Origin: Octopus vulgaris | Taxonomy: Eukaryota | NCBI GenBank assembly: GCA_951406725.2 | Contig: OX597818.1 | Location: 7,254,001 to 7,318,000, forward strand | Direction: 5' to 3' | DNA length: 64,000 nt | Shown here: positions 1 to 64,000 of the stretch, piece by piece | Numbering within the stretch: position 1 is the first letter of the stretch | How the letters are laid out: each line of letters begins with the position of its first letter | The notes under the pieces: model-generated | Database searches by the model: none | What the model was told of the DNA's origin: nothing | The model's input: the letters and a program-made list of their open reading frames with translations, nothing else | Program-made: the position numbers and the translations under genes

Positions 1-659
1 AAGATTAATCACGGTGGAACAATGCACAAGCAAATCAAAGAATGTAGTCTTCGGTGATACGATCGTGCTGATAATAATGAAGTCTTTACTGTTGCAAATT
101 GTGAAGTTGAGCACAGATCCGACAGATTCTCAAAATATTTGATAAAGGAATAAAAGAAATCTCCATTTACGTGAGATATTCGGTTCAATTTCACTTTTTG
201 ATGGGGAAAGGGGTTATTTGGCAGCTTGTGGGAACGGAAATGGAGGAGACTGAGCTTGTGGAAGGAACTGTTTACACAGTATGACATTATTATTGTTAGG
301 ATGGTTGCAGCTGTAGGTGAGGTTATGGCGGTGATGGTGGTGGTATTGGTGGTATTGATGGTAATAGAGCACAGGATTGGATTTAGACATGCTTCTGGCA
401 AGATATTTTCATTACTATTAGCAGTGTTTGCTTTCTGTATATGATTAATGATGTTACAGTCTAAGTTGCTGTGAACAGCACGATTTGTAGTAATGGTATA
501 CTGCTGGTGGAGGTGATAACAGCAATATGACAAGAAATTGCAAAGTATTGTTGTCGTTATTGTTGCTGTTGTTGTTGTTATTATTATTGTTATTATTATT
601 ATTGTTATTATTGTTGTTGTTGTTGTGGTTGTTGTTGTTGTTGTTATTATTATTATTTA

Positions 660-810
660 GGCAGCGAGCTGGCAGAATCGTTAGCACGTCTGGCTTTTAC
701 GTTCTCAGTTCAAATTCCGCCGAGGTCGACACTTCCAATCATCCTTTCGAGGGTGATCAAATAAGTATCAGTTGAATACTGGGGTCAATCTAATCGACGT
801 ACCCTTTACT
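660..810 (+). mobile_element. tRNA-derived SINE (family A), internally deleted copy
   Basis: GGC(G/A)GxGAGCTGGCAGAATCGTTAGCAC head and GTTCAAATTCC B-box; the same sequence recurs at 9719, 24304, 26171 (-) and 51860 (-). Confidence 0.75.
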
Positions 811-843
811 CTGAAATTATTGTTTTTGCTGTTGTTGTTATTA

Positions 844-907
<64 letters not shown>

Positions 908-1559
908 GGTCTGTGAAATCGTGCATGTTGGACCTCCGTAATTTGTAAGTGTTTAATCAAACATTTCAGCTGGTTGCAGCCCATTTATTCAAACTTTTAT
1001 TTAACAAGTATTTTGCTTACGTTGTCTGGATCACGGTGGTAACATTTTGTGTTATTACAGCCCCCTTTTGGGGGTTGTAATAACTATTTTGCTCTTTCGC
1101 ATTTTTTGTGAAGACAGGATTTTATTCATTTTTCCCATTTTAAAAAATGTCGGATGACGGAAAAATAATAATAATCGACCAAGAGCAGCATTCTGTTAAC
1201 TCCGACGAAGAGCAACATACAGTTATAACTCCCGATAAATATAATTTCCTCTTGTTGCTATGACATCAGTAACAAGTGCAAAAGTACCAGCAGCAACGAT
1301 AATGATGTGAACGGCAACAGCACCAACACCACCATCACCTAATCACTCCCCCATCTCCACAAACAGCGGAAACAACAACATTAGCAACAACTGTATCAAC
1401 AAAAACATCAGCAACAAGATGAACAAGATCGAAAAGAAAAAGTGTCACGAACAACAAAACTGAAAACAACAACAACGACAACGACACCACCACCACCACC
1501 ACCACCACCAAGAACAACAACAGCAGCAGCATCAATAGTAACACAACGACCTCAACAAA

Positions 1560-2230
1560 GCTACTGCTGTTAGCAAGTCGACTATATTTCCAGTAGATTT
1601 TATAAATAAGGCACTGAAATACAAGGGTGACGTTATGAAATCAGGTGTTATGCACCTTAGTGAGGAAGTGGAAGAAAACTCAAAAAGACGAACAATTGTT
1701 TGTAAATGTATTTCTCGTAAGGAGAGGAAACTTAAATTCCCTACTCCAGCAGAGACTGAAAAATGCCTCAAAGATACTACACATACAGAAAGGTAAACAA
1801 TATGCGATGGTAACTGCTTTAGGTAACAGTGAGCAAGAAGCCAGAAGAATGGCTACTGTTACTTGCATGTACCAGGCTTATATTCTATAAAGTACCAGTT
1901 ACACACTGGGGTCGACGTAATCGACTTAAACCCTTTGTCTGTCCTTTATGTTTAGCCCCTTGTGTGCAATAAAGAGATATATTACATGGGTAAAAGGTTG
2001 ACTCGAATTCGTGTCAAACACGTACCGGGTCACGGGATCCGGTGAGGGTTTTAGCCGTTTTGGAGAAGCATGGGGAGATTGTGGAGGTGAAGTCCACCCC
2101 ACAACTCAACAAAACTGGAATTCCTATGGAATTTGAGATACTAGTTTCTCCAGAAGAAATAAATCGCATTCCCGATTTTTTCTTTTCCAGGCAATGCGAA
2201 CAGATGCCAGCAGTATTTTGTCTGCCGCTA
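1560..2230 (+). pseudogene. Degenerate non-LTR retrotransposon ORF1-like remnant, interrupted by a SINE tail (about 1885-1978)
   Basis: Coding-like pieces (YMGKRLTRIRVKHVP; VLAVLEKHGEIVEV...EFEILVSPEEINRIPDF) resemble those at 39587-39820 (YCGKKLTRAWVCGL); stops and frameshifts present. Confidence 0.4.
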
Positions 2231-4115
2231 TGTTCTGACTTGAAATTTCTCCGAGGTAGTCTTTGACATTCATCTTTTCGAGGTCAAGAAAATACGCAGC
2301 AGCTGAACAATGAAGTCGATGTGATCGACTTAATCCCTCCCCCAAAACGCCTGCCATGGTGGAAAAATTTGAAAATCATTATTATTATTAGTAGAAATAG
2401 TAGTGGTAGTTATTTTCTGAACGATTTGTCTTTTTCTTTTGTTTTATTCACCTTTTAATGTGATTTGTAAATTTGCTTAACGCTATTCATAGAAATATAG
2501 TTTTAAAAATTATGCGATCGTACCGAGGACTATTTGGTAACGATACCAGCATAAAACAACAGTTTCAGCTTATATACAAAAACCAGGTGAACTTGTGCCT
2601 ATAAGGCAAAATCTTACAATGGCAGAAAATCAGATTGTGCGCAAAATAACAGATGGTATTTTGCGTAATTTCTTGAATTGATGGAGTCAAATCCTACCAG
2701 TATTCTGCTTCCGTTTTATATTTCTGGTGTAGTTGAAATATGCCTGTGATAAGTATCAGACAGGATTTAGTTTACTGTTACCCACCGAAAAGAACAGTAT
2801 GTTCATCTCTTTAGCGTTAGCTTGATGGCTCGGATGATCTGAAGAAATTTGGAGGACTTAGCGAGAAAATGTCTCACAGTGTAAAAATAAACGGTACCGG
2901 GGTCCATAGTCGTAAAAAATTATTCTAAATGAATAAAAAACGAGCTGATCACGGAGGGAAAACCTTCGGTAAAAACTCAGCTAGATCAGGAACATAGTTT
3001 AAGCAAATGAACTGATTCTTCAGAACAGATGAATGTAGGAAACATTATAGGTTATTTAAAGCATCCAACATTAGAAAGCTGTATAGATTTCAATAAGAGA
3101 CGTTTAAAGAAATTTCATTTTGTTTCTTTTCAGTGAATAACAATAATATTTAAATTTCACGCGATTTATTTATGAGTCTCTAAATTATAATGATGTATGT
3201 GTGCAAGTGCCTGATGGTGTGTGTTTATATATGTGCGTATATATGTGTACGTTTATGAGTGTGTATGTGTTTGTGTGTGTCTGTATACACACACACACAC
3301 GCACACACACACATAATTCTATTTTCATTTTACCTCTCTATTCTGGCACATGAAGATTTGGTTAATTATGAGATTAATTACGAAGCTATGTGCTTGATAT
3401 TATCTATTTAAATATAATTTCTAATTTATTTCGTTGAATATGGAAAGGGTTGTGGTGTGACAGAATTGTTAATGTGACGGACCAGATGCCTTATGTTGTG
3501 TCATTGGTTCTCCATACGTTCGACTTTAAATCCCACTGTGACTAGTCTTATATTCCATAATATTTAGGTCGATAAAAGAAATCAGCTGTCACTTATAATT
3601 GACAAAGCCATTTTTCTCAAGATTGCTGTCCTCGTACCTATATTAGGAACAACACAAGTACGTAAGCTCAAACACAACACACGCACACAACGTACATGCA
3701 AGCCCCCCACACACACACACATATAAACCTACAAAAGAGGTAAATAAATAACCATGGCAAATTAAACAATTTTATGTAGATTAGGAAGATAAAATTATGA
3801 ACATGCTGAATCGATTTTCGAATATTATTGTGATCTCATCAAAGATGTCTATATCACGAGACCAAAACCAGCAAAAGATGCAAACAACTTGTGTCCGTGT
3901 GTGTATGCGTGAGTGTGTGTGTGGGTGCGTGTGTGTATATATATGTGTGTGTGCGTGCATGTAAGAAAGAAAACAATATATATAGATATATATACGCATA
4001 TACCTGTAGATATATATATACATACATAAATACATATATACATATATACATGCATACATACTCACAAAGACACACACACGCACACAACACATACACACAC
4101 ATACACACACACACA

Positions 4116-4204
<89 letters not shown>

Positions 4205-5519
4205 TATGTATATCTAAACGCATATGATGAGCTTCGGAAATTTATAAATGCATGGTGAACTTTGGACATTTTTTGCCGCTATCCAATTTCCTTTTCATAC
4301 CTTTTTTCAACATTTAGAAGCTATCAGTTCACGATATAGCTAGCAACCACAAACCCATAAGTGTGCTCACAACTACTGTTGCGTCAGAAGGATGGCAGAC
4401 AAAATTCTTGTCAATAGTATAATGTTAAAATTGGCAAGGCGTAACGAAATACCACACTCACTTTTTCACTCTACTGATTCGCCTAATTACCAGGGTTTAT
4501 CTGATTATGCAATCAATTATAAATTGATCGGGATATGAGTCTCAAGTTAATGAAATTTTAGCATTAACACGGTCTTAAAAGAACAAGAAAGATAACATTA
4601 ATGCCCCTTTTCAAAAGATTAGTATTATAAAATGAACAAGAGAGGTGGTTAAAACTTTAAAATTAAGCGTAATTTCTGTATTTATATATGTCCGGTATTC
4701 TGTAAGCGAATTTGTATCAGCACTCTTAAGCAGAAATTAAAGAAAACTATACATATTTTGAGCTAGAATCTAGCTAATATCGTGTCAACCTCTTCTTGTT
4801 ATTGGTAAAGATAGCTACTTGGGCTAACAATATATTATATTCATCTTATAATGTGTCAAATGAAAAAACAGCGAAATCACATTTGACCTTAACGGTTTCG
4901 TTATTCGTCTCTATACCACCAAGCACTATCTTTTGGCTATGTTTGCACAAACCTCGAAACAATTCCATTAGGAAACCGGACATTCTATCTTCATTCTATG
5001 TGATAGCTCATTTAAAAGATTTGATATTTAATAAATAAATAAAATGAAATAACTGGATTCAGATAAATGTGAAAATGTCAATATTTTTCGCAAAAATACA
5101 CTATGTTTCTAACTTCGTAACTATCCAAAGAAATAAATTTCTCTAGCTTATGAACTAGTATGTGAGACAAAAGAAGTCTATAGTTTTATTAGAAACCAAA
5201 ACTAATGTAATGAAATCGTAGATAATTTCTGTGAATCAATCATCATTTAATTTGCAATCCAATTATTATGAATCTGCAGAAATGTTAGATCATTTGAGAC
5301 ACTGACACGACTTCTTAGATTTCTCATAATTAAAAAGTAATTATATTGAACGTTGTGAAATATGCCTGTGACGACACAAATCTACTTTTGAGCAAAAGTA
5401 AGACATAAAACGCCAATAAGTTAATCGTTTTCCGTACGTACACAACATCACCTTATTTTGACGGAAATATGAAATGTTACACCTTCACATATTGTATACA
5501 CATGTAGGTAAAAATTGAA

Positions 5520-6730
5520 GTTCGCTGTTCCTCACGGACGGGATAAACTGCGTTGCGGGTCGCTGGACAGGCTGATCGTTTAAAATTCTTGGATTGTGAC
5601 AATGTCGCGACTACCAATTGAACTGAAACTGAGATTGTTTAACGAATGAGCCTCATTCAGAAGCAGGCTCAGAAGATATTTCTGCAATACTCAGCGGAGG
5701 TGGCGAATGATTACGCTTTCTCTGCCATAATTCACTCCTTGTCCAACACTGAAATTATGTCATCTCCAGATTTCTCACGACGGTGAGCAGGTGTTCTCGT
5801 CGTCCATAAGGCACCATTTTCCACTTTTCATTCCTTTTATGGAACTGCAGATCCGAATCACTGGTAGACCAGGATTAACCGCCCACCTTTTGGAATGTAG
5901 TTAGGAGCTCGCCGCCTTCTAACTGTCAAAATATGCGGTTGAGTAAATTCTACTTTTGCAATATATAAAGAACTAACGGTGGATAAGTGCGATGACTTTC
6001 TCGAGAAAACTTTAGGTGTCGACGAGAATGATTTCTTAGATCTGTTTCAGAGGGCTTTCGAGCCGGAGATTTCAATCGATAATTTCCAGAAATCCTAGCC
6101 TTGGCAGTGTTACCGTATGGCGCTACCGTTTTAAGAGAATATCTAAATTACGGAAAATCAACCAGACGTGACTGTCCCATATGTATGCAGAGCGATGAAA
6201 CTGTAATACATTTACTCATGCAGTGTTCGAGCATTGCTGACATATGAAGCTATACCGAGATTTTTTCCCAAGTAATATCGTCTGCGTCAATAATGAGTAT
6301 TGTCACCACACCTGTCTTTACAGGTATATTTCTTTATCTGGTGGCTATGGTTGAGTGGTGAAGCTCTAAGCATTGAAGACACCAACATTCTCATGTTCCG
6401 CTTGGATAAGGAAACTGCAGTTCAGGAGGGAAGTTTTCCTTCCAACAAACTTGCCAAAAGGTGGGTGACTTGAACTACTCTAAGAATGCGCCTGTAGAGT
6501 GGAGAACAGCTGTTGAACAAGAACTTGTGACTTTGTTGGTCGGGGTGTTACTAGATCTGCAAGCTTCCTCCTTTGGCCCGAGCTGGAGTCTCTTCTCCCT
6601 CATTCACGTGTTAACTGCTTTATTCAGCTGATAGCATATTTTGTATAATATGTATTTTATCTCTTCCATCTCCCCACTTTCTTCCCATCACCTTTTGTAT
6701 AGCCGTTCACACAAATTGTAAACTGCACTT
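5520..6730 (+). mobile_element. Degenerate L1/Tx1-like LINE ORF2 3' fragment
   Basis: About 6095-6235 translates to LAWQCYRMALP...RDCPICMQSDETVIHLLMQC, a zf-RVT-type CCHC zinc finger; frame broken elsewhere. Confidence 0.6.
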
Positions 6731-6780
6731 GTTATGCTTCACTCATAGAATAGCCCAAGGGTAAATAAAAGAAATCGCCA

Positions 6781-7255
<475 letters not shown>

Positions 7256-8859
7256 AATGCTGAAAAACTATAAAAAATGAAAACAAATTTCGACAAACAT
7301 AAAACGCCCCAGAAGAATAATTGCAAGCAATAACCTTCAACCATTATTGCTAGTCGGAAGATATAGCAGACAAAATTGGCAGGAAGTTATTTCGTAAAAA
7401 CAATAAATGGTTGTACAGGGATGAAAAGAATAGTAAAACAGAGAAGTAGAGGGGAAAATAGCTATATTAATAATAATAATAAAAAGATGTATGTAAAAGA
7501 AATTGAGTGACAGAAGGAGAGGCAGGAGAGAGAGGGAGAGAGAGGTGGAGAGAGAGAGAGTAAAGGAAAGAACAAATATATGAATGAAGGAAGGACAGTG
7601 AATGGTAAATTAGAAATAAAAGAAATATAACAGAAAGGAGGAAATGTGTAAAAATGAACAAAAAGAATTAAGGGAAAGCGGTTTAATAAAGAATAATCAT
7701 TAGAAAAGCAGATAGAAATATCTGACAGAGAAACTATGAACGTTACACAGAAGGAAAGAATGAAAGTAGAAATGAAATGGCAGAATGAAAGAAACCGAAG
7801 AAGGTAGAGGGGATGAGTAAAAGACAAATAGAATGTTCAGTGTGAAAATGAGAAAGAGAGATAGGGAGATAAGAAGAGAGAGGTGGAGAGAGAGGAGGGA
7901 AGAGAGAGATAGACACAATTAAAGGAGACAGAAACAAAACTGCATACAAGGTGAAAGTAAAAAGAGAAACCCATGAGTGTTGAACCGGGCGAAATAGATA
8001 TTCGCATCAACTATAACAACAAAAACAACAATGCAAAGTTTCTAACATAGCCGTCATTCTCGTCCATCATCATAAACATCATCAACATCGTCTCCGTCTT
8101 TGACATCATCATCAGCAGCAGCAGCAGCAATGCCATTACCATTCTAAAACATCGACGCCATAGTTGTCATTACATCGTTATGCCTCACTATTACTACCGC
8201 TATTAGTTGACTCAACACTAATCCTCTTCCACCACCGGCATCCGTTGGACTATTCTCTTACTCGCCGGCTTGCCGTCTGCAGCAGAAGCATCATCATCAA
8301 ATGCTGCAATATTAATCCCGCTACTCCACTACCAAACACGTCAAACTATTAACCTGCAAATTTTACTGTTATTGAACACATTACTAAAGCTCCAAAATCA
8401 GTGTCTGCTTCTTGCTGTATTGAACAATCTTGACATATGCTGACGGGGGAAACCTCTACGAGTTGTCGTAACCCTTTAAAAATAGCAGCCATGTTTATCT
8501 CGAATCACATCCCAGTACTCTTAGCAAAGGATTCTTTCGATAATGCGATATTGCACATAAGAAAATGGCGGAATGGTCACTGCTGGAATGTCTTTCATTC
8601 TCGTACAGCTTTATTTGGAACAACCTATGGCTAAATCACATACAAACACCAAATATATATATATATATATATTGTCGTCTCTACTGTGTTTAGTTTCACC
8701 CATCGTAAACGATGTGTTTAATGTTTTTTACTGGGGAAAGTCATTTGGAGAGCAGCGTGTTAAAACAGTTTCTGTGTGATGCTTGTAAATGATTTCAAAG
8801 GCCTAGGAAATAGTTGAGAATTTTATATCTGATTCTGTAAAGAGAAACAAACCGCAGTA

Positions 8860-8913
<54 letters not shown>

Positions 8914-9718
8914 CGCGTGTGTGTGTGTGTGTGTGTACGTGTGTGCCCCGGAAGATGCACTGGAACGTCGACTCTGACTCACAGGTTCGCACTTGCGGAC
9001 ATCCATCATAAACACTCCTGGACTTGCTATCGCACCATCCATTTCACCAATACACCAGTAGTTTTGGTACCTATGGTTCCACATCACCGCGGCAACAGCC
9101 ACTAACATCACCATCACCAATAACAGTAACAATAACATCATTACTATTGCCAAAATCCATCATCACCAACCATTTCACTCTCTGTCTATTCTAGAATTTC
9201 TCTGACCACCAACAAAGATTATCATCACCTACAACCCCGCCATTACTTTACCGCCACTAACACCACCACCAATATCATCACTACCATTACCACCACATTA
9301 CAACCAACACCATATCACCAATAACATTGTCAATATTAAGCCTATCACCATTGACACATAGTCCAGTATCAGTGACCACCCCACCACCACCACAAACAAC
9401 AACAACAACAACAACAACAGCACAGTACTCCCACTGTGGCCACTGTCTTCTTCCTGAACCTATCTTGGAATCCTTGCTTATCCGCATTATCTGCTAGAAA
9501 TAGCAGCCAAATCTAACATTAAATTCTATCGCCTAAAGTAAGCATATACATGTTAAAATTTATAGTACCGTTGAAGTTTAGAATCGCAGGCTAAGAATAA
9601 ACTTGGTTAGGTTTGTACTGGGACCAAGAAAACATCACTCGCATACTACAGCAAAGTGACCAGCAAAATCTCATACAATTCGCACTTGAATGTTTAGGAA
9701 AATGAAGAGGAAAATGAA

Positions 9719-9890
9719 GGCGGAGAGCTGGCAGAATCGTTACCATGTCAGGCAAAATTCTTAGTGGTATTTCGTCCGTCTTTATGTTCTGAGCACTGAC
9801 GCCGAAGGAATCGATTTTGCCTTTTATCTAATCGGGGTCGATAAAATAAGCAGGAGTTCAGCACTGAGATCGATGTAATCGACTTACTCT
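9719..9890 (+). mobile_element. SINE family A copy
   Basis: GGCGGAGAGCTGGCAGAATCGTTACC...GGGGTCGATAAAATAAG...GTAATCGACT matches the other copies. Confidence 0.7.
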
Positions 9891-11084
9891 ATTTGGAAAA
9901 AGGATGGTAAACATTTCGTACAGTATGCATTATATTAAAAATGATAAAGAATTTATGATTGTACCCTTTCTAATCATAGGTCATTTCGGTCATGTCTGAT
10001 GTAAACTAGTATATGCCACCTAAGAACCAGCTAAAGAGTAAATATCTTTTATTCTCCTATGCCTTGAATTCTTGAATGCGCTGTAGACGTGCTATTTAAG
10101 CATACATTATTTCTTGAGCATTTGTGAAACATGGTGCAGCCCATTCCTTTCTAGGCAAGATCATATCTGATTAATTTGTTCGTTTGCTCCTTCCTTCCTT
10201 CCTTCTTTCCTTCCAGAGAGATGTGGGAGGAGAGGAGAGAGAAAAGTGAGAAGCCGTATAAATCCAATGCGTGATTTGAACTCTAGACGTATTGAGCGTG
10301 TACAAATAGTGCTTGGCATTCTCTACGATGGTCTAACGAAACTGTCAATCTCTCGTTATCCTAATTCTAAATACCAACAGTTCTCCCGGTGCCTCATCTA
10401 TCACAGCAGTCCGACTGCATCTACTTAAAGGACCGCCTCTGGTATCATTAGCAGGAATGGCAACACTGACTCCGCCAAACCTAGAAAAAAGAATCACCAC
10501 CGCAACTACCACCTCCACCACCACCACCACCACCACCACCACCGCCATTATTACTAAACTCCATCAACGCCTCTGTTATCACCAGCATAAAAATCGCCAC
10601 CACCAACTTCACAACTACGACTATCATCACCATTACTGCTGCCATCACCACCACTAACAACAACAACAACAACAACACCATCACTACTCTCTCCATCACC
10701 AACTGAACTGCGCCACCATGTGTTCCATCGGAACGATAGTCATCACCAGTATAATCCCTGTATATTACTATAACTACCAATAATTACTGGCACCATTATG
10801 ATCACTACAACAAAAATCAGTACTAGTATCGCCTCTGTTATTACCTCCACCCCTTTAACATGAATATCACGAGAAACACCATTATGAATATTACCGTTTC
10901 AACCAGGGCGACTACAGCCAATGTCACCGACAGCATCGAAACCGCCTTAAACAACATATTCACGCAACCATCAACCCCGTCCACTTCAACTCCACCAATA
11001 TAATCCCCACCACCACCATGATGGTATTTCTTGTGATGCCGTTCCACTCTGTCCAAATGTCATTCCTTTGGTAAACGAACTGTT

Positions 11085-11668
11085 TGTAAGAATTAGCACT
11101 TCCTTCTCAAAGCTTGGATTCGAAATCAGACCCAAGAATCATTGGTCGTAAAATACCAATGCACAAAAAGGCGCGAAATCAGAATCTCTTTGTTCTGACA
11201 AAAAATGATGGATCGTCTCCCTTCGACCTCTGACCCGAGCAGGTCAGGCGAAGTTTAACAGGACGACCAGCGACCTACTTTAATGATAACTCTCTTGCGG
11301 TATATCTATTTTTCTGGCTATTTGAGATGTTATAAATAGAACGGAGAAATAGGTATCTAGAGAGAACCCGAATCAACGTTTAAGAGAACGCCACGCATTT
11401 ATGAGAACGACGAAAGAATATTCAGAAAGGTGACTCTGTCATGCATGATTTACACACACGCACACACACACACCATCAAACATATTCTGCTTTAATGTGT
11501 ATCCTGTATTATGCATTCCTTTAATATGTATTATTTGCAACCACTATTTAATATGCATTTTGTACAAGCGATGTGTAACATTGCTTACAAATTGATGTAG
11601 TGATAATAAATCTTTAATTTATTACAAAGCACTTATGTATTTATTAATACATCCACGCATCCACTACA
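11085..11668 (+). repeat. 5' LTR
   Basis: TGTAAG...CCACTACA; no difference from 16555-17138 by eye; TATAAATA at 11331-11338; AATAAA at 11605-11610. Confidence 0.97.
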
Positions 11669-11670
11669 TT

Positions 11671-11681
11671 TGGTGACCCCG
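11671..11681 (+). promoter_or_regulatory. Primer binding site (tRNA-Trp)
   Basis: TGGTGACCCCG 2 nt after the LTR, complementary to the tRNA-Trp 3' end CGGGGUCACCA. Confidence 0.9.
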
Positions 11682-11786
11682 CAAAACGAATCGCGCCTTC
11701 CCCGGAACCAGCTTCATCAACCGCGTCGAAGAATTACAGTTTGCACATCACCAGCAACGAAGCAACTGAAAATTCCGACGAAAACA

Positions 11787-12662
11787 ATGAATCTCCCGGA
11801 ACAAAACCCAGCGGCCAACATCGACATGGCATTCCAAGCGGCGATCTCGTTAAAAATTCCACCATTCTGGACCCACGACCCGACATTGTGGTTTCACCAT
11901 ATAGAGGCACAGTTTGCCTCTCACAGAATATCGAGCGATGCGGCTCGACTTTCTCACGTTATCAGTTCTCTGTCACCAGAAATAACGAACGTGATACACG
12001 ACCTTATCATGGCACCACCCGGTTCTGTTTCATATGAAGTTTTTAAAACCACGTTAATAAACAGAACCTCAGAATCCCAACAAAAAAGACTTCACCAGCT
12101 TCTGATATCGGAAGAATTGGGTGACAAAACGCCGTCCCAGCTTCTTCGGAGAATGAAACAGCTTCTCGGAGATGAGACGCTCCCAGAAAAAATCTTCAAG
12201 CAACTTTTTCTCCAGCGTCTGCCCTCCAATACCCAGGTTGTTCTCGCGTCCACCAGAGAAAACACATCCCTTGAAGAACTGGCGGAGCTAGCTGACAAAA
12301 TAGTCGAAGTACCGCACAGATATCCAACGGTATCGACGGTGACGCCAGCCGCTCCCAGTACCAATCCTTTCCGTGCACAAACCAGTTCTTCAGAGATTTC
12401 GGATTTGCGTGCATTAATGACGCAGCAAGCTGCGCAAATACAAATTCTCACAGCCCAAATACAAGCCCTAAAGTTTAGTCCCCAGCGTCGAAGCACCAGC
12501 CGATCTCGACGAGATGGCAGACGGTCCCGAAGCCCTAGTGCTACCCGGAGCTCACATGACACGTGTTGGTACCACCGAACATTCGGAACACGGGCACAAA
12601 AATGTACGGTACCGTGCTCGTTTTCCTCACCCAGTTCGGGAAACGGCACAGCCAGGAATTGA
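11787..12662 (+). CDS. gag: Gag protein
   Basis: First in-frame ATG at 11787 within ORF 11670-12662; [22 protein letters not shown]-terminal motif, [15 protein letters not shown]-rich linker, CWYH..FG..A.KC..PC motif. Confidence 0.9.
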
Positions 12663-12700
12663 ACGCGACGGAAGTTCCTGGTTCGCACCCACACAGTCGC
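12638..12700 (+). promoter_or_regulatory. -1 ribosomal frameshift signal (G GGA AAC plus stem-loop or pseudoknot)
   Basis: Heptamer 12638-12644 in the gag frame; pol is in the -1 frame; stem 12651-12660/12673-12682; loop GCGAC pairs with GTCGC at 12696-12700. Confidence 0.8.
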
Positions 12701-15211
12701 CTGTTTTTCGTTTGCGATCGTGTAACAGGCACGCGTTTCCTGGTTGACACAGGTGCGGAAGTCAGCATCATCCCAGTCTCCAACACTTCTGGAAAAAGAA
12801 AAGAGACATCAGTCTGTCTTCAGGCAGTCAACCATTCACCCATTCCAACCTACGGTGAACAGTCCCTAACATTAAACATAGGACTACGCCGCACATTTCA
12901 GTGGGTATTCGTCGTCGCTAAACTGCCGACCCCTATCTTAGGAGCCGATTTCCTGCATCATTTCGGTCTCCTGGTAGACATAAAGAACAGACGACTTGTC
13001 GACACCACCACCAAGCTTACTGTGCGCGGTATAGCCGCTCGAATGGACACAGTCAGCCCAACTGTAATGCTTACGACAACGACTCGTCACAGTTCCATCC
13101 TGAATGATTATCCAGATGTCGCCCGGCCAGTTTTTCATAACCAGCCGATAAAGCACGACGTTACCCACCACATCAAAACCAGCGGTCCACCTGTTGCTGC
13201 AAGGCCCAGAAGGTTACCACCTGATCGTCTCCAGGCCGTCAAGCGGGAATTCCAGCACATGCTCGACCTCGGAATCATCCGCGTTTCCAGCAGCAACTGG
13301 TCCTCGCCGATACACTGCGTCCCAAAAAAATCATCGACCGATTGGCGGGTTTGCGGCGATTATCGATCACTGAATAAAAGCACTATCAGTGATGCCTATC
13401 CGGTGCCTTTTCTTCAGGACTTTTCGAGCTCGCTGCATGGAGCTCGCATCTTTTCAAAAATCGACCTGGTGCGAGCATACAACCAAATCCCAGTCGAACC
13501 TGCAGACATCTCAAAGACAGCAGTGACTACACCTTTCGGAATGTTTGAATTCCTGCGTATGCCTTTCGGTTTACGAAACGCGGCACAGACATTCCAAAGG
13601 TTTATCGACATGGTGACTAGAGGTTTGCCTTTCGTCTATGCCTACATAGACGACATACTCGTGGCCAGTAACTCGGACGAAGAGCATAATCAACACCTTC
13701 ACCTGCTATTCGAACGTTTACGTAAATTCGGAATTGTTATCAACCCTACTAAATGTTTGTTCGGAGTTGCTTCCCTTCATTTTCTCGGCCATATAGTCGA
13801 TAAAAATGGAATTCGTCCCCTTCCCGAGAAAGTCAAGGCCATCGTGGATTTTCCACCACCCACATCTCTCCGCAAATTAAGGGAATATCTCGGTCTAGCG
13901 AATTTCTATCGACGGTTCGTGCCCCACCTCGCTGAAATAGCGCAACCGCTCACGGATTTGCTACGTCAGCGAACCTGCAAAAATGCAGATATAGCTCTGA
14001 CCGAAGATCAACTCGTTTCTTTCGCTGCCCTGAAAAAAGCGTTATCTAGCGCTACCATGTTGGTTTATCCAAAACCAGACGCCCCACGATGTTTACTCGT
14101 TGATGCATCCGATTCCGGAATCGGAGGTGTGCTACAGCAGCTTGTTGACGGTATATGGCAACCGTTGTCTTTCTTTTCTAAGCGGTTAAAACCCGCGGAA
14201 ACCAAATACAGCACATTCAGTCGGGAATTATTGGCGGCATACCTGGCCGTTAAGCATTTCCGTCACATGCTAGAAGGTACCAATTTTGCCATATATACCG
14301 ACCACAAGCCATTAGTATACGCATTTAACACCAAGCCGGATCGCCACTCGCCGAGAGAAATCCGCCACCTCGACTTCATATCGCAGTACACGACGGATAT
14401 ACGCCACATCAAAGGGACGACCAACGTGGCAGCCGATGCACTTTCACGTGCGCAGATCAATGCTATCCACACCACGTCTACAATTGATCTGGCACGTATA
14501 GCAGCTGACCAGGAGAATGACGAAGAACTTCTAAAGCTCCGGAATTCGTCATCTCTGAAATTTCAGCATGTTCCACTACCATCATCCACAGCCCATATTT
14601 GGTGTGATATTTCCACTGGTTACCAACGCCCTTATGTACCACAGAAATATCGTCGAGAAGTTTTCTCCGCTCTACATTCTCTGTCACATCCTGGTATTCG
14701 CTCCACTCAAAAGCTAATATCGACCCGTTTTGTGTGGACCAGTATCAACAAGGATATCAGAGAATGGACCAAGTGCTGTGTTGCGTGCCAAAAAGCGAAA
14801 ATCCACCGGCACATAAAATCACCAATCGGTTCATTTTCGCAGCCCGATGCACGATTTCAGCACGTTCACATTGATATCGTTGGACCCCTGCCACCTTCGC
14901 AGAACTATTCATATTTGCTAACTTGCGTAGATAGGTTCTCGCGATGGCCCGAAGCCTGGCCCCTATCTGATATATCAGCAGAAACGGTCGCTAAAACACT
15001 GATATCACAATGGGTTTCGCGTTTTGGCACACCCGCAACAATTACCACCGACAGAGGACGTCAGTTCGATTCCCACCTTTTCACCGAGCTGACTCGTCTC
15101 CTCGGGTGTAAACACACCCGCACTACAGCTTACCTATTTCTCCGTTCTATTTATAACATCTCAAATAGCCAGAAAAATAGATATACCGCAAGAGAGTTAT
15201 CATTAAAGTAG
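12638..15211 (+). CDS. pol: Pol (protease, RT, RNase H, N-terminal integrase), terminated prematurely inside the inserted LTR fragment
   Basis: [10 protein letters not shown] protease; YIDD RT; DASD...ELLA RNase H; HHCC finger; VHIDIVGP and ITTDRGRQF integrase aspartates; diverges after TRTTAY at 15133; stop at 15209-15211. Confidence 0.92.
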
Positions 15212-15314
15212 GTCGCTGGTCGTCCTGTTAAACTTCGCCTGACCTGCTCGGGTCAGAGGTCGAAGGGAGACGATCCATCATTTTTTGTCAGAACAAAGAG
15301 ATTCTGATTTCGCG
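15131..15314 (-). repeat. Inverted copy of the element's own LTR segment (11172-11355 = 16642-16825) inside integrase
   Basis: Reverse complement matches the LTR base for base, from CGCGAAATCAG to GAAATAGGTA. Confidence 0.96.
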
Positions 15315-15965
15315 GTGGAGCGCTTTCACCGCCAACTCAAGGCATCTATAAAAGCAGCTCCAGACAGTTCTCACTGGTTGGAACATCTCCCTCTCATCCT
15401 CCTTGGAATTCGATCCACGATTAAGGAAGAACTGGGATATACTCCGGCCGAACTCGTTTATGGCACAACACTCACCTTACCTGGGCAGATGATCGAACCT
15501 GTTTCACAAAACTTCCCTGACCCACAACAATATGTGCACCGATTACGAACATCCATGTCGCAAGTATCACCCTCAGGCCCCAGACAACAGAACGTCGTTT
15601 CACGTGTCCCAAAAGATATCAACACATGGACTCATGTCTTCGTGAGGAATGATGGGATACCCTCTCAACTTCGACCACCATATTCCGGGCCCTACAAGGT
15701 CATCAAAAGAGAACCCAAGTATTTCGTCCTCGATATTAGAGGTAAACGAAATACGGTCTCGATTGATCGTTTAAAAAAAGCTTTCATCGAGGAGGACTTA
15801 CATTCAGTCCCCTCTTTTCCTCAAACAGACTCGGCAACTCCAGCGAACACCACAGATTCTGCACAACCCCGACACACCAAATCAGGAAGAACAGTTCGAT
15901 GGCCAGCAAGGTTTGTGCAAGTTTTTCGGGTAAGTTCTGAACTCCTAACGTATCCATCTTCCTAA
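15315..15965 (+). pseudogene. Out-of-frame C-terminal integrase remainder (catalytic E, GPY/F motif)
   Basis: VERFHRQLK...LLGIRSTIKEELGYTPAELVYG...PPYSGPYKV...VSIDRLK; open, but in a different frame from pol. Confidence 0.9.
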
Positions 15966-16541
15966 TGAACACATAACTGCATCACCCACCCAGAGAAATC
16001 AAAGAACATTTGTGTACGTAAAGAAAAAAAAAAATGAAAACAAAAACTGTCTGTATGAACTTTTACGGAACATTTCAAAATCGAACTTTGCCGATGAACA
16101 TTTCTTTCATTTTTGCATGTACATATTTTTTGGTTTTCTCTTCAAAATGTTTGCTTTCTCATAAATATATTTTTTTGCTAACTGTATATCCACACACATT
16201 CACAAATCTTGTTCACATGCGTGCTATCACTCGATATTTTTTCGCCACTGAAAGACACCTTGCCTCTATTAGACCTCTAGTAGGTCGAGTAATCAATAGA
16301 CGCACATCTCTTTCAACGCGCCAACATAATTCTGCCTGGGCACATATACATATTGCCCACCATATAGCACACACAAATTGTAAACCTTTCATGCATATTT
16401 TTATCGTTCAATGTGTAAAAAAAAAAATTAAAAAAAATTTTTTTTCTACATGCACACAATCAAAAAAAAAAAAAAAAAAATAATAAAAATAATAATAATA
16501 ATACATTTCCAATATCGTTCGATCTCTGTGGCTTTCTCACT

Positions 16542-16551
16542 AGAAGGGGGG
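16542..16551 (+). promoter_or_regulatory. Polypurine tract
   Basis: AGAAGGGGGG just upstream of the 3' LTR. Confidence 0.88.
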
Positions 16552-16554
16552 TAG

Positions 16555-17138
16555 TGTAAGAATTAGCACTTCCTTCTCAAAGCTTGGATTCGAAATCAGA
16601 CCCAAGAATCATTGGTCGTAAAATACCAATGCACAAAAAGGCGCGAAATCAGAATCTCTTTGTTCTGACAAAAAATGATGGATCGTCTCCCTTCGACCTC
16701 TGACCCGAGCAGGTCAGGCGAAGTTTAACAGGACGACCAGCGACCTACTTTAATGATAACTCTCTTGCGGTATATCTATTTTTCTGGCTATTTGAGATGT
16801 TATAAATAGAACGGAGAAATAGGTATCTAGAGAGAACCCGAATCAACGTTTAAGAGAACGCCACGCATTTATGAGAACGACGAAAGAATATTCAGAAAGG
16901 TGACTCTGTCATGCATGATTTACACACACGCACACACACACACCATCAAACATATTCTGCTTTAATGTGTATCCTGTATTATGCATTCCTTTAATATGTA
17001 TTATTTGCAACCACTATTTAATATGCATTTTGTACAAGCGATGTGTAACATTGCTTACAAATTGATGTAGTGATAATAAATCTTTAATTTATTACAAAGC
17101 ACTTATGTATTTATTAATACATCCACGCATCCACTACA
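16555..17138 (+). repeat. 3' LTR
   Basis: Direct repeat of 11085-11668 at an offset of 5470. Confidence 0.97.
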
Positions 17139-18901
17139 TGTTGTTATTTTCTTTTTTATTGGTGTCTACAAAACAACAATTTTCTTTATATATGACATCA
17201 TATCGGGAAAGATGCGTAGTAAAGGGGCGGCTGATATGGAGAAGATGGAGGTAGTGACTCTCGGAGGATATTTCTGATGGTGGTCGTCGTGGTGATGATC
17301 ATGGTGGAAGGGATGATGTTGTTGCTGTTGTTATTGTTGTTTTTGGTTGTTTTGTTAGCATTGGTTTCGCTGTGTTAATGTTGCTTGAGGTGGAAATGGT
17401 AGTTGTAGTGGTGGTCATGTGGTAGGGTTGTAAGAGTTGGTAAATGAGTGTGAATATTGTTGGTGCTGTTGGTGCTTGTGGGGGTGCAGCTCGTAAGAGG
17501 TGGTGCCGTTGTTTGTGGTGGTGATAGTGGTGTTTGTATTCCTGAGGGACAGCCGAGTTATTAATGCTCAAGCGCGTGCTTTGAGTGACCTTTTATTATA
17601 ACTATTACTGATAACTCCGTTGTTGCTGATACTGTTACAAAAACAAAACAAAAAAGAAAAACGGAACAGCACCTATCATCAGTCGTACACACAGTCGCGC
17701 CATTACCACCGCCACCACCACCGCCACCACAATCACCACCACCACCTCCGCTGCCGCCACCACCATCACCACCACCACCACCACCACCACCACCACCACC
17801 ACCTCCGCCGCCGCCGCCGCCACCACCACCATTACTACAACTACTACAAATTTTCTTCGTTGCGACGACCACCGCTGATGATATTGCCATTTTCCAGCTT
17901 CTTTTAGTGCGTTGATTTAGATAAATATAAATGACACATAAAACAAATCTTAAACAAGCCGTGTGCCATTGTCCTTCCCGTCCCTGGTGGAGAACAGTAA
18001 AACCTTTCTGCCCGAATATATTAGAGCGATTACTTTGTCAATGCCAGCGAAATGACAGAAGGATGAAAGTTGCGGAAACTTTATCCCAAAGACCACACAC
18101 AAATTCCTGTTGTCCACCAAACCCTATGATTGAACAATAAACTAACATTTTCAGACAGTTCGAGAACATTTTTTAAAGGGTGTCAGAAATGTGGTGATGG
18201 CAAAAATCTGACAATAAGCTTCTGTTTCTTTTTGTCTCCTCTTCTTGCGTCTTTCACTTTTACCCTCTTTTTATCTATTTCTAGTTTTTACGCTAATATT
18301 GCTTTACATCAAGGGCCACTTATTTTTTCTGCTTTCTATTTTTTGTTCCTCATTCGCAAATTCTCTCATCTTTTCACTACATTTTATTGCCTTTTATTTA
18401 GGAACACTTGATCTGCTGTATTAATTCCCAAGAAGGTGTTTCATATATCATTGCTCTGTAGATTTTTTTTACTTTGTTTATTATATGTATTTACAATTCC
18501 ATGATATATTAGCAGGAGCACTAACAACAATACAAGAGAGAAAATATAACGATAGCTAAACAATAAAAGTAGAATAGAACAACACTAACTAAAAACGAGT
18601 ATCAAGAACTGAATTATGCTTAACACTGGTACACATAATGCAAATTGCATTGGGAAGAATTTAGAAAAGCGAAGTTTTGGGCTGCAAAATTGATTTATCA
18701 ATCGGTTTTCAGTATATCTTATATTTTCATTATATATGTGTATGTGTGTATATGTATGTATATATATGTGTATGTGCATTTGTGTGTGTTTGTGTTATAT
18801 TTATATATGTATATATATATATATATATTAAGTATCTAATATATATAATATATATGTGTGTTATATTTATAAATCTTTATACATAAATAAATATATATAT
18901 T

Positions 18902-18936
<35 letters not shown>

Positions 18937-19613
18937 GGGTTGACATGTCTACCAATGGTTTCATGTGAAAGGTCATCACAACTGTTCAAGCAGACCACAT
19001 ACATGTACTGGCACTTGTCTCCATGTGGGATGGAGGTAGACGAGCTTACATGAAGCTGAATTGGATTTCGAAATAAATAAACAACTCAAGGGAGATAAGC
19101 TATGAGAATGTACTGATTGTTATCTTTTTTGCATTCGCCGCGGTGTTTTGCAAGAAATTGGTTTTACCATAGATTAATTAATTCCTTAAGTATCTCATAC
19201 GAGTACGTTCGTTTATATTTTACTTGCTTTAGTCATTAGACTGCAGCGATGCTGGGTCATCGCCTTGAAGAATTTCTAATTGAAGGAATCGACCAATAAA
19301 TGTTTTTAAAGTCTGGTACTTATTCCATCGGTCTCTTGTGCCGAAACGCTGTGTTTCGTGGACGCTATCTCTTTCCGTTATAGACTTCATGATGACATTA
19401 AATACCTCATCTGCTTTCCTTTTCATTCAGTAAAAATTATCATCAAAAAGCAATGAGTTCCTTGAGTTTATTATAATGGCCATGTCGATGTTAGTGACAG
19501 TTGCATATATTTTACTAAACTAGAGTGCCCTCCTGTAGTCTGTGCTTTGATTTTGAAATCCCGTTCAGTCTCGGGCGATATCGTATTTTCCCATCCAAGA
19601 TGGAGATAAGTAC

Positions 19614-20645
19614 TGTAGCGGTATCTGATATCCTCACTGTTTGGGAGACACAACAGGAATGATCTCGTTTGAGATTACAGCCATCTTTGGCCGGGTTGTT
19701 CCTGTTGTGTCCACAGATCTGATTGGTTGGCATGTGGCGCGGTTTGTCGCTACTTATTTCACGCCACTGCAAAGCCAACCAATCACGGCCTTTGGTTAAG
19801 GTCTCGTGACACTGTTTTTCCTAGGCTCTGTTTGATCCATTTCTCCTTTATATAAAGGGTTTGCTTTCAGTATACAGGGTCTTTGACTCTAGACCTTTTA
19901 AGGTCCAGTCTAGTCACTGACGAGCTTCGTACTCAGCCATGTTCCAGTTTCCAGCGACAGACGACCAGTCAGCCAGCCACTACGACGCTATTATACACCA
20001 GCGACAGACAGAACGTCTTCTATCTCCGCCGCCGTCATAACCATCACCGTACCAACTTTACCTCGTCTCTACCATCATCAACTTCAGATATGTACACACC
20101 AACTACACAGACTCACGCTGTTAGAGTGAACCTTTCACCAAGTAAAACAATCCATCTGAAGAATTCTATATTAAGAGACCCAGCTCAGCTTTGAGGCTAC
20201 AACCGCGGCACAGCATTTCGCCCAACATGCCTCCGCCTCGAGACACAACTTCTTGTATAGAACTCTTGCATATCGGGTACTTCATGCATGAACTGGTAAT
20301 CTAAATTCCATCTTAACACTAGGCTGAGACTTTTGTCTTATACTCTACTTCTGTGTTATACACGTTCACCTTTGCCTCTGTCACACACAGACACAAACAC
20401 TTGTTGCATGCACACATACACAACACTTGCTAGCACTCACAACACTCTAACTTTAACACCTTGTTAATAAAATCTTCTCTTCTCTCAAACAGTGAAACGG
20501 CTTGTTGTCATTAATTTATATTCTGTTGGCACTGTATTATATAAGTAATATTATAGCTTATCCTATTTTGTTAGGGATGCGACCGTGCGGCGTACAAAGG
20601 GAGACCTATGTCCCCAACCTCCTCACATACGGTCGTATTCCTACA
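19614..20645 (+). mobile_element. Solo LTR (about 1.03 kb) of an unrelated family
   Basis: TGTAG...CTACA termini; GTAC TSD (19610-19613, 20646-20649); CCAAT boxes; TATATAAAG near 19850; AATAAA near 20466. Confidence 0.75.
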
Positions 20646-20789
20646 GTACCAACATTTCCATGTGGTGAGCTTGAACGATTGGGAAAATCTCTCTACATGA
20701 AAACATTGCTAACCTTGTTAACCAAAAACTAAAGAATATTTATCCTCCAATGCAGTGTTGAGCGTTCTTTCCCACTTTTAGGTATTAGC

Positions 20790-20839
<50 letters not shown>

Positions 20840-20843
<4 letters not shown>

Positions 20844-20970
20844 CTTTCTGTAGAAGAGCGTAGGCTCGAAACGTAAAATACTTTTTCTATTCCTGAGCGT
20901 TATACTAATACATCTGTTTGTTTTGTACACCACCTGTCTTCGTCTTTTGTTTTTTTCGTAAACTCTCCCT
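20840..20970 (+). mobile_element. Short Penelope-type repeat with degenerate hammerhead-like motif, inserted in (TA)n
   Basis: CTGTAGA-A-GAGC-gtag-GCTC-GAAAC-GTA; homologous copy at 36991-37120 (-). Confidence 0.5.
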
Positions 20971-23900
20971 ATATATATATAGTGTCATGTTTTGCTTTAA
21001 AGTTTATTATTTTGACACAGATATATAGTTTATTTACCGATCTATTTATTTTTATGATTCTCGATTAGTTTTTATCATCAAACCTCAGGATTTCCATCTG
21101 AACCATATGGGTATACAATTGCGAGAGATCTGGATATAAATAAATGAAATTGAATGAATTTATTAACTAATTTAACTTTGTCAATTCCAGTATGTTGTAA
21201 AGCAGAGACAACTCTTTTAATAGATTTTCAGACACAAATTTAGGTAAACAAAAATAAGTCACCACCATATAATACACATGCCACTAGCAAAACAAAAACG
21301 TGTCTGAAGATGAGCTCATAAGCCACACTAGCGCAGATATGTTTTTGTAAACGGTTGAGTATATCTGAGTATTTTCATCGTTCTACTACGCTGCTCGTTT
21401 CTTAATTAAATTGTGATCCTCATTGTTTCTGAAGCTTATATAAACGATATGCAAATAGGTGGCGTGGAACAGGCAATATCACCCTTAAAACTGGTTCGAT
21501 ATTTTGGCGCAAGGCCAGCAACATCAAAGGAGGGGTGAGTCAATTACATTGTCTTCAATTTTCAACTGGTACTTATTTTATCGATCACAAAATAATGAAG
21601 GGCGAAGTAGACCTCGAGGGAATTTGAAATCAAAACGTAAAGGCCAACAAATTTTGCCTGTCGGGCTAAAAAGTTCCCCTTATTATTGGTTTCAAATTTT
21701 GGCAGAAAGCCAGCAATTTTCGGGGAGGAGTAAGTTGACTACCTTCATTCCGTTTCTCCGATCCTGACATGTTAACGATTCTGAAAGTTCACTTCCTTAG
21801 TCTCCCTTAATATTGTAAACTCTCTCATTTCGTTAGGCTGATAATAAGGAAATCTGATGTACACCATAATACTCGAGACCTCAATGTTTCGTATACTCAC
21901 TACAATTTGCGACAAAGTAAAATGTTTCACTTGATTAAATGAGGAAAATATACTTGTACATTACTATAGATATTCCAATATCTACACCAAAGTATAGGTG
22001 TTTCATATTATTTCGTTACTATCCAGATATATAAAATATTTATTTGCACATTGTGACTGAAACTTAGTAGATATCATTTTGGAAATGAACGCTTTTCAGG
22101 GTGATTTGCAATAAAGTTGTATATGTTTAACCTCAGTATAGAATCTATATTTAAATCATGTTTAATGTAAAATCTTAAACATATAATACATATTTACGTT
22201 AAGAAGATTTTTTAAAAATATATGTAAAATCTTTGCTAATTTGATATATGCACCGTCCGTGATTCTCCTTCATAAGTGATGTATTAGCTGATTTATGGGA
22301 ATCCAACTACACACACACAGACACAGACACATACACACACATACATACATACATACATACATACATACATACATACATACATACATACATACATACATAC
22401 ATACATACATACATACACACACATACATATATATATATATATCCACACACACATTTAAATATACACATGTTCATAAATATTTTTGTTTTTACGCTAACGG
22501 GGTGCCCTGAGGTTCTTCTCATTTCCTTAGGGACGGATGAAATTAATGGTGCTGAAGTACTGCTTAAATTGTTGCGTGTCAATGACTGCAAATAAACATG
22601 TGCAAGGGTGGGACATTTGAGGATTGTATAAAATAATTCAGTATTCATACGCGTACATACATGCGTGGATTTGCATGAAAGCAGATGTACATAAATGTAT
22701 GTTTTAGAATATTTTACTGGCGCTTTATCTTTATTGCAAAAAGATTTGAGTCACTTGGGGCAGGTAAGAGTGGCCAAGTAAGACCGCATGTTTAGCATGC
22801 CGTTCCGACTTACGAGTAAAGGCCAATATGAGGCATAAATGTTCAATACTCAAAATTATTTGCTCATTAGAAAAGTTTTATAGTTCACTAAGCTGGAAAT
22901 TGTTGTAATTTAAATTGGAGATGAAATTATACCTAACAGAAAATGTAATTCACATTCACGATCTGCAATCTCCATGAAAATGATTTTAATAATATAAGAT
23001 GTATTCAGTGAAGAAGATAATTAATTAATTTCATGTAATAGGTTAACTGAATGAAGCTTTTGTTTTTGTCGAAGAGGAACGGCAATCTAGACATGTCCAA
23101 CTTTTTATTTATTGAAGCATAGTGTCATAGGACTATATCACTCAAGTTATCATTCACTTCTTTTTAGATGATAAGATAATATTTTTAGAGAGATACGTCT
23201 GGTATTTCTAGCATGTCGATCGACAAGCGAGAGATTTCTTCTTTGGCTGGGACTGTATAGGGTTACAGTAAAAGAAAAATAAAACGTTGTGAACTTTAAG
23301 CATTTATTATATGATTTATTAATTCAGTTGACATAACTGGCATTAGGATTAAAATGTGAACAGGGCAAGTTATACTGAAGTATTCCGATCATAGAATACA
23401 TTAGCAACGACAAACTATTCATCAACTGTCAGTGAACATTTTTAGTTTCTCATCAAAAACATTACACTTCAACTCAGTGTCATTGGATGTTATATGATAT
23501 GTTGTTGTTATTCTTCTTTAGATCTATGTCAGTCATTCCAACTATGACCATTCCTCATTTTCATTTTTCTATAATTGCGTGTTCCTTTCTTTAAGACGAT
23601 GGATTGGGAATTACGAGAGATTTAGTTACTATTCATTCCGCGTAAGTTGAATTACTCTGTATAGGTTTCTTCCGGTTTCAGCGTTATGTGGTGCGAATAA
23701 CGTGAAAAGCTGAAGTTGAGAACTTATTTCACATATAAAGCGGATCCGAAATCGATTGCTAATGTTACCAGTCAATTTGTACTGAAAAACAAAACGATAC
23801 GAACGAAGATGGTTAAAATTTCAATTCCAAAGAAATATGTTCTGAAATTTAAACATAATTTGGTAGAGTGTGAAAGTAAAGTATTTTTAACTAAAGAAAT

Positions 23901-24303
23901 AAAACAAAATACGTTGTTAACGTTCCGTGCTTCAGGAAATTAATTATTTATGGAGATATTAATTTAATATACTACATAGGATTCATTACGGTCTTAGTGG
24001 TAATATCGGTAGAACGCCGAAAAATTCCTTGCTATATTTCATCTCGTAATGTTCTAGATTCAATTACTCATCTTCCAGAACACAACTATGCTCTTTAAAG
24101 TGTTTTATCACCGTAGAAACATCATGTTTTACTAAAAAATAACTTTCGTTGCTACATCAGTATTACTATTGGAATATTGCTAGTGCGAAACAACATGATC
24201 ATGCCATCTCATACCACTGCATCAAACAACATGATCATGCCATCTCATATCACTGCATTAAACTTTGAATCTTATATGAGGTACTTTTGTTAATTTCATT
24301 GTA

Positions 24304-24505
24304 GGCGGTGAGGTGGTAGAATCATTACCGCACCGAAAAAGATGCTTAGTGGCGGTATTTCTTCCGATTATACTTTGTGAGCTCAAACGCCGCCGAGGTC
24401 GACTTTCGTCCTTCAATAAAACAAATGAAAGTTGAACACTAGGGTCAATGTAACCAATTTACTCTTTCATGAAATTGCTAGTCTTGTGCCAATATTTGAA
24501 ACCAA
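24304..24505 (+). mobile_element. SINE family A copy
   Basis: GGCGGTGAGGTGGTAGAATCATTACC...GCCGAGGTCGACTTT. Confidence 0.7.
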
Positions 24506-25899
24506 TATTTTTATTTGTAAGAATGGTGATACGGGGAAAGGTTAGAATGACACAATAGTTGTCCTCATTCTTTGTGTTGATATCAAAATGCGAGGCAAAC
24601 GAATCTGAGAGCCACCAATTTATAATTCGTTAAAACTAGTATCAGTATTATCACTAACAGTAATTCAGCTGCAAACACTACTTTCCTGTAAACATATACT
24701 GTAGAAAATCAGACTATTGGAATCGCAGTGCAACAGGATTTCAAACAAGATCGATACGCTTGTCACACTTTCAATTATCAGTTAGCTCCAAATACTTCAA
24801 TTTGTATGCTTTGTCAATTGAAATATTTTTAAATATATAAATCTAATGTTGCTAAGATTCACTATTCGTGATTGCTCAACATTACCGTTAAACAAATCTT
24901 TTATTTCAAAATTTAGAAAAAATACAGTTCAAATAAATGGTTTATACACACACATCATAGAGATCTAATATATACATATATACATACACACACATGTGAA
25001 CCTAATCTTCGAAATAGTGATTACCAAATAATTGAAATTATAGCAAATCTTGGTTCAGGTATAGATAATTCACATCCTACCTAGCATGATACATCCTTGC
25101 TATCCAGGAAAAGGAATCAGAATTTTATTCAGTAAGTGAAAAGAGGACACACATCAACATTGCTGAAGAAATAATCCATAGTGTCTTATGTAAAAAGGAA
25201 GATATAACGCACATCATCATCAGCTGCACATAAATGCCTACAAGTAATTGCCTTCCTATGAGATATATGTCACGGTTAGAAAGCAAGAAATGAAAGGAAA
25301 AGATCTATTTAAATTAGTATTAGAACTGCTCCAAAACATACGCCAGTTAATACCTAATGTTATATGGAGGTATAGCATGAAATTCTTTCCAAAAACAATT
25401 GCAAATCTTTCTGCGGGCGACTATCCCGAAGACACACCGGGATCTGAATATGTCCACAGCCATGAAAAAATAAGAATACTGATGAAATAACACTCCTAAA
25501 ATGCAGCAACGAGGTGCAAATACAACACAGCTGATTATCTCTTGTGCAGCAGAGAGCGAAAATCATGCACTGTTTTAGAATGTTAAAACAAATGACTCGA
25601 CTAAAGTTGTGGTAAAAGCGATTTGGGAATAAATATTTCGGAACCTAAAGTCCGGCTATATATTCCAAGCACTGGTTTACAAGGAGTGGGGGGAGGGGAG
25701 AAAGCAAAATTCAGAATGTCGAAACTTTGCATCAAAGTAAAACCGAAACTAACTTGAAACTTCCAAACGATTACAAGAAAAATGAAGATTTGTAGAGCAT
25801 TCCAAAGATTCTACATCTGAATTTCCTAAAATGAATGTATGCTAGAAATCACTTGTGCTTATATATACACACATAAAATAACAAGCTGAAACACAACTG

Positions 25900-26169
25900 T
25901 TCTAAAGAGATAAACACAGCTATGATGTGTTTGCAAATATACATACTCATACACATATATATGCGTATGTGCGAACTAATTCACTCAGATGCTAACAAAT
26001 CTCAGAAATACTCTTACAACAAAAACACCGTATCACTTTGTTAGGAACCTACTTGAGTCTTGTGTAGAACATTAAAAAATATAAGACTGACGGTATAACG
26101 ATGCACGCATGTATGTGTATGAGTATGTATATTTGCAAACACATCATAGCTGAGTTTATCTCTTTAGAA
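25900..26169. repeat. 58-bp inverted repeat (25900-25957 / 26112-26169)
   Basis: Arms are reverse-complementary with one mismatch. Confidence 0.9.
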
Positions 26170-26170
26170 T

Positions 26171-26346
26171 AAAGGGATCAAGTCGATTATATCGACCCAG
26201 TGCGTAACTGGTACTTAATTTTTCGACCCCGAAAGGATGAAAGGCAAAGTCGACCGCTTTTGAATTTGAACTTAGAACGTAACGGCAGACGAAAAACCAC
26301 TAAGCATTTTCGCCCGGTGTGCTAACGTTTCTGCCAGCGTGCTGCC
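26171..26346 (-). mobile_element. SINE family A copy
   Basis: Reverse complement of the family head and body. Confidence 0.8.
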
Positions 26347-26355
26347 TTAGACGGC

Positions 26356-26444
<89 letters not shown>

Positions 26445-27049
26445 GATCTATCTATCTATCTATCTATCCCTATTAATATATGTTTGAGTATGGATATGTA
26501 TGTATGTATGCATGTATGTATGTATGTATGTATGTATGTATGCATTCTATATGAGTGTGTGTTTGCGTATGTATATATTATAAAAGAGACTTCTACCACC
26601 TAACGATTTCTTGATCGTTCCTCAGAGAAAGCTTACTCCTCCAAAAATGGCTCAGAATTTTCACTTACTTATAAAGCAATAATTTATTAAGTTAGTAGAT
26701 TAACTGAAAACCTAATTTCCATATATTTGTCTTTGAAGTATCATCCGTAATATAAATATATGTATTTGAAGCATACATCAGTGCACTTAGACAATCAATG
26801 GTACAAAATCATGTTTTATTATACGAAATAGCCATAAATTAAAATAGTGCATTAATGGATAGCCAAATTTGCATTTTTGTGTCTTTCATGCCTCGTTGTA
26901 AGTAAACAATATAGATATGAATGTATTTTTCAACGTAGAACTCAGGCTAATTATTAACAAGATTGCAAGCTGCTTTGTTTAGGTGAAAGACAGCTGTTTG
27001 GATTTGTTCTTGTTTGAATTATTTACTGTATATGTGAGATTTGCATAGA

Positions 27050-28276
27050 CAGGGATTGGACAAAATAATGGAAAAATTTAATTAAACATGGGGTAGGACC
27101 ACCTTTGGCAGTAAATACAACTTGAATTCTATGAGGTAAGGACTCGTACGAAGTTTGAATTGTTTCCAAAGGAATTTTTTGTCCATTCTTCAGCTAAAAC
27201 AGTCTCCAGCTTTTGTGGGATGATGGTGGAGGCTATCGACGCCTTACTTGTTTTTCTAAAATGCACCATAAATGTTCAAGAATATCAAGATCTGGGGTCT
27301 GTTGTGGCCAGATAGGATGTTCAACTTCACTAGAATTTTCCTTGTGCCATTCAGTAACAAATTTAGCTGTGTGAATTGGTGCATTATCATCCTGAAAGAT
27401 TGCGTTTCCTTCCGGAAACAGTTCCGAAACCATAGGATGAATTTGATACGAATAAATGCTTAAATAGTCTTGACTGTTAATTCTGCCATGAAAGGAGACT
27501 GTTGGGCCGGCGGATTTCCAAGGTATAGCCTCCCAGAACATCACAGATCCTCGTTCATGTTTCACAGTTGGAAGAATGCAGTCTGGGTCAAATTCATGTT
27601 TTGGCTGTCCACACGTATACTCGGCTTGTTGTCTGAAATAAGGTAAAGGATGACTCGTCCGAGAAAATAACATTCTTCCACTGCTCTAGAGACCAATTCT
27701 GTAGATTTCTACTCCACTCTAAACGCTTTGCAATATTTGTTTTTGAAAGTAGTCGTTTTTTAATTGCGGCCCTCCTGGGAAATCCGGCTTTGTGCAGTCC
27801 CCTGCGAACAGTTTTTTGTGGAAACTGGATTCTCGAGGTGGTCATTAAGCCATGCAGTAATTTTGGGAGATGTACCCTTTCTAACAATTCACGTAAGCAT
27901 CCTTCGGTCCCTATCTGAAAGTTTTAGTTTTCTTCAGGACTTTTGTGTCGACGAGGAGGTTTTCCCACTTTCTCAAAGGCTGTCATTACTTTCGAGACAG
28001 TACTTCTTGATACACGAAGCATTTCGGCTGTTTACGTTATGCTAGCGCCTGCCATATTAGCACAAACAATTTGAACTCTTTGAAAGTCCGATAGTCTGTC
28101 ATTGTATTGAATTTTAATAACCTTTTATGATGATATCTGAAAAGAAACAGCAATTTTAGCAAAACAACAACACTTATAATAAATCAAAAAACATAAAAAT
28201 AAACAAGTTTTTGACAGTTTTATAGATATTTCAAAATTATGATGCTAGGTGTCTCCATTATTTTGTCCAAATCCTG
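27050..28276 (-). mobile_element. Tc1-like (DD34E) DNA transposon with frameshifted transposase
   Basis: TIRs CAGGGATTGGACAAAATAATGGA / TCCATTATTTTGTCCAAATCCTG followed by TA; motifs WKNVIFSDES, FQDDNAPIH, WPQQTPDLDILEHLW in ORFs 27594-27887 and 27233-27673. Confidence 0.92.
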
Positions 28277-28799
28277 TATGTGTGAGAGTGGATTAACTTG
28301 CACAAGTGTAAAATGTTTTGTACATCATTGTACTTTATGTGTCTCTGTGCTATTGTATTCCATATATATATATTGCGATTTGTGCACATGCTCAATGAGT
28401 AACGTCAAGTAGATAATATCAAAAAATAGTTTACAAATTTGCACCATGTGACTAAATAATTGTATTTGGATAATCAGGATTTGTTTGATCTGTTTCTTTT
28501 CTAGGGGACACAAGTAGTTCTAAATTGTTGTATGTATGAATACTTGAAATGACTCACCTACGTTGACTGTAGAAGAGGATTATTGAATTTTAAGCAGAAA
28601 CATATTTATGTAGCATTTCCACCAATATAATAGATATTTTCATTGCATGAAGACTAAAATAATTTCTGTTAAACTACTGAAGGATAAATCTAACGCAAGT
28701 ATAAACGGCAGAATAAATTTAGAAGATTTATTATGGTTAAACATAATGACACGCAATGTAGAGTAGCCTGAGGAAAATCAAGTTTATACTTAATAGATA

Positions 28800-29290
28800 C
28801 AAAAGTATTTTCGACACGTAGTAACCCTCTTTCTATTTATTCATGGAAAGAAACAAAGAAATACATATCTGATGATGAAGCAATATATATATAATTATTT
28901 CTCATGAATGTTGTTGGGTCTTTCGAAATGTTGGCTTTGAGAGATTTAAGAAATGCATTATCCTTTTTTCTTTATGACTACACTTTCTTGCTTTCTCGCT
29001 TTCTCGTGATACCTCCCATACAAACATTCGATTCTTAGCATTGTAGACAGTGCTTACAGAGGTCCTGACAGTCCCAGCAACACGTCTAGTTGCAACCCCG
29101 GCACCAAGCAAATCTGCAATGCGTTGTCTGTTGGCTTCTTAAGTGGACATGCTAAATCGTATGACTGGAACTTCTGCTTAACTGAGCTTCCACCTTGATA
29201 TAGAAAACAATATTCTAGTATTTACACTCAGGAATATATGAAAAATAAGGCTTCCAACATATTCCAAGTTTAGCTTCCCCACCCTCTATA
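28800..29290 (-). mobile_element. Tc1/mariner-superfamily remnant (N-terminal HTH only)
   Basis: QRIADLLGAGVATRRVAGTVRTSVSTVYNAKNR, an HTH-like translation. Confidence 0.45.
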
Positions 29291-30231
29291 TATATAAGTA
29301 TACACAAGACAATCGCAATAAATACGTGAATTAGGGCATCTGTATATATATATTTTTTATTTCTACCGTCATCTGTACGGCATATTTGGTTTTAAATCTG
29401 TCCGAAACATGTTTATCCTTGATAGACAACTAGCAATAGCATTTACATCCAGTTACTTTTGACTGGTTATTAGTTTATGCAAATTTATTCAAGGTTCGTT
29501 CACTAACGTGGTTCGAAGTGTACGTAAATTTCACCAGTGTTATTTTGCTAAATTAATATAGCTTTTGAGTAATAAGAATGTGAACAGAAGATTTGAAAAT
29601 CTGGTATCAGCGAGACCCTATCTTGAACTTAAGTTTAATGCTCGAATTCGCAATACCGAGACCTTTAATTTGGTCAAAGTATATTTTTAAAAACCCTCGC
29701 CTTAGGTGGATTATGAATTAGTGATCTACAGATATTGTGTGCAATTCCAGTGTGGCTAGATGTAATTAAATATATGGATATATGAAAAGCTAACATGTGA
29801 GGCCAATTCGAATTTTTTTCTTTCTATAATTCAAGATTTAAATTATATGCAGTTTCATGGTAAATATCAAATGCAAAGAACTGGTTTGCTTATATAAATA
29901 GCAAACAGTATTGTCCATAACTAAAACTACATATTTTAAAGATTCTTGCAACATATACAGAGGACGACGAAATATCTGTCTATTTTATGTATTATTCTGT
30001 AAAAACTATCATAAGATGGTAAAAACTTACCATCGCAAGCTGGGTAATGCAACCAGGTGTTTGTAAATTTCACTAGTGACTGTGTTTGATTTCGTACTAC
30101 TTGGAGTTCAATACAGATTCTTTTGTTTGACAGGTGCATTTTATGTGTAGAGAGCTTAAGTATTTCACCCGGGTAACTAATTCCTATCAATTCCTCTTTG
30201 TTTTGATAAGTACACACACACAAACACACAG

Positions 30232-30270
<39 letters not shown>

Positions 30271-30754
30271 TACACATACACACACATACAAACACATACG
30301 CGCGCACACGCAAACACACACACACGGAATAATTCAGAACTATAGGACAACGAAATTCACCCATACACAACAGAAATACTATATTTCTACCAACTTAAAC
30401 ATATTCTCCTGTGTACATATAGTTGAAAATATGTTTTTTTATATCCTGGTGCTGGATATATAATTTAACGAAGCGGAGAGAAGGAGGGTATTTGCACGAC
30501 GCAATGCGCTCTCTGACAACGGCTCACAGTTAATTGCTTACTAATCAAAGGCTCATATATATTACTGACAACTCGACAGTTGTCTATTTTATAGATATAT
30601 GTCAGTCCACTTTCTAGTCAAATGAGGGTGGTCGGAATCCTTTCAAAATCTCCCCTTTTCAGAATTAGTCTCCCCTAACTACTCCTCTTTCCAGATTCAA
30701 ACTCCGCCCATAGTTTTAATATCTCTTATGCTTAGTGTTCAATTCCAGTCTTTA

Positions 30755-30960
30755 TTATATGTGGACCAAAGATGGTGCTCCTGCTCATTCGGCAAAGAAA
30801 GTGCAAAAATTCTGCGAAGACCTTTGGCCTGCAAAATTCTGAACTTCTTCCAGTCCAGACTTGAAGACCTTAGACTGTACCGTATAGGGAAAATTGGAGC
30901 ACTCTACCAAAAGAACTTCGCATCCAATTGTTGATCATCTCAGGAAAATCCTGAGGGAAG
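30755..30960 (+). mobile_element. Degenerate DDxD (maT/DD37D-like) transposase fragment
   Basis: YMWTKDGAPAHSAKKVQKFC...SSPDL..LD motifs across frameshifts. Confidence 0.6.
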
Positions 30961-32677
30961 AGTAGGGCAACCTGTTGGTACCTCACACATGTCGTACAAT
31001 ACGTCCATGGGGATTTCATTTCTCGTGACTGTAGTTTCAGTGAATCTTTTTTTGAAGTTGGTTAATATGTCTTTTATGTTCGACATTTTTTTCCTTTTAC
31101 GAGGAATAACATTATTTCAATATTTTCGAACACATATTTTATGTGCTCTACATGTTGGTCCCAACATTAGCTTTTGATGATTATATTCTCCAGATATGGT
31201 ACTGCGAATTCACAGTCCACTAACATTGCATCCATAATCTGTTGGTCAGAATCCTTCCACAACAATTTTCAACCCAGTTGCAAGCTGTGTCCGAGCTATG
31301 ATATCTCAGGTACTAAACATTGTAGCTTAATTGGGTGTTCTTTTAAGAAGCTCTGCTTAATCATAAAAAAAACAATTTAATACATATATCACAAACTGCA
31401 AACAGACTTAAATATAGCAGTCTGTTCCTCACCCCGACCCCTAAAAAACAAAGAATGGCATATTGGATAATGCAGTCCTCGATACACTATTTATTGCTAT
31501 GTCCTTAACTGGATTTGATCATCAGTCTACGATTAGTGCGAACCCAGATTTTTAAAACAAGAGCAATAACAATAAACCCTCTCATTATATTATAGTCAGC
31601 ATACTTTCAAAAGTAATTACATTAAAATGCAAGAACATAACTTAGTAATATCTAAATGACTCCATTCACTATTGCAGTACGCGTAAAATAGTTTAAAAGC
31701 GATGTTAAAATAATGTTTAGTGAGTTTAACGAAATGAACAGGCTGCAGTCAAAAGTTGAACTGTCTATCTCTCCTGTGGGTATATTCGACTAGTTTACGG
31801 TGTTCGCCAGCTTGATGACTGGTGGGCTATTTACATTAATTTTTTTCTATTTACTTTTGAAACCTCTTTATTCATTAAGAAATCTAAAATTTTATACACA
31901 CGATTCATTAACCTTTATTCAAAGAATAGTTTCTTCGAGCTTATATGTATGCAGGAGTGTGTGTGTATGTGGCGGTGGGGGTCGAGTAAATTAAGGATTA
32001 TCGATCCTTAGTAATAAAATATTTCTGCCCTGCTAGCATTAAATTTGAATATTTTTCTCCCCGTAAACGTCAATGATAAATCTTCCACTTAAAAGAACAC
32101 CGCACATGTAATCAAAACGTCATTAATTGCACGCTGGCTACTTCATAAAATCTTATATAGATTTTATCCTTATATCTTATTTATGAAAATTAAACAGGAA
32201 TATATTCAGTGCTGAATTATTCCGATTATGCACATGCGGCTGAAATGAGAAAGAAAGAGAATCCCTTTCATGGATATATAAGTGTGAACATTGGTATATG
32301 CTCTGCTGGACGCGCTTGTGTTCGCCATATATAGTTGTTTATGTTTATATTTTTCTGGTTATGTTCGTAGTGATGAATGGAGAGCACGTTATACATGTTG
32401 ACCATGACATCATTAATGATATAATACTAAACTTTATGTTCCATCCCTGTGTATATTTATTGAAGTAGCTTGACTTTAGAGTCCCAATACAGAAGTGTTG
32501 CTTTACTTATAGTAAGAGCCCTTGATATAATAATGTATTTTATATATAAGGAAAAAATTATACACATCGTATTAATTTTTTCCTTAATTAGTCTTGCACG
32601 TTGGCTACTTGATAAAATCTTATATAGATTACATCTTTGTATTATATACATACATGCATACATACACACACACACAC

Positions 32678-32717
<40 letters not shown>

Positions 32718-33018
32718 AAGTGTTTGCTATGGACTCTCCCATCGTTAGATGACGTATGTGGGTTCCACAGTTTCTTACCAAACAACCACACAGATGATTT
32801 GTTTGTAGTGATCAAATGTTTGTGTACACATAAGTTCACCCCCTCCATCAAATCGACATTACCTGTACAGGTGCAAGGGGTGCCATATATCCGATGACGA
32901 AATTATCGCAGAGCAACGTGAAATGAAATGACTTGCTCAAGAACACAACGAACCCACAATCTCGCAATCGTGAGTGCAACACCTTAACCACTGAGCCATC
33001 TACTTTCACCATGGTTGA

Positions 33019-33336
33019 AGGTGCGTGGCTTAGTTGTAAGGGTATTCGGCTAAAGATCATAAGGTCATGAGTTTAATTCCCGGCGACGCATTGTGTTCTT
33101 GAGCAAGACACTATATTTCATGTTGCTGCAGTTCACTCAACTAGCAAAAATGAGTAGTATCTGTATTTCGAAGGGCCAGCCTTGTCACACTCTGTGTCTC
33201 GCTGAATTCTCCTGAGAACTACGTTAAGGCTACGCGAGTCTGTGGAATGCTCAGCCACTTGCACGTTAATTTCACGAGAGCAAGTTTTCCGTTGATCCGA
33301 ACGACTGGAACCCTGGACGTCGTAACCGATGGAGTC
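33019..33336 (+). mobile_element. tRNA-derived SINE (third family)
   Basis: TGGCTTAGTTGTAAG A-box-like and GAGTTTAATTCCC B-box-like motifs, then a GTGTTCTTGAGCAAGACAC core. Confidence 0.6.
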
Positions 33337-34448
33337 GCATATATATATATTACACGTTTTAGTCATTTAACTAAGGCCATGCTGGACCACCGCTCTTAGT
33401 CGATGAAATCGACCCCAGGAATTATTCTTTGTAAGACGAGAACTTATTCTATCGATCTTTTTTGCATGTAAGTGTACATATATAAAGAGACAAAGAAGCA
33501 GAGGCATGTATATATATTTATTTATCTATCTAGCTTCCTCTTTCTCTCTCTCTTCCGCTCTCTCTTTCTCTCTCCTCCCCCTCTCTCTCTCTCTCTCTTT
33601 ATATATATATATGTGTGTGTGTGTGTCTGTGTGTGTGTCTGTGTGTGTGTATACATATACATACATATATATTCAGAATATACAGGATATTTTATAATCT
33701 ATAAAGAAAATAAACTTGACTTTTTTAAGGTAGGTCAGCCATAAATTCCAATATGACATTCAACATGGAAAATGATTTTGCGTTCTATAAATCGACAAGG
33801 ACATTGAAAAGGGTCAAAATCTGCATGTAGACAACCCCAAACTAGAAAATAAGAAAACAAGATTTGTAGAATGAAAATAATCTATATGAAACCTACTATA
33901 TATTGTGATAAATATTAGATAATTTCAAAATCATTATTGAAAGAAGCCTGCAAGTAAGTATATTCAATAATGAACCATTACCACAATTTCAATTCGAAAA
34001 GAATTAGAATTGGATGGTTTCCTAGTTACTTATAATATCTAGTGGCAGGCTAATAGATATTTTTATTGGCTACAATAAATGTAATAAAGCCTTAGAAAAG
34101 TAACCTAACAATAGCCTGCAGGCATATATCCATCATTGCCAGCTCTGACGACACATAATTAACATCATTATATTGAAAATCTTCTTGATCAATGCAAATT
34201 TTTCTCAATAATAACCAAGTCATATTTGTCGATAATAATAGGCCTAAATATACAAAAATGTTATTGCCAGCAGTAAAATATATTTAAAGACAAAAATTAC
34301 TTGAATACCTAATGGACTCATAGTTTCAATAACTTACTCTATATTCACACAATCTTAATACGCACACATACTCAAACACGCGCATATTTACCTCTTGGTA
34401 TGTGTGTGTGTGTGCGTGCGTGTGTGTGTGTGTATGTGCGCGTGTGTG

Positions 34449-34492
<44 letters not shown>

Positions 34493-36990
34493 CAAAACTA
34501 TATCTTCATCTCTTGGTTTTATGAAAGAATATTCTAGAATAGGACTACCCATATCTATTGCAGTTTTACTCGTAGTCACGTGATAAATGCAGAACGGAAA
34601 GGCTCAGTGTTGCTGTGTCATTGTTCTTTATGTTATGCTATTGTCAAGGACAATCCTGCATGCATTCTACAAAGAGAAGACAATGTTGAATACTGTGGCA
34701 CCAGGAATGTTTGAGATGGTTAATGTGACAGTAATGATGGACCCATAAGAAAAAAAGAAACTTTATCTTTTGCTAAGTGCTCCACTGTCCCGATGGCCAA
34801 TGGTTACCGTGCCATTGATACTATCTTGTACAGACAATGATCCTGCCTCATAAGAACAAGGCCTGCCAAGTCTAGATATAGTTCTAACAGCACGGTCACA
34901 TTGATGTTACTCTTCAGGTTTTGGAGAGATTCGTTGTTTCAATGTTTTGAACGAGATTACCTGATTTATGTGTCTGTTGAGCTTGTTTCGTATAGAGCCC
35001 TATTCATATAAAATACGTATTCATAATAATGTTCTCTTTAGTAACGCATTCATCTTCGCTTTAAACGTTTCTGTTTTTCATTTCTTTAATCATATATCCA
35101 TGCAAGTCGACGTATTTGTATTTGTGTGAATTTGACTGTGCATGAATGAGTGTATTTTCTTGGAAATATGTGAATATATATGTGCGATGTGGACTTTGCA
35201 GTTTTTATGATTGTGATAAAATTTCAAATTTCATACAATCTCAAATTTTATGAAATATACTGTTGTGGAGATGCCATTAGTCTAAGCGATAAGTATATCG
35301 TAACTGAATTGAACTTGTCTGAAAAAAAAAAACTGAAATGGTTATGACCTTCAACGACTACGTGTTTATACAATCAAGACACTCTCGATCTGTCTCAACA
35401 ATGAAAACAGGAAAGGACACCCAACCAATATACAATTAAATTAAACAATCATGCGAAAATATTTAAAACTATCAGGTATTATATTTTTCGATGTTTTTCG
35501 TTTTCTTCCAACCACAAATTTTTTCTGAAAATTTTCAAAAAATGTACTTTTGGTATATTTTTGCATTCTTATGACAGGTATCGCATTTACTATTTTGCAA
35601 AATTTATAATAGAGAAGTAAGAAGGATTTAAGTTTACATATTGTTAGACAATTGATTTCAAGACAGTGTCTTTTTAGCGGAAGTCGAAACTGTTTGTTAT
35701 AGCAACCCCAGTTTATCATTGTTTACTCATACTGTTGTGGGGAAAACATTGACAACTACTAGGTTTCTAAGGATGATTTAGTTGACTATAGAATTTGTGT
35801 ACGGGAGATCTGAACAGAAAGTTTCATTTTCCAAAATTTGTATATGGTTCCGTGGATACAGCGATACACTGGAGTTGCCAAACACTGGAGTTTCGCTTGT
35901 GAAGCTGGACTTATTTCATTGGCTAAAACTATATAACTTTAATTGCCTCTAACTTCTTTACTATTCATTTTCTCTCAAAATTGAATGCGATATTCGTCAT
36001 CAGCATGCGAAATTACATGTATGTTTAAAATTTGGAAACAATCAACTGAGAATTGAAAGATTTTCAAGGAGTTAGAAGTAAACGAAAAAAATCCATGTTT
36101 TTTTTCCAGTTTTTAATCTCTGATGACTTGATTTTATGTTGTTGTAACTCAAGAGCGTCATTATGCTAATAAGAAACACAGGCATTGGTACAGTTTTGCT
36201 TCCTCGTTATTAGTCAACTCGTTAAGCATTTGACACATAAATTAATAGTCTACTTGATTAATTGTTCGGACATTCAATCTATCAATCAGCTACATTCACC
36301 AGATCTATTTCATTGCCATTTCGCGACGCGCATTTGCTAAACCTTAATTTATCATAAAGAGAACCCCATCCACTCGAACTGCAACAAAAGCTATTTCACC
36401 ACACTATTTTGCATAAAGAAACATGCAAAGTAAATAGAAAACCAAAAAAAAATGTTTTATTTGATCTTGCATAATATATAAATATCTCAGTATAAAAACT
36501 CTATATTTTAATTAGTACAGAACAACCAAAGACGTATAACTTTATTTTTTAAAAAACGTTCTATACCTATCTCAGATTATCTGTTGATATCGACTTTGGA
36601 CCTCAATAGATTTAGACAACAGTGTCCGCTCCCATCTAGAGGATTCTATCACAAGCTACTATGATCCCGTTGTAGCTATCTGTGTTAAATCTCCTCAAGT
36701 TGTATACACCCATATTCTTGCATCTATATCTTTATCTTCAACCTATGTTTCCTTGCAATTCCGTGGTTCAAACAGCAGACTTTTTAGGGTACGTACATTT
36801 ACATTTGGAAATTAATGTGCCTGACTATGTTACCATAATTAGGATAAGTTGGATTTCAAGATTCTTGACAACCCCGAATTCGGTGTGTATCTACCCTACG
36901 TCTATACTGGCATGGTATTCACTAATTACACACACACACACACACACACGCACACACACACACACGCACACACACATATATATATATATA

Positions 36991-37720
36991 TGGTTCAAAT
37001 TTACAGAAAGCAAAAGACAAAGACAGGTGCAGGAACAACAAGTAGGTGTATTAGTTTAACGTTCGGAAAGAATAGTAAAGTCTTTTACGTTTCGAGCCTA
37101 CGGTCTTCGACAGAAGGGATTAAGAGGGGGAAAAATGAGAGAGAATGAAAATAAACGAAAAAGGAGAGAGAAGAAACGTGTAGCGATTAACGGTTCAACG
37201 TTATGTAACAGCCAAAAGAGAGAGGATGAATGTCAGGGAGATAATGACGGTGACCCGGTCAAACGAATTTACTCCCGCGCGCGAAGGTGTATGAGAAAAT
37301 GGTGTGTGTGAGTATATATGAATGGGGGTGAGTATGTAAGTTTCTGCGGGCGAAAGTTATCTGTCTATGCGTTTTGCGTGCGTTTATGCTTGTTGCATGC
37401 ATGTCTATATATTGTCTGTGCTCAGGTATTATGTACTTGTGTGGGGTGTGTAAAGAGGTGACGCTATTGAAGTGTGTGTTTGGATATGTGGATTATGGCG
37501 TATCCTGCCGCAAAATTTTGTTTGAAAGTAGTGTTTGTCCAGGAATTACTCCGTGGGAATTTTTAGAAAAATTTCAACAATATTGTTCCTCTCAAAATTG
37601 GAATGATTTTTTTAAATGTTTAACAATTGCGTTAAAATTTTGGCCTGGAGTACCGAGTGGCCTTTGCTCTGTCTTGAACTGTTGTTCTTTCTTCACCTAT
37701 AATTTATTTTTTAAAAAACT
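36991..37720 (-). mobile_element. Penelope-like element 3' remnant with hammerhead-like motif
   Basis: 36991-37120 is homologous to 20840-20970; upstream is decayed coding-like sequence (weak). Confidence 0.45.
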
Positions 37721-37879
37721 CTTTCTTGAACTCTTTTACTCATATAGTTGTTTCAGTCATTTGACTGCGGGCATGCCGGAGCGCCGCCTTTAGTCGTGCA
37801 AATCGACCCCAGGACTTATTCTTTGTAAGGCTAGTACTTATTCTATCGGTCTCTTTTGCCAAACCAATATATATATATA

Positions 37880-38399
37880 TATATTATATAAAATCCGTTC
37901 TGTCTGTCTCTGTGTGTGTCTTCTACGATCTCGGGCATCCTCCATCCGATTGCGCTCAAATTTGATATGTAGATACCGACGGTATTGAGGCGTGTATAAA
38001 TCTTGAAAAATTACAAAAATCGATTCCAGGTGAGAATGTGATTGATAAAGCCGTGGGAACGTGAATTTGTACGCGCAAGTACATCAGCTGTTGCGAGCAA
38101 TACTACGCGTACGCGAGAAAAATGCAGGCTTGAAATAATGCCTCAAAATGCAGTATATTTAAGAGACCAAAACAGTAAGATGCAAAATAGATATTTTCTT
38201 CAAACTTGGCCTGAAGGAAAGAAAGACTATTTGCTTTCTCAAAAATATTTTTTTTTTTTGCCTGAACTTCGTTTAACAAAATCAAAAATTTTATTGAAAT
38301 AAAGGCATGCTTAATTATTTGTTAATGAAAAGAAAACACTGATAGCTTTTTATTCAACAGATACGATTCAGCACAGTCCATTGGACGGGGGGGTGCTCG

Positions 38400-38400
<1 letters not shown>
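37880..38400 (+). mobile_element. Non-autonomous Helitron-like element
   Basis: 5' TATATAAAA...CTGTCTGTC...CTACGAT similar to the 55384 element; 3' hairpin GTCCATTGGAC and end GCTCGT (degenerate CTAG-T). Confidence 0.5.
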
Positions 38401-38435
<35 letters not shown>

Positions 38436-38592
38436 CTACGAGCTTCTTTTAGTTTCCGTCTACCAGCTTCACTCACATGGTTTTGGTCGGCCCGAGGCTA
38501 TAGTAGCAGACACTTGCCGAAGGTGCCACGCAGTGGGAATAAACCCAGAACCATGCGGTTGGTAAGCAAGCTACTTACCACACAGCCACTCT

Positions 38593-39332
38593 GGATCTTT
38601 TCGGTTTGAACGGCAGTTTTTAACATAATTTCTAGGTAACTAAAAAATTTTAAACTTCATACTGGTAGAATGTGTTTATAAAACATACTTTTCTCTTGGC
38701 TTTATTGAGAAAATTCTGTAGTTTGTAAGATATTTGGTCTTTAATTTCTTCAATTTCGGCAATTTCAACCAATCATTGGCGTCTATTGAGTTAAAAAGCA
38801 TTCTGTGCCGTATGAATATGTCCATCTTTTAAGAAACAGATTGGATTTATTTACATTTGTGAAGAAAAAAAGATACCCTTCCCCCACCCCTAACCCTAAC
38901 CCTAACCCTAACTAACCCTAACTAACCCTAAATCTAAAATAGATTGAAATGCAATAGATCGATTCTAGGGTCATCATCATGGGTGACAATTTCATATGAC
39001 ACGGCTAGAAAAAACGGCAGGGTTAGGGTTATGGGTGGGGAGAAGGGTATCTTTTTTTCTTCACAAATGTAAATAAACCCAATCTGTTTCTTAAACGAGG
39101 GACATATTAATACGGCACAGAATGTTTTCACCTCAAGAGACGGTCATTGATTGGTTGAAATTGCCGAAATGCAAAAAATTAAAGGCCAAATATTTTACAA
39201 ACTATAGAATTTTCTCAATAAAGCCAAGAGAAAAAGATGTTTTATAAACACATTCTACCAGTATACGAAGTTTAAAATTTTTTAGTTACCTAGAAATTAT
39301 GTTAAAAACTGCCGTTCAAACCGAAAAGATTT
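38593..39332. mobile_element. Foldback MITE with about 310-bp TIRs and central telomere-type repeats
   Basis: GGATCTTTTCGGTTTGAACGGCAG... / ...CTGCCGTTCAAACCGAAAAGATTT; imperfect 8-bp TSD GCCACTCT / CCCACTCC; (CCCTAA)n at about 38888-38932. Confidence 0.9.
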
Positions 39333-39469
39333 CCCACTCCTGCGCCTTACTGTTAAATTTTTATTCCTTCCATTTCGTTTGGACATTTTTCTCTTACTTC
39401 TTTTTCCTTAATTATTTTGAATTTTAAGAACTGTATTTTTGGACTCTTTAAAAAAAGAAGGTAAATGAC

Positions 39470-40560
39470 AACGGAAAGTTGATGGAGTGGAAAATTATAC
39501 AATACAAAAGATGATTAAAAGAAAATGAAAGTAAGATTCAGCGATTCAGTTTATCGCTCGGAGGGAGAGGTGTCAAATATGCAACCATGTGGTTGCTGTT
39601 CGTCTCCTTAGAAGTGGCTTGTGAATTTGCGAGCCAGCCCCTGGAGGGCAATGAAATTTTGTTTCTTCCCACTTATTGTGGGAAGAAGTTGACGAGGGCT
39701 TGGGTTTGCGGCTTGTCACCCGGAGTTGAGCCAGAGTGGATAGGAGATACTATCCGCCAGGGTCTAGGTGGCAAGCTCCTCAACGTAAATATTCTGCCTG
39801 CGCCTGACTGGGAGAGATAATTTTTTTTTTTACCCTATTGTCCCAGTCAGCCTGGAGCCTGGCCTTATAAAAAAGAACTGTCCTCGAGGGCAAAGCAAAA
39901 TCCTTGAGCGGTTAACGGAGACCTCTGTGGAAGAGGGAATGAAGGCGGCCGAGGAGTCTGAGAACTCCTCAAAGAAGAGCCGCAAAAGGAAGAAGGTGAG
40001 AAATAATGGGTGCTTACCGAAGGATCCTGGGGATGAGGGAAGGGAGGCGAATCTCTCGGTCATGGAGGAGACGCACCCTCATCCAGTCGAGAAGAAAACA
40101 AATCGGAAGAGGAGAAACGGGACATTGCCGGCAGTCGGAGATATAGCACCGGAGTGTCCCGAAGCCTCGTCGGTTGTGCTACCGGGGTGGGGGAGACACA
40201 ATTGGCGAGAATTGTGCCGACAAAGTTAGAAATGAACTCCCTCGGACCCGGCGGACGAAGAACTGTAGGTCTTCTGTTATAGAGGCGGAGTGGTGGAAAA
40301 GTTGGTGGAAGAACACGACGAGGGAGTACCTTTGGCCTTCACACGGGATCTCGAATGGCCTCCGCAGATAGCTGTGGAGGTCATAACGTTGCGCATGTTA
40401 CATAGGCTGGAGGGAATAAAAGAGGAATATCGCTTGTGGCAGGATGACGCCAGCTCGGAGCACGCCTTGGTTTTAGAACAAGCATGGACGATGGTGGAAT
40501 ATTCGGACACAAGCGATGATGTAGGGGAAAATTGACAAGAGGTTGAAAAGCCTCAGTGTT
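39470..40560 (+). pseudogene. Degenerate retroelement ORF1-like remnant
   Basis: GC-richer coding-like segment spread over broken ORFs (39587, 39927, 40290); resembles 1560-2230. Confidence 0.4.
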
Positions 40561-40859
40561 ATAAAGTGTAAGAGGCTCAGTGCCTCCTTTGTAAATGGAC
40601 TAGTGCTTATTGTATATTGAATATTTTATTATTTGTAATGGACTATTAATTGTAAAAAATGTCGTGAGAGGTTCAATACCTCGTTTTGTTTTTTTCTGTT
40701 GAAAAAAAGAAGAATAATGTTTTAGAGAAGCAGAAATCGACGGGTGTTTTTTGTCTTCTACCATCAATATCATCCTTGTTTCATCATTCACCTCATCAAT
40801 GTATGTGTCCAGCCCGCAAGCTACTATTTGTAATGCTTTTATGGCAAATCTTAATGAAA

Positions 40860-41002
40860 TAAAGTAGCTTGCTTACCAACCACATGGTACCGGGTTCAGT
40901 CCCACTGCGTGTCATCTTGAGAAAGTGTCTTACACTATAGCCTCGGGCTGTCCAAATCCTTGTGAGTGGATTTGGTAAACGGAAACTGAAAGAAGTCTGT
41001 CC

Positions 41003-41074
<72 letters not shown>

Positions 41075-41310
41075 CATTATGTGTGTGTGTGTATGTATTA
41101 TGTGGGTGTGTATCTGTATTTGTCTTCCCAACATCGCTCGACAACTGATGATGGTGTGTTTATGTCCCCGTAACTTAGCTTTTCAGCAAAATTGACCGAT
41201 AGAATAAGTACTAGGCTTATAAAGAATAAGTCCTGGGATTGATTTGCTCGACTTAAGGCGGAGATCCTGCATGGCCGCTGTCAAATAATAGAAACAAGTA
41301 AAAGAATTAA
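40860..41310 (+). mobile_element. SINE family B copy with central (TA)/(TG) microsatellite, 5'-truncated
   Basis: GGGTTCAGTCCCACTGCGTG B-box; GTGAGTGGATTTGG; tail GACCGATAGAATAAGTACTAGGC...GAAACAAGTAAAAGA. Confidence 0.8.
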
Positions 41311-44300
41311 AGACTATATACATATATTATATATATATATATACATATATAACAATACAATGGATTTAAATAGTATAGTGAGAATCAACGGGCAAATTAT
41401 TCAATAATCAATTCCAAATGATTGAACAAGCTGTTCTCATTTTTAAATCCATGCAATTTTCAATAAACTCAATAACAATTCACAAAGTATTAAATAATTT
41501 TGACGTAAATTTGTTTTGAAAAAATGCAGTTTTATGCTTTGAAACAAAATACTTATAATTTTTGTTATTTAGAATAAGTTCAGGTAAGCCTCTTTAGATT
41601 TTACGGAACACAGACGAAATGAATCGCCAATAAAAGCTTAACATAAAACAAGATTAAATATATAAATTAATGTAGAAAATTATTATCGGTAAGAAATGCA
41701 GAAGCTGTGTAGCACAGGTATGCGATGTGTTATATGACATGGAGGTGTGTGAAAAAATCCAAGAAGTTGTTTAGATGTGGTCTGAAAGCGAGAAACTTTT
41801 GAAAGGAATTGTATATTCATTGCCAACACATAACACATATATCAGATTTACAAAAAATAGAAATTAAAGAAATCATGAAAGGTAGATAAGTAATATGTGT
41901 GTGGAAGGAAGAGTGGGTGAAGTTGTGGAGAAAATATTGATGTGATATTAATGGATTACTGTTTCAGATGATGAATTATACACCTGTTTCGTAGTGAATT
42001 CACAGATCACAATGTGCTCAAAGTTAATGCGAAAAACATGGCATGAAATGTTGGGAAGCCATAGAAACGGAGAATCGAAGACTTCTGTATATGCCCTTAG
42101 CTCAACTTATATAATGGGTGATGAAATTTGTGTAAAAGTCATGCAAGAATAAAATGCGGCGATTCAAAGGCATTCATAAGTCGGAGAGAAAATAAACCTA
42201 TTCTAACATATAATAATAACAATTACAGTTGTTGAGAGAGGAGAGTAACTAAGCATATCATCAGTTCGACTGAAAAGCCTCACAACACAGGAAAAATTCA
42301 TCTAGGAGTTCAATGTTTCCTACTTTCAGTTGAAAATTCACACGTAACGGAAATCTGAAGGAATAAGAGATGGCAGCTAAGTTTGTATTAGCTTGAAATG
42401 GGAAACCTGACTAATAGATCTTGAAATATACAGAAAAGATTATTTCAGTCTTCAAAGATATTTAACAGGCTAGGCCCAAACCCTTTTCTGGATATTTAGA
42501 TGAATTTTACGCAGGTGACGTCTTATCTTAAAGTCGTTTTCTATTGTTCCACTATAAGCTTTTTATGTATGATTATTATTAATTTGAATCTTAACTTTAT
42601 ATACATCACCTTTGATCATGTAGTTTCCATTAAGCGGGCAGCTATTGTTCTACGCAATTATATTTATGATCTTGCTTATTTTCATTAGTTTCAGAGAGTT
42701 GTTCTCCATTATTTCGGTTTGTCAACAATGTGAAATTATTGCTCGAATAATCAGTACTCCTACTGATTATTCTACAATACCTGTATCTAATGGAAATTCC
42801 TTTGATATCATCTATAAGGATTCTTCAGCTAAATTTGCCGTTACATTCGTATTGAATGTCAGATTAAACAATACCACTGTTCTGGTTATTTTCCTGTAAA
42901 ACCTCCTGCGGTTTTCTTCAGTGCTCACTTAATACATTTCTTCTGTGAACTCGTGGCTCTTACGGGCATTTCTGCAGTATGGCGATGTCTTTATGAATGC
43001 CCTCTCATCCATTCTCCGCGACGATATTTGGTTATTGATATTATGACCTAATATTCTAATGAATATACGCGGGTGTTTGGAGTTTTATCACTATGAAATA
43101 GTGCTTATTGTAAATAATAGGGCTTATTTTAAATAAAAGCTTTAACATTCAGATCTAATGAAACGTCTAAGACTCTGACGCAGTTAAATTTCATATTAAC
43201 AAAGATATTTAAACTGAAAAGAGCATGATTAAGCCCATCATAAACCTAATGCATCTCCGTTCATATTGCATGTAACAATAAACTGCTAGACATACACACT
43301 GGCTGATGTGTGGAAATTTCATATGCCTAGTATCTAGAAAATATTTACCTATGAGCAGGTATAATTAGACTTTGTCAAATGCAATTAGACAAGTATTGAA
43401 GAGTATTGAAGAGTATTGAGTTCATCTTCGTTTTAGTTAGCCAAGTAAATTCAGGGAAAATCTTGATTATAATAATTTCACATACAGTCAGTCGCTTTAT
43501 TCATTGACTTTACTATATGAGGAGTTCTTGTGCAATCTGTTTAAAAGTTTATTAAAACAATTTACCAACAGATTCTCACTTGGTTTTCTTTTGTACGAGG
43601 TGGCATTCATGTTGAAAATTTTCTAAAATTTGTGTGTCGCTGTGAGGTACTGTTACAATATATCGTGCTTCGAGAAATTCACATCCGTAACGACAATTGG
43701 TAATCGCATCGAATATTTCGTCGAGGAATATATTGTACTGCTTTAGGACATGTTGATTTCTCACACATGCAAAACTAGAAGTTACATAAGTACATAAATA
43801 TGGTGAGTTTTTGTCAACAGCTTTCCAAGTTAGGCTTTTTCATAATCTTGCTGTGTAAGCTTTCTCGGTACATGGAATGTTACCTCTGGATCTAAATTCG
43901 GGCAAATGTTACCAATATTCCAATTATTAGAGACATGCCCCGTGTATTTACCATTAGTTTGAGCTTCGGGAAATATGTATGGCATGTATAAAATGGAGAA
44001 TTATTCAATGGACAAGTAGCTAGACTGCATCAATCGCCGGTGGAACGATAATTTAGTAGCTTGTGTTGTGTAACGCATTGTTGTCTAAACAAGGACAGAT
44101 AAAACAAACATGATGTTCTTTGGAAAGAGTTTTGTAATTGTATGTAGTCGGGGAGTTCTATACTTCGAGGTGCAGAAAATTTTTATTAATATTTGCAGTG
44201 ACCTGTGTAGGTAGTTAATTCTGGTTACTTTCAATTTCTTGCTTCTATCAGGATCTGAGAGTACTATAGTTTATCATTTTATAAAGTCTACTTTATGAAT

Positions 44301-45209
44301 GAGGATAAAACTGAGCAGGTCCTTGTCACAATAGGGCTCTGGGCAATCAAAAATTTTCCTATGGCAGGAGAAACTACAAACTTCCTTGCCCATGCATGTT
44401 AATTGGCAGCAGATTATAGCTGATGGGTTGATTGTAATTTTTATTTATATATATACATGCGTATATGTAGTATTCGTATATTTGCATTTTATGCAATCTC
44501 AAGTCTTAAGATATTATATAATACAACAATAAATCAACTGTAACTTACTTTATGAGAAAAAAAAGGTATTATTTAAACCAATTAATTCGATTTTCCTCTC
44601 ATATGTTATATCGAATCTATCCAGAATCATGCAATTCATGCAGTATGAGACTGGCAATCTGTCATCTCTATACAAATCTCATATATTAGAAACGGATCAC
44701 CTAGATTAACGCAGTTAAACTGACAGTTACCTCCTGCTAGTCATTACGCCCATAGAGAAGTGAAAGTGCAATATTCATCTGTTTTGGCCGAGGACCAATT
44801 GTCGTAGTTACATCATTTTGATCGTTATTTTGTTATATCGATGTCACTCTTTTAAGTAAGTTGTTCTCCGATGTCATAAAATCATATTCAGTGTTGGTAA
44901 TTAGGAGAGAAATTGTACAATTATCCTACTCTAAGATCATTGTTCTTTGAGTATTTACTACGTAACTGTAAACTCTGCTTGTTTGTGAAGTTAATTTTCT
45001 TTTAGCTATCAGTCAATATATCCCTAATTATTTACAAATATGAGCATTTCTCATCCGTCATATACAATTAAACCGCCATATTTAGACCATCGATATTTAA
45101 GCACAAAAAATAGTAATATAGAATTTCAAAACACACACTCAGAGACTGCGTGTCAATTGAGAAAAAAAAACACAGCTTTTTGCTACACTTATATAGACTT
45201 TATATATAA

Positions 45210-45235
45210 CTAGCAGTATTGCCCGGCTTTGTGTG
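45210..45235 (-). mobile_element. Helitron 3' terminus (extent of element uncertain)
   Basis: Reverse complement GCCGGGCAATACTGCTAG-T matches the end of the 55384-55781 element. Confidence 0.55.
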
Positions 45236-46125
45236 ACTATTAATCGCACTGAGGAAAATCGATTAATCTGCGAGTGCAAAATCAATAGTTTCTTACACAA
45301 TGTACGTACGTGCTCTCGTACGTTCTATGCACGCGCGAATTAAGCTAAACTTGGATGAAGTTCAATCAAAATTCAATTATTTTGGTTTTAAAATCAAGCA
45401 TTTAATGCCCTCTATTTTTGCGCTTATGTGTTCCATTTCCTCAATAGGAAGTGCGTAGAAGCGTTTCTTAAATTTTTGTTGATCAAATAATTGCATTGTT
45501 GAATTATTCTTTTAGATCAGTATTTCTCAACGGAGATTTCAGGGGAGAGTTTGAGGGAGTCGCTGTCGATGTATCGTGATGATCAAAAATCCGGCCTGCT
45601 AAAATTTGGTTAAAGTGATTCAAACTGCAGTCTCAACACAAAATGGTCACATTTAATTCAAAGCGTTAAAAATGTTATGAAAACAATTGGTATATGTTCA
45701 CAAAGTCCAAACGATTAATATGAAAAAACCTTCCTAGCTACATCCTGAAAATTCATTTCTTTGTCGAATTTCTACAATGTTTACGGCGATTGTTTTTATA
45801 TCTTGATTTTTTATTTGTCATGCAATTTACGCATGCTTGCACGCGTGGTGAACACAGTTCACGTCAAACAGCTGACTGAGTAAAGTTCACTATTCAATGC
45901 ATAGGATAAGGCCTAAACAAACATATTATCGATTTTTGCACTTGCGAGATGAATTTCGGAACAGAAATAGCGCAGTTCAGTTTTCATTCGCCTAAACTTT
46001 AAGTGACCCATTTTTGGTGGTTCTACGATTTGTTGGCTAGGAAGAGATGTGCCGGGAATTTAAACACAGACATACACACAGATACACACACAGACACACA
46101 AGTTGAGCTTTATATATATAGATAT

Positions 46126-46545
46126 AGGTGCAGGCATGGCTGTGTGGTAAGAAGCTTGCTTCCCAACTACATGGTTTCGGGTTCAGTCCCAGTCCGTGGC
46201 ACCTTGGGCAAGTGTCTTCTAATAATGCCTCGAGCCGAACAAAGCTTTGTGAGTGGATTTTGCAGACGGAAACTAAAAGAAGCACGCCGTGTATATATAT
46301 ATATATAACATATATATATATATTATATATATCTTTGCATGCCTATATTTGACTCCCCGCCCTCGCTTGACACCCGATATTGGTGTGTTTACATCCCCGT
46401 TACTTAACGGTTGGGCAAAAGTGACCGATAGAATAATTACTAGTCGTACAAAAGAATAAGTCATGGGGTTTTATTGTTCGACAAAAGGTGGTATTGCAGC
46501 ATGGCCGCAGTCAGTTTATTGAAACAAGTAAAAGAATATAAGAAT
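46126..46545 (+). mobile_element. SINE family B copy
   Basis: AGGTGCAGGCATGGCTGTGTGGTAAG head, B-box GGTTCAGTCC, central (TA)n, conserved tail. Confidence 0.82.
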
Positions 46546-47880
46546 AAAAGAATTCAAATGTGAAAGATTATTGGGCAAAGGTTTCCCATGCAAAATATAA
46601 GCCAATTTACTAATCAATAAATCAATCCGTCAATCATTTATAATCAATGACGTACAGCTAATTCTTAAATTGTGTTAAGCCTGCTCTTTGATGTAATGGC
46701 CTACAACTGAGTATCTGCAGTCCCTGAACATCATTGTATCTTATTTTGTTTGCTTTTACATAACGTTTCGTACTTTTGTATATTTTTGGTCAATATTATA
46801 CAGTATAAAAGTCAGCGACAATTTATAAGAGTCACTTCCAGTTATTATGTACAAATTTACATCCATTTTTTTTTTATTTGTTTAAATAATTATTTTCCGA
46901 CTATACATTGTTAAATAGTTTAGATTAATTACTGTGATTTTGTAGGTGAATTTAAATTCTAATGAGCTATAAATATCGCCAGTCCCATTTCTTAAAAAGA
47001 AAAAACCTAGTTTCGTTGCAAGTAATATGCTGTGCTATAATCATGTTAACTATATATACATTACTGAGGTACTGTGACGGTGACATGGTACCAATTAAAA
47101 TACAATGCATGCCATAAAATTTAAATCGTCGAATCAATGTTGATGAATATCATTTTTCCTTCACTGCACATACTGATCAAACTGTACATACGATTAATCG
47201 CTCCAGTGTATTAGGACGTCACAAAACTGAAACGAAGTATGCTATTCGCTTCACAGGCGGCTTTCTTTCTGATTCATTATAGATACTTTAAGATGTTATT
47301 TATTGATATGATGATGTTTATGCTATTTATAAAGGAAAAGGTTAACCCAAATCGCATTCTGATTTATTTATATTTTATAATACACGTTAGAATATCGCCT
47401 GAAAAAGCGCAGATCAATTAGAGTATCGGTATGCTAATTACTAAACTAGAAACTAATTACTCGCTCATTGGTTTGGAAATAAACAAAAACATACTGCTGC
47501 ATATTATATTTCATTACTTTTTTTTTGTTTTCGACGCTTCTTTGAACCTATTTGATGTCTGGTAGTTACTGAATACAAGTCTGCCTACATTAAATAACTT
47601 TCGTCTTTCTTCTATGCAACATTCGTTTACTTGTTTTCAGTATTTTGTATGCATTGATAGTTAAGACTAGGCTTTGAAAGAAAAATACTGTACCGGCTGT
47701 GGGAGTGAGTCATAGTCTAGCCTGTGATTATGCAAAAATTAAGGCTAGCAAAAGAATCACTATAATATGTCTTTCAAAATATTTAGAATCCAATTTAAGC
47801 GTGTACGCCATTAATTGTTTAATTGTTGAATACTTAAATCAAAATCCATAAGAACGTAAGAATCATGCCTGATTTTCAGA

Positions 47881-48011
47881 TAAACTAATAAGTAGTGGTG
47901 GAAGGTGTGTGAAGTTGAAGCTCAAGCATAGATTACTATTATCAACAGTTGCCTATTTCTATGCATTCAACAAATCCCTGCGTTTTGTAATCCAAACCTA
48001 ATATATGTATG

Positions 48012-48045
<34 letters not shown>

Positions 48046-48081
48046 TGTATGTATGTATGTATGTATATATATATATAAATG

Positions 48082-48138
<57 letters not shown>

Positions 48139-48142
48139 GTAT

Positions 48143-48212
<70 letters not shown>

Positions 48213-48454
48213 GAATATATATATACATACATACACATATAGATACACACATACATACATACATACATACATACATACATACATACATACATACATACAT
48301 ACATACGTACATACATATATATATAAACTAATAAGTAGTGGTGGAAGGTGTGTGAAGTTGAAGCTCAAGCATAGATTACTATTATCAACAGTTGCCTATT
48401 TCTATGCATTCAACAAATCCCTGCGTTTTGTAATCCAAACCTAATATATGTATG

Positions 48455-48488
<34 letters not shown>

Positions 48489-48526
48489 TGTATGTATGTA
48501 TGTATGTATATATATATAAATGTATG

Positions 48527-48581
<55 letters not shown>

Positions 48582-48585
48582 GTAT

Positions 48586-48639
<54 letters not shown>

Positions 48640-48702
48640 GAATATATATATACATACATACACATATAGATACACACATACATACATACATACATACATA
48701 CA

Positions 48703-48735
<33 letters not shown>
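47881..48735. repeat. Tandem duplication, unit about 443 bp (about 120 bp unique plus compound microsatellite)
   Basis: TAAACTAATAAGTAGTGG...CCAAACCTAATATATG identical at 47881 and 48324. Confidence 0.93.
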
Positions 48736-48777
<42 letters not shown>

Positions 48778-50009
48778 TGGTTATGAACGTCATAAATGAT
48801 GTACTCAGTTTTTGTATCTACAAAAGAAATGTTGGTGATTAATTCACATACGGTTCATATAGTCTTAATCATTATTAAAATCTTTAGAGAATTTATGAGT
48901 AGGCTTCTTCAAAACTATTGCCATTAATAATTTTCGTCATCCTATAGATTCACTGGTGGAATAGCTTCTACATGGCTACAAACAAATTAAATCTTTACAA
49001 TTGACTGGTTTGTAATCCGAGATTCTGGAACCCATTGAAGCATCTTTTACTGTGATGTGTATGTACATGAATTGATTAAGTCTATGTGTTTATCCAAGTC
49101 TGCTTAGGCAAATATCTCATCTGAATATCTCCAGTTTTAGTCGAATAGGGAAAAGAAAAGTAAATTTAAAACAAACAACTCTTAGCATTATTAGAGGACA
49201 TCTATTCACATCTACTCCGATATGACCTCCAGTTATATTCAGTCTAACCCAATTTTTCCCTGTTTGGAATATTGTGTGTAGAAAGTTCGTTCCCCAATGC
49301 CATCAAGTACGCAAATATCGTTTGAAGACGCGCGCGCGCGAATATATATGTAAGTATGTATATAGTGTAATGAGAAGCAAGTTGACAAATCAATTTGCAT
49401 AGAATGTTAAATACATTTAATAGAAAGAATGTACGAGCATATGAATATAAAATTGTCCAACTTACAGAACATAAATGATATCAGGAGTTATATGGGTAGA
49501 GTTTTACGAGTCCAACAGCTGTTTTGGGGGTCTTGGTGGTCCGGAATAATGGTAGATCTTGGATCCATTATCGGATAACATAGCTTTCTTCTTCGGGGAA
49601 GAATCTTATGTTGGAGAATTTTACATTTGAGGTGTTGACAGGATGGAGTTTAAGAGTGAGAAAGAGAGGAAGAGAGAGATAGAGAGAGATGGGGATACAT
49701 ATAGTTTGTATGTCTGTATGTGTGTTTCTATGTGCGTGGTGCCTCTGAGTATGTGTGTATGTGTGTGTATGTATGTGTGTGTATGTTTATGTGCGTGTAT
49801 GTGTGCGCGCGCGCGCTTATGTGTTTGCGTGTGAATGTGTGCTTGCGTTCTTGTGTACTTGAGCTCATAATTTGCATATTCGGCACCATGTCGTCGCCGT
49901 GTCTCAAATATGTAAGGGGCCTTTCTCCCGATTTCCTTCTTTGAAACCTAAATTACATAGCATACATCTGTTTCTTTTTGTACGTGATTTTAATTGAATG
50001 AAGAAGCAG

Positions 50010-50948
50010 ACCGAACTCAACTCCAGTCTGATCTATATGCTGTGAGTCAATGGGCAGACAGAAACAAAATGCAACTGAATGAGGGAAAATTTGAGCTGAT
50101 GCATTTTGGAAGAAATTCCTCACTAAAACAGCCATAATCTCTTCCTTCAGGGGAACCGCTCACAGCCTCTAACAATATCAGAGACCTGGGTGTAATTGTT
50201 GATGACGATCTCAGTTGGAGTGTACACATCAACAAGAAGGTTGATATAGCTCGTAGGATGAGTTCCTGGATCTTAAGAACTTTCCGGTGCAGAGAACAAG
50301 GTGTCATCATACCACTTTTCTCCTCCTTTGTACGGCCACACCTCGAATATTGCTGCCCACTGTGGTCTCCCCATACAAGACAAAACATCTCCAGGATTGA
50401 GTCACGCTAGAGGGCACTCACTAAACAAATTGAAGGCATGGCTGTTCTCGATTATTGGGATCGCCTTAAAGCCTTGAAACTTTACTCTCTCCAGCGTCGC
50501 CGTGAGCGGTACATCATTTGTACGATGTGGAGAATATACCGCCAACTTTGCCCAAACGACCTTAACATTAGCTTCAAGGTTCATCCAAGACTGGGACCAC
50601 GGGCCATACGTCCCCTGCCCAATTCAAGATCACAGCATACATGTACACTGCAACATAATTTCTTTTCCTCAACAGGCCCTGCCCTATTTAACATTGTCCC
50701 GAGGGAGATCAAAGAGGAAAAGGATCCCATCAACTTTAAACGGAGTCTGGATAGATTCCTTCAAAGAATACCTGATAAGCCACCCATAATTGGATACAAC
50801 TCACCCAACAAGAACTCACTACTTGAATGGACCATAAACAAAACTTGACTTAAACAGGATTCGAATAATCCTATCAGGTGGTGCTATTAAGTTAGGCATG
50901 GCCTGGACCAATCTTTGGTCGAAACATATCTAAAGTTCATCTAAGTTT
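50010..50948 (+). mobile_element. 5'-truncated CR1/L2-group LINE (ORF2 C-terminus and 3' UTR)
   Basis: IRDLGVIVDDDLSW...FVRPHLEYCCPLWSP...YWDRLKALKLYSLQRRRER; ends in a short ATCTAA(A)GTT tandem tail. Confidence 0.88.
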
Positions 50949-51754
50949 AATATAAATTTAATTAATTCCTGAAGTGTATGTAAAACAAGAATTTTTCAAG
51001 TCTGAGAGATTTGTGTCTTCAAAAAACAATATTCTAATTTTTCATTTCTAAATACATATTGTGATTTCTCAATTGATATGTCACACATAAAGCAGGAACA
51101 ATTTGAAGAGAGAAATAATTTTGTCAGAAATAGCCAGGAGAAAGACGAAGGCATTTCTCTTCTGATGTATGTTGGCTTATGAAAGGATGTCAGTTTATTC
51201 TATTACTTGAGTTTTCAACATAAAGGTGAACAGGACAAAAGAAAGAAATGCTTTTGTCAGTTTCATTTCAATAACCCTTATGACTCTTTATGAAATTTGC
51301 TGATTGTTATAGAAAATGAAAGTGTTATTGGAAACTAAAGGCAATTGGATTAAAACGGTATATCTAATAGCAGGAAGAGAATGCGTGGGATGAATTTATC
51401 TCTCTTGGCTTCGAACATATGAGATATGAATAGTTTTGCAGGATTGACTACACGGAGAGAAGCAAGTGCCATTATAGTTACTTTTAGAACAGGTACAAAG
51501 AGGATGCAGCACACATTTATGTCGAATGTTGGGGCGTATCTGTGAATCGTTTTGTGCGAATCAGGCGAATGGAACTTTTCTGGGTGCAATCTAGAATTTC
51601 TCTTCTAGTAGTAACACCATTTCAGATATTAGAGGTATCCTTTATTCTGGGTTTCACAGGAGCTTTTAAAACTATTTAATAATTAGTGGGGTTAAAGTGT
51701 CTTTAAAGGGATGCGTCAGTCACTGGGAAGCAGTTTCAACTTAAAATTTAAATT

Positions 51755-52089
51755 AAATACCAGCACGCAACTGGTACTTTATTTATCCACCTCGAAGGAT
51801 GAAAGCAAAGTCGACTTTGGTGGAATTTGAAATCAGAAGATAAAGACAGACGAAATATCTATTTCTTTATTACCCACAAGGGGCTAAACACAGAAGGGAC
51901 AAACAAGGACAGACAAACGGATTGAGTCGATTACATCGACCCCAGTGCGTAAATGGTGCTTATTTAATCGACCCCGAAAGGATGAAAGGCAAAGTCGACC
52001 TCGGCGAATTTGAACTCAGAACGTAGCGGCAGACGAAATACCGCTAAGCATTTCTCCCGGCGTGCTAACGTTTCTGCCAGCTCACCGCC
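51755..52089 (-). mobile_element. SINE family A: full copy (51860-52089) plus adjacent partial copy
   Basis: Well-preserved reverse complement of GGCGGTGAGCTGGCAGAAACGTTAGCACGCCGGG. Confidence 0.85.
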
Positions 52090-52523
52090 CTTAAATATAT
52101 AAGTATTGTCTTACTTCTACTTGCAGCATTGTCTTTCTACAACGGCTGGCAATATCTTTTGATACTGGAGTTGACTTATATATTTTATACTCTCATTACA
52201 AAATTATCAAATTTATTGAAATAACTGAACACAGATAAATAAAAGCAAAAATGTTAATATAAACTATTTCAATTACATTCTTATTCCCTATCTCTCGTTC
52301 TCTCTTGTCGACGCAATCAGTTTCACATAATTCTTTAATTCACTTTGATAAAGAGTTTAAGCTGAAATTTTAGACGGGGTCGTCGCATGACTTTTAGAGG
52401 GCCCCTGCAACTTTTTGTTTTGCTATATAAAAAATGTTATCTCCAGTTTTTATTGCCTTAGGTGGTCATAGGCCACTGTTCTGAGTACAAAGTGACCAGC
52501 TTTTCAACAACGTCATATATATA

Positions 52524-52702
52524 TACATATATATGCATATACACATGCATATATGGTTATAGGACGTCATAGAATGTAAGCAAAATGAAATACGAAATAT
52601 GAAAACATGGAATATGAACTTGTTTTGCGAACGAAAGAATCAAATGGAAAACAAGATAAGCAACATAAGTTGCTTCATCAGTTGCCGGCTTTTTTATCTA
52701 CT

Positions 52703-52743
<41 letters not shown>

Positions 52744-53065
52744 AGAAATACAAAATGGCTGACGGTTAGTAAGGAGAGACACAAGTAAGTGAGAAGAAAA
52801 CAAAGGACCACTGATGAGGTCACAGGAGTGTGACGAAAGAACTTTGGCCGAAATAAGATTAAGATTAATGTAAATAATAAATATCACTGAAGCAAAATAA
52901 CACCAAATATATAGTGCGTGTGTTTTTATTGGCTAAACTGGCAATATGACCATTCCGAAATATAACAATATCTGTTTCAACACACGACTTCACATAAAAA
53001 ATCTTGCACAACAAATATTTAAATGCACATATATATAAAAAATCTTGCACAACAAATATTTAAAC

Positions 53066-53114
<49 letters not shown>

Positions 53115-53160
53115 AATAAATGAAAGAATGGAGTTGAACGACGAATTAACAATATATATT

Positions 53161-53209
<49 letters not shown>

Positions 53210-53393
53210 AGTAGATAAAACAGCCGGCAACTGATGAAGGGTCGTTCTTTATGTTGCTTATCTTGTTTTCCATTTGATTCTTTCGTTCGCAAAACAAGTT
53301 CATATTCCATGTTTTCATATTTCGTATTTCATTTTGCTTACATTCTATGACGTCCTATAACCATATATGCATGTGTATATGCATATATATGTA
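52524..53393. repeat. About 200-bp inverted repeat (52524-52740 / 53175-53393) of a Penelope-type repeat
   Basis: Arms nearly identical (one small indel region, one substitution); each arm has CTGATGAAG; a hammerhead-like motif lies in the spacer. Confidence 0.9.
52805..52849 (+). ncRNA. Candidate minimal type I hammerhead ribozyme (degenerate)
   Basis: GGACCA-CTGATGA-G-GTCAC-aggagt-GTGAC-GAAAG-aa-CTT-TGGCC. Confidence 0.5.
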
Positions 53394-53516
53394 AGAATGT
53401 ACTTATATGTATGTATACATGCATATATATATGTATGCATATACATATAATTTATATTAATATATGATTGAATGCCACGCGTCCATTTCCCAGAAATTTT
53501 TATCTATATCTATCTG

Positions 53517-53605
<89 letters not shown>

Positions 53606-53674
53606 ATATATATATATATATATAAATATATATATGTATATGTATATGTATATATATATGTATATATATATATG

Positions 53675-53712
<38 letters not shown>

Positions 53713-53719
53713 AGTGTGA

Positions 53720-53762
<43 letters not shown>

Positions 53763-54680
53763 TGAATTATATATATAGCTATAAGCTTTATCAGTAACTT
53801 CAGGGTTGTCTCTCTTCGATATATCTCATCGACAAGAGTCAATAAATTCGAAACGTCGATGTTTGAGATAGCCGACAGAGGGCGACATTGAACGAACAGT
53901 GTGTTTTCACACCTTTTTACCAAAAGAGGTATTTTTTCTCTATGGTAACTGCAGTGTATTTGCCTTTAGCGGTTGAAATATGTGACAAACATATATAACT
54001 AACCTAAACTGTGATTATACGTAAACACTGCTTAGCGCAATTACTCCGATAGAGAGGGAGAGAGAGAGAGAGAGAAACAAATAGAGAAAGAGGGAGATTA
54101 AGAGACGTGTACATTCTCTCTCTCTCACTCTCTCTCTCTCTCTTTCTCACTCTCTCTCTCCCTCTCTCTCTCTCTTTCTCTCCCTCTCTCCGCTGGCCAA
54201 AGTCTTGTGAATGGACTTGGTAGACCGAAAGAGATAAAAGCCAGACGTATATGTGTGTGTATGTATGAATATGTGTATGCATGCCTATGTGTATATCTGT
54301 ATGTATGTATACGTATACAACCCCACCTTTCGTCACTATTGCTCATTTTTCTTGTCTTTTCTGTTGAGGTTGTTCTTATTTTCATTGTTTGGGATTTCTT
54401 TCGTCTTTCTCTTATCTCTCTAGGGAATTCGATGACAAGCTTTTTTTCATTTACCTTTTTCATTTATTTAAAATTTATTTACGGTACATCCCCGTATTTT
54501 TTTCCTTGTCTGACTTGAAATTTTTATTTAACGTGTTAACCAAAGTAAATAGATGGCTCATCTATGTAGTTTGATCTTAACATGAAGCCCTTCAACCGCG
54601 GAGTACCCCTGCGACCGCAGAAGTTGCAGGGGCTTAGCGACGGCCTTGACTTTAATGTCTTAATGGCTATTTATTTCCTT

Positions 54681-54768
<88 letters not shown>

Positions 54769-54786
54769 CCTATCTCTCTATCTACC

Positions 54787-54833
<47 letters not shown>

Positions 54834-55383
54834 ACACACACACACTCACACATAAATGTAAGATCCAAGGATCAAGGTGTAGGAAGAAGGTGAGTTTCAA
54901 GCAATGCGTAGGAAATATATAAAAGAAAAAACTTTCAGGAACAATAGTGGTTTATTGGGACAGGATGTGTAATTTTTCTTATCGGAGTACAATATGTTGT
55001 ATTTCACGATGTGCAGCCAGGTTTGCCAGGTATGCGAATAAAAATACAAGAGTTAAGAAATGAAGCAGATAAGATCCAGTCTACATATGTTTCAAAGCGA
55101 GAGGTACTTCAGATGTAATAATATTCAGACTAGAGTTATGTTGATTAAATTATCGTAATGAGGTACATAGTAACACACGACAATGTAAACTTCATTTAAT
55201 CAAAATACCCTTAGCCTAAAAAAAAGCCTATGGTACACACTTCGTTTGGAAAGTTACCATCTCTCAGGCTCCGTTCGCTTTCAAATATAGCCTCAGGCCA
55301 AGCAAAGCCTTGTGAGTGGATTTGGTAGACTGAAACTGGTAGAGGAAACTGAAAGAAGACCATCGTGTGTATATATATATATA

Positions 55384-55781
55384 TCTTTATATATATAAAA
55401 GAGAAGCTGTGTGTCTGTCCCCTACGATTTAGATTCCTAACTCCTCCACATTTTGCGGTGCAGTTTACCCAAAACCGGGTATCTTATAGTCGTGATTCAA
55501 ATCGAGCCCTTCTGGGTATTAGCGCGCGTCTACGATGAATCTACGATTTTAAAAGAAATTTACTATCATTTTTTTCCATTTTATTACATTTTTTCGCTAT
55601 TATATAAGGGAAGTAACTCTCTAAAAATGTCTACGATAAGTCAACGATTTAAAAAAAATTTACCATCATTTTTTTCCCATTTTTAATGCATTTTTTTGCT
55701 ATTTTTTGGGTATAACTCTTTAAAAATGCTTATATAGTTATTTCCCTTACAAACCCGAGCAACGCCGGGCGATACTGCTAG
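55384..55781 (+). mobile_element. Non-autonomous Helitron
   Basis: 5' TC, 3' CTAG, inserted between A and T with no TSD; subterminal hairpin CCCGAGCAACGCCGGG; internal tandem repeat. Confidence 0.85.
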
Positions 55782-55812
<31 letters not shown>

Positions 55813-55930
55813 ATATATATATGAGAGTGTGTGCGTGTGTATATATATATTTATATGTATACATATATATAATTATATATATATATATATATACATATAT
55901 ATAGATATATTTATATATATATACATACAT

Positions 55931-56026
<96 letters not shown>

Positions 56027-56049
56027 GCATCTATGTCTGTATGTTTGCA

Positions 56050-56102
<53 letters not shown>

Positions 56103-56537
56103 CAGTTCATTGTGAACCATATGCATACACAATATTCATATACATTGCATATGAATATTGTATTAGGTCACATATTTCTCTGGAGGAAATAGAAATATCA
56201 GATTCACATAACACATATTCTCCCACGGTAAACATCACTAGATGCTTGTTTGCTTAAATTAAATATACATATTATTTCTGATATAATTATGTAGCCGGTC
56301 ACCAGTTCCAATGCATTTCCGGAGGTTTTTTTCCTTATCACCGGTCGTTATTGATGTAATCTTAGACCATTTTGTCCTCTACCAGCTTTAAATATGCGCT
56401 ATCAATATATATGTACATACATACATACATACACATATATATATACGTGTTTGTGTGTGTATGTGTGTGTGTGTGTATGTGTGTGTGAGTGAGTATGTTT
56501 ACACACACACACATGCGGATGATTGTGTGTTGATAGA

Positions 56538-57800
56538 TTGGGTTGGTAACTAAGTTCGCGCCGTTTTTCTAAATTTTAGAATTTATTGCGTTTTTAAATT
56601 TTGGAATCTATTTTTTACGAGAATTCTATTTTTGAATCATTTTGGAATCTATTTTTTTTTTCTAGTTAATTTTAGATAATTTTTGTTTATTTTCAGATCA
56701 TTAAAATGGAATGTCATGTTAAGAAAAACGAGCATTTTCGGCACCTCCTACTTTTTGCTTTTAATCAAGGTTCTAAGGCCGCAAAAACTGTACGTGACAT
56801 TTGTGGTGTGTATGGAGAGGGTGCCATAGCTGAAAGAACCGCTCCTCATTGGTATGCCAAGTTCAAAAATAGACATTTTGACCTAATAGATGCACCTGAT
56901 TCTGGCTGTCCAGTTGAGTTCGATGAAAAGCGATTAAACCAACTTTTGCACGAAAACCCTCGTCAAACGACAAGATAACTGGCAGAGAAAATGGAATGTT
57001 GCCACACTGCTATAGAGAAGCATCTTCACTCGATAGGGAAGGTTCAGAAGTATGGAGCATGAGTTTCGCATCATTTATGTGACAACAACAAAAATCAACG
57101 AACCACAATCTCCGCTGGTTTGCTTGCTCGTCACCGCTCAACTCATGTTACACAAGCAACGATTTATTTACCAAATCGTTACTGACGACGAAAAATGGTG
57201 CCTGTACATCAATATGAAGCAGTGTAAGGAACGGCTTGGCTCCGGTAAACAAGCGACACTGCGCGTGAAACAAGATCTTCATCTGCGTAAAACGATGCTG
57301 TGCGTATGGCGGGACTGGGAAGGGATTATCCATTACGAATTGCTTGAACGGAACCAAACGAACGGTCAACGCAGAGCTCTATGTTGAACTTAATATGGCT
57401 ATTCAACAGAAAAGACCTAATCGGCAGCATGGATTTCTTATGATGCACAACACCCGCCCTCATATCTGCAATATGACCAAGGAATGACTGGGAAGTGCTG
57501 CCACACCCGACGTACTCCCCAGATTTGGCACCAACGGATTTTCACTTCTTTCGATCTCTTTCAAATGCTATGCGCGGAGTTTCGTTCAATATTGATGCAG
57601 AACTGAGAGCTTGGTTTGATCAATTTTTCGAGTCGAAATCGAGTGATTTGTAAGAAAGAGCTACTGAAAATCTTGTTGAACGTTGGGAAGAAGTTGTAAA
57701 CAACAAGGGTGAATACATTATTGATTAATTAGTTGTTATTTTTTATTAAACCTTTTAAAAGATTAAAAAAAAAACGGCGGGAACTTCGTTGCCAACCCAA
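56538..57800 (+). mobile_element. Mariner (DD34D) transposon with pseudogenised transposase (56706-57728)
   Basis: TIRs TTGGGTTGGTAACTAAGTTCGCGCCGTTTTT / AAAAACGGCGGGAACTTCGTTGCCAACCCAA followed by TA; motifs IVTDDEKW and HPTYSPDLAPTDFHFF. Confidence 0.93.
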
Positions 57801-58979
57801 TATATACGCATGATTATGAATGTTCATATACATACTTAATATATCTACGTATATATAAGTTGTTAATTTACACACGCGCGCGCGCATGTATCTATGTATT
57901 ATTTAACGTTAGTTTTCAATGCTGGTTTTGGGTTGATTTTATATGTTAGTCGGATCGCAGAAACCGCAAGGCTGCTTCGGACATCAATATCAGCGTCCCA
58001 TCGTTTCTTTGACAGGAGGCCAATTAGTTCACATAGTGCATTGAATGCTTTTTCTGGTCACTAGCACTAGTGTAATCACCAAGTCGCATGTCAAAGATAA
58101 AAAAATGAAAAATCCCTACGTAACTGAATGGAGTGTATTTGAAAGAAAGATAGGTAGTTTTATGCCAGGTGTTGAAAGGCTAAACGTGATAGAGGGACAA
58201 GCACGCAAACATCTTGCTATTGAGGAGATGCATATATTGGTGACAAGTCACCAGAGTCTGTTCGCAAGGCAGTTGAAAACAGACCCTGTTGAGAATAGAT
58301 GATCTCAGGAGGAAAGAGTAAGTAAGTTCATAATAATATTATGGGAGTAAATGGACATGTAGTTAGGGATGGTACGGAGATGAATGTAAAGAATGATAAA
58401 CGAATGTAGAGATATCATTATTGGTAAATCTCAGTAGGGAAGGGTGGGGTGAAATAGACAGAAACAGCAGTGCAGAAAGGGTGGAGAGGGCAGATTCGGG
58501 TGTGCAAATTGCGAAAATAGTGTAGAGAGATGTACATTAAAAGAGGAAGAGATGAAAATGTGTGGCCTACATGTTGTTTACTCTTCAATGAAATAGTATG
58601 TGAAATGAACTTACTGTTGTTATTACTCAGACCTTTTATTATGATTTTAGTAATGTTCTCTACTGATAATTATTAATTTTCTGAGATTTTATGATAATAA
58701 TCGTAGTAAGTACGTTCAAGTCGGAACCAAACTAACATACCACCTAATACATAATACTGACGAGGAATTCTTTATCTTTATCATTGCTTAATAGATACAT
58801 CTGAAGTAAGCCTGATGTTTCACACTAGAAAGAGAGAGGGCAGGGTGAATGTAAGAAATGTAATTTAGAAGTTATAAATTAACGAAAGAATTAAAAAGAG
58901 ATGTGGGTACTTTGTTGGATTTGTCGCTTCTCAATATCTTACAAGCGACTATCTGAATTAAATAGACGGATGCTATATC

Positions 58980-59083
<104 letters not shown>

Positions 59084-59105
59084 AATCCATCTTTCTCTCT
59101 CTCTC

Positions 59106-59175
<70 letters not shown>

Positions 59176-59269
59176 TATATATATATAGTGTAATAAATAA
59201 AATATATGCATACATACAAACATATATGTACGTACCTACATCTACATGTATATATACATGCATATATAA

Positions 59270-59700
59270 ATATATATACGTGTGTACAGGACACTACAAA
59301 TAGACGTAGAACTCAACGAGAAACGAAAAAGTAAAAACAACATGGAACGGACCATTTTTTTAACAACGAAAAAAAACAGAGTACAAGACAACTACACAAG
59401 GAAAAATCCCCTTCATCAGCTGTCCCTAGCTGTTTCGAAGGTGAGGACAGAACACGTCTCGCCGAACTAGTCCTCCCTGCGAAAGAATTAAATAAAATTC
59501 CTTTGCAGAGGGGTAAAACCAAGGAAAAAATGTGACAAAAACAGGACGTAAAAACAATACAATTAAAAACAAATACAAAATAAAAATACAATTAAAAAAA
59601 TATAGTACAAGAAGGAATAGAAACAGGACAGGAAAACAAATAATGAGGGCCTATAAGCCTAGACGAGGAAAACATTTTTCACGAGCGCAGGAAGAAACAT
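59270..59700 (-). mobile_element. Penelope-type repeat related to the 52.5-53.4 kb arms
   Basis: Minus strand GAAACAGCT...CAGCTGATGAAGGGG...TTGTCTTG followed by a T-rich tract; sits in AT/CA microsatellite. Confidence 0.4.
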
Positions 59701-61174
59701 ACATACATTACATACATATATACATAGATACATACATACATACATACATACTTACATACATACACATATACATACATACTTTCATGCCCGCACACACATA
59801 TTTATAGACATTAAAGTAGTTAGCAATAGGACAATGTATCGCTCGATACCGTTAATTTGGCTCTTGTATTCTAGTCGTATATCTCTTTTACAGAGGCAAG
59901 AATTGAGCGGACAAAATGTTGTTAAAAAGTAGTCTTGAATATCTTTTACCATGTGACTGCTGTATGTGTTGAATAAAAACCGCCTAAACTCACGGTAAAA
60001 TAATTTGTTGCTTTATTTGCAACTTGGTGTTATGTCCCCATGCCATTTTTAAATGTCATCTGAATGATGAGGCATGCATTTTAAAACCTGTGAAAAAGTT
60101 TCAGACACAAGTGAATCATAAATGTTTTACTTCTAACGATTATCTCTATGCAATATATTGGCTGCTCGTTTCTGTCGTCCGTTTACGTAGACACACAGAC
60201 GCATACATATATAAAGAGAAAAGGATGTGTTTACGCGCGAACTCACGCGTGTGTGTATGTCTAGATGTGTCCATGCGCGTGTTGCTATGTACATATATCT
60301 ACATAAATTTCTCTATATTCGCCTGTAACGAAGCAGAACCAACTTGTATTGTTAAATTTACCTTCATTTTATTTATTCTCTTCCAGGCTTCCACCCATTC
60401 GAACAATCAGCATTAAAACCATCGGCAACAACAACGATAGCATTTACAATAACAAGAACAATACATTAACGGCACCAGTATTGTACCGCTATCGCTAACA
60501 TCATTATAATCAAAAACACCACAGCTCCATCATCATCTCCTGAAATGAACACCACCACTGTAACGCCACCACCCTCACGAAAAGTACGACATAACGCCGC
60601 CATTATACGTTGCCATTGTGTGTTATTATATTTCTCTATTCAGCAGTCTTTTGATTCTTCACCCACCCACTATACATTTATTCTTCTAATGGTAATTACG
60701 AAGGCAAAATTGAGGAATTTTTCTTATTTTTGCTACGCTTCACTTGCTGAAATCTAATGATGCTACAGAGGCTGGAAGTAACCAAAAAGAACATTTATTA
60801 GTTACGCCTCACAGATGGATTGAAATATTTCCTCTTTCTCTCATACGACATTCGGAAGCCTGCAGAAATATAAAGAGAAAGAACGAGACTGAGTGACACA
60901 CAGAAACAAAATAAGAGGAAAGAGAGAAAGGGAGGGGGATAGAGAGAGTTACAGAGGGAAAGAAAAGGAGAAATGTATATAATTTGAATTGAAAAAACGA
61001 TGAGGTGTATTATACAAATACACGAGTAAGTATGAACATAAACGTGTATGTGTAAAAAGAAAGAGGTAGAAAAAAAAAGAAGGGAAAAATTTACATATGT
61101 ACATTAGTAAAACGGTGTGATAGACTAACACATGCGTTACAAAATAAAGAATGAAAAAGGGTTTGCTACAGAGT

Positions 61175-61206
<32 letters not shown>

Positions 61207-61744
61207 AATTGTGAGAGACTGAGAGAGAGAGATGAGGAAAGAAAGAGATATTATAAAACTTTAAATAGTAAGTCACATGATGAAAAGAAACAGTGGTGAG
61301 ATTGGAAGAGGATTTATAATGGAAACAGTAGCAATGAAACTCGTTCTTTACTATTCTATTTCTCTTTCATATTGTACACTGTATTACGATTCGTACTGCT
61401 ATCCACTTAAAGCTTACTCTCTCCCTCTCCCTTTCTCTCTGTCTATCTCTTTCTATATGTATGTATGTAAGTATGTATGTATGTATGTATGTATGTATGT
61501 TTCGTATGTATGTATGAATGAATCCATTCATATGTGCGTGTACCGATTATTGTTATCATTTGAGGATGTTAAGGACAGACTCTGTTTCTGTATCAAAAAC
61601 ACGTTGATAACACTATTCCGAAGTATACAAATAGATATACAAACATGAACTCACACATCCACACATCCACACACAGATATGTAGACATACATATGTGTGA
61701 TGTCTGCGTGTGTAAGCCAGCGTAGATAGAAGAATCATTATCTT

Positions 61745-61925
61745 TCATATTTCATTCAGTCATTCGGCTGTGATCATGCTGGGGTACCGCCTTGAAATAT
61801 TTAGTTAAATAGATCAATCCTGATATATATCTTCTATCGCTTCTTTTTTGCCGAACTGTTACGTTACGGGGACGTAGTAAACCAACACTGCTGTCAAGCA
61901 GTGATGAAGCACAAAGACAAAGACA
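61745..61925 (-). mobile_element. SINE family B tail fragment (similar tails at 19220-19365 and 33355-33465)
   Basis: CAGTCATT...CATGCTGG...GCCGAACTGTTACGTTACGGGGACGT. Confidence 0.6.
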
Positions 61926-61935
61926 CACACACACA

Positions 61936-61975
<40 letters not shown>

Positions 61976-62034
61976 TACATATATATGCATATATATATGT
62001 GTGTGTGTGTTTGTGTGTGTATGCATATGTGTGA

Positions 62035-62100
<66 letters not shown>

Positions 62101-63216
62101 GAGAGAAGACAGAGAGACAGAGAGAGAAAAAGAAAGAGAGAAAGAGAAAGCGTGAGAGGCAGAGAGACGAACAAATATACATGTTTTTATAAATATATCC
62201 CGCTCTTGTCAAGCGCATTTACGTTCAGAACAGGTCTCCTTTTCTTTGCTAATGACATTGCTGAAGCATGATCCAGACAAATGGATAATGTCGACATCAT
62301 CGAATAAAACACGTCGTAACCGCAACGGAACATAAAGCCACCACTTTGCAAAGACGATAAAATAATATGCATTTTGCAAATGATCGCAAAAAAAAAAAAA
62401 GAAAAAAAAAGAAATTATGGTTAGTGCACCAGCATGGCCACAGTCCAATGACTGAAGTAAATGCAACAATAAAAGCATAGTTATATAGTTTTTCTGTCTA
62501 TATCCGTTTATATCTTTTTTCCATTCTCTCTCACACTCTCTCAAGATCTGTCGGTCTGAGGTTGCTTTTTCATTATTAACACCACAATCAATCATTTGGG
62601 CATATTTGCTTATTTATCAATATTCATACGTGCATGTACGTGAGTATGTAGGTAAGTATGTGTGTGCGACACGCACACACACATACGCACACACACACAC
62701 GCACACACACACACTCACGCATGTATATATAAATGTTTATACACACATACAAACACACACACACGCACACATATGTGCATATATCTGTGTGCGCGTAAGT
62801 GTGTGTGCGTGTTTGAGCGATAATCACAATGGTTAGTCAGCCTGGCATCAAAGGATACACTTTATAAATACAAAAGAACTTTTCTCTCGCGTCTCTAAAA
62901 TCACCATCGCCGTATCCGTATCATCTTACACTTGTCTAAAAATGCAATGCTTCATTATACACCAGAGTATATCCTAATGACCACAATCTCGGCTCATTGA
63001 TGTGCCTCATCTTTGTATAATAGTTATTTCATCTATATGCTACCGATATAACGTGTGCATAGAGTTCAAAGAACGACTACCACTGTAGAGTGAACATAGG
63101 TTTGGAGTGAGACGTGTAGTCTCCTTTTATTTTGTGCAATTTCGGAGGTATCCATTTAAAGATTCGAGTCTGTCACCGACAAATTTTCGACTCGAATATT
63201 CATTTGTTTATTTATT

Positions 63217-63307
<91 letters not shown>

Positions 63308-63384
63308 AAATAATAATAATAATAATAATAATATTGATAATGATAATAATAATAATAATAGTAATAACAACAACAAAAATAATA

Positions 63385-63773
63385 GGTAAAGATAACAGAC
63401 GTGGCAATACAAGGCGATTCGAGGGTGAAATGTAAGGAAAAAGAAAAAAATTGCGAAATACCAGCCGCTGCGGGACGAAATAGGAAAGTTATGGGGTATG
63501 AGGAAAGCAATGGCGATATCGGTGGTAATTAGAGCATTAGGAACAGTTTCCAAGGGATTTAAAAAACAAATTAAGAATATTAGAGCTACTGTTAGGCTCG
63601 AGGTGATCCAGAAGATAGCATTGTTGGGTACAGCTTGCATTCTATGGAGAGCAGGAGAGCATTGTCTCTTTCAGTTACAGGAGATGGCACTACTTGAAAC
63701 GTTTAGTGATTTGTTAATGCTCGCTTTCAAGTAAAGAATAACTAGTAATTAAGAACTATCTGAGTCTTTCAGA
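63385..63773 (+). mobile_element. R4/Dong-like non-LTR retrotransposon 3' fragment (RLE endonuclease) in (TAA)n
   Basis: DVAIQGDSRVKCKEKEKIAKYQPLRDEIGKLWGM...VVIRALGTV...IQKIALLGTACIL; flanked by TAA-type repeats. Confidence 0.8.
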
Positions 63774-63845
63774 ATAATAATGATTATGATGATGATGATG
63801 ATGGTGATGGTGATGGAGATGATGATGAAAACTATTATTATTATT

Positions 63846-63887
<42 letters not shown>

Positions 63888-63889
63888 AT

Positions 63890-64000
63890 TATTTATTGCT
63901 TTTGCGCATCTAACGCTGAAGATGTACTACAGTGTCAGCTGTTCACTACCTCTCATTTTTCGAGCACCTTCCGGAGTATTCAAGCAGTTCCAAACAGTGC
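63890..64000 (-). mobile_element. Second R4/Dong-like 3' end (runs off the window)
   Basis: Minus strand ALFGTA*ILRKVLEK*, short 3' UTR, then (AAT)/(AAC) repeats. Confidence 0.65.

Follow-up and report, generated by a model that had tools for sequence, protein, structure and literature searches.

Ty3/gypsy retrotransposons of the CsRn1 clade (CsRn1, PwRn1 and AgCR) are described, in the sections of PMC2582038 on which we draw, as sharing a CHCC Gag knuckle, overlapping gag and pol genes with a -1 frameshift, the domain order PR-RT-RH-IN, a GPY motif, the absence of env and a 4-bp target duplication. The octopus element that is the subject of this account is like them in all these respects; it is unlike them in that this copy has a fragment of LTR, in inverted orientation, in the core of its integrase gene, of which those sections make no mention. 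Rearranged elements of other kinds provide partial parallels. Defective HIV-1 proviruses with inversions are likewise rearranged internally while their ends are intact and their integration was normal; among HIV proviruses there are two classes of inversion, each at 1.3% (n = 1 each), for which the part of the report cited does not state a mechanism (PMC9278108). The antisense nested insertion of EVD in Arabidopsis also places antisense LTR sequence inside an element, but in that case integrase put in a whole element and left a target duplication, whereas in octopus a 184-bp internal piece replaces 21 nt; in the cited text on EVD both an LTR hairpin and convergent transcription are put forward by the authors as untested proposals (PMC11624286). 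Mu killer (PMC3440606) and the inverted duplications of Ac (10.1101/2020.01.07.897926) in maize are rearranged copies with an inverted self-duplication, and a hairpin transcript is predicted here as well; in contrast to the octopus copy, they are DNA transposons with kilobase stems that rely on plant siRNA machinery, and the cited passages report silencing as demonstrated. DIRS-1 (PMC4482531) and micropia (PMC6797199, citing Lankenau 1994), as presented in the portions cited, make antisense RNA to RT from an internal promoter, and are the parallel for a promoter reading of the fragment that is taken up below; theirs are family-wide inherited features with measured transcripts, whereas here there is one broken copy, known from its sequence. 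On present evidence the octopus copy is to be counted neither with the plant examples nor with DIRS-1 and micropia. A narrowly framed literature search, by title and abstract, found no report of an inverted LTR fragment within integrase, which is weak evidence of novelty.

Self-BLAST of positions 8001-20000 against the window (the whole 64,000-nucleotide stretch of Octopus vulgaris DNA that was analysed), together with string comparison, found two LTRs and one exact inverted match. The LTRs delimit a retrotransposon at 11085-17138, whose features lie on the forward strand unless stated otherwise. Its 5' LTR (11085-11668) and 3' LTR (16555-17138) are the same 584-bp sequence with TG...CA ends, and string comparison places the 4-bp target-site duplication, TGTT, at 11081-11084 and 17139-17142. 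AATAAA at LTR position 521 (11605-11610) is a candidate sense poly(A) signal, of which the copy at 17075-17080 would be the one used. The primer-binding site, TGGTGACCCCG (11671-11681), is presumably of the tRNA-Trp type, a trait that we take to be common to the CsRn1 clade; a polypurine tract occupies 16542-16554. The open gag frame (11787-12662, 291 aa) encodes a DUF7041 domain and a CX2HX9CX3C (CHCC) knuckle. It overlaps a pol frame that is free of stops over 12560-15133, and the overlap contains a slippery heptamer, G GGA AAC (12638-12644), at which a -1 frameshift probably occurs. Stem-loops predicted right after the heptamer (12645-12720, -21.2 kcal/mol) are of the kind expected of a frameshift stimulator. 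The motifs of pol follow in the order PR-RT-RH-IN: protease DTG at 12746, RT YIDD at 13643, RNase H DAS at 14102 and, in integrase, HHCC at 14675 and the first two DDE aspartates at 14873 and 15050. A GPY/F motif is present and env is absent, and the frame of 153 codons that lies after pol and before the 3' LTR has no Pfam match. On motifs and structure the element fits a CsRn1-like Ty3/gypsy assignment, as set out in the cited sections of PMC2582038.

The inverted match is a 184-bp insert on the minus strand at 15131-15314, delimited by self-BLAST, string comparison and comparison with relatives. It is the reverse complement of LTR positions 88-271, that is, of 11172-11355 in the 5' LTR and equally of 16642-16825 in the 3' LTR (184/184, E 4e-92); the two are indistinguishable as donors and lie 3775 and 1327 nt, respectively, from the insert. 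As an inverted copy it is far beyond chance. Its limits are exact because the donor's next base differs on either side. The first-pass annotation had recognized an inverted LTR copy, which is real, and had started it at 15120, which takes in 11 nt of integrase sequence; the true start is 15131. String comparison bears out its other measurements. TATAAATA, a candidate TATA box that stands at 11331-11338 and 16801-16808 in the LTRs (LTR position 247), recurs on the minus strand at 15155-15148 within the copied segment, with 159 nt of copied LTR upstream (about 160 bp had been claimed) and 17 nt downstream, where the copy stops. The motif points toward RH, RT, PR and gag, and the fragment does, as had been said, face them in antisense orientation.

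Two firm consequences of the insert had been missed: integrase is lost, and any full-length sense RNA would carry a hairpin. Each of the two pieces of integrase was compared on its own with 360 relatives, of which 240 match the N-terminal piece and 204 match both. The gap between the pieces is 7 residues in 201 of these 204 relatives, all of them distant (the others have 5, 8 and 58), and in 115 of 116 in another comparison. The insert occupies the place of these 7 codons of the relatives, after the second D of the DDE triad and before its E; 21 nt of target are lost, and those bases are absent from the window. With 7 codons put back, the second D (15050) and the E (15318) are separated by 35 residues, which is the canonical D(35)E spacing. 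As it stands, the pol frame meets a premature stop inside the insert, after the frameshift, at 15209-15211, and the C-terminal part of integrase (15315-15965, with the catalytic E at 15318 and GPY at 15687) is stranded, open, in another frame. An autonomous element needs an intact integrase DDE core; here the E is split off and out of frame, and the copy is shown to be unable to make integrase.

The insert is the copy's only visible lesion: apart from the stop that the insert brings, gag and the two parts of pol are open throughout. The LTRs are identical to each other at 584 of 584 positions (95% upper bound of divergence 0.5%), and the insert to the LTR at 184 of 184 (1.6%), which points to a very young element; since the LTRs are identical, the target duplication intact and gag and pol otherwise stop-free, the insert is about as young as the element itself. 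The family is probably multi-copy and recent. Compared with P0121, a predicted protein of Octopus vulgaris that belongs to a 22-member cluster (possibly including redundant database entries), Gag differs at 3 of 291 residues (99% identity), and the next named Gag matches are from Octopus too. No same-family integrase appears among the best 120 protein matches, the closest being 74-77% identical, a null that is uninformative about sibling DNA because gene sets often drop pol.

The element landed in a long degenerate region rich in ACC and ACT trinucleotides (10400-11084 and 17139-17900), the strand bias of which changes just to the right of the insertion. A host gene around the element was looked for, and no host exon turned up: a Pfam scan of 118 open frames (111 of the 133 listed, 22 simple-repeat frames having been dropped, plus 7 more; exons below 70 codons would be missed, so that the element may yet be intronic) gave only Tc1/mariner remnants and weak sub-cutoff matches. 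Rfam gave 0 matches in the window. The remnants comprise Tc1-type transposase (DDE_3, HTH_Tnp_Tc3_2, HTH_23) at 27236-27923 and 28905-29138 on the minus strand, and a Mariner (Mos1-type) transposase in two open pieces at 56676-57384 on the plus strand. A dispersed repeat of ~180 bp (9719-9895, 2213-2335, 24300-24392, 26180-26338 and 51914-52089; 70-77% identity) resembles an octopus SINE. At 47900-48765 a unique stretch and a TA/TATG microsatellite are tandemly duplicated with a 443-bp period (98% identity over 300 nt; 93% ungapped over 443 nt); the duplication, starting at the edge of the microsatellite, may be genuine or may reflect an assembly error.

For the origin of the insert we favour, at a probability of about 0.6, a one-off replication accident in reverse transcription rather than an evolved module. 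An alternative that can be dismissed is a nested or solo-LTR insertion: the insert lacks TG...CA LTR ends, is not flanked by a target duplication and has replaced target bases, and so was not made by integrase. The same lack of an LTR end and of a target duplication makes a double template switch during reverse transcription the most likely origin. The polymerase copying this element would have left its integrase template, copied 184 nt of LTR off a strand of opposite sense and returned to the integrase template 21 nt further on; the integrase of the intact parent, already in the particle, would then have inserted the product normally. The TATA motif would have been carried along because of its mid-LTR position. 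At the left junction there is microhomology of 2-3 nt, the insert's first 3 nt being also the in-frame codon of a residue that is held by 228 of 231 relatives; that triplet ends only 11 of the 582 LTR positions. At the right junction, 3 insert bases lengthen a small snap-back stem (-6.7 versus -3.1 kcal/mol), a weak, post hoc observation. Short microhomology accounts for the insert's end point without any function. Work from the Temin laboratory reportedly distinguished a deletion-with-insertion class of retroviral rearrangement. By analogy, the defective retroviral proviruses with inversions are probably the best match as to origin; they differ in that the octopus copy is a germline retrotransposon, with the LTR's own candidate-TATA region as the inverted piece.

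A deletion combined with a templated inverted insertion and short microhomology is also a signature of replication-fork template switching and of break repair, so that an LTR 1.3 or 3.8 kb away, a close donor, might have served as template after integration. Such an event would, however, have had almost no time in which to occur, as there are no LTR differences and no other lesion, and errors of reverse transcription are, per cycle, probably far commoner than such repair at one 6-kb locus. We consider it rather unlikely, while noting that one copy cannot separate the two origins. It might also be argued that the allele does not exist and is an assembly or library chimera, since 100% identity of the insert and both LTRs could come from collapse or polishing and the window contains a second suspicious structure, the tandem duplication near 47900-48765. 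Against that stand two clean junctions, with the template resumed 21 nt on and microhomology, and a normal target duplication; the structure is not a fold-back palindrome, and the window contains no N. A chimera is decidedly unlikely.

The first-pass annotation had seen the fragment as a promoter module aimed antisense at pol and gag. Developed further, that proposal makes the insert a working core promoter, from which an antisense RNA of ~3.5 kb, beginning at ~15124, would cross RH, RT, PR and gag and stop in the 5' LTR; the insert could have had the same origin. In its favour, TATAAATA is the sole TATAWAWR of the LTR, both strands having been checked, and the best-spaced candidate antisense starts, TATA+31 and TATA+29 on the minus strand (15124-15126), are predicted in integrase rather than LTR sequence. 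The pyrimidine-purine site at 15124 (TATA+31) matches the initiator consensus, BBCABW, at 5 of 6 positions and scores the same as the native site at TATA+28, but a start this good is found in 23% of 6-nt minus-strand windows of pol, which is the chance level. Some 3.5 kb on, two minus-strand AATAAA motifs (11618-11645; first bases 11645 and 11623) could end the hypothetical RNA, but 9.5% of LTR shuffles also contain two TTTATT, and the poly(A) match is not above chance. Similarly, the 159 nt upstream of the motif are CpG-rich (observed/expected 1.24 versus 0.6 in LTR 351-584), but pol itself stands at 1.17. No ATG-started ORF of more than 80 codons lies in 15124-11600, a point in the proposal's favour. 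An antisense protein was considered and, on the same grounds, rejected; the 238-codon open minus-strand frame antisense to gag and protease (12092-12808), which has neither a long ATG ORF nor a Pfam match, is probably a shadow frame.

The presence of the TATA motif within the inverted copy is not beyond chance. Windows of 184 bp can be placed on the LTR in 401 ways; 177 contain TATAAATA, in 77 it is preceded by 100 nt or more, and 29 stop somewhere from the end of the TATA to TATA+35. At least one TATAWAWR arises in 19.7% of 2000 dinucleotide shuffles of the whole LTR; the corresponding figures for LTR 1-350 and for the 184-mer are 5.7% and 3.8%. The same bases presumably also fit MEF2 (consensus from LTR 246) and forkhead consensus sites. 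From the position of the TATA motif, the copy's end may lie near the U3/R boundary, but this implies an R of ~270 nt, compared with 11-150 nt in retroviral examples, and TATA boxes are poorly conserved in the LTRs of animal Metaviridae, whose U3/R/U5 borders require RNA data, according to the part of PMC3601003 cited for these points.

Also missing from the copy are LTR 1-87, where both CCAAT-type motifs lie, the presumed native start and everything in LTR 272-584. The assertion that the fragment would be under the same regulation as the sense LTR is for that reason unsupported, and the missing sequence counts against the promoter as such; read-through from the 5' LTR would also tend to occlude it. 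Heat-shock elements, after the pattern of flatworm CsRn1 LTRs (cited from part of PMC12801592), were sought in the LTR and no canonical match was found, which is a further point against the promoter. Four AGAAC words, ~20-25 nt apart, lie around and after the TATA motif (11338-11410, LTR 254-325). An enhancer repeat past the insert's end was considered in these words (GAGAAC three times, at LTR 278, 300 and 319; AGAAC four times): for the chosen word 0 of 2000 shuffles do as well, and with any word allowed 277 and 447 of 2000 equal it, so it was rejected as not significant after correction.

At the level of motifs, then, promoter-like sequence faces the coding region, as it would in an internal antisense promoter; the orientation, the geometry, the candidate start at 15124 and the AATAAA spacing stand, while the description as a promoter module is unsupported. 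Trans silencing by opposed promoters in terminal repeats does occur with DIRS-1 of Dictyostelium, according to the portion of that study cited (PMC4482531). The antisense promoter reading is plausible but unproven. A working core promoter with its ~3.5-kb transcript seems to us doubtful, and we would put measurable antisense transcription from the insert at well short of an even chance. To some extent antisense transcripts may start near 15124 as a by-product, but nothing seen requires them.

The second consequence of the insert concerns the sense RNA. When 15101-17110 was folded, all 184 insert bases paired with the 3' LTR arm (16642-16825) in the minimum-energy structure, across a loop of 1327 nt; the duplex is predicted at -354.8 kcal/mol and the region at -705, versus about -483 in 3 shuffled-insert controls. 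Given an active 5' LTR, full-length RNA would fold so that the insert and the LTR copy form a 184-bp stem, and this, because each LTR position is present once in any LTR-to-LTR transcript, would be independent of the U3/R/U5 limits. On this modelling, transcription of the copy would make a perfect 184-bp hairpin in its full-length sense RNA close to certain. The hairpin requires both an active 5' LTR and read-through of an ATTAAA (15202-15207) that the insert puts on the sense strand and at which premature polyadenylation might truncate the RNA ahead of the second arm. In silico, the copy thus has the inverted self-duplication and hairpin RNA of a killer locus.

The likely fate of such a stem differs from that in plants. 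A-to-I editing in cephalopods is widespread and aimed at repeats, in the part of PMC9068888 cited. Molluscs have many piRNAs and apparently no dedicated siRNA pathway; the sections of PMC12479628 on which we rely report no siRNA-type Dicer in molluscs including O. bimaculoides, at least fivefold fewer Dicer-type read pairs than in siRNA-bearing species, and the authors' suggestion that editing serves instead. Repeat-directed editing and the apparent lack of an siRNA pathway together make the hairpin, whose arms contain 53 and 54 adenosines, likelier to be edited than diced. In octopus the stem would most likely be A-to-I edited, and it would probably hinder re-copying of the element.

Silencing of the family by siRNAs cut from this hairpin and aimed at the LTR promoter, in the manner of Mu killer, would have a perfect 184-bp stem to start from and precedents in Mu killer (PMC3440606), the Ac inverted duplications (10.1101/2020.01.07.897926) and EVD (PMC11624286), as far as the cited portions of these go. 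All of the precedents are plants, however, and with no siRNA-type Dicer in molluscs, according to the cited sections of PMC12479628, this route is highly improbable. Since molluscs have piRNAs without an apparent siRNA pathway, antisense RNA is favoured over hairpin siRNA for silencing in trans; if the copy silences its family at all, the antisense route of the first-pass annotation is more plausible. That this copy does silence the family in trans we think improbable.

It is an open question how silencing of a new retrotransposon first gets started in its host, and rearranged copies that give rise to antisense or hairpin RNA have been proven to trigger it in maize and are suspected of doing so in Arabidopsis. 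It is conceivable, as a long shot, that a single error of reverse transcription made a self-silencing copy here, one that would combine an antisense promoter under the family's activators, a piRNA precursor and a promoter-targeted 184-bp hairpin. A promoter in the insert predicts capped antisense ends at 15124-15126 and small RNAs over the coding region; the hairpin predicts editing confined to LTR 88-271 and small RNAs on the stem. Should antisense ends, editing and small RNAs all be absent, this would be an ordinary dead copy with an instructive error of reverse transcription. A self-silencing copy, if true, would amount to transposon immunity that dispenses with both piRNA cluster and host gene, seen in an animal as it first arises, and would have come about in an octopus retrotransposon that is expanding now. 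For the onset of silencing, the locus is a clean natural test in octopus, and a very young one.

Follow-up and report, generated by a model that had tools for sequence, protein, structure and literature searches.

The stretch of octopus DNA analyzed here, a window of 64,000 nucleotides without a single N, carries an LTR retrotransposon at nucleotides 11085 to 17138 (Table 1). The 4-bp TSD that bounds the window copy has a counterpart in 25 of 28 siblings, and the nearest Gag match, 99% identical, is named Octopus vulgaris. Pfam domains occur in the order PR-RT-RH-IN, and gag, PR, RT, RH, the PBS, the polypurine tract (PPT), and the LTRs of the window copy read unbroken. The U3 region was assigned by the position of a TATA box (LTR nt 247), and the end of R was placed at the poly(A) site (LTR nt 544) from a contig with a poly(A) tail. 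The PBS is an 11-nt match to the 3′ end of a genomic tRNA, and ARAGORN calls one of the three tRNA loci (L084) as tRNA-Trp. For the CsRn1 clade of Ty3/gypsy elements, the part of the clade's description drawn on here lists a CHCC Gag, a tRNA-Trp PBS, a 4-bp TSD, TGT...ACA ends, and a gag/pol overlap (PMC2582038). The window element has all of these in common with the clade and differs from that portion of the description in its host, Octopus. It matches a young CsRn1-clade gypsy element, a placement made by features against the clade's description and not by a tree.

Table 1. Features of the retrotransposon and of its inverted insert (window coordinates)
Feature	Position	Strand	Remarks
TSD, left copy, 4 bp	11081-11084	+	
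5′ LTR, 584 bp, TG...CA	11085-11668	+	identical to 3′ LTR
7-purine run, LTR nt 81-87	11165-11171	+	just before first copied base; possible cryptic plus-strand primer, post hoc
U3 segment, LTR nt 88-271, equal to insert	11172-11355	+	includes TATA box (nt 247); U3 assigned from TATA position
gag frame, stop to stop, 350 aa	11610-12662	+	DUF7041; CX2HX9CX3C (CHCC) at 12564-12617
PBS, 11 nt	11671-11681	+	complementary to tRNA-Trp 3′ end
Leader 9-mer	11691-11699	+	complementary to LTR nt 84-92; equals microhomology of L052 inverted filler; shuffle p 0.019
pol frame, PR-RT-RH-H2C2-partial rve, truncated	12560-15211	+	overlaps gag in another frame; ends with 25 insert-encoded residues, then TAG
Recombinant tract of older lineage	14137-14362	+	5 variants at third codon positions, present in older copies and in none of 23 young ones
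Inverted U3 insert	15131-15314	-	179 new nt plus microhomologies of 4 nt (15131-15134) and 1 nt (15314); replaces 19 nt of integrase core
Remaining integrase	15315-15965	+	includes catalytic E codon (15318-15320); out of pol frame
Polypurine tract	16542-16551	+	
3′ LTR	16555-17138	+	nt 16642-16825 would pair with insert in transcript; poly(A) site 17098
TSD, right copy	17139-17142	+	LTR-flank junction in public DNA runs X7, X8 (one sample)

The integrase region of this copy is interrupted by an inverted piece of LTR sequence. Over exactly 184 nt, the insert is the reverse complement of the same U3 segment of both LTRs (11172 to 11355 and 16642 to 16825), and the identity stops at the two borders without extending on either side. 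It sits between TRTTAY and VERFH of the integrase reading. An earlier reading made from the sequence alone had described both this exact inverse match and its location, and had proposed that pol is truncated. Indeed, pol is 883 residues long and terminates at a TAG (15209 to 15211). The two catalytic D codons are retained, whereas the E codon is out of frame; the D-35-E spacing was checked in a sibling.

The extent of the change was defined by alignment to siblings, a check that the sequence-only reading had proposed. Both anchors were found in 28 of 29 sibling loci (L002 to L030, with L029 the sole one lacking a resolved spacer), and each of the 28 has a 24-nt spacer at the insert site. The spacer matches the insert over 4 nt at the left junction in 27 siblings (2 nt in L024) and over 1 nt at the right junction in all 28. 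The window copy has accordingly lost 19 nt and gained 179, a net addition of 160 nt that shifts the frame. The left microhomology had earlier been read as TAC; a microhomology is present at that junction, but the siblings extend it from 3 to 4 nt and add the 1-nt match on the right, and they also reduce the earlier estimate of about 21 replaced nucleotides. No duplication flanks the insert, as had been noted before, and target DNA was lost instead. Auto-integration or nested insertion of an LTR was considered and rejected on these grounds: the insert ends inside U3 (nt 88 and 271), 19 nt are gone, and the target is not duplicated.

Deletions with insertions made by RT are textbook events in retroviruses, and the primary papers on them are said to be that of Pathak and Temin in 1990 and another from 1995. 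The window insert shows the hallmarks of an RT-made event, in that the template is the element itself, the homology at the junctions is short, and target sequence is lost. According to the part of one source drawn on here, the retroviral events arise by intramolecular template switching of RT (PMC3187697). As in that account, the window copy has lost a short stretch in exchange for a templated piece of its own sequence, shows microhomology at the junctions, and is otherwise normally integrated. It differs from what the same text describes in being a germ-line LTR retrotransposon with an inverted U3 donor that recurs across copies, and a tie to tRNA-bearing strong-stop DNA is found only in the octopus siblings, two of them.

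Each junction 33-mer, searched with up to one mismatch, occurs once in the 2.8-Gb genome (G000), in a search whose control pattern recovered every expected fetched copy. Both junctions being single, the insert has not spread; the junctions lie at one locus only rather than marking a propagating non-autonomous subfamily, and the genome search that had been suggested from the sequence thus indicates a single event. The 3′ flank is present once in the assembly, where neither a second haplotype nor an empty site was found. Because the identical 184-mer is held by 19 of 23 young siblings, the donor is not assignable to the window copy's own LTR. From 14365 to the end of the element, the window copy agrees with a single sibling haplotype, before as well as after the insert. 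An intermolecular crossover at the insert was considered as a candidate, but this continuity leaves no switch between templates at that point.

The locus could in principle be a chimera of assembly or library, which we regard as very unlikely. Contigs from two public DNA runs of one sample (X7 and X8) hold the element's 3′ LTR-flank junction without differences, at depths of 27 and 21, and the insertion site is therefore real. A mis-join in the assembly graph would be expected to need long common words, not 4 and 1 nt, and a double switch that returns 19 nt downstream is unlike the fold-backs of reads. Moreover, inserts of this class recur in two further loci (L052 and L092, described below), where they go together with a tRNA-derived mark, which assembly software would not produce. 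The inversion junctions themselves were not found in the Logan contigs of any listed run, contigs that show presence and not absence and that are simplified by Minia3 according to the part of the Logan preprint drawn on here. These contigs collapsed even alleles common to 7 of 23 copies. The absence nonetheless carries weight, because X7 and X8 contain the 3′ junction of the element and a single-copy link of similar kind, from L057, survived in X7; the sample may be an animal other than the assembled one, or may have a solo LTR or an unrearranged allele at the site. Each of the 20 runs listed as holders has 0.78 of the 23 words sampled. Of the 216 words, 55 have no match in 50 other loci; these coincide exactly with the words of the junctions, for which 5.9 of 23 would be expected. 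No RNA run is among the listed holders.

The family is young: LTR pairs differ by at most one change in 11 of the 19 young siblings with alignable LTRs, 4-bp TSDs are the rule (see above), and four other loci carry an LTR identical to that of the window copy. The identical LTRs, which the sequence-only reading had treated as something to be explained, are thus ordinary for this family. Three lone LTRs (L061, L062, and L063), 99 to 100% identical to the window LTR and not accompanied by a long internal region over a distance of about 5 kb, are recent solo LTRs. The window copy carries seven substitutions that are absent from the 23 young copies. Five of them are third-position variants common to older copies and make up the recombinant tract, which leaves only two private substitutions in about 5.9 kb. 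An ADAR-type cluster was rejected both for the window copy, where the cluster is this old-lineage tract, and for L055, where the spectrum is mixed. In L055, 15 mixed-type singleton substitutions cluster on the same integrase stretch (window-equivalent 15015 to 15372), which likely received a tract by recombination with a diverged copy.

With only two private substitutions, a chromosomal event would have had little time to occur. One such event would be a break that was repaired after integration by templated synthesis and then end-joining, with the variants of fold-back priming or polymerase-theta-type synthesis from an LTR at a distance of 1.3 or 3.8 kb, or a captured fragment of cDNA. End-joining would be consistent with a small deletion that has microhomologies of 4 and 1 nt, and the filler of another copy, L057, looks locally templated. 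However, the ratio of two inverted-U3 events in 24 young copies to 138 singleton substitutions in 23 young copies lies far above what germ-line repair would be expected to give. We consider this origin unlikely, and one of the siblings described next also counts against it.

We compared 62 family loci (L033 to L082 and L087 to L098), which are the best-scoring loci and not all copies, with a natural sibling and with themselves. L099 to L102 were excluded as other families, and inverted matches outside elements or in microsatellites (L055, L056, L061 to L063, L075, L082, L088, and others) were not counted. Internal deletions are common among these loci. Inverted LTR pieces are present in four, as inverted U3 in two of the 62 (L052 and L092) and as inverted U5 ends in two more (L064 and L091). 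Under a uniform cis-template null, the probability that any one filler is inverted U3 is 0.047.

In L052 (G000:C4, about 176.518 Mb), about 590 nt are deleted immediately downstream of the PBS, and the gap is filled by inverted U3 nt 59 to 92, a filler that comprises 25 new nucleotides with 9 nt of microhomology on the left and none on the right. The element has identical LTRs and a TSD, and reads from a 17-nt tRNA-extended PBS through 15 nt of leader into the inverted U3. L092 (G000:C9, about 87.8616 to 87.8622 Mb, minus strand) is an older element of 585 bp, in which one LTR is followed by the PBS, a single additional base, and the initial 58 nt of U3 in inverted orientation. A 4-bp duplication, which is palindromic, flanks the whole. 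In three of five homologous repeat copies, the flanks are contiguous with a 4-nt overlap, and the other two do not align across the site. This clean target site shows that the fold-back formed before integration. L092 proves that a pre-integration route to inverted U3 exists, which argues against repair of the chromosome.

Both of these loci stand out at the PBS. The match to tRNA-Trp is 11 nt long in 49 of 51 sites and longer only in L052 (17 nt) and L092 (15 nt), the latter having been retrieved by a PBS search before its inversion was known. The association of tRNA-extended PBS with inverted U3 gives a Fisher p of 0.002 when the window is counted as an 11-nt site with inverted U3, in a test devised post hoc, with the ascertained window copy among the cases. 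The window and L052 are also alike in polarity, in that the 5′ junction has the longer microhomology, of 4 and 9 nt respectively, against 0 to 1 nt at the 3′ junction, and the insert and the L052 filler have the same orientation.

The inverted U3 pieces of L092 (nt 1 to 58/59), L052 (nt 59 to 92), and the window (nt 88 to 271) nearly tile U3. Their common breakpoints near nt 59, in a predicted hairpin at about nt 56 to 78, and near nt 88 to 92 may reflect pause sites or fragment ends, or chance. The leader at 11691 to 11699 and U3 at 11168 to 11176 are perfectly complementary over 9 nt, a match that is kept in young copies and shortened to 5 to 7 nt in most older ones. This complementarity resembles the cyclization elements of Ty1.

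A tRNA copy is carried only by plus-strand strong-stop DNA. Since the inverted pieces of L052 and L092 start from, or just after, such a copy, these two siblings point to a sense-U3 donor and are best read as plus-strand strong-stop DNAs whose 3′ end copied sense U3 backwards. An origin before integration is indicated for L052 as well. In Ty1 and Ty3, plus-strand strong-stop DNA bears a tRNA copy and is, under the PPT recycling model, a dead-end product: new priming at the PPT displaces it, it is not passed on, and it builds up in particles, according to the part of the source drawn on here (PMC5371799). The octopus family resembles that account in that the tRNA copy is normally not inherited, as in 49 of 51 sites, and displaced sense U3-R-U5 DNA of the same kind would be the donor. 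What is described there is accumulation in particles, whereas in the octopus genome such a product survives as integrated fossils, L092 and L052 (PMC5371799, same portion).

By analogy with these two siblings, from which the donor strand and the timing for the window copy are inferred, we lean toward an origin in the virus-like particle, where RT probably jumped onto plus-strand (sense) U3 DNA and back. The growing plus strand would have reached 15134, where its end could pair by 4 nt with sense U3 nt 268 to 271 on what was probably displaced, single-stranded plus-strand strong-stop DNA. Extension would then have copied U3 back to nt 88, after which the plus strand would have returned to the minus strand at 15314 in an end-to-end jump. 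Possibly the donor was a fragment whose end lay at nt 88, a post hoc suggestion made because a run of 7 purines immediately precedes this nucleotide (as is the case, with at least 7 purines, for 7 of 577 LTR positions). The defective cDNA would have been inserted by integrase made from the parent transcript. In an indistinguishable variant, the U3 piece would prime minus-strand synthesis on RNA and yield the same final sequence. A predicted DNA hairpin lies just 5′ of LTR nt 268 to 271.

The recurrence of inverted U3, the tRNA mark, the timing seen in L092, the common polarity, the two private substitutions, and the single haplotype across the insert all argue for this reading. Several observations count against it. 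The PBS of the window copy is an ordinary one of 11 nt, and the 4-nt left match is unspecific, occurring 16 times on the element's plus strand while matches of 5 to 6 nt elsewhere went unused. End-to-end clamping by RTs of retroviruses and LTR retrotransposons typically needs at least 2 bp (PMC8363836), compared with 1 nt at the right junction. A change in the plus strand only could also leave a heteroduplex in need of resolution. Finally, host repair acts on the family as well, given that the filler of L057, an older copy, is short and resembles the locally templated products of chromosomal end-joining.

Alternatively, the nascent minus strand at 15314 could have switched to its own minus-strand U3, copied nt 88 to 271, and returned to the RNA by 4 nt. 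This route gives the same sequence, produces a homoduplex directly, and fits the 11-nt PBS. Inverted U5 ends of a minus-strand type exist in the family (L064 and L091), and a stable RNA structure just 5′ of the break, where 100-nt windows rank in the most stable 1% and 3.5% of 201, is a possible pause site. However, entry would depend on 1 nt, plus-strand synthesis, initiated repeatedly at the PPT, would be expected to leave minus-strand U3 covered, and both sibling cases of inverted U3 bear the plus-strand tRNA mark. We judge it improbable. The double template switch proposed in the sequence-only reading is thus retained as the favored kind of event, a deletion-with-insertion by RT, but its minus-strand donor, the element's own U3, is not, since L052 and L092 point to plus-strand U3.

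We regard the inverted U3 as probably a copying error that the element's RT makes repeatedly, not as a new kind of gene. Comparable segments are known from HIV-1, for which the portions of the reports drawn on here give two inverted proviruses, 1.3% each (PMC9278108), and inversions in 2.4% to 21% of proviruses depending on the pipeline (PMC8264403). In HIV-1, as in the octopus family, a few percent of the integrated copies are thus defective ones with an inverted segment; for the HIV-1 inversions, no mechanism or U3 bias is stated in those portions (PMC9278108, PMC8264403). Inversion circles made by auto-integration form within the particle, as is proposed for the window insert, but in the part of the description drawn on here they join LTR termini, whereas the insert lies inside U3 and removes target DNA (PMC7197481). 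The parts of two other sources drawn on here contain nothing on inverted inserts (PMC4189041, PMC6894440). In the literature searched, which covers older virology thinly, we found no description of a recurrent inverted-U3 class tied to tRNA-bearing strong-stop DNA with an integrated fold-back.

The window insert itself is one dead copy, and the interest lies in the family around it. This family provides germ-line fossil evidence that tRNA-bearing strong-stop DNA folds back onto U3, integrates (L092), and gives rise to inverted patches in copies that are otherwise normal. It also suggests that inverted U3 beside a tRNA-extended PBS is a candidate genome-wide signature for separating RT-born rearrangements from host repair in young LTR families.

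A transcript of the window copy is predicted to form a long perfect hairpin with a 184-bp stem and a 1.3-kb loop, all 184 of 184 positions of the insert pairing with the 3′ U3 in the minimum free energy fold. If such a hairpin were active, an LTR family could make its own silencer. A combined proposal would hold that plus-strand strong-stop DNA is a routine mutagenic donor and that an internal inverted U3 turns its copy into a self-silencer, in which the promoter hairpin, or antisense transcription across pol from the inverted TATA, would feed ADAR or piRNA-type silencing of sister copies, equivalent to a Mu killer made by the element's own RT. Models of this sort seem to us highly improbable, as does a silencing role of the hairpin itself, because no dedicated siRNA pathway turned up when molluscs were surveyed, and such RNA may be melted by editing, according to the part of the source drawn on here (PMC12479628). 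Mu killer of maize, as portrayed in the corresponding part of its description, is likewise a rearranged copy that forms a hairpin, of 2.4 kb there against the predicted 184-bp stem here (PMC2563033). An antisense nested insertion in EVD is proposed, in the portion of that paper drawn on, to form a hairpin with element sequence (PMC11624286), a structure that is predicted here.

Other rearrangements were seen in the family and its surroundings. L064 (618 to 655) and L091 (430 to 826) have the inverted U5 end at the left, joined head to head to LTR sequence. The 5′ LTRs of L045, L055, and L057 are cut after 112, about 400, and 54 nt, respectively, and are joined to internal sequence with the TSD intact, which could reflect either premature second strand transfer or later deletion. 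L076 (G000:C17, about 22.39 Mb) has its own deletion junction, from internal position 2211 to LTR nt 11, duplicated upstream in the sense orientation with about 1.3 kb. About twenty other loci in G000 carry a long PBS of tRNA-Trp type behind a different LTR end; the four fetched from among them (L099 to L102) have no DNA similarity to the window family and represent other tRNA-Trp-primed families. Elsewhere in the window, nucleotides 47868 to 48167 and 48311 to 48622 form a 300-nt direct duplication of 98% identity that runs into a TA-rich microsatellite, either a local duplication or an assembly slip.
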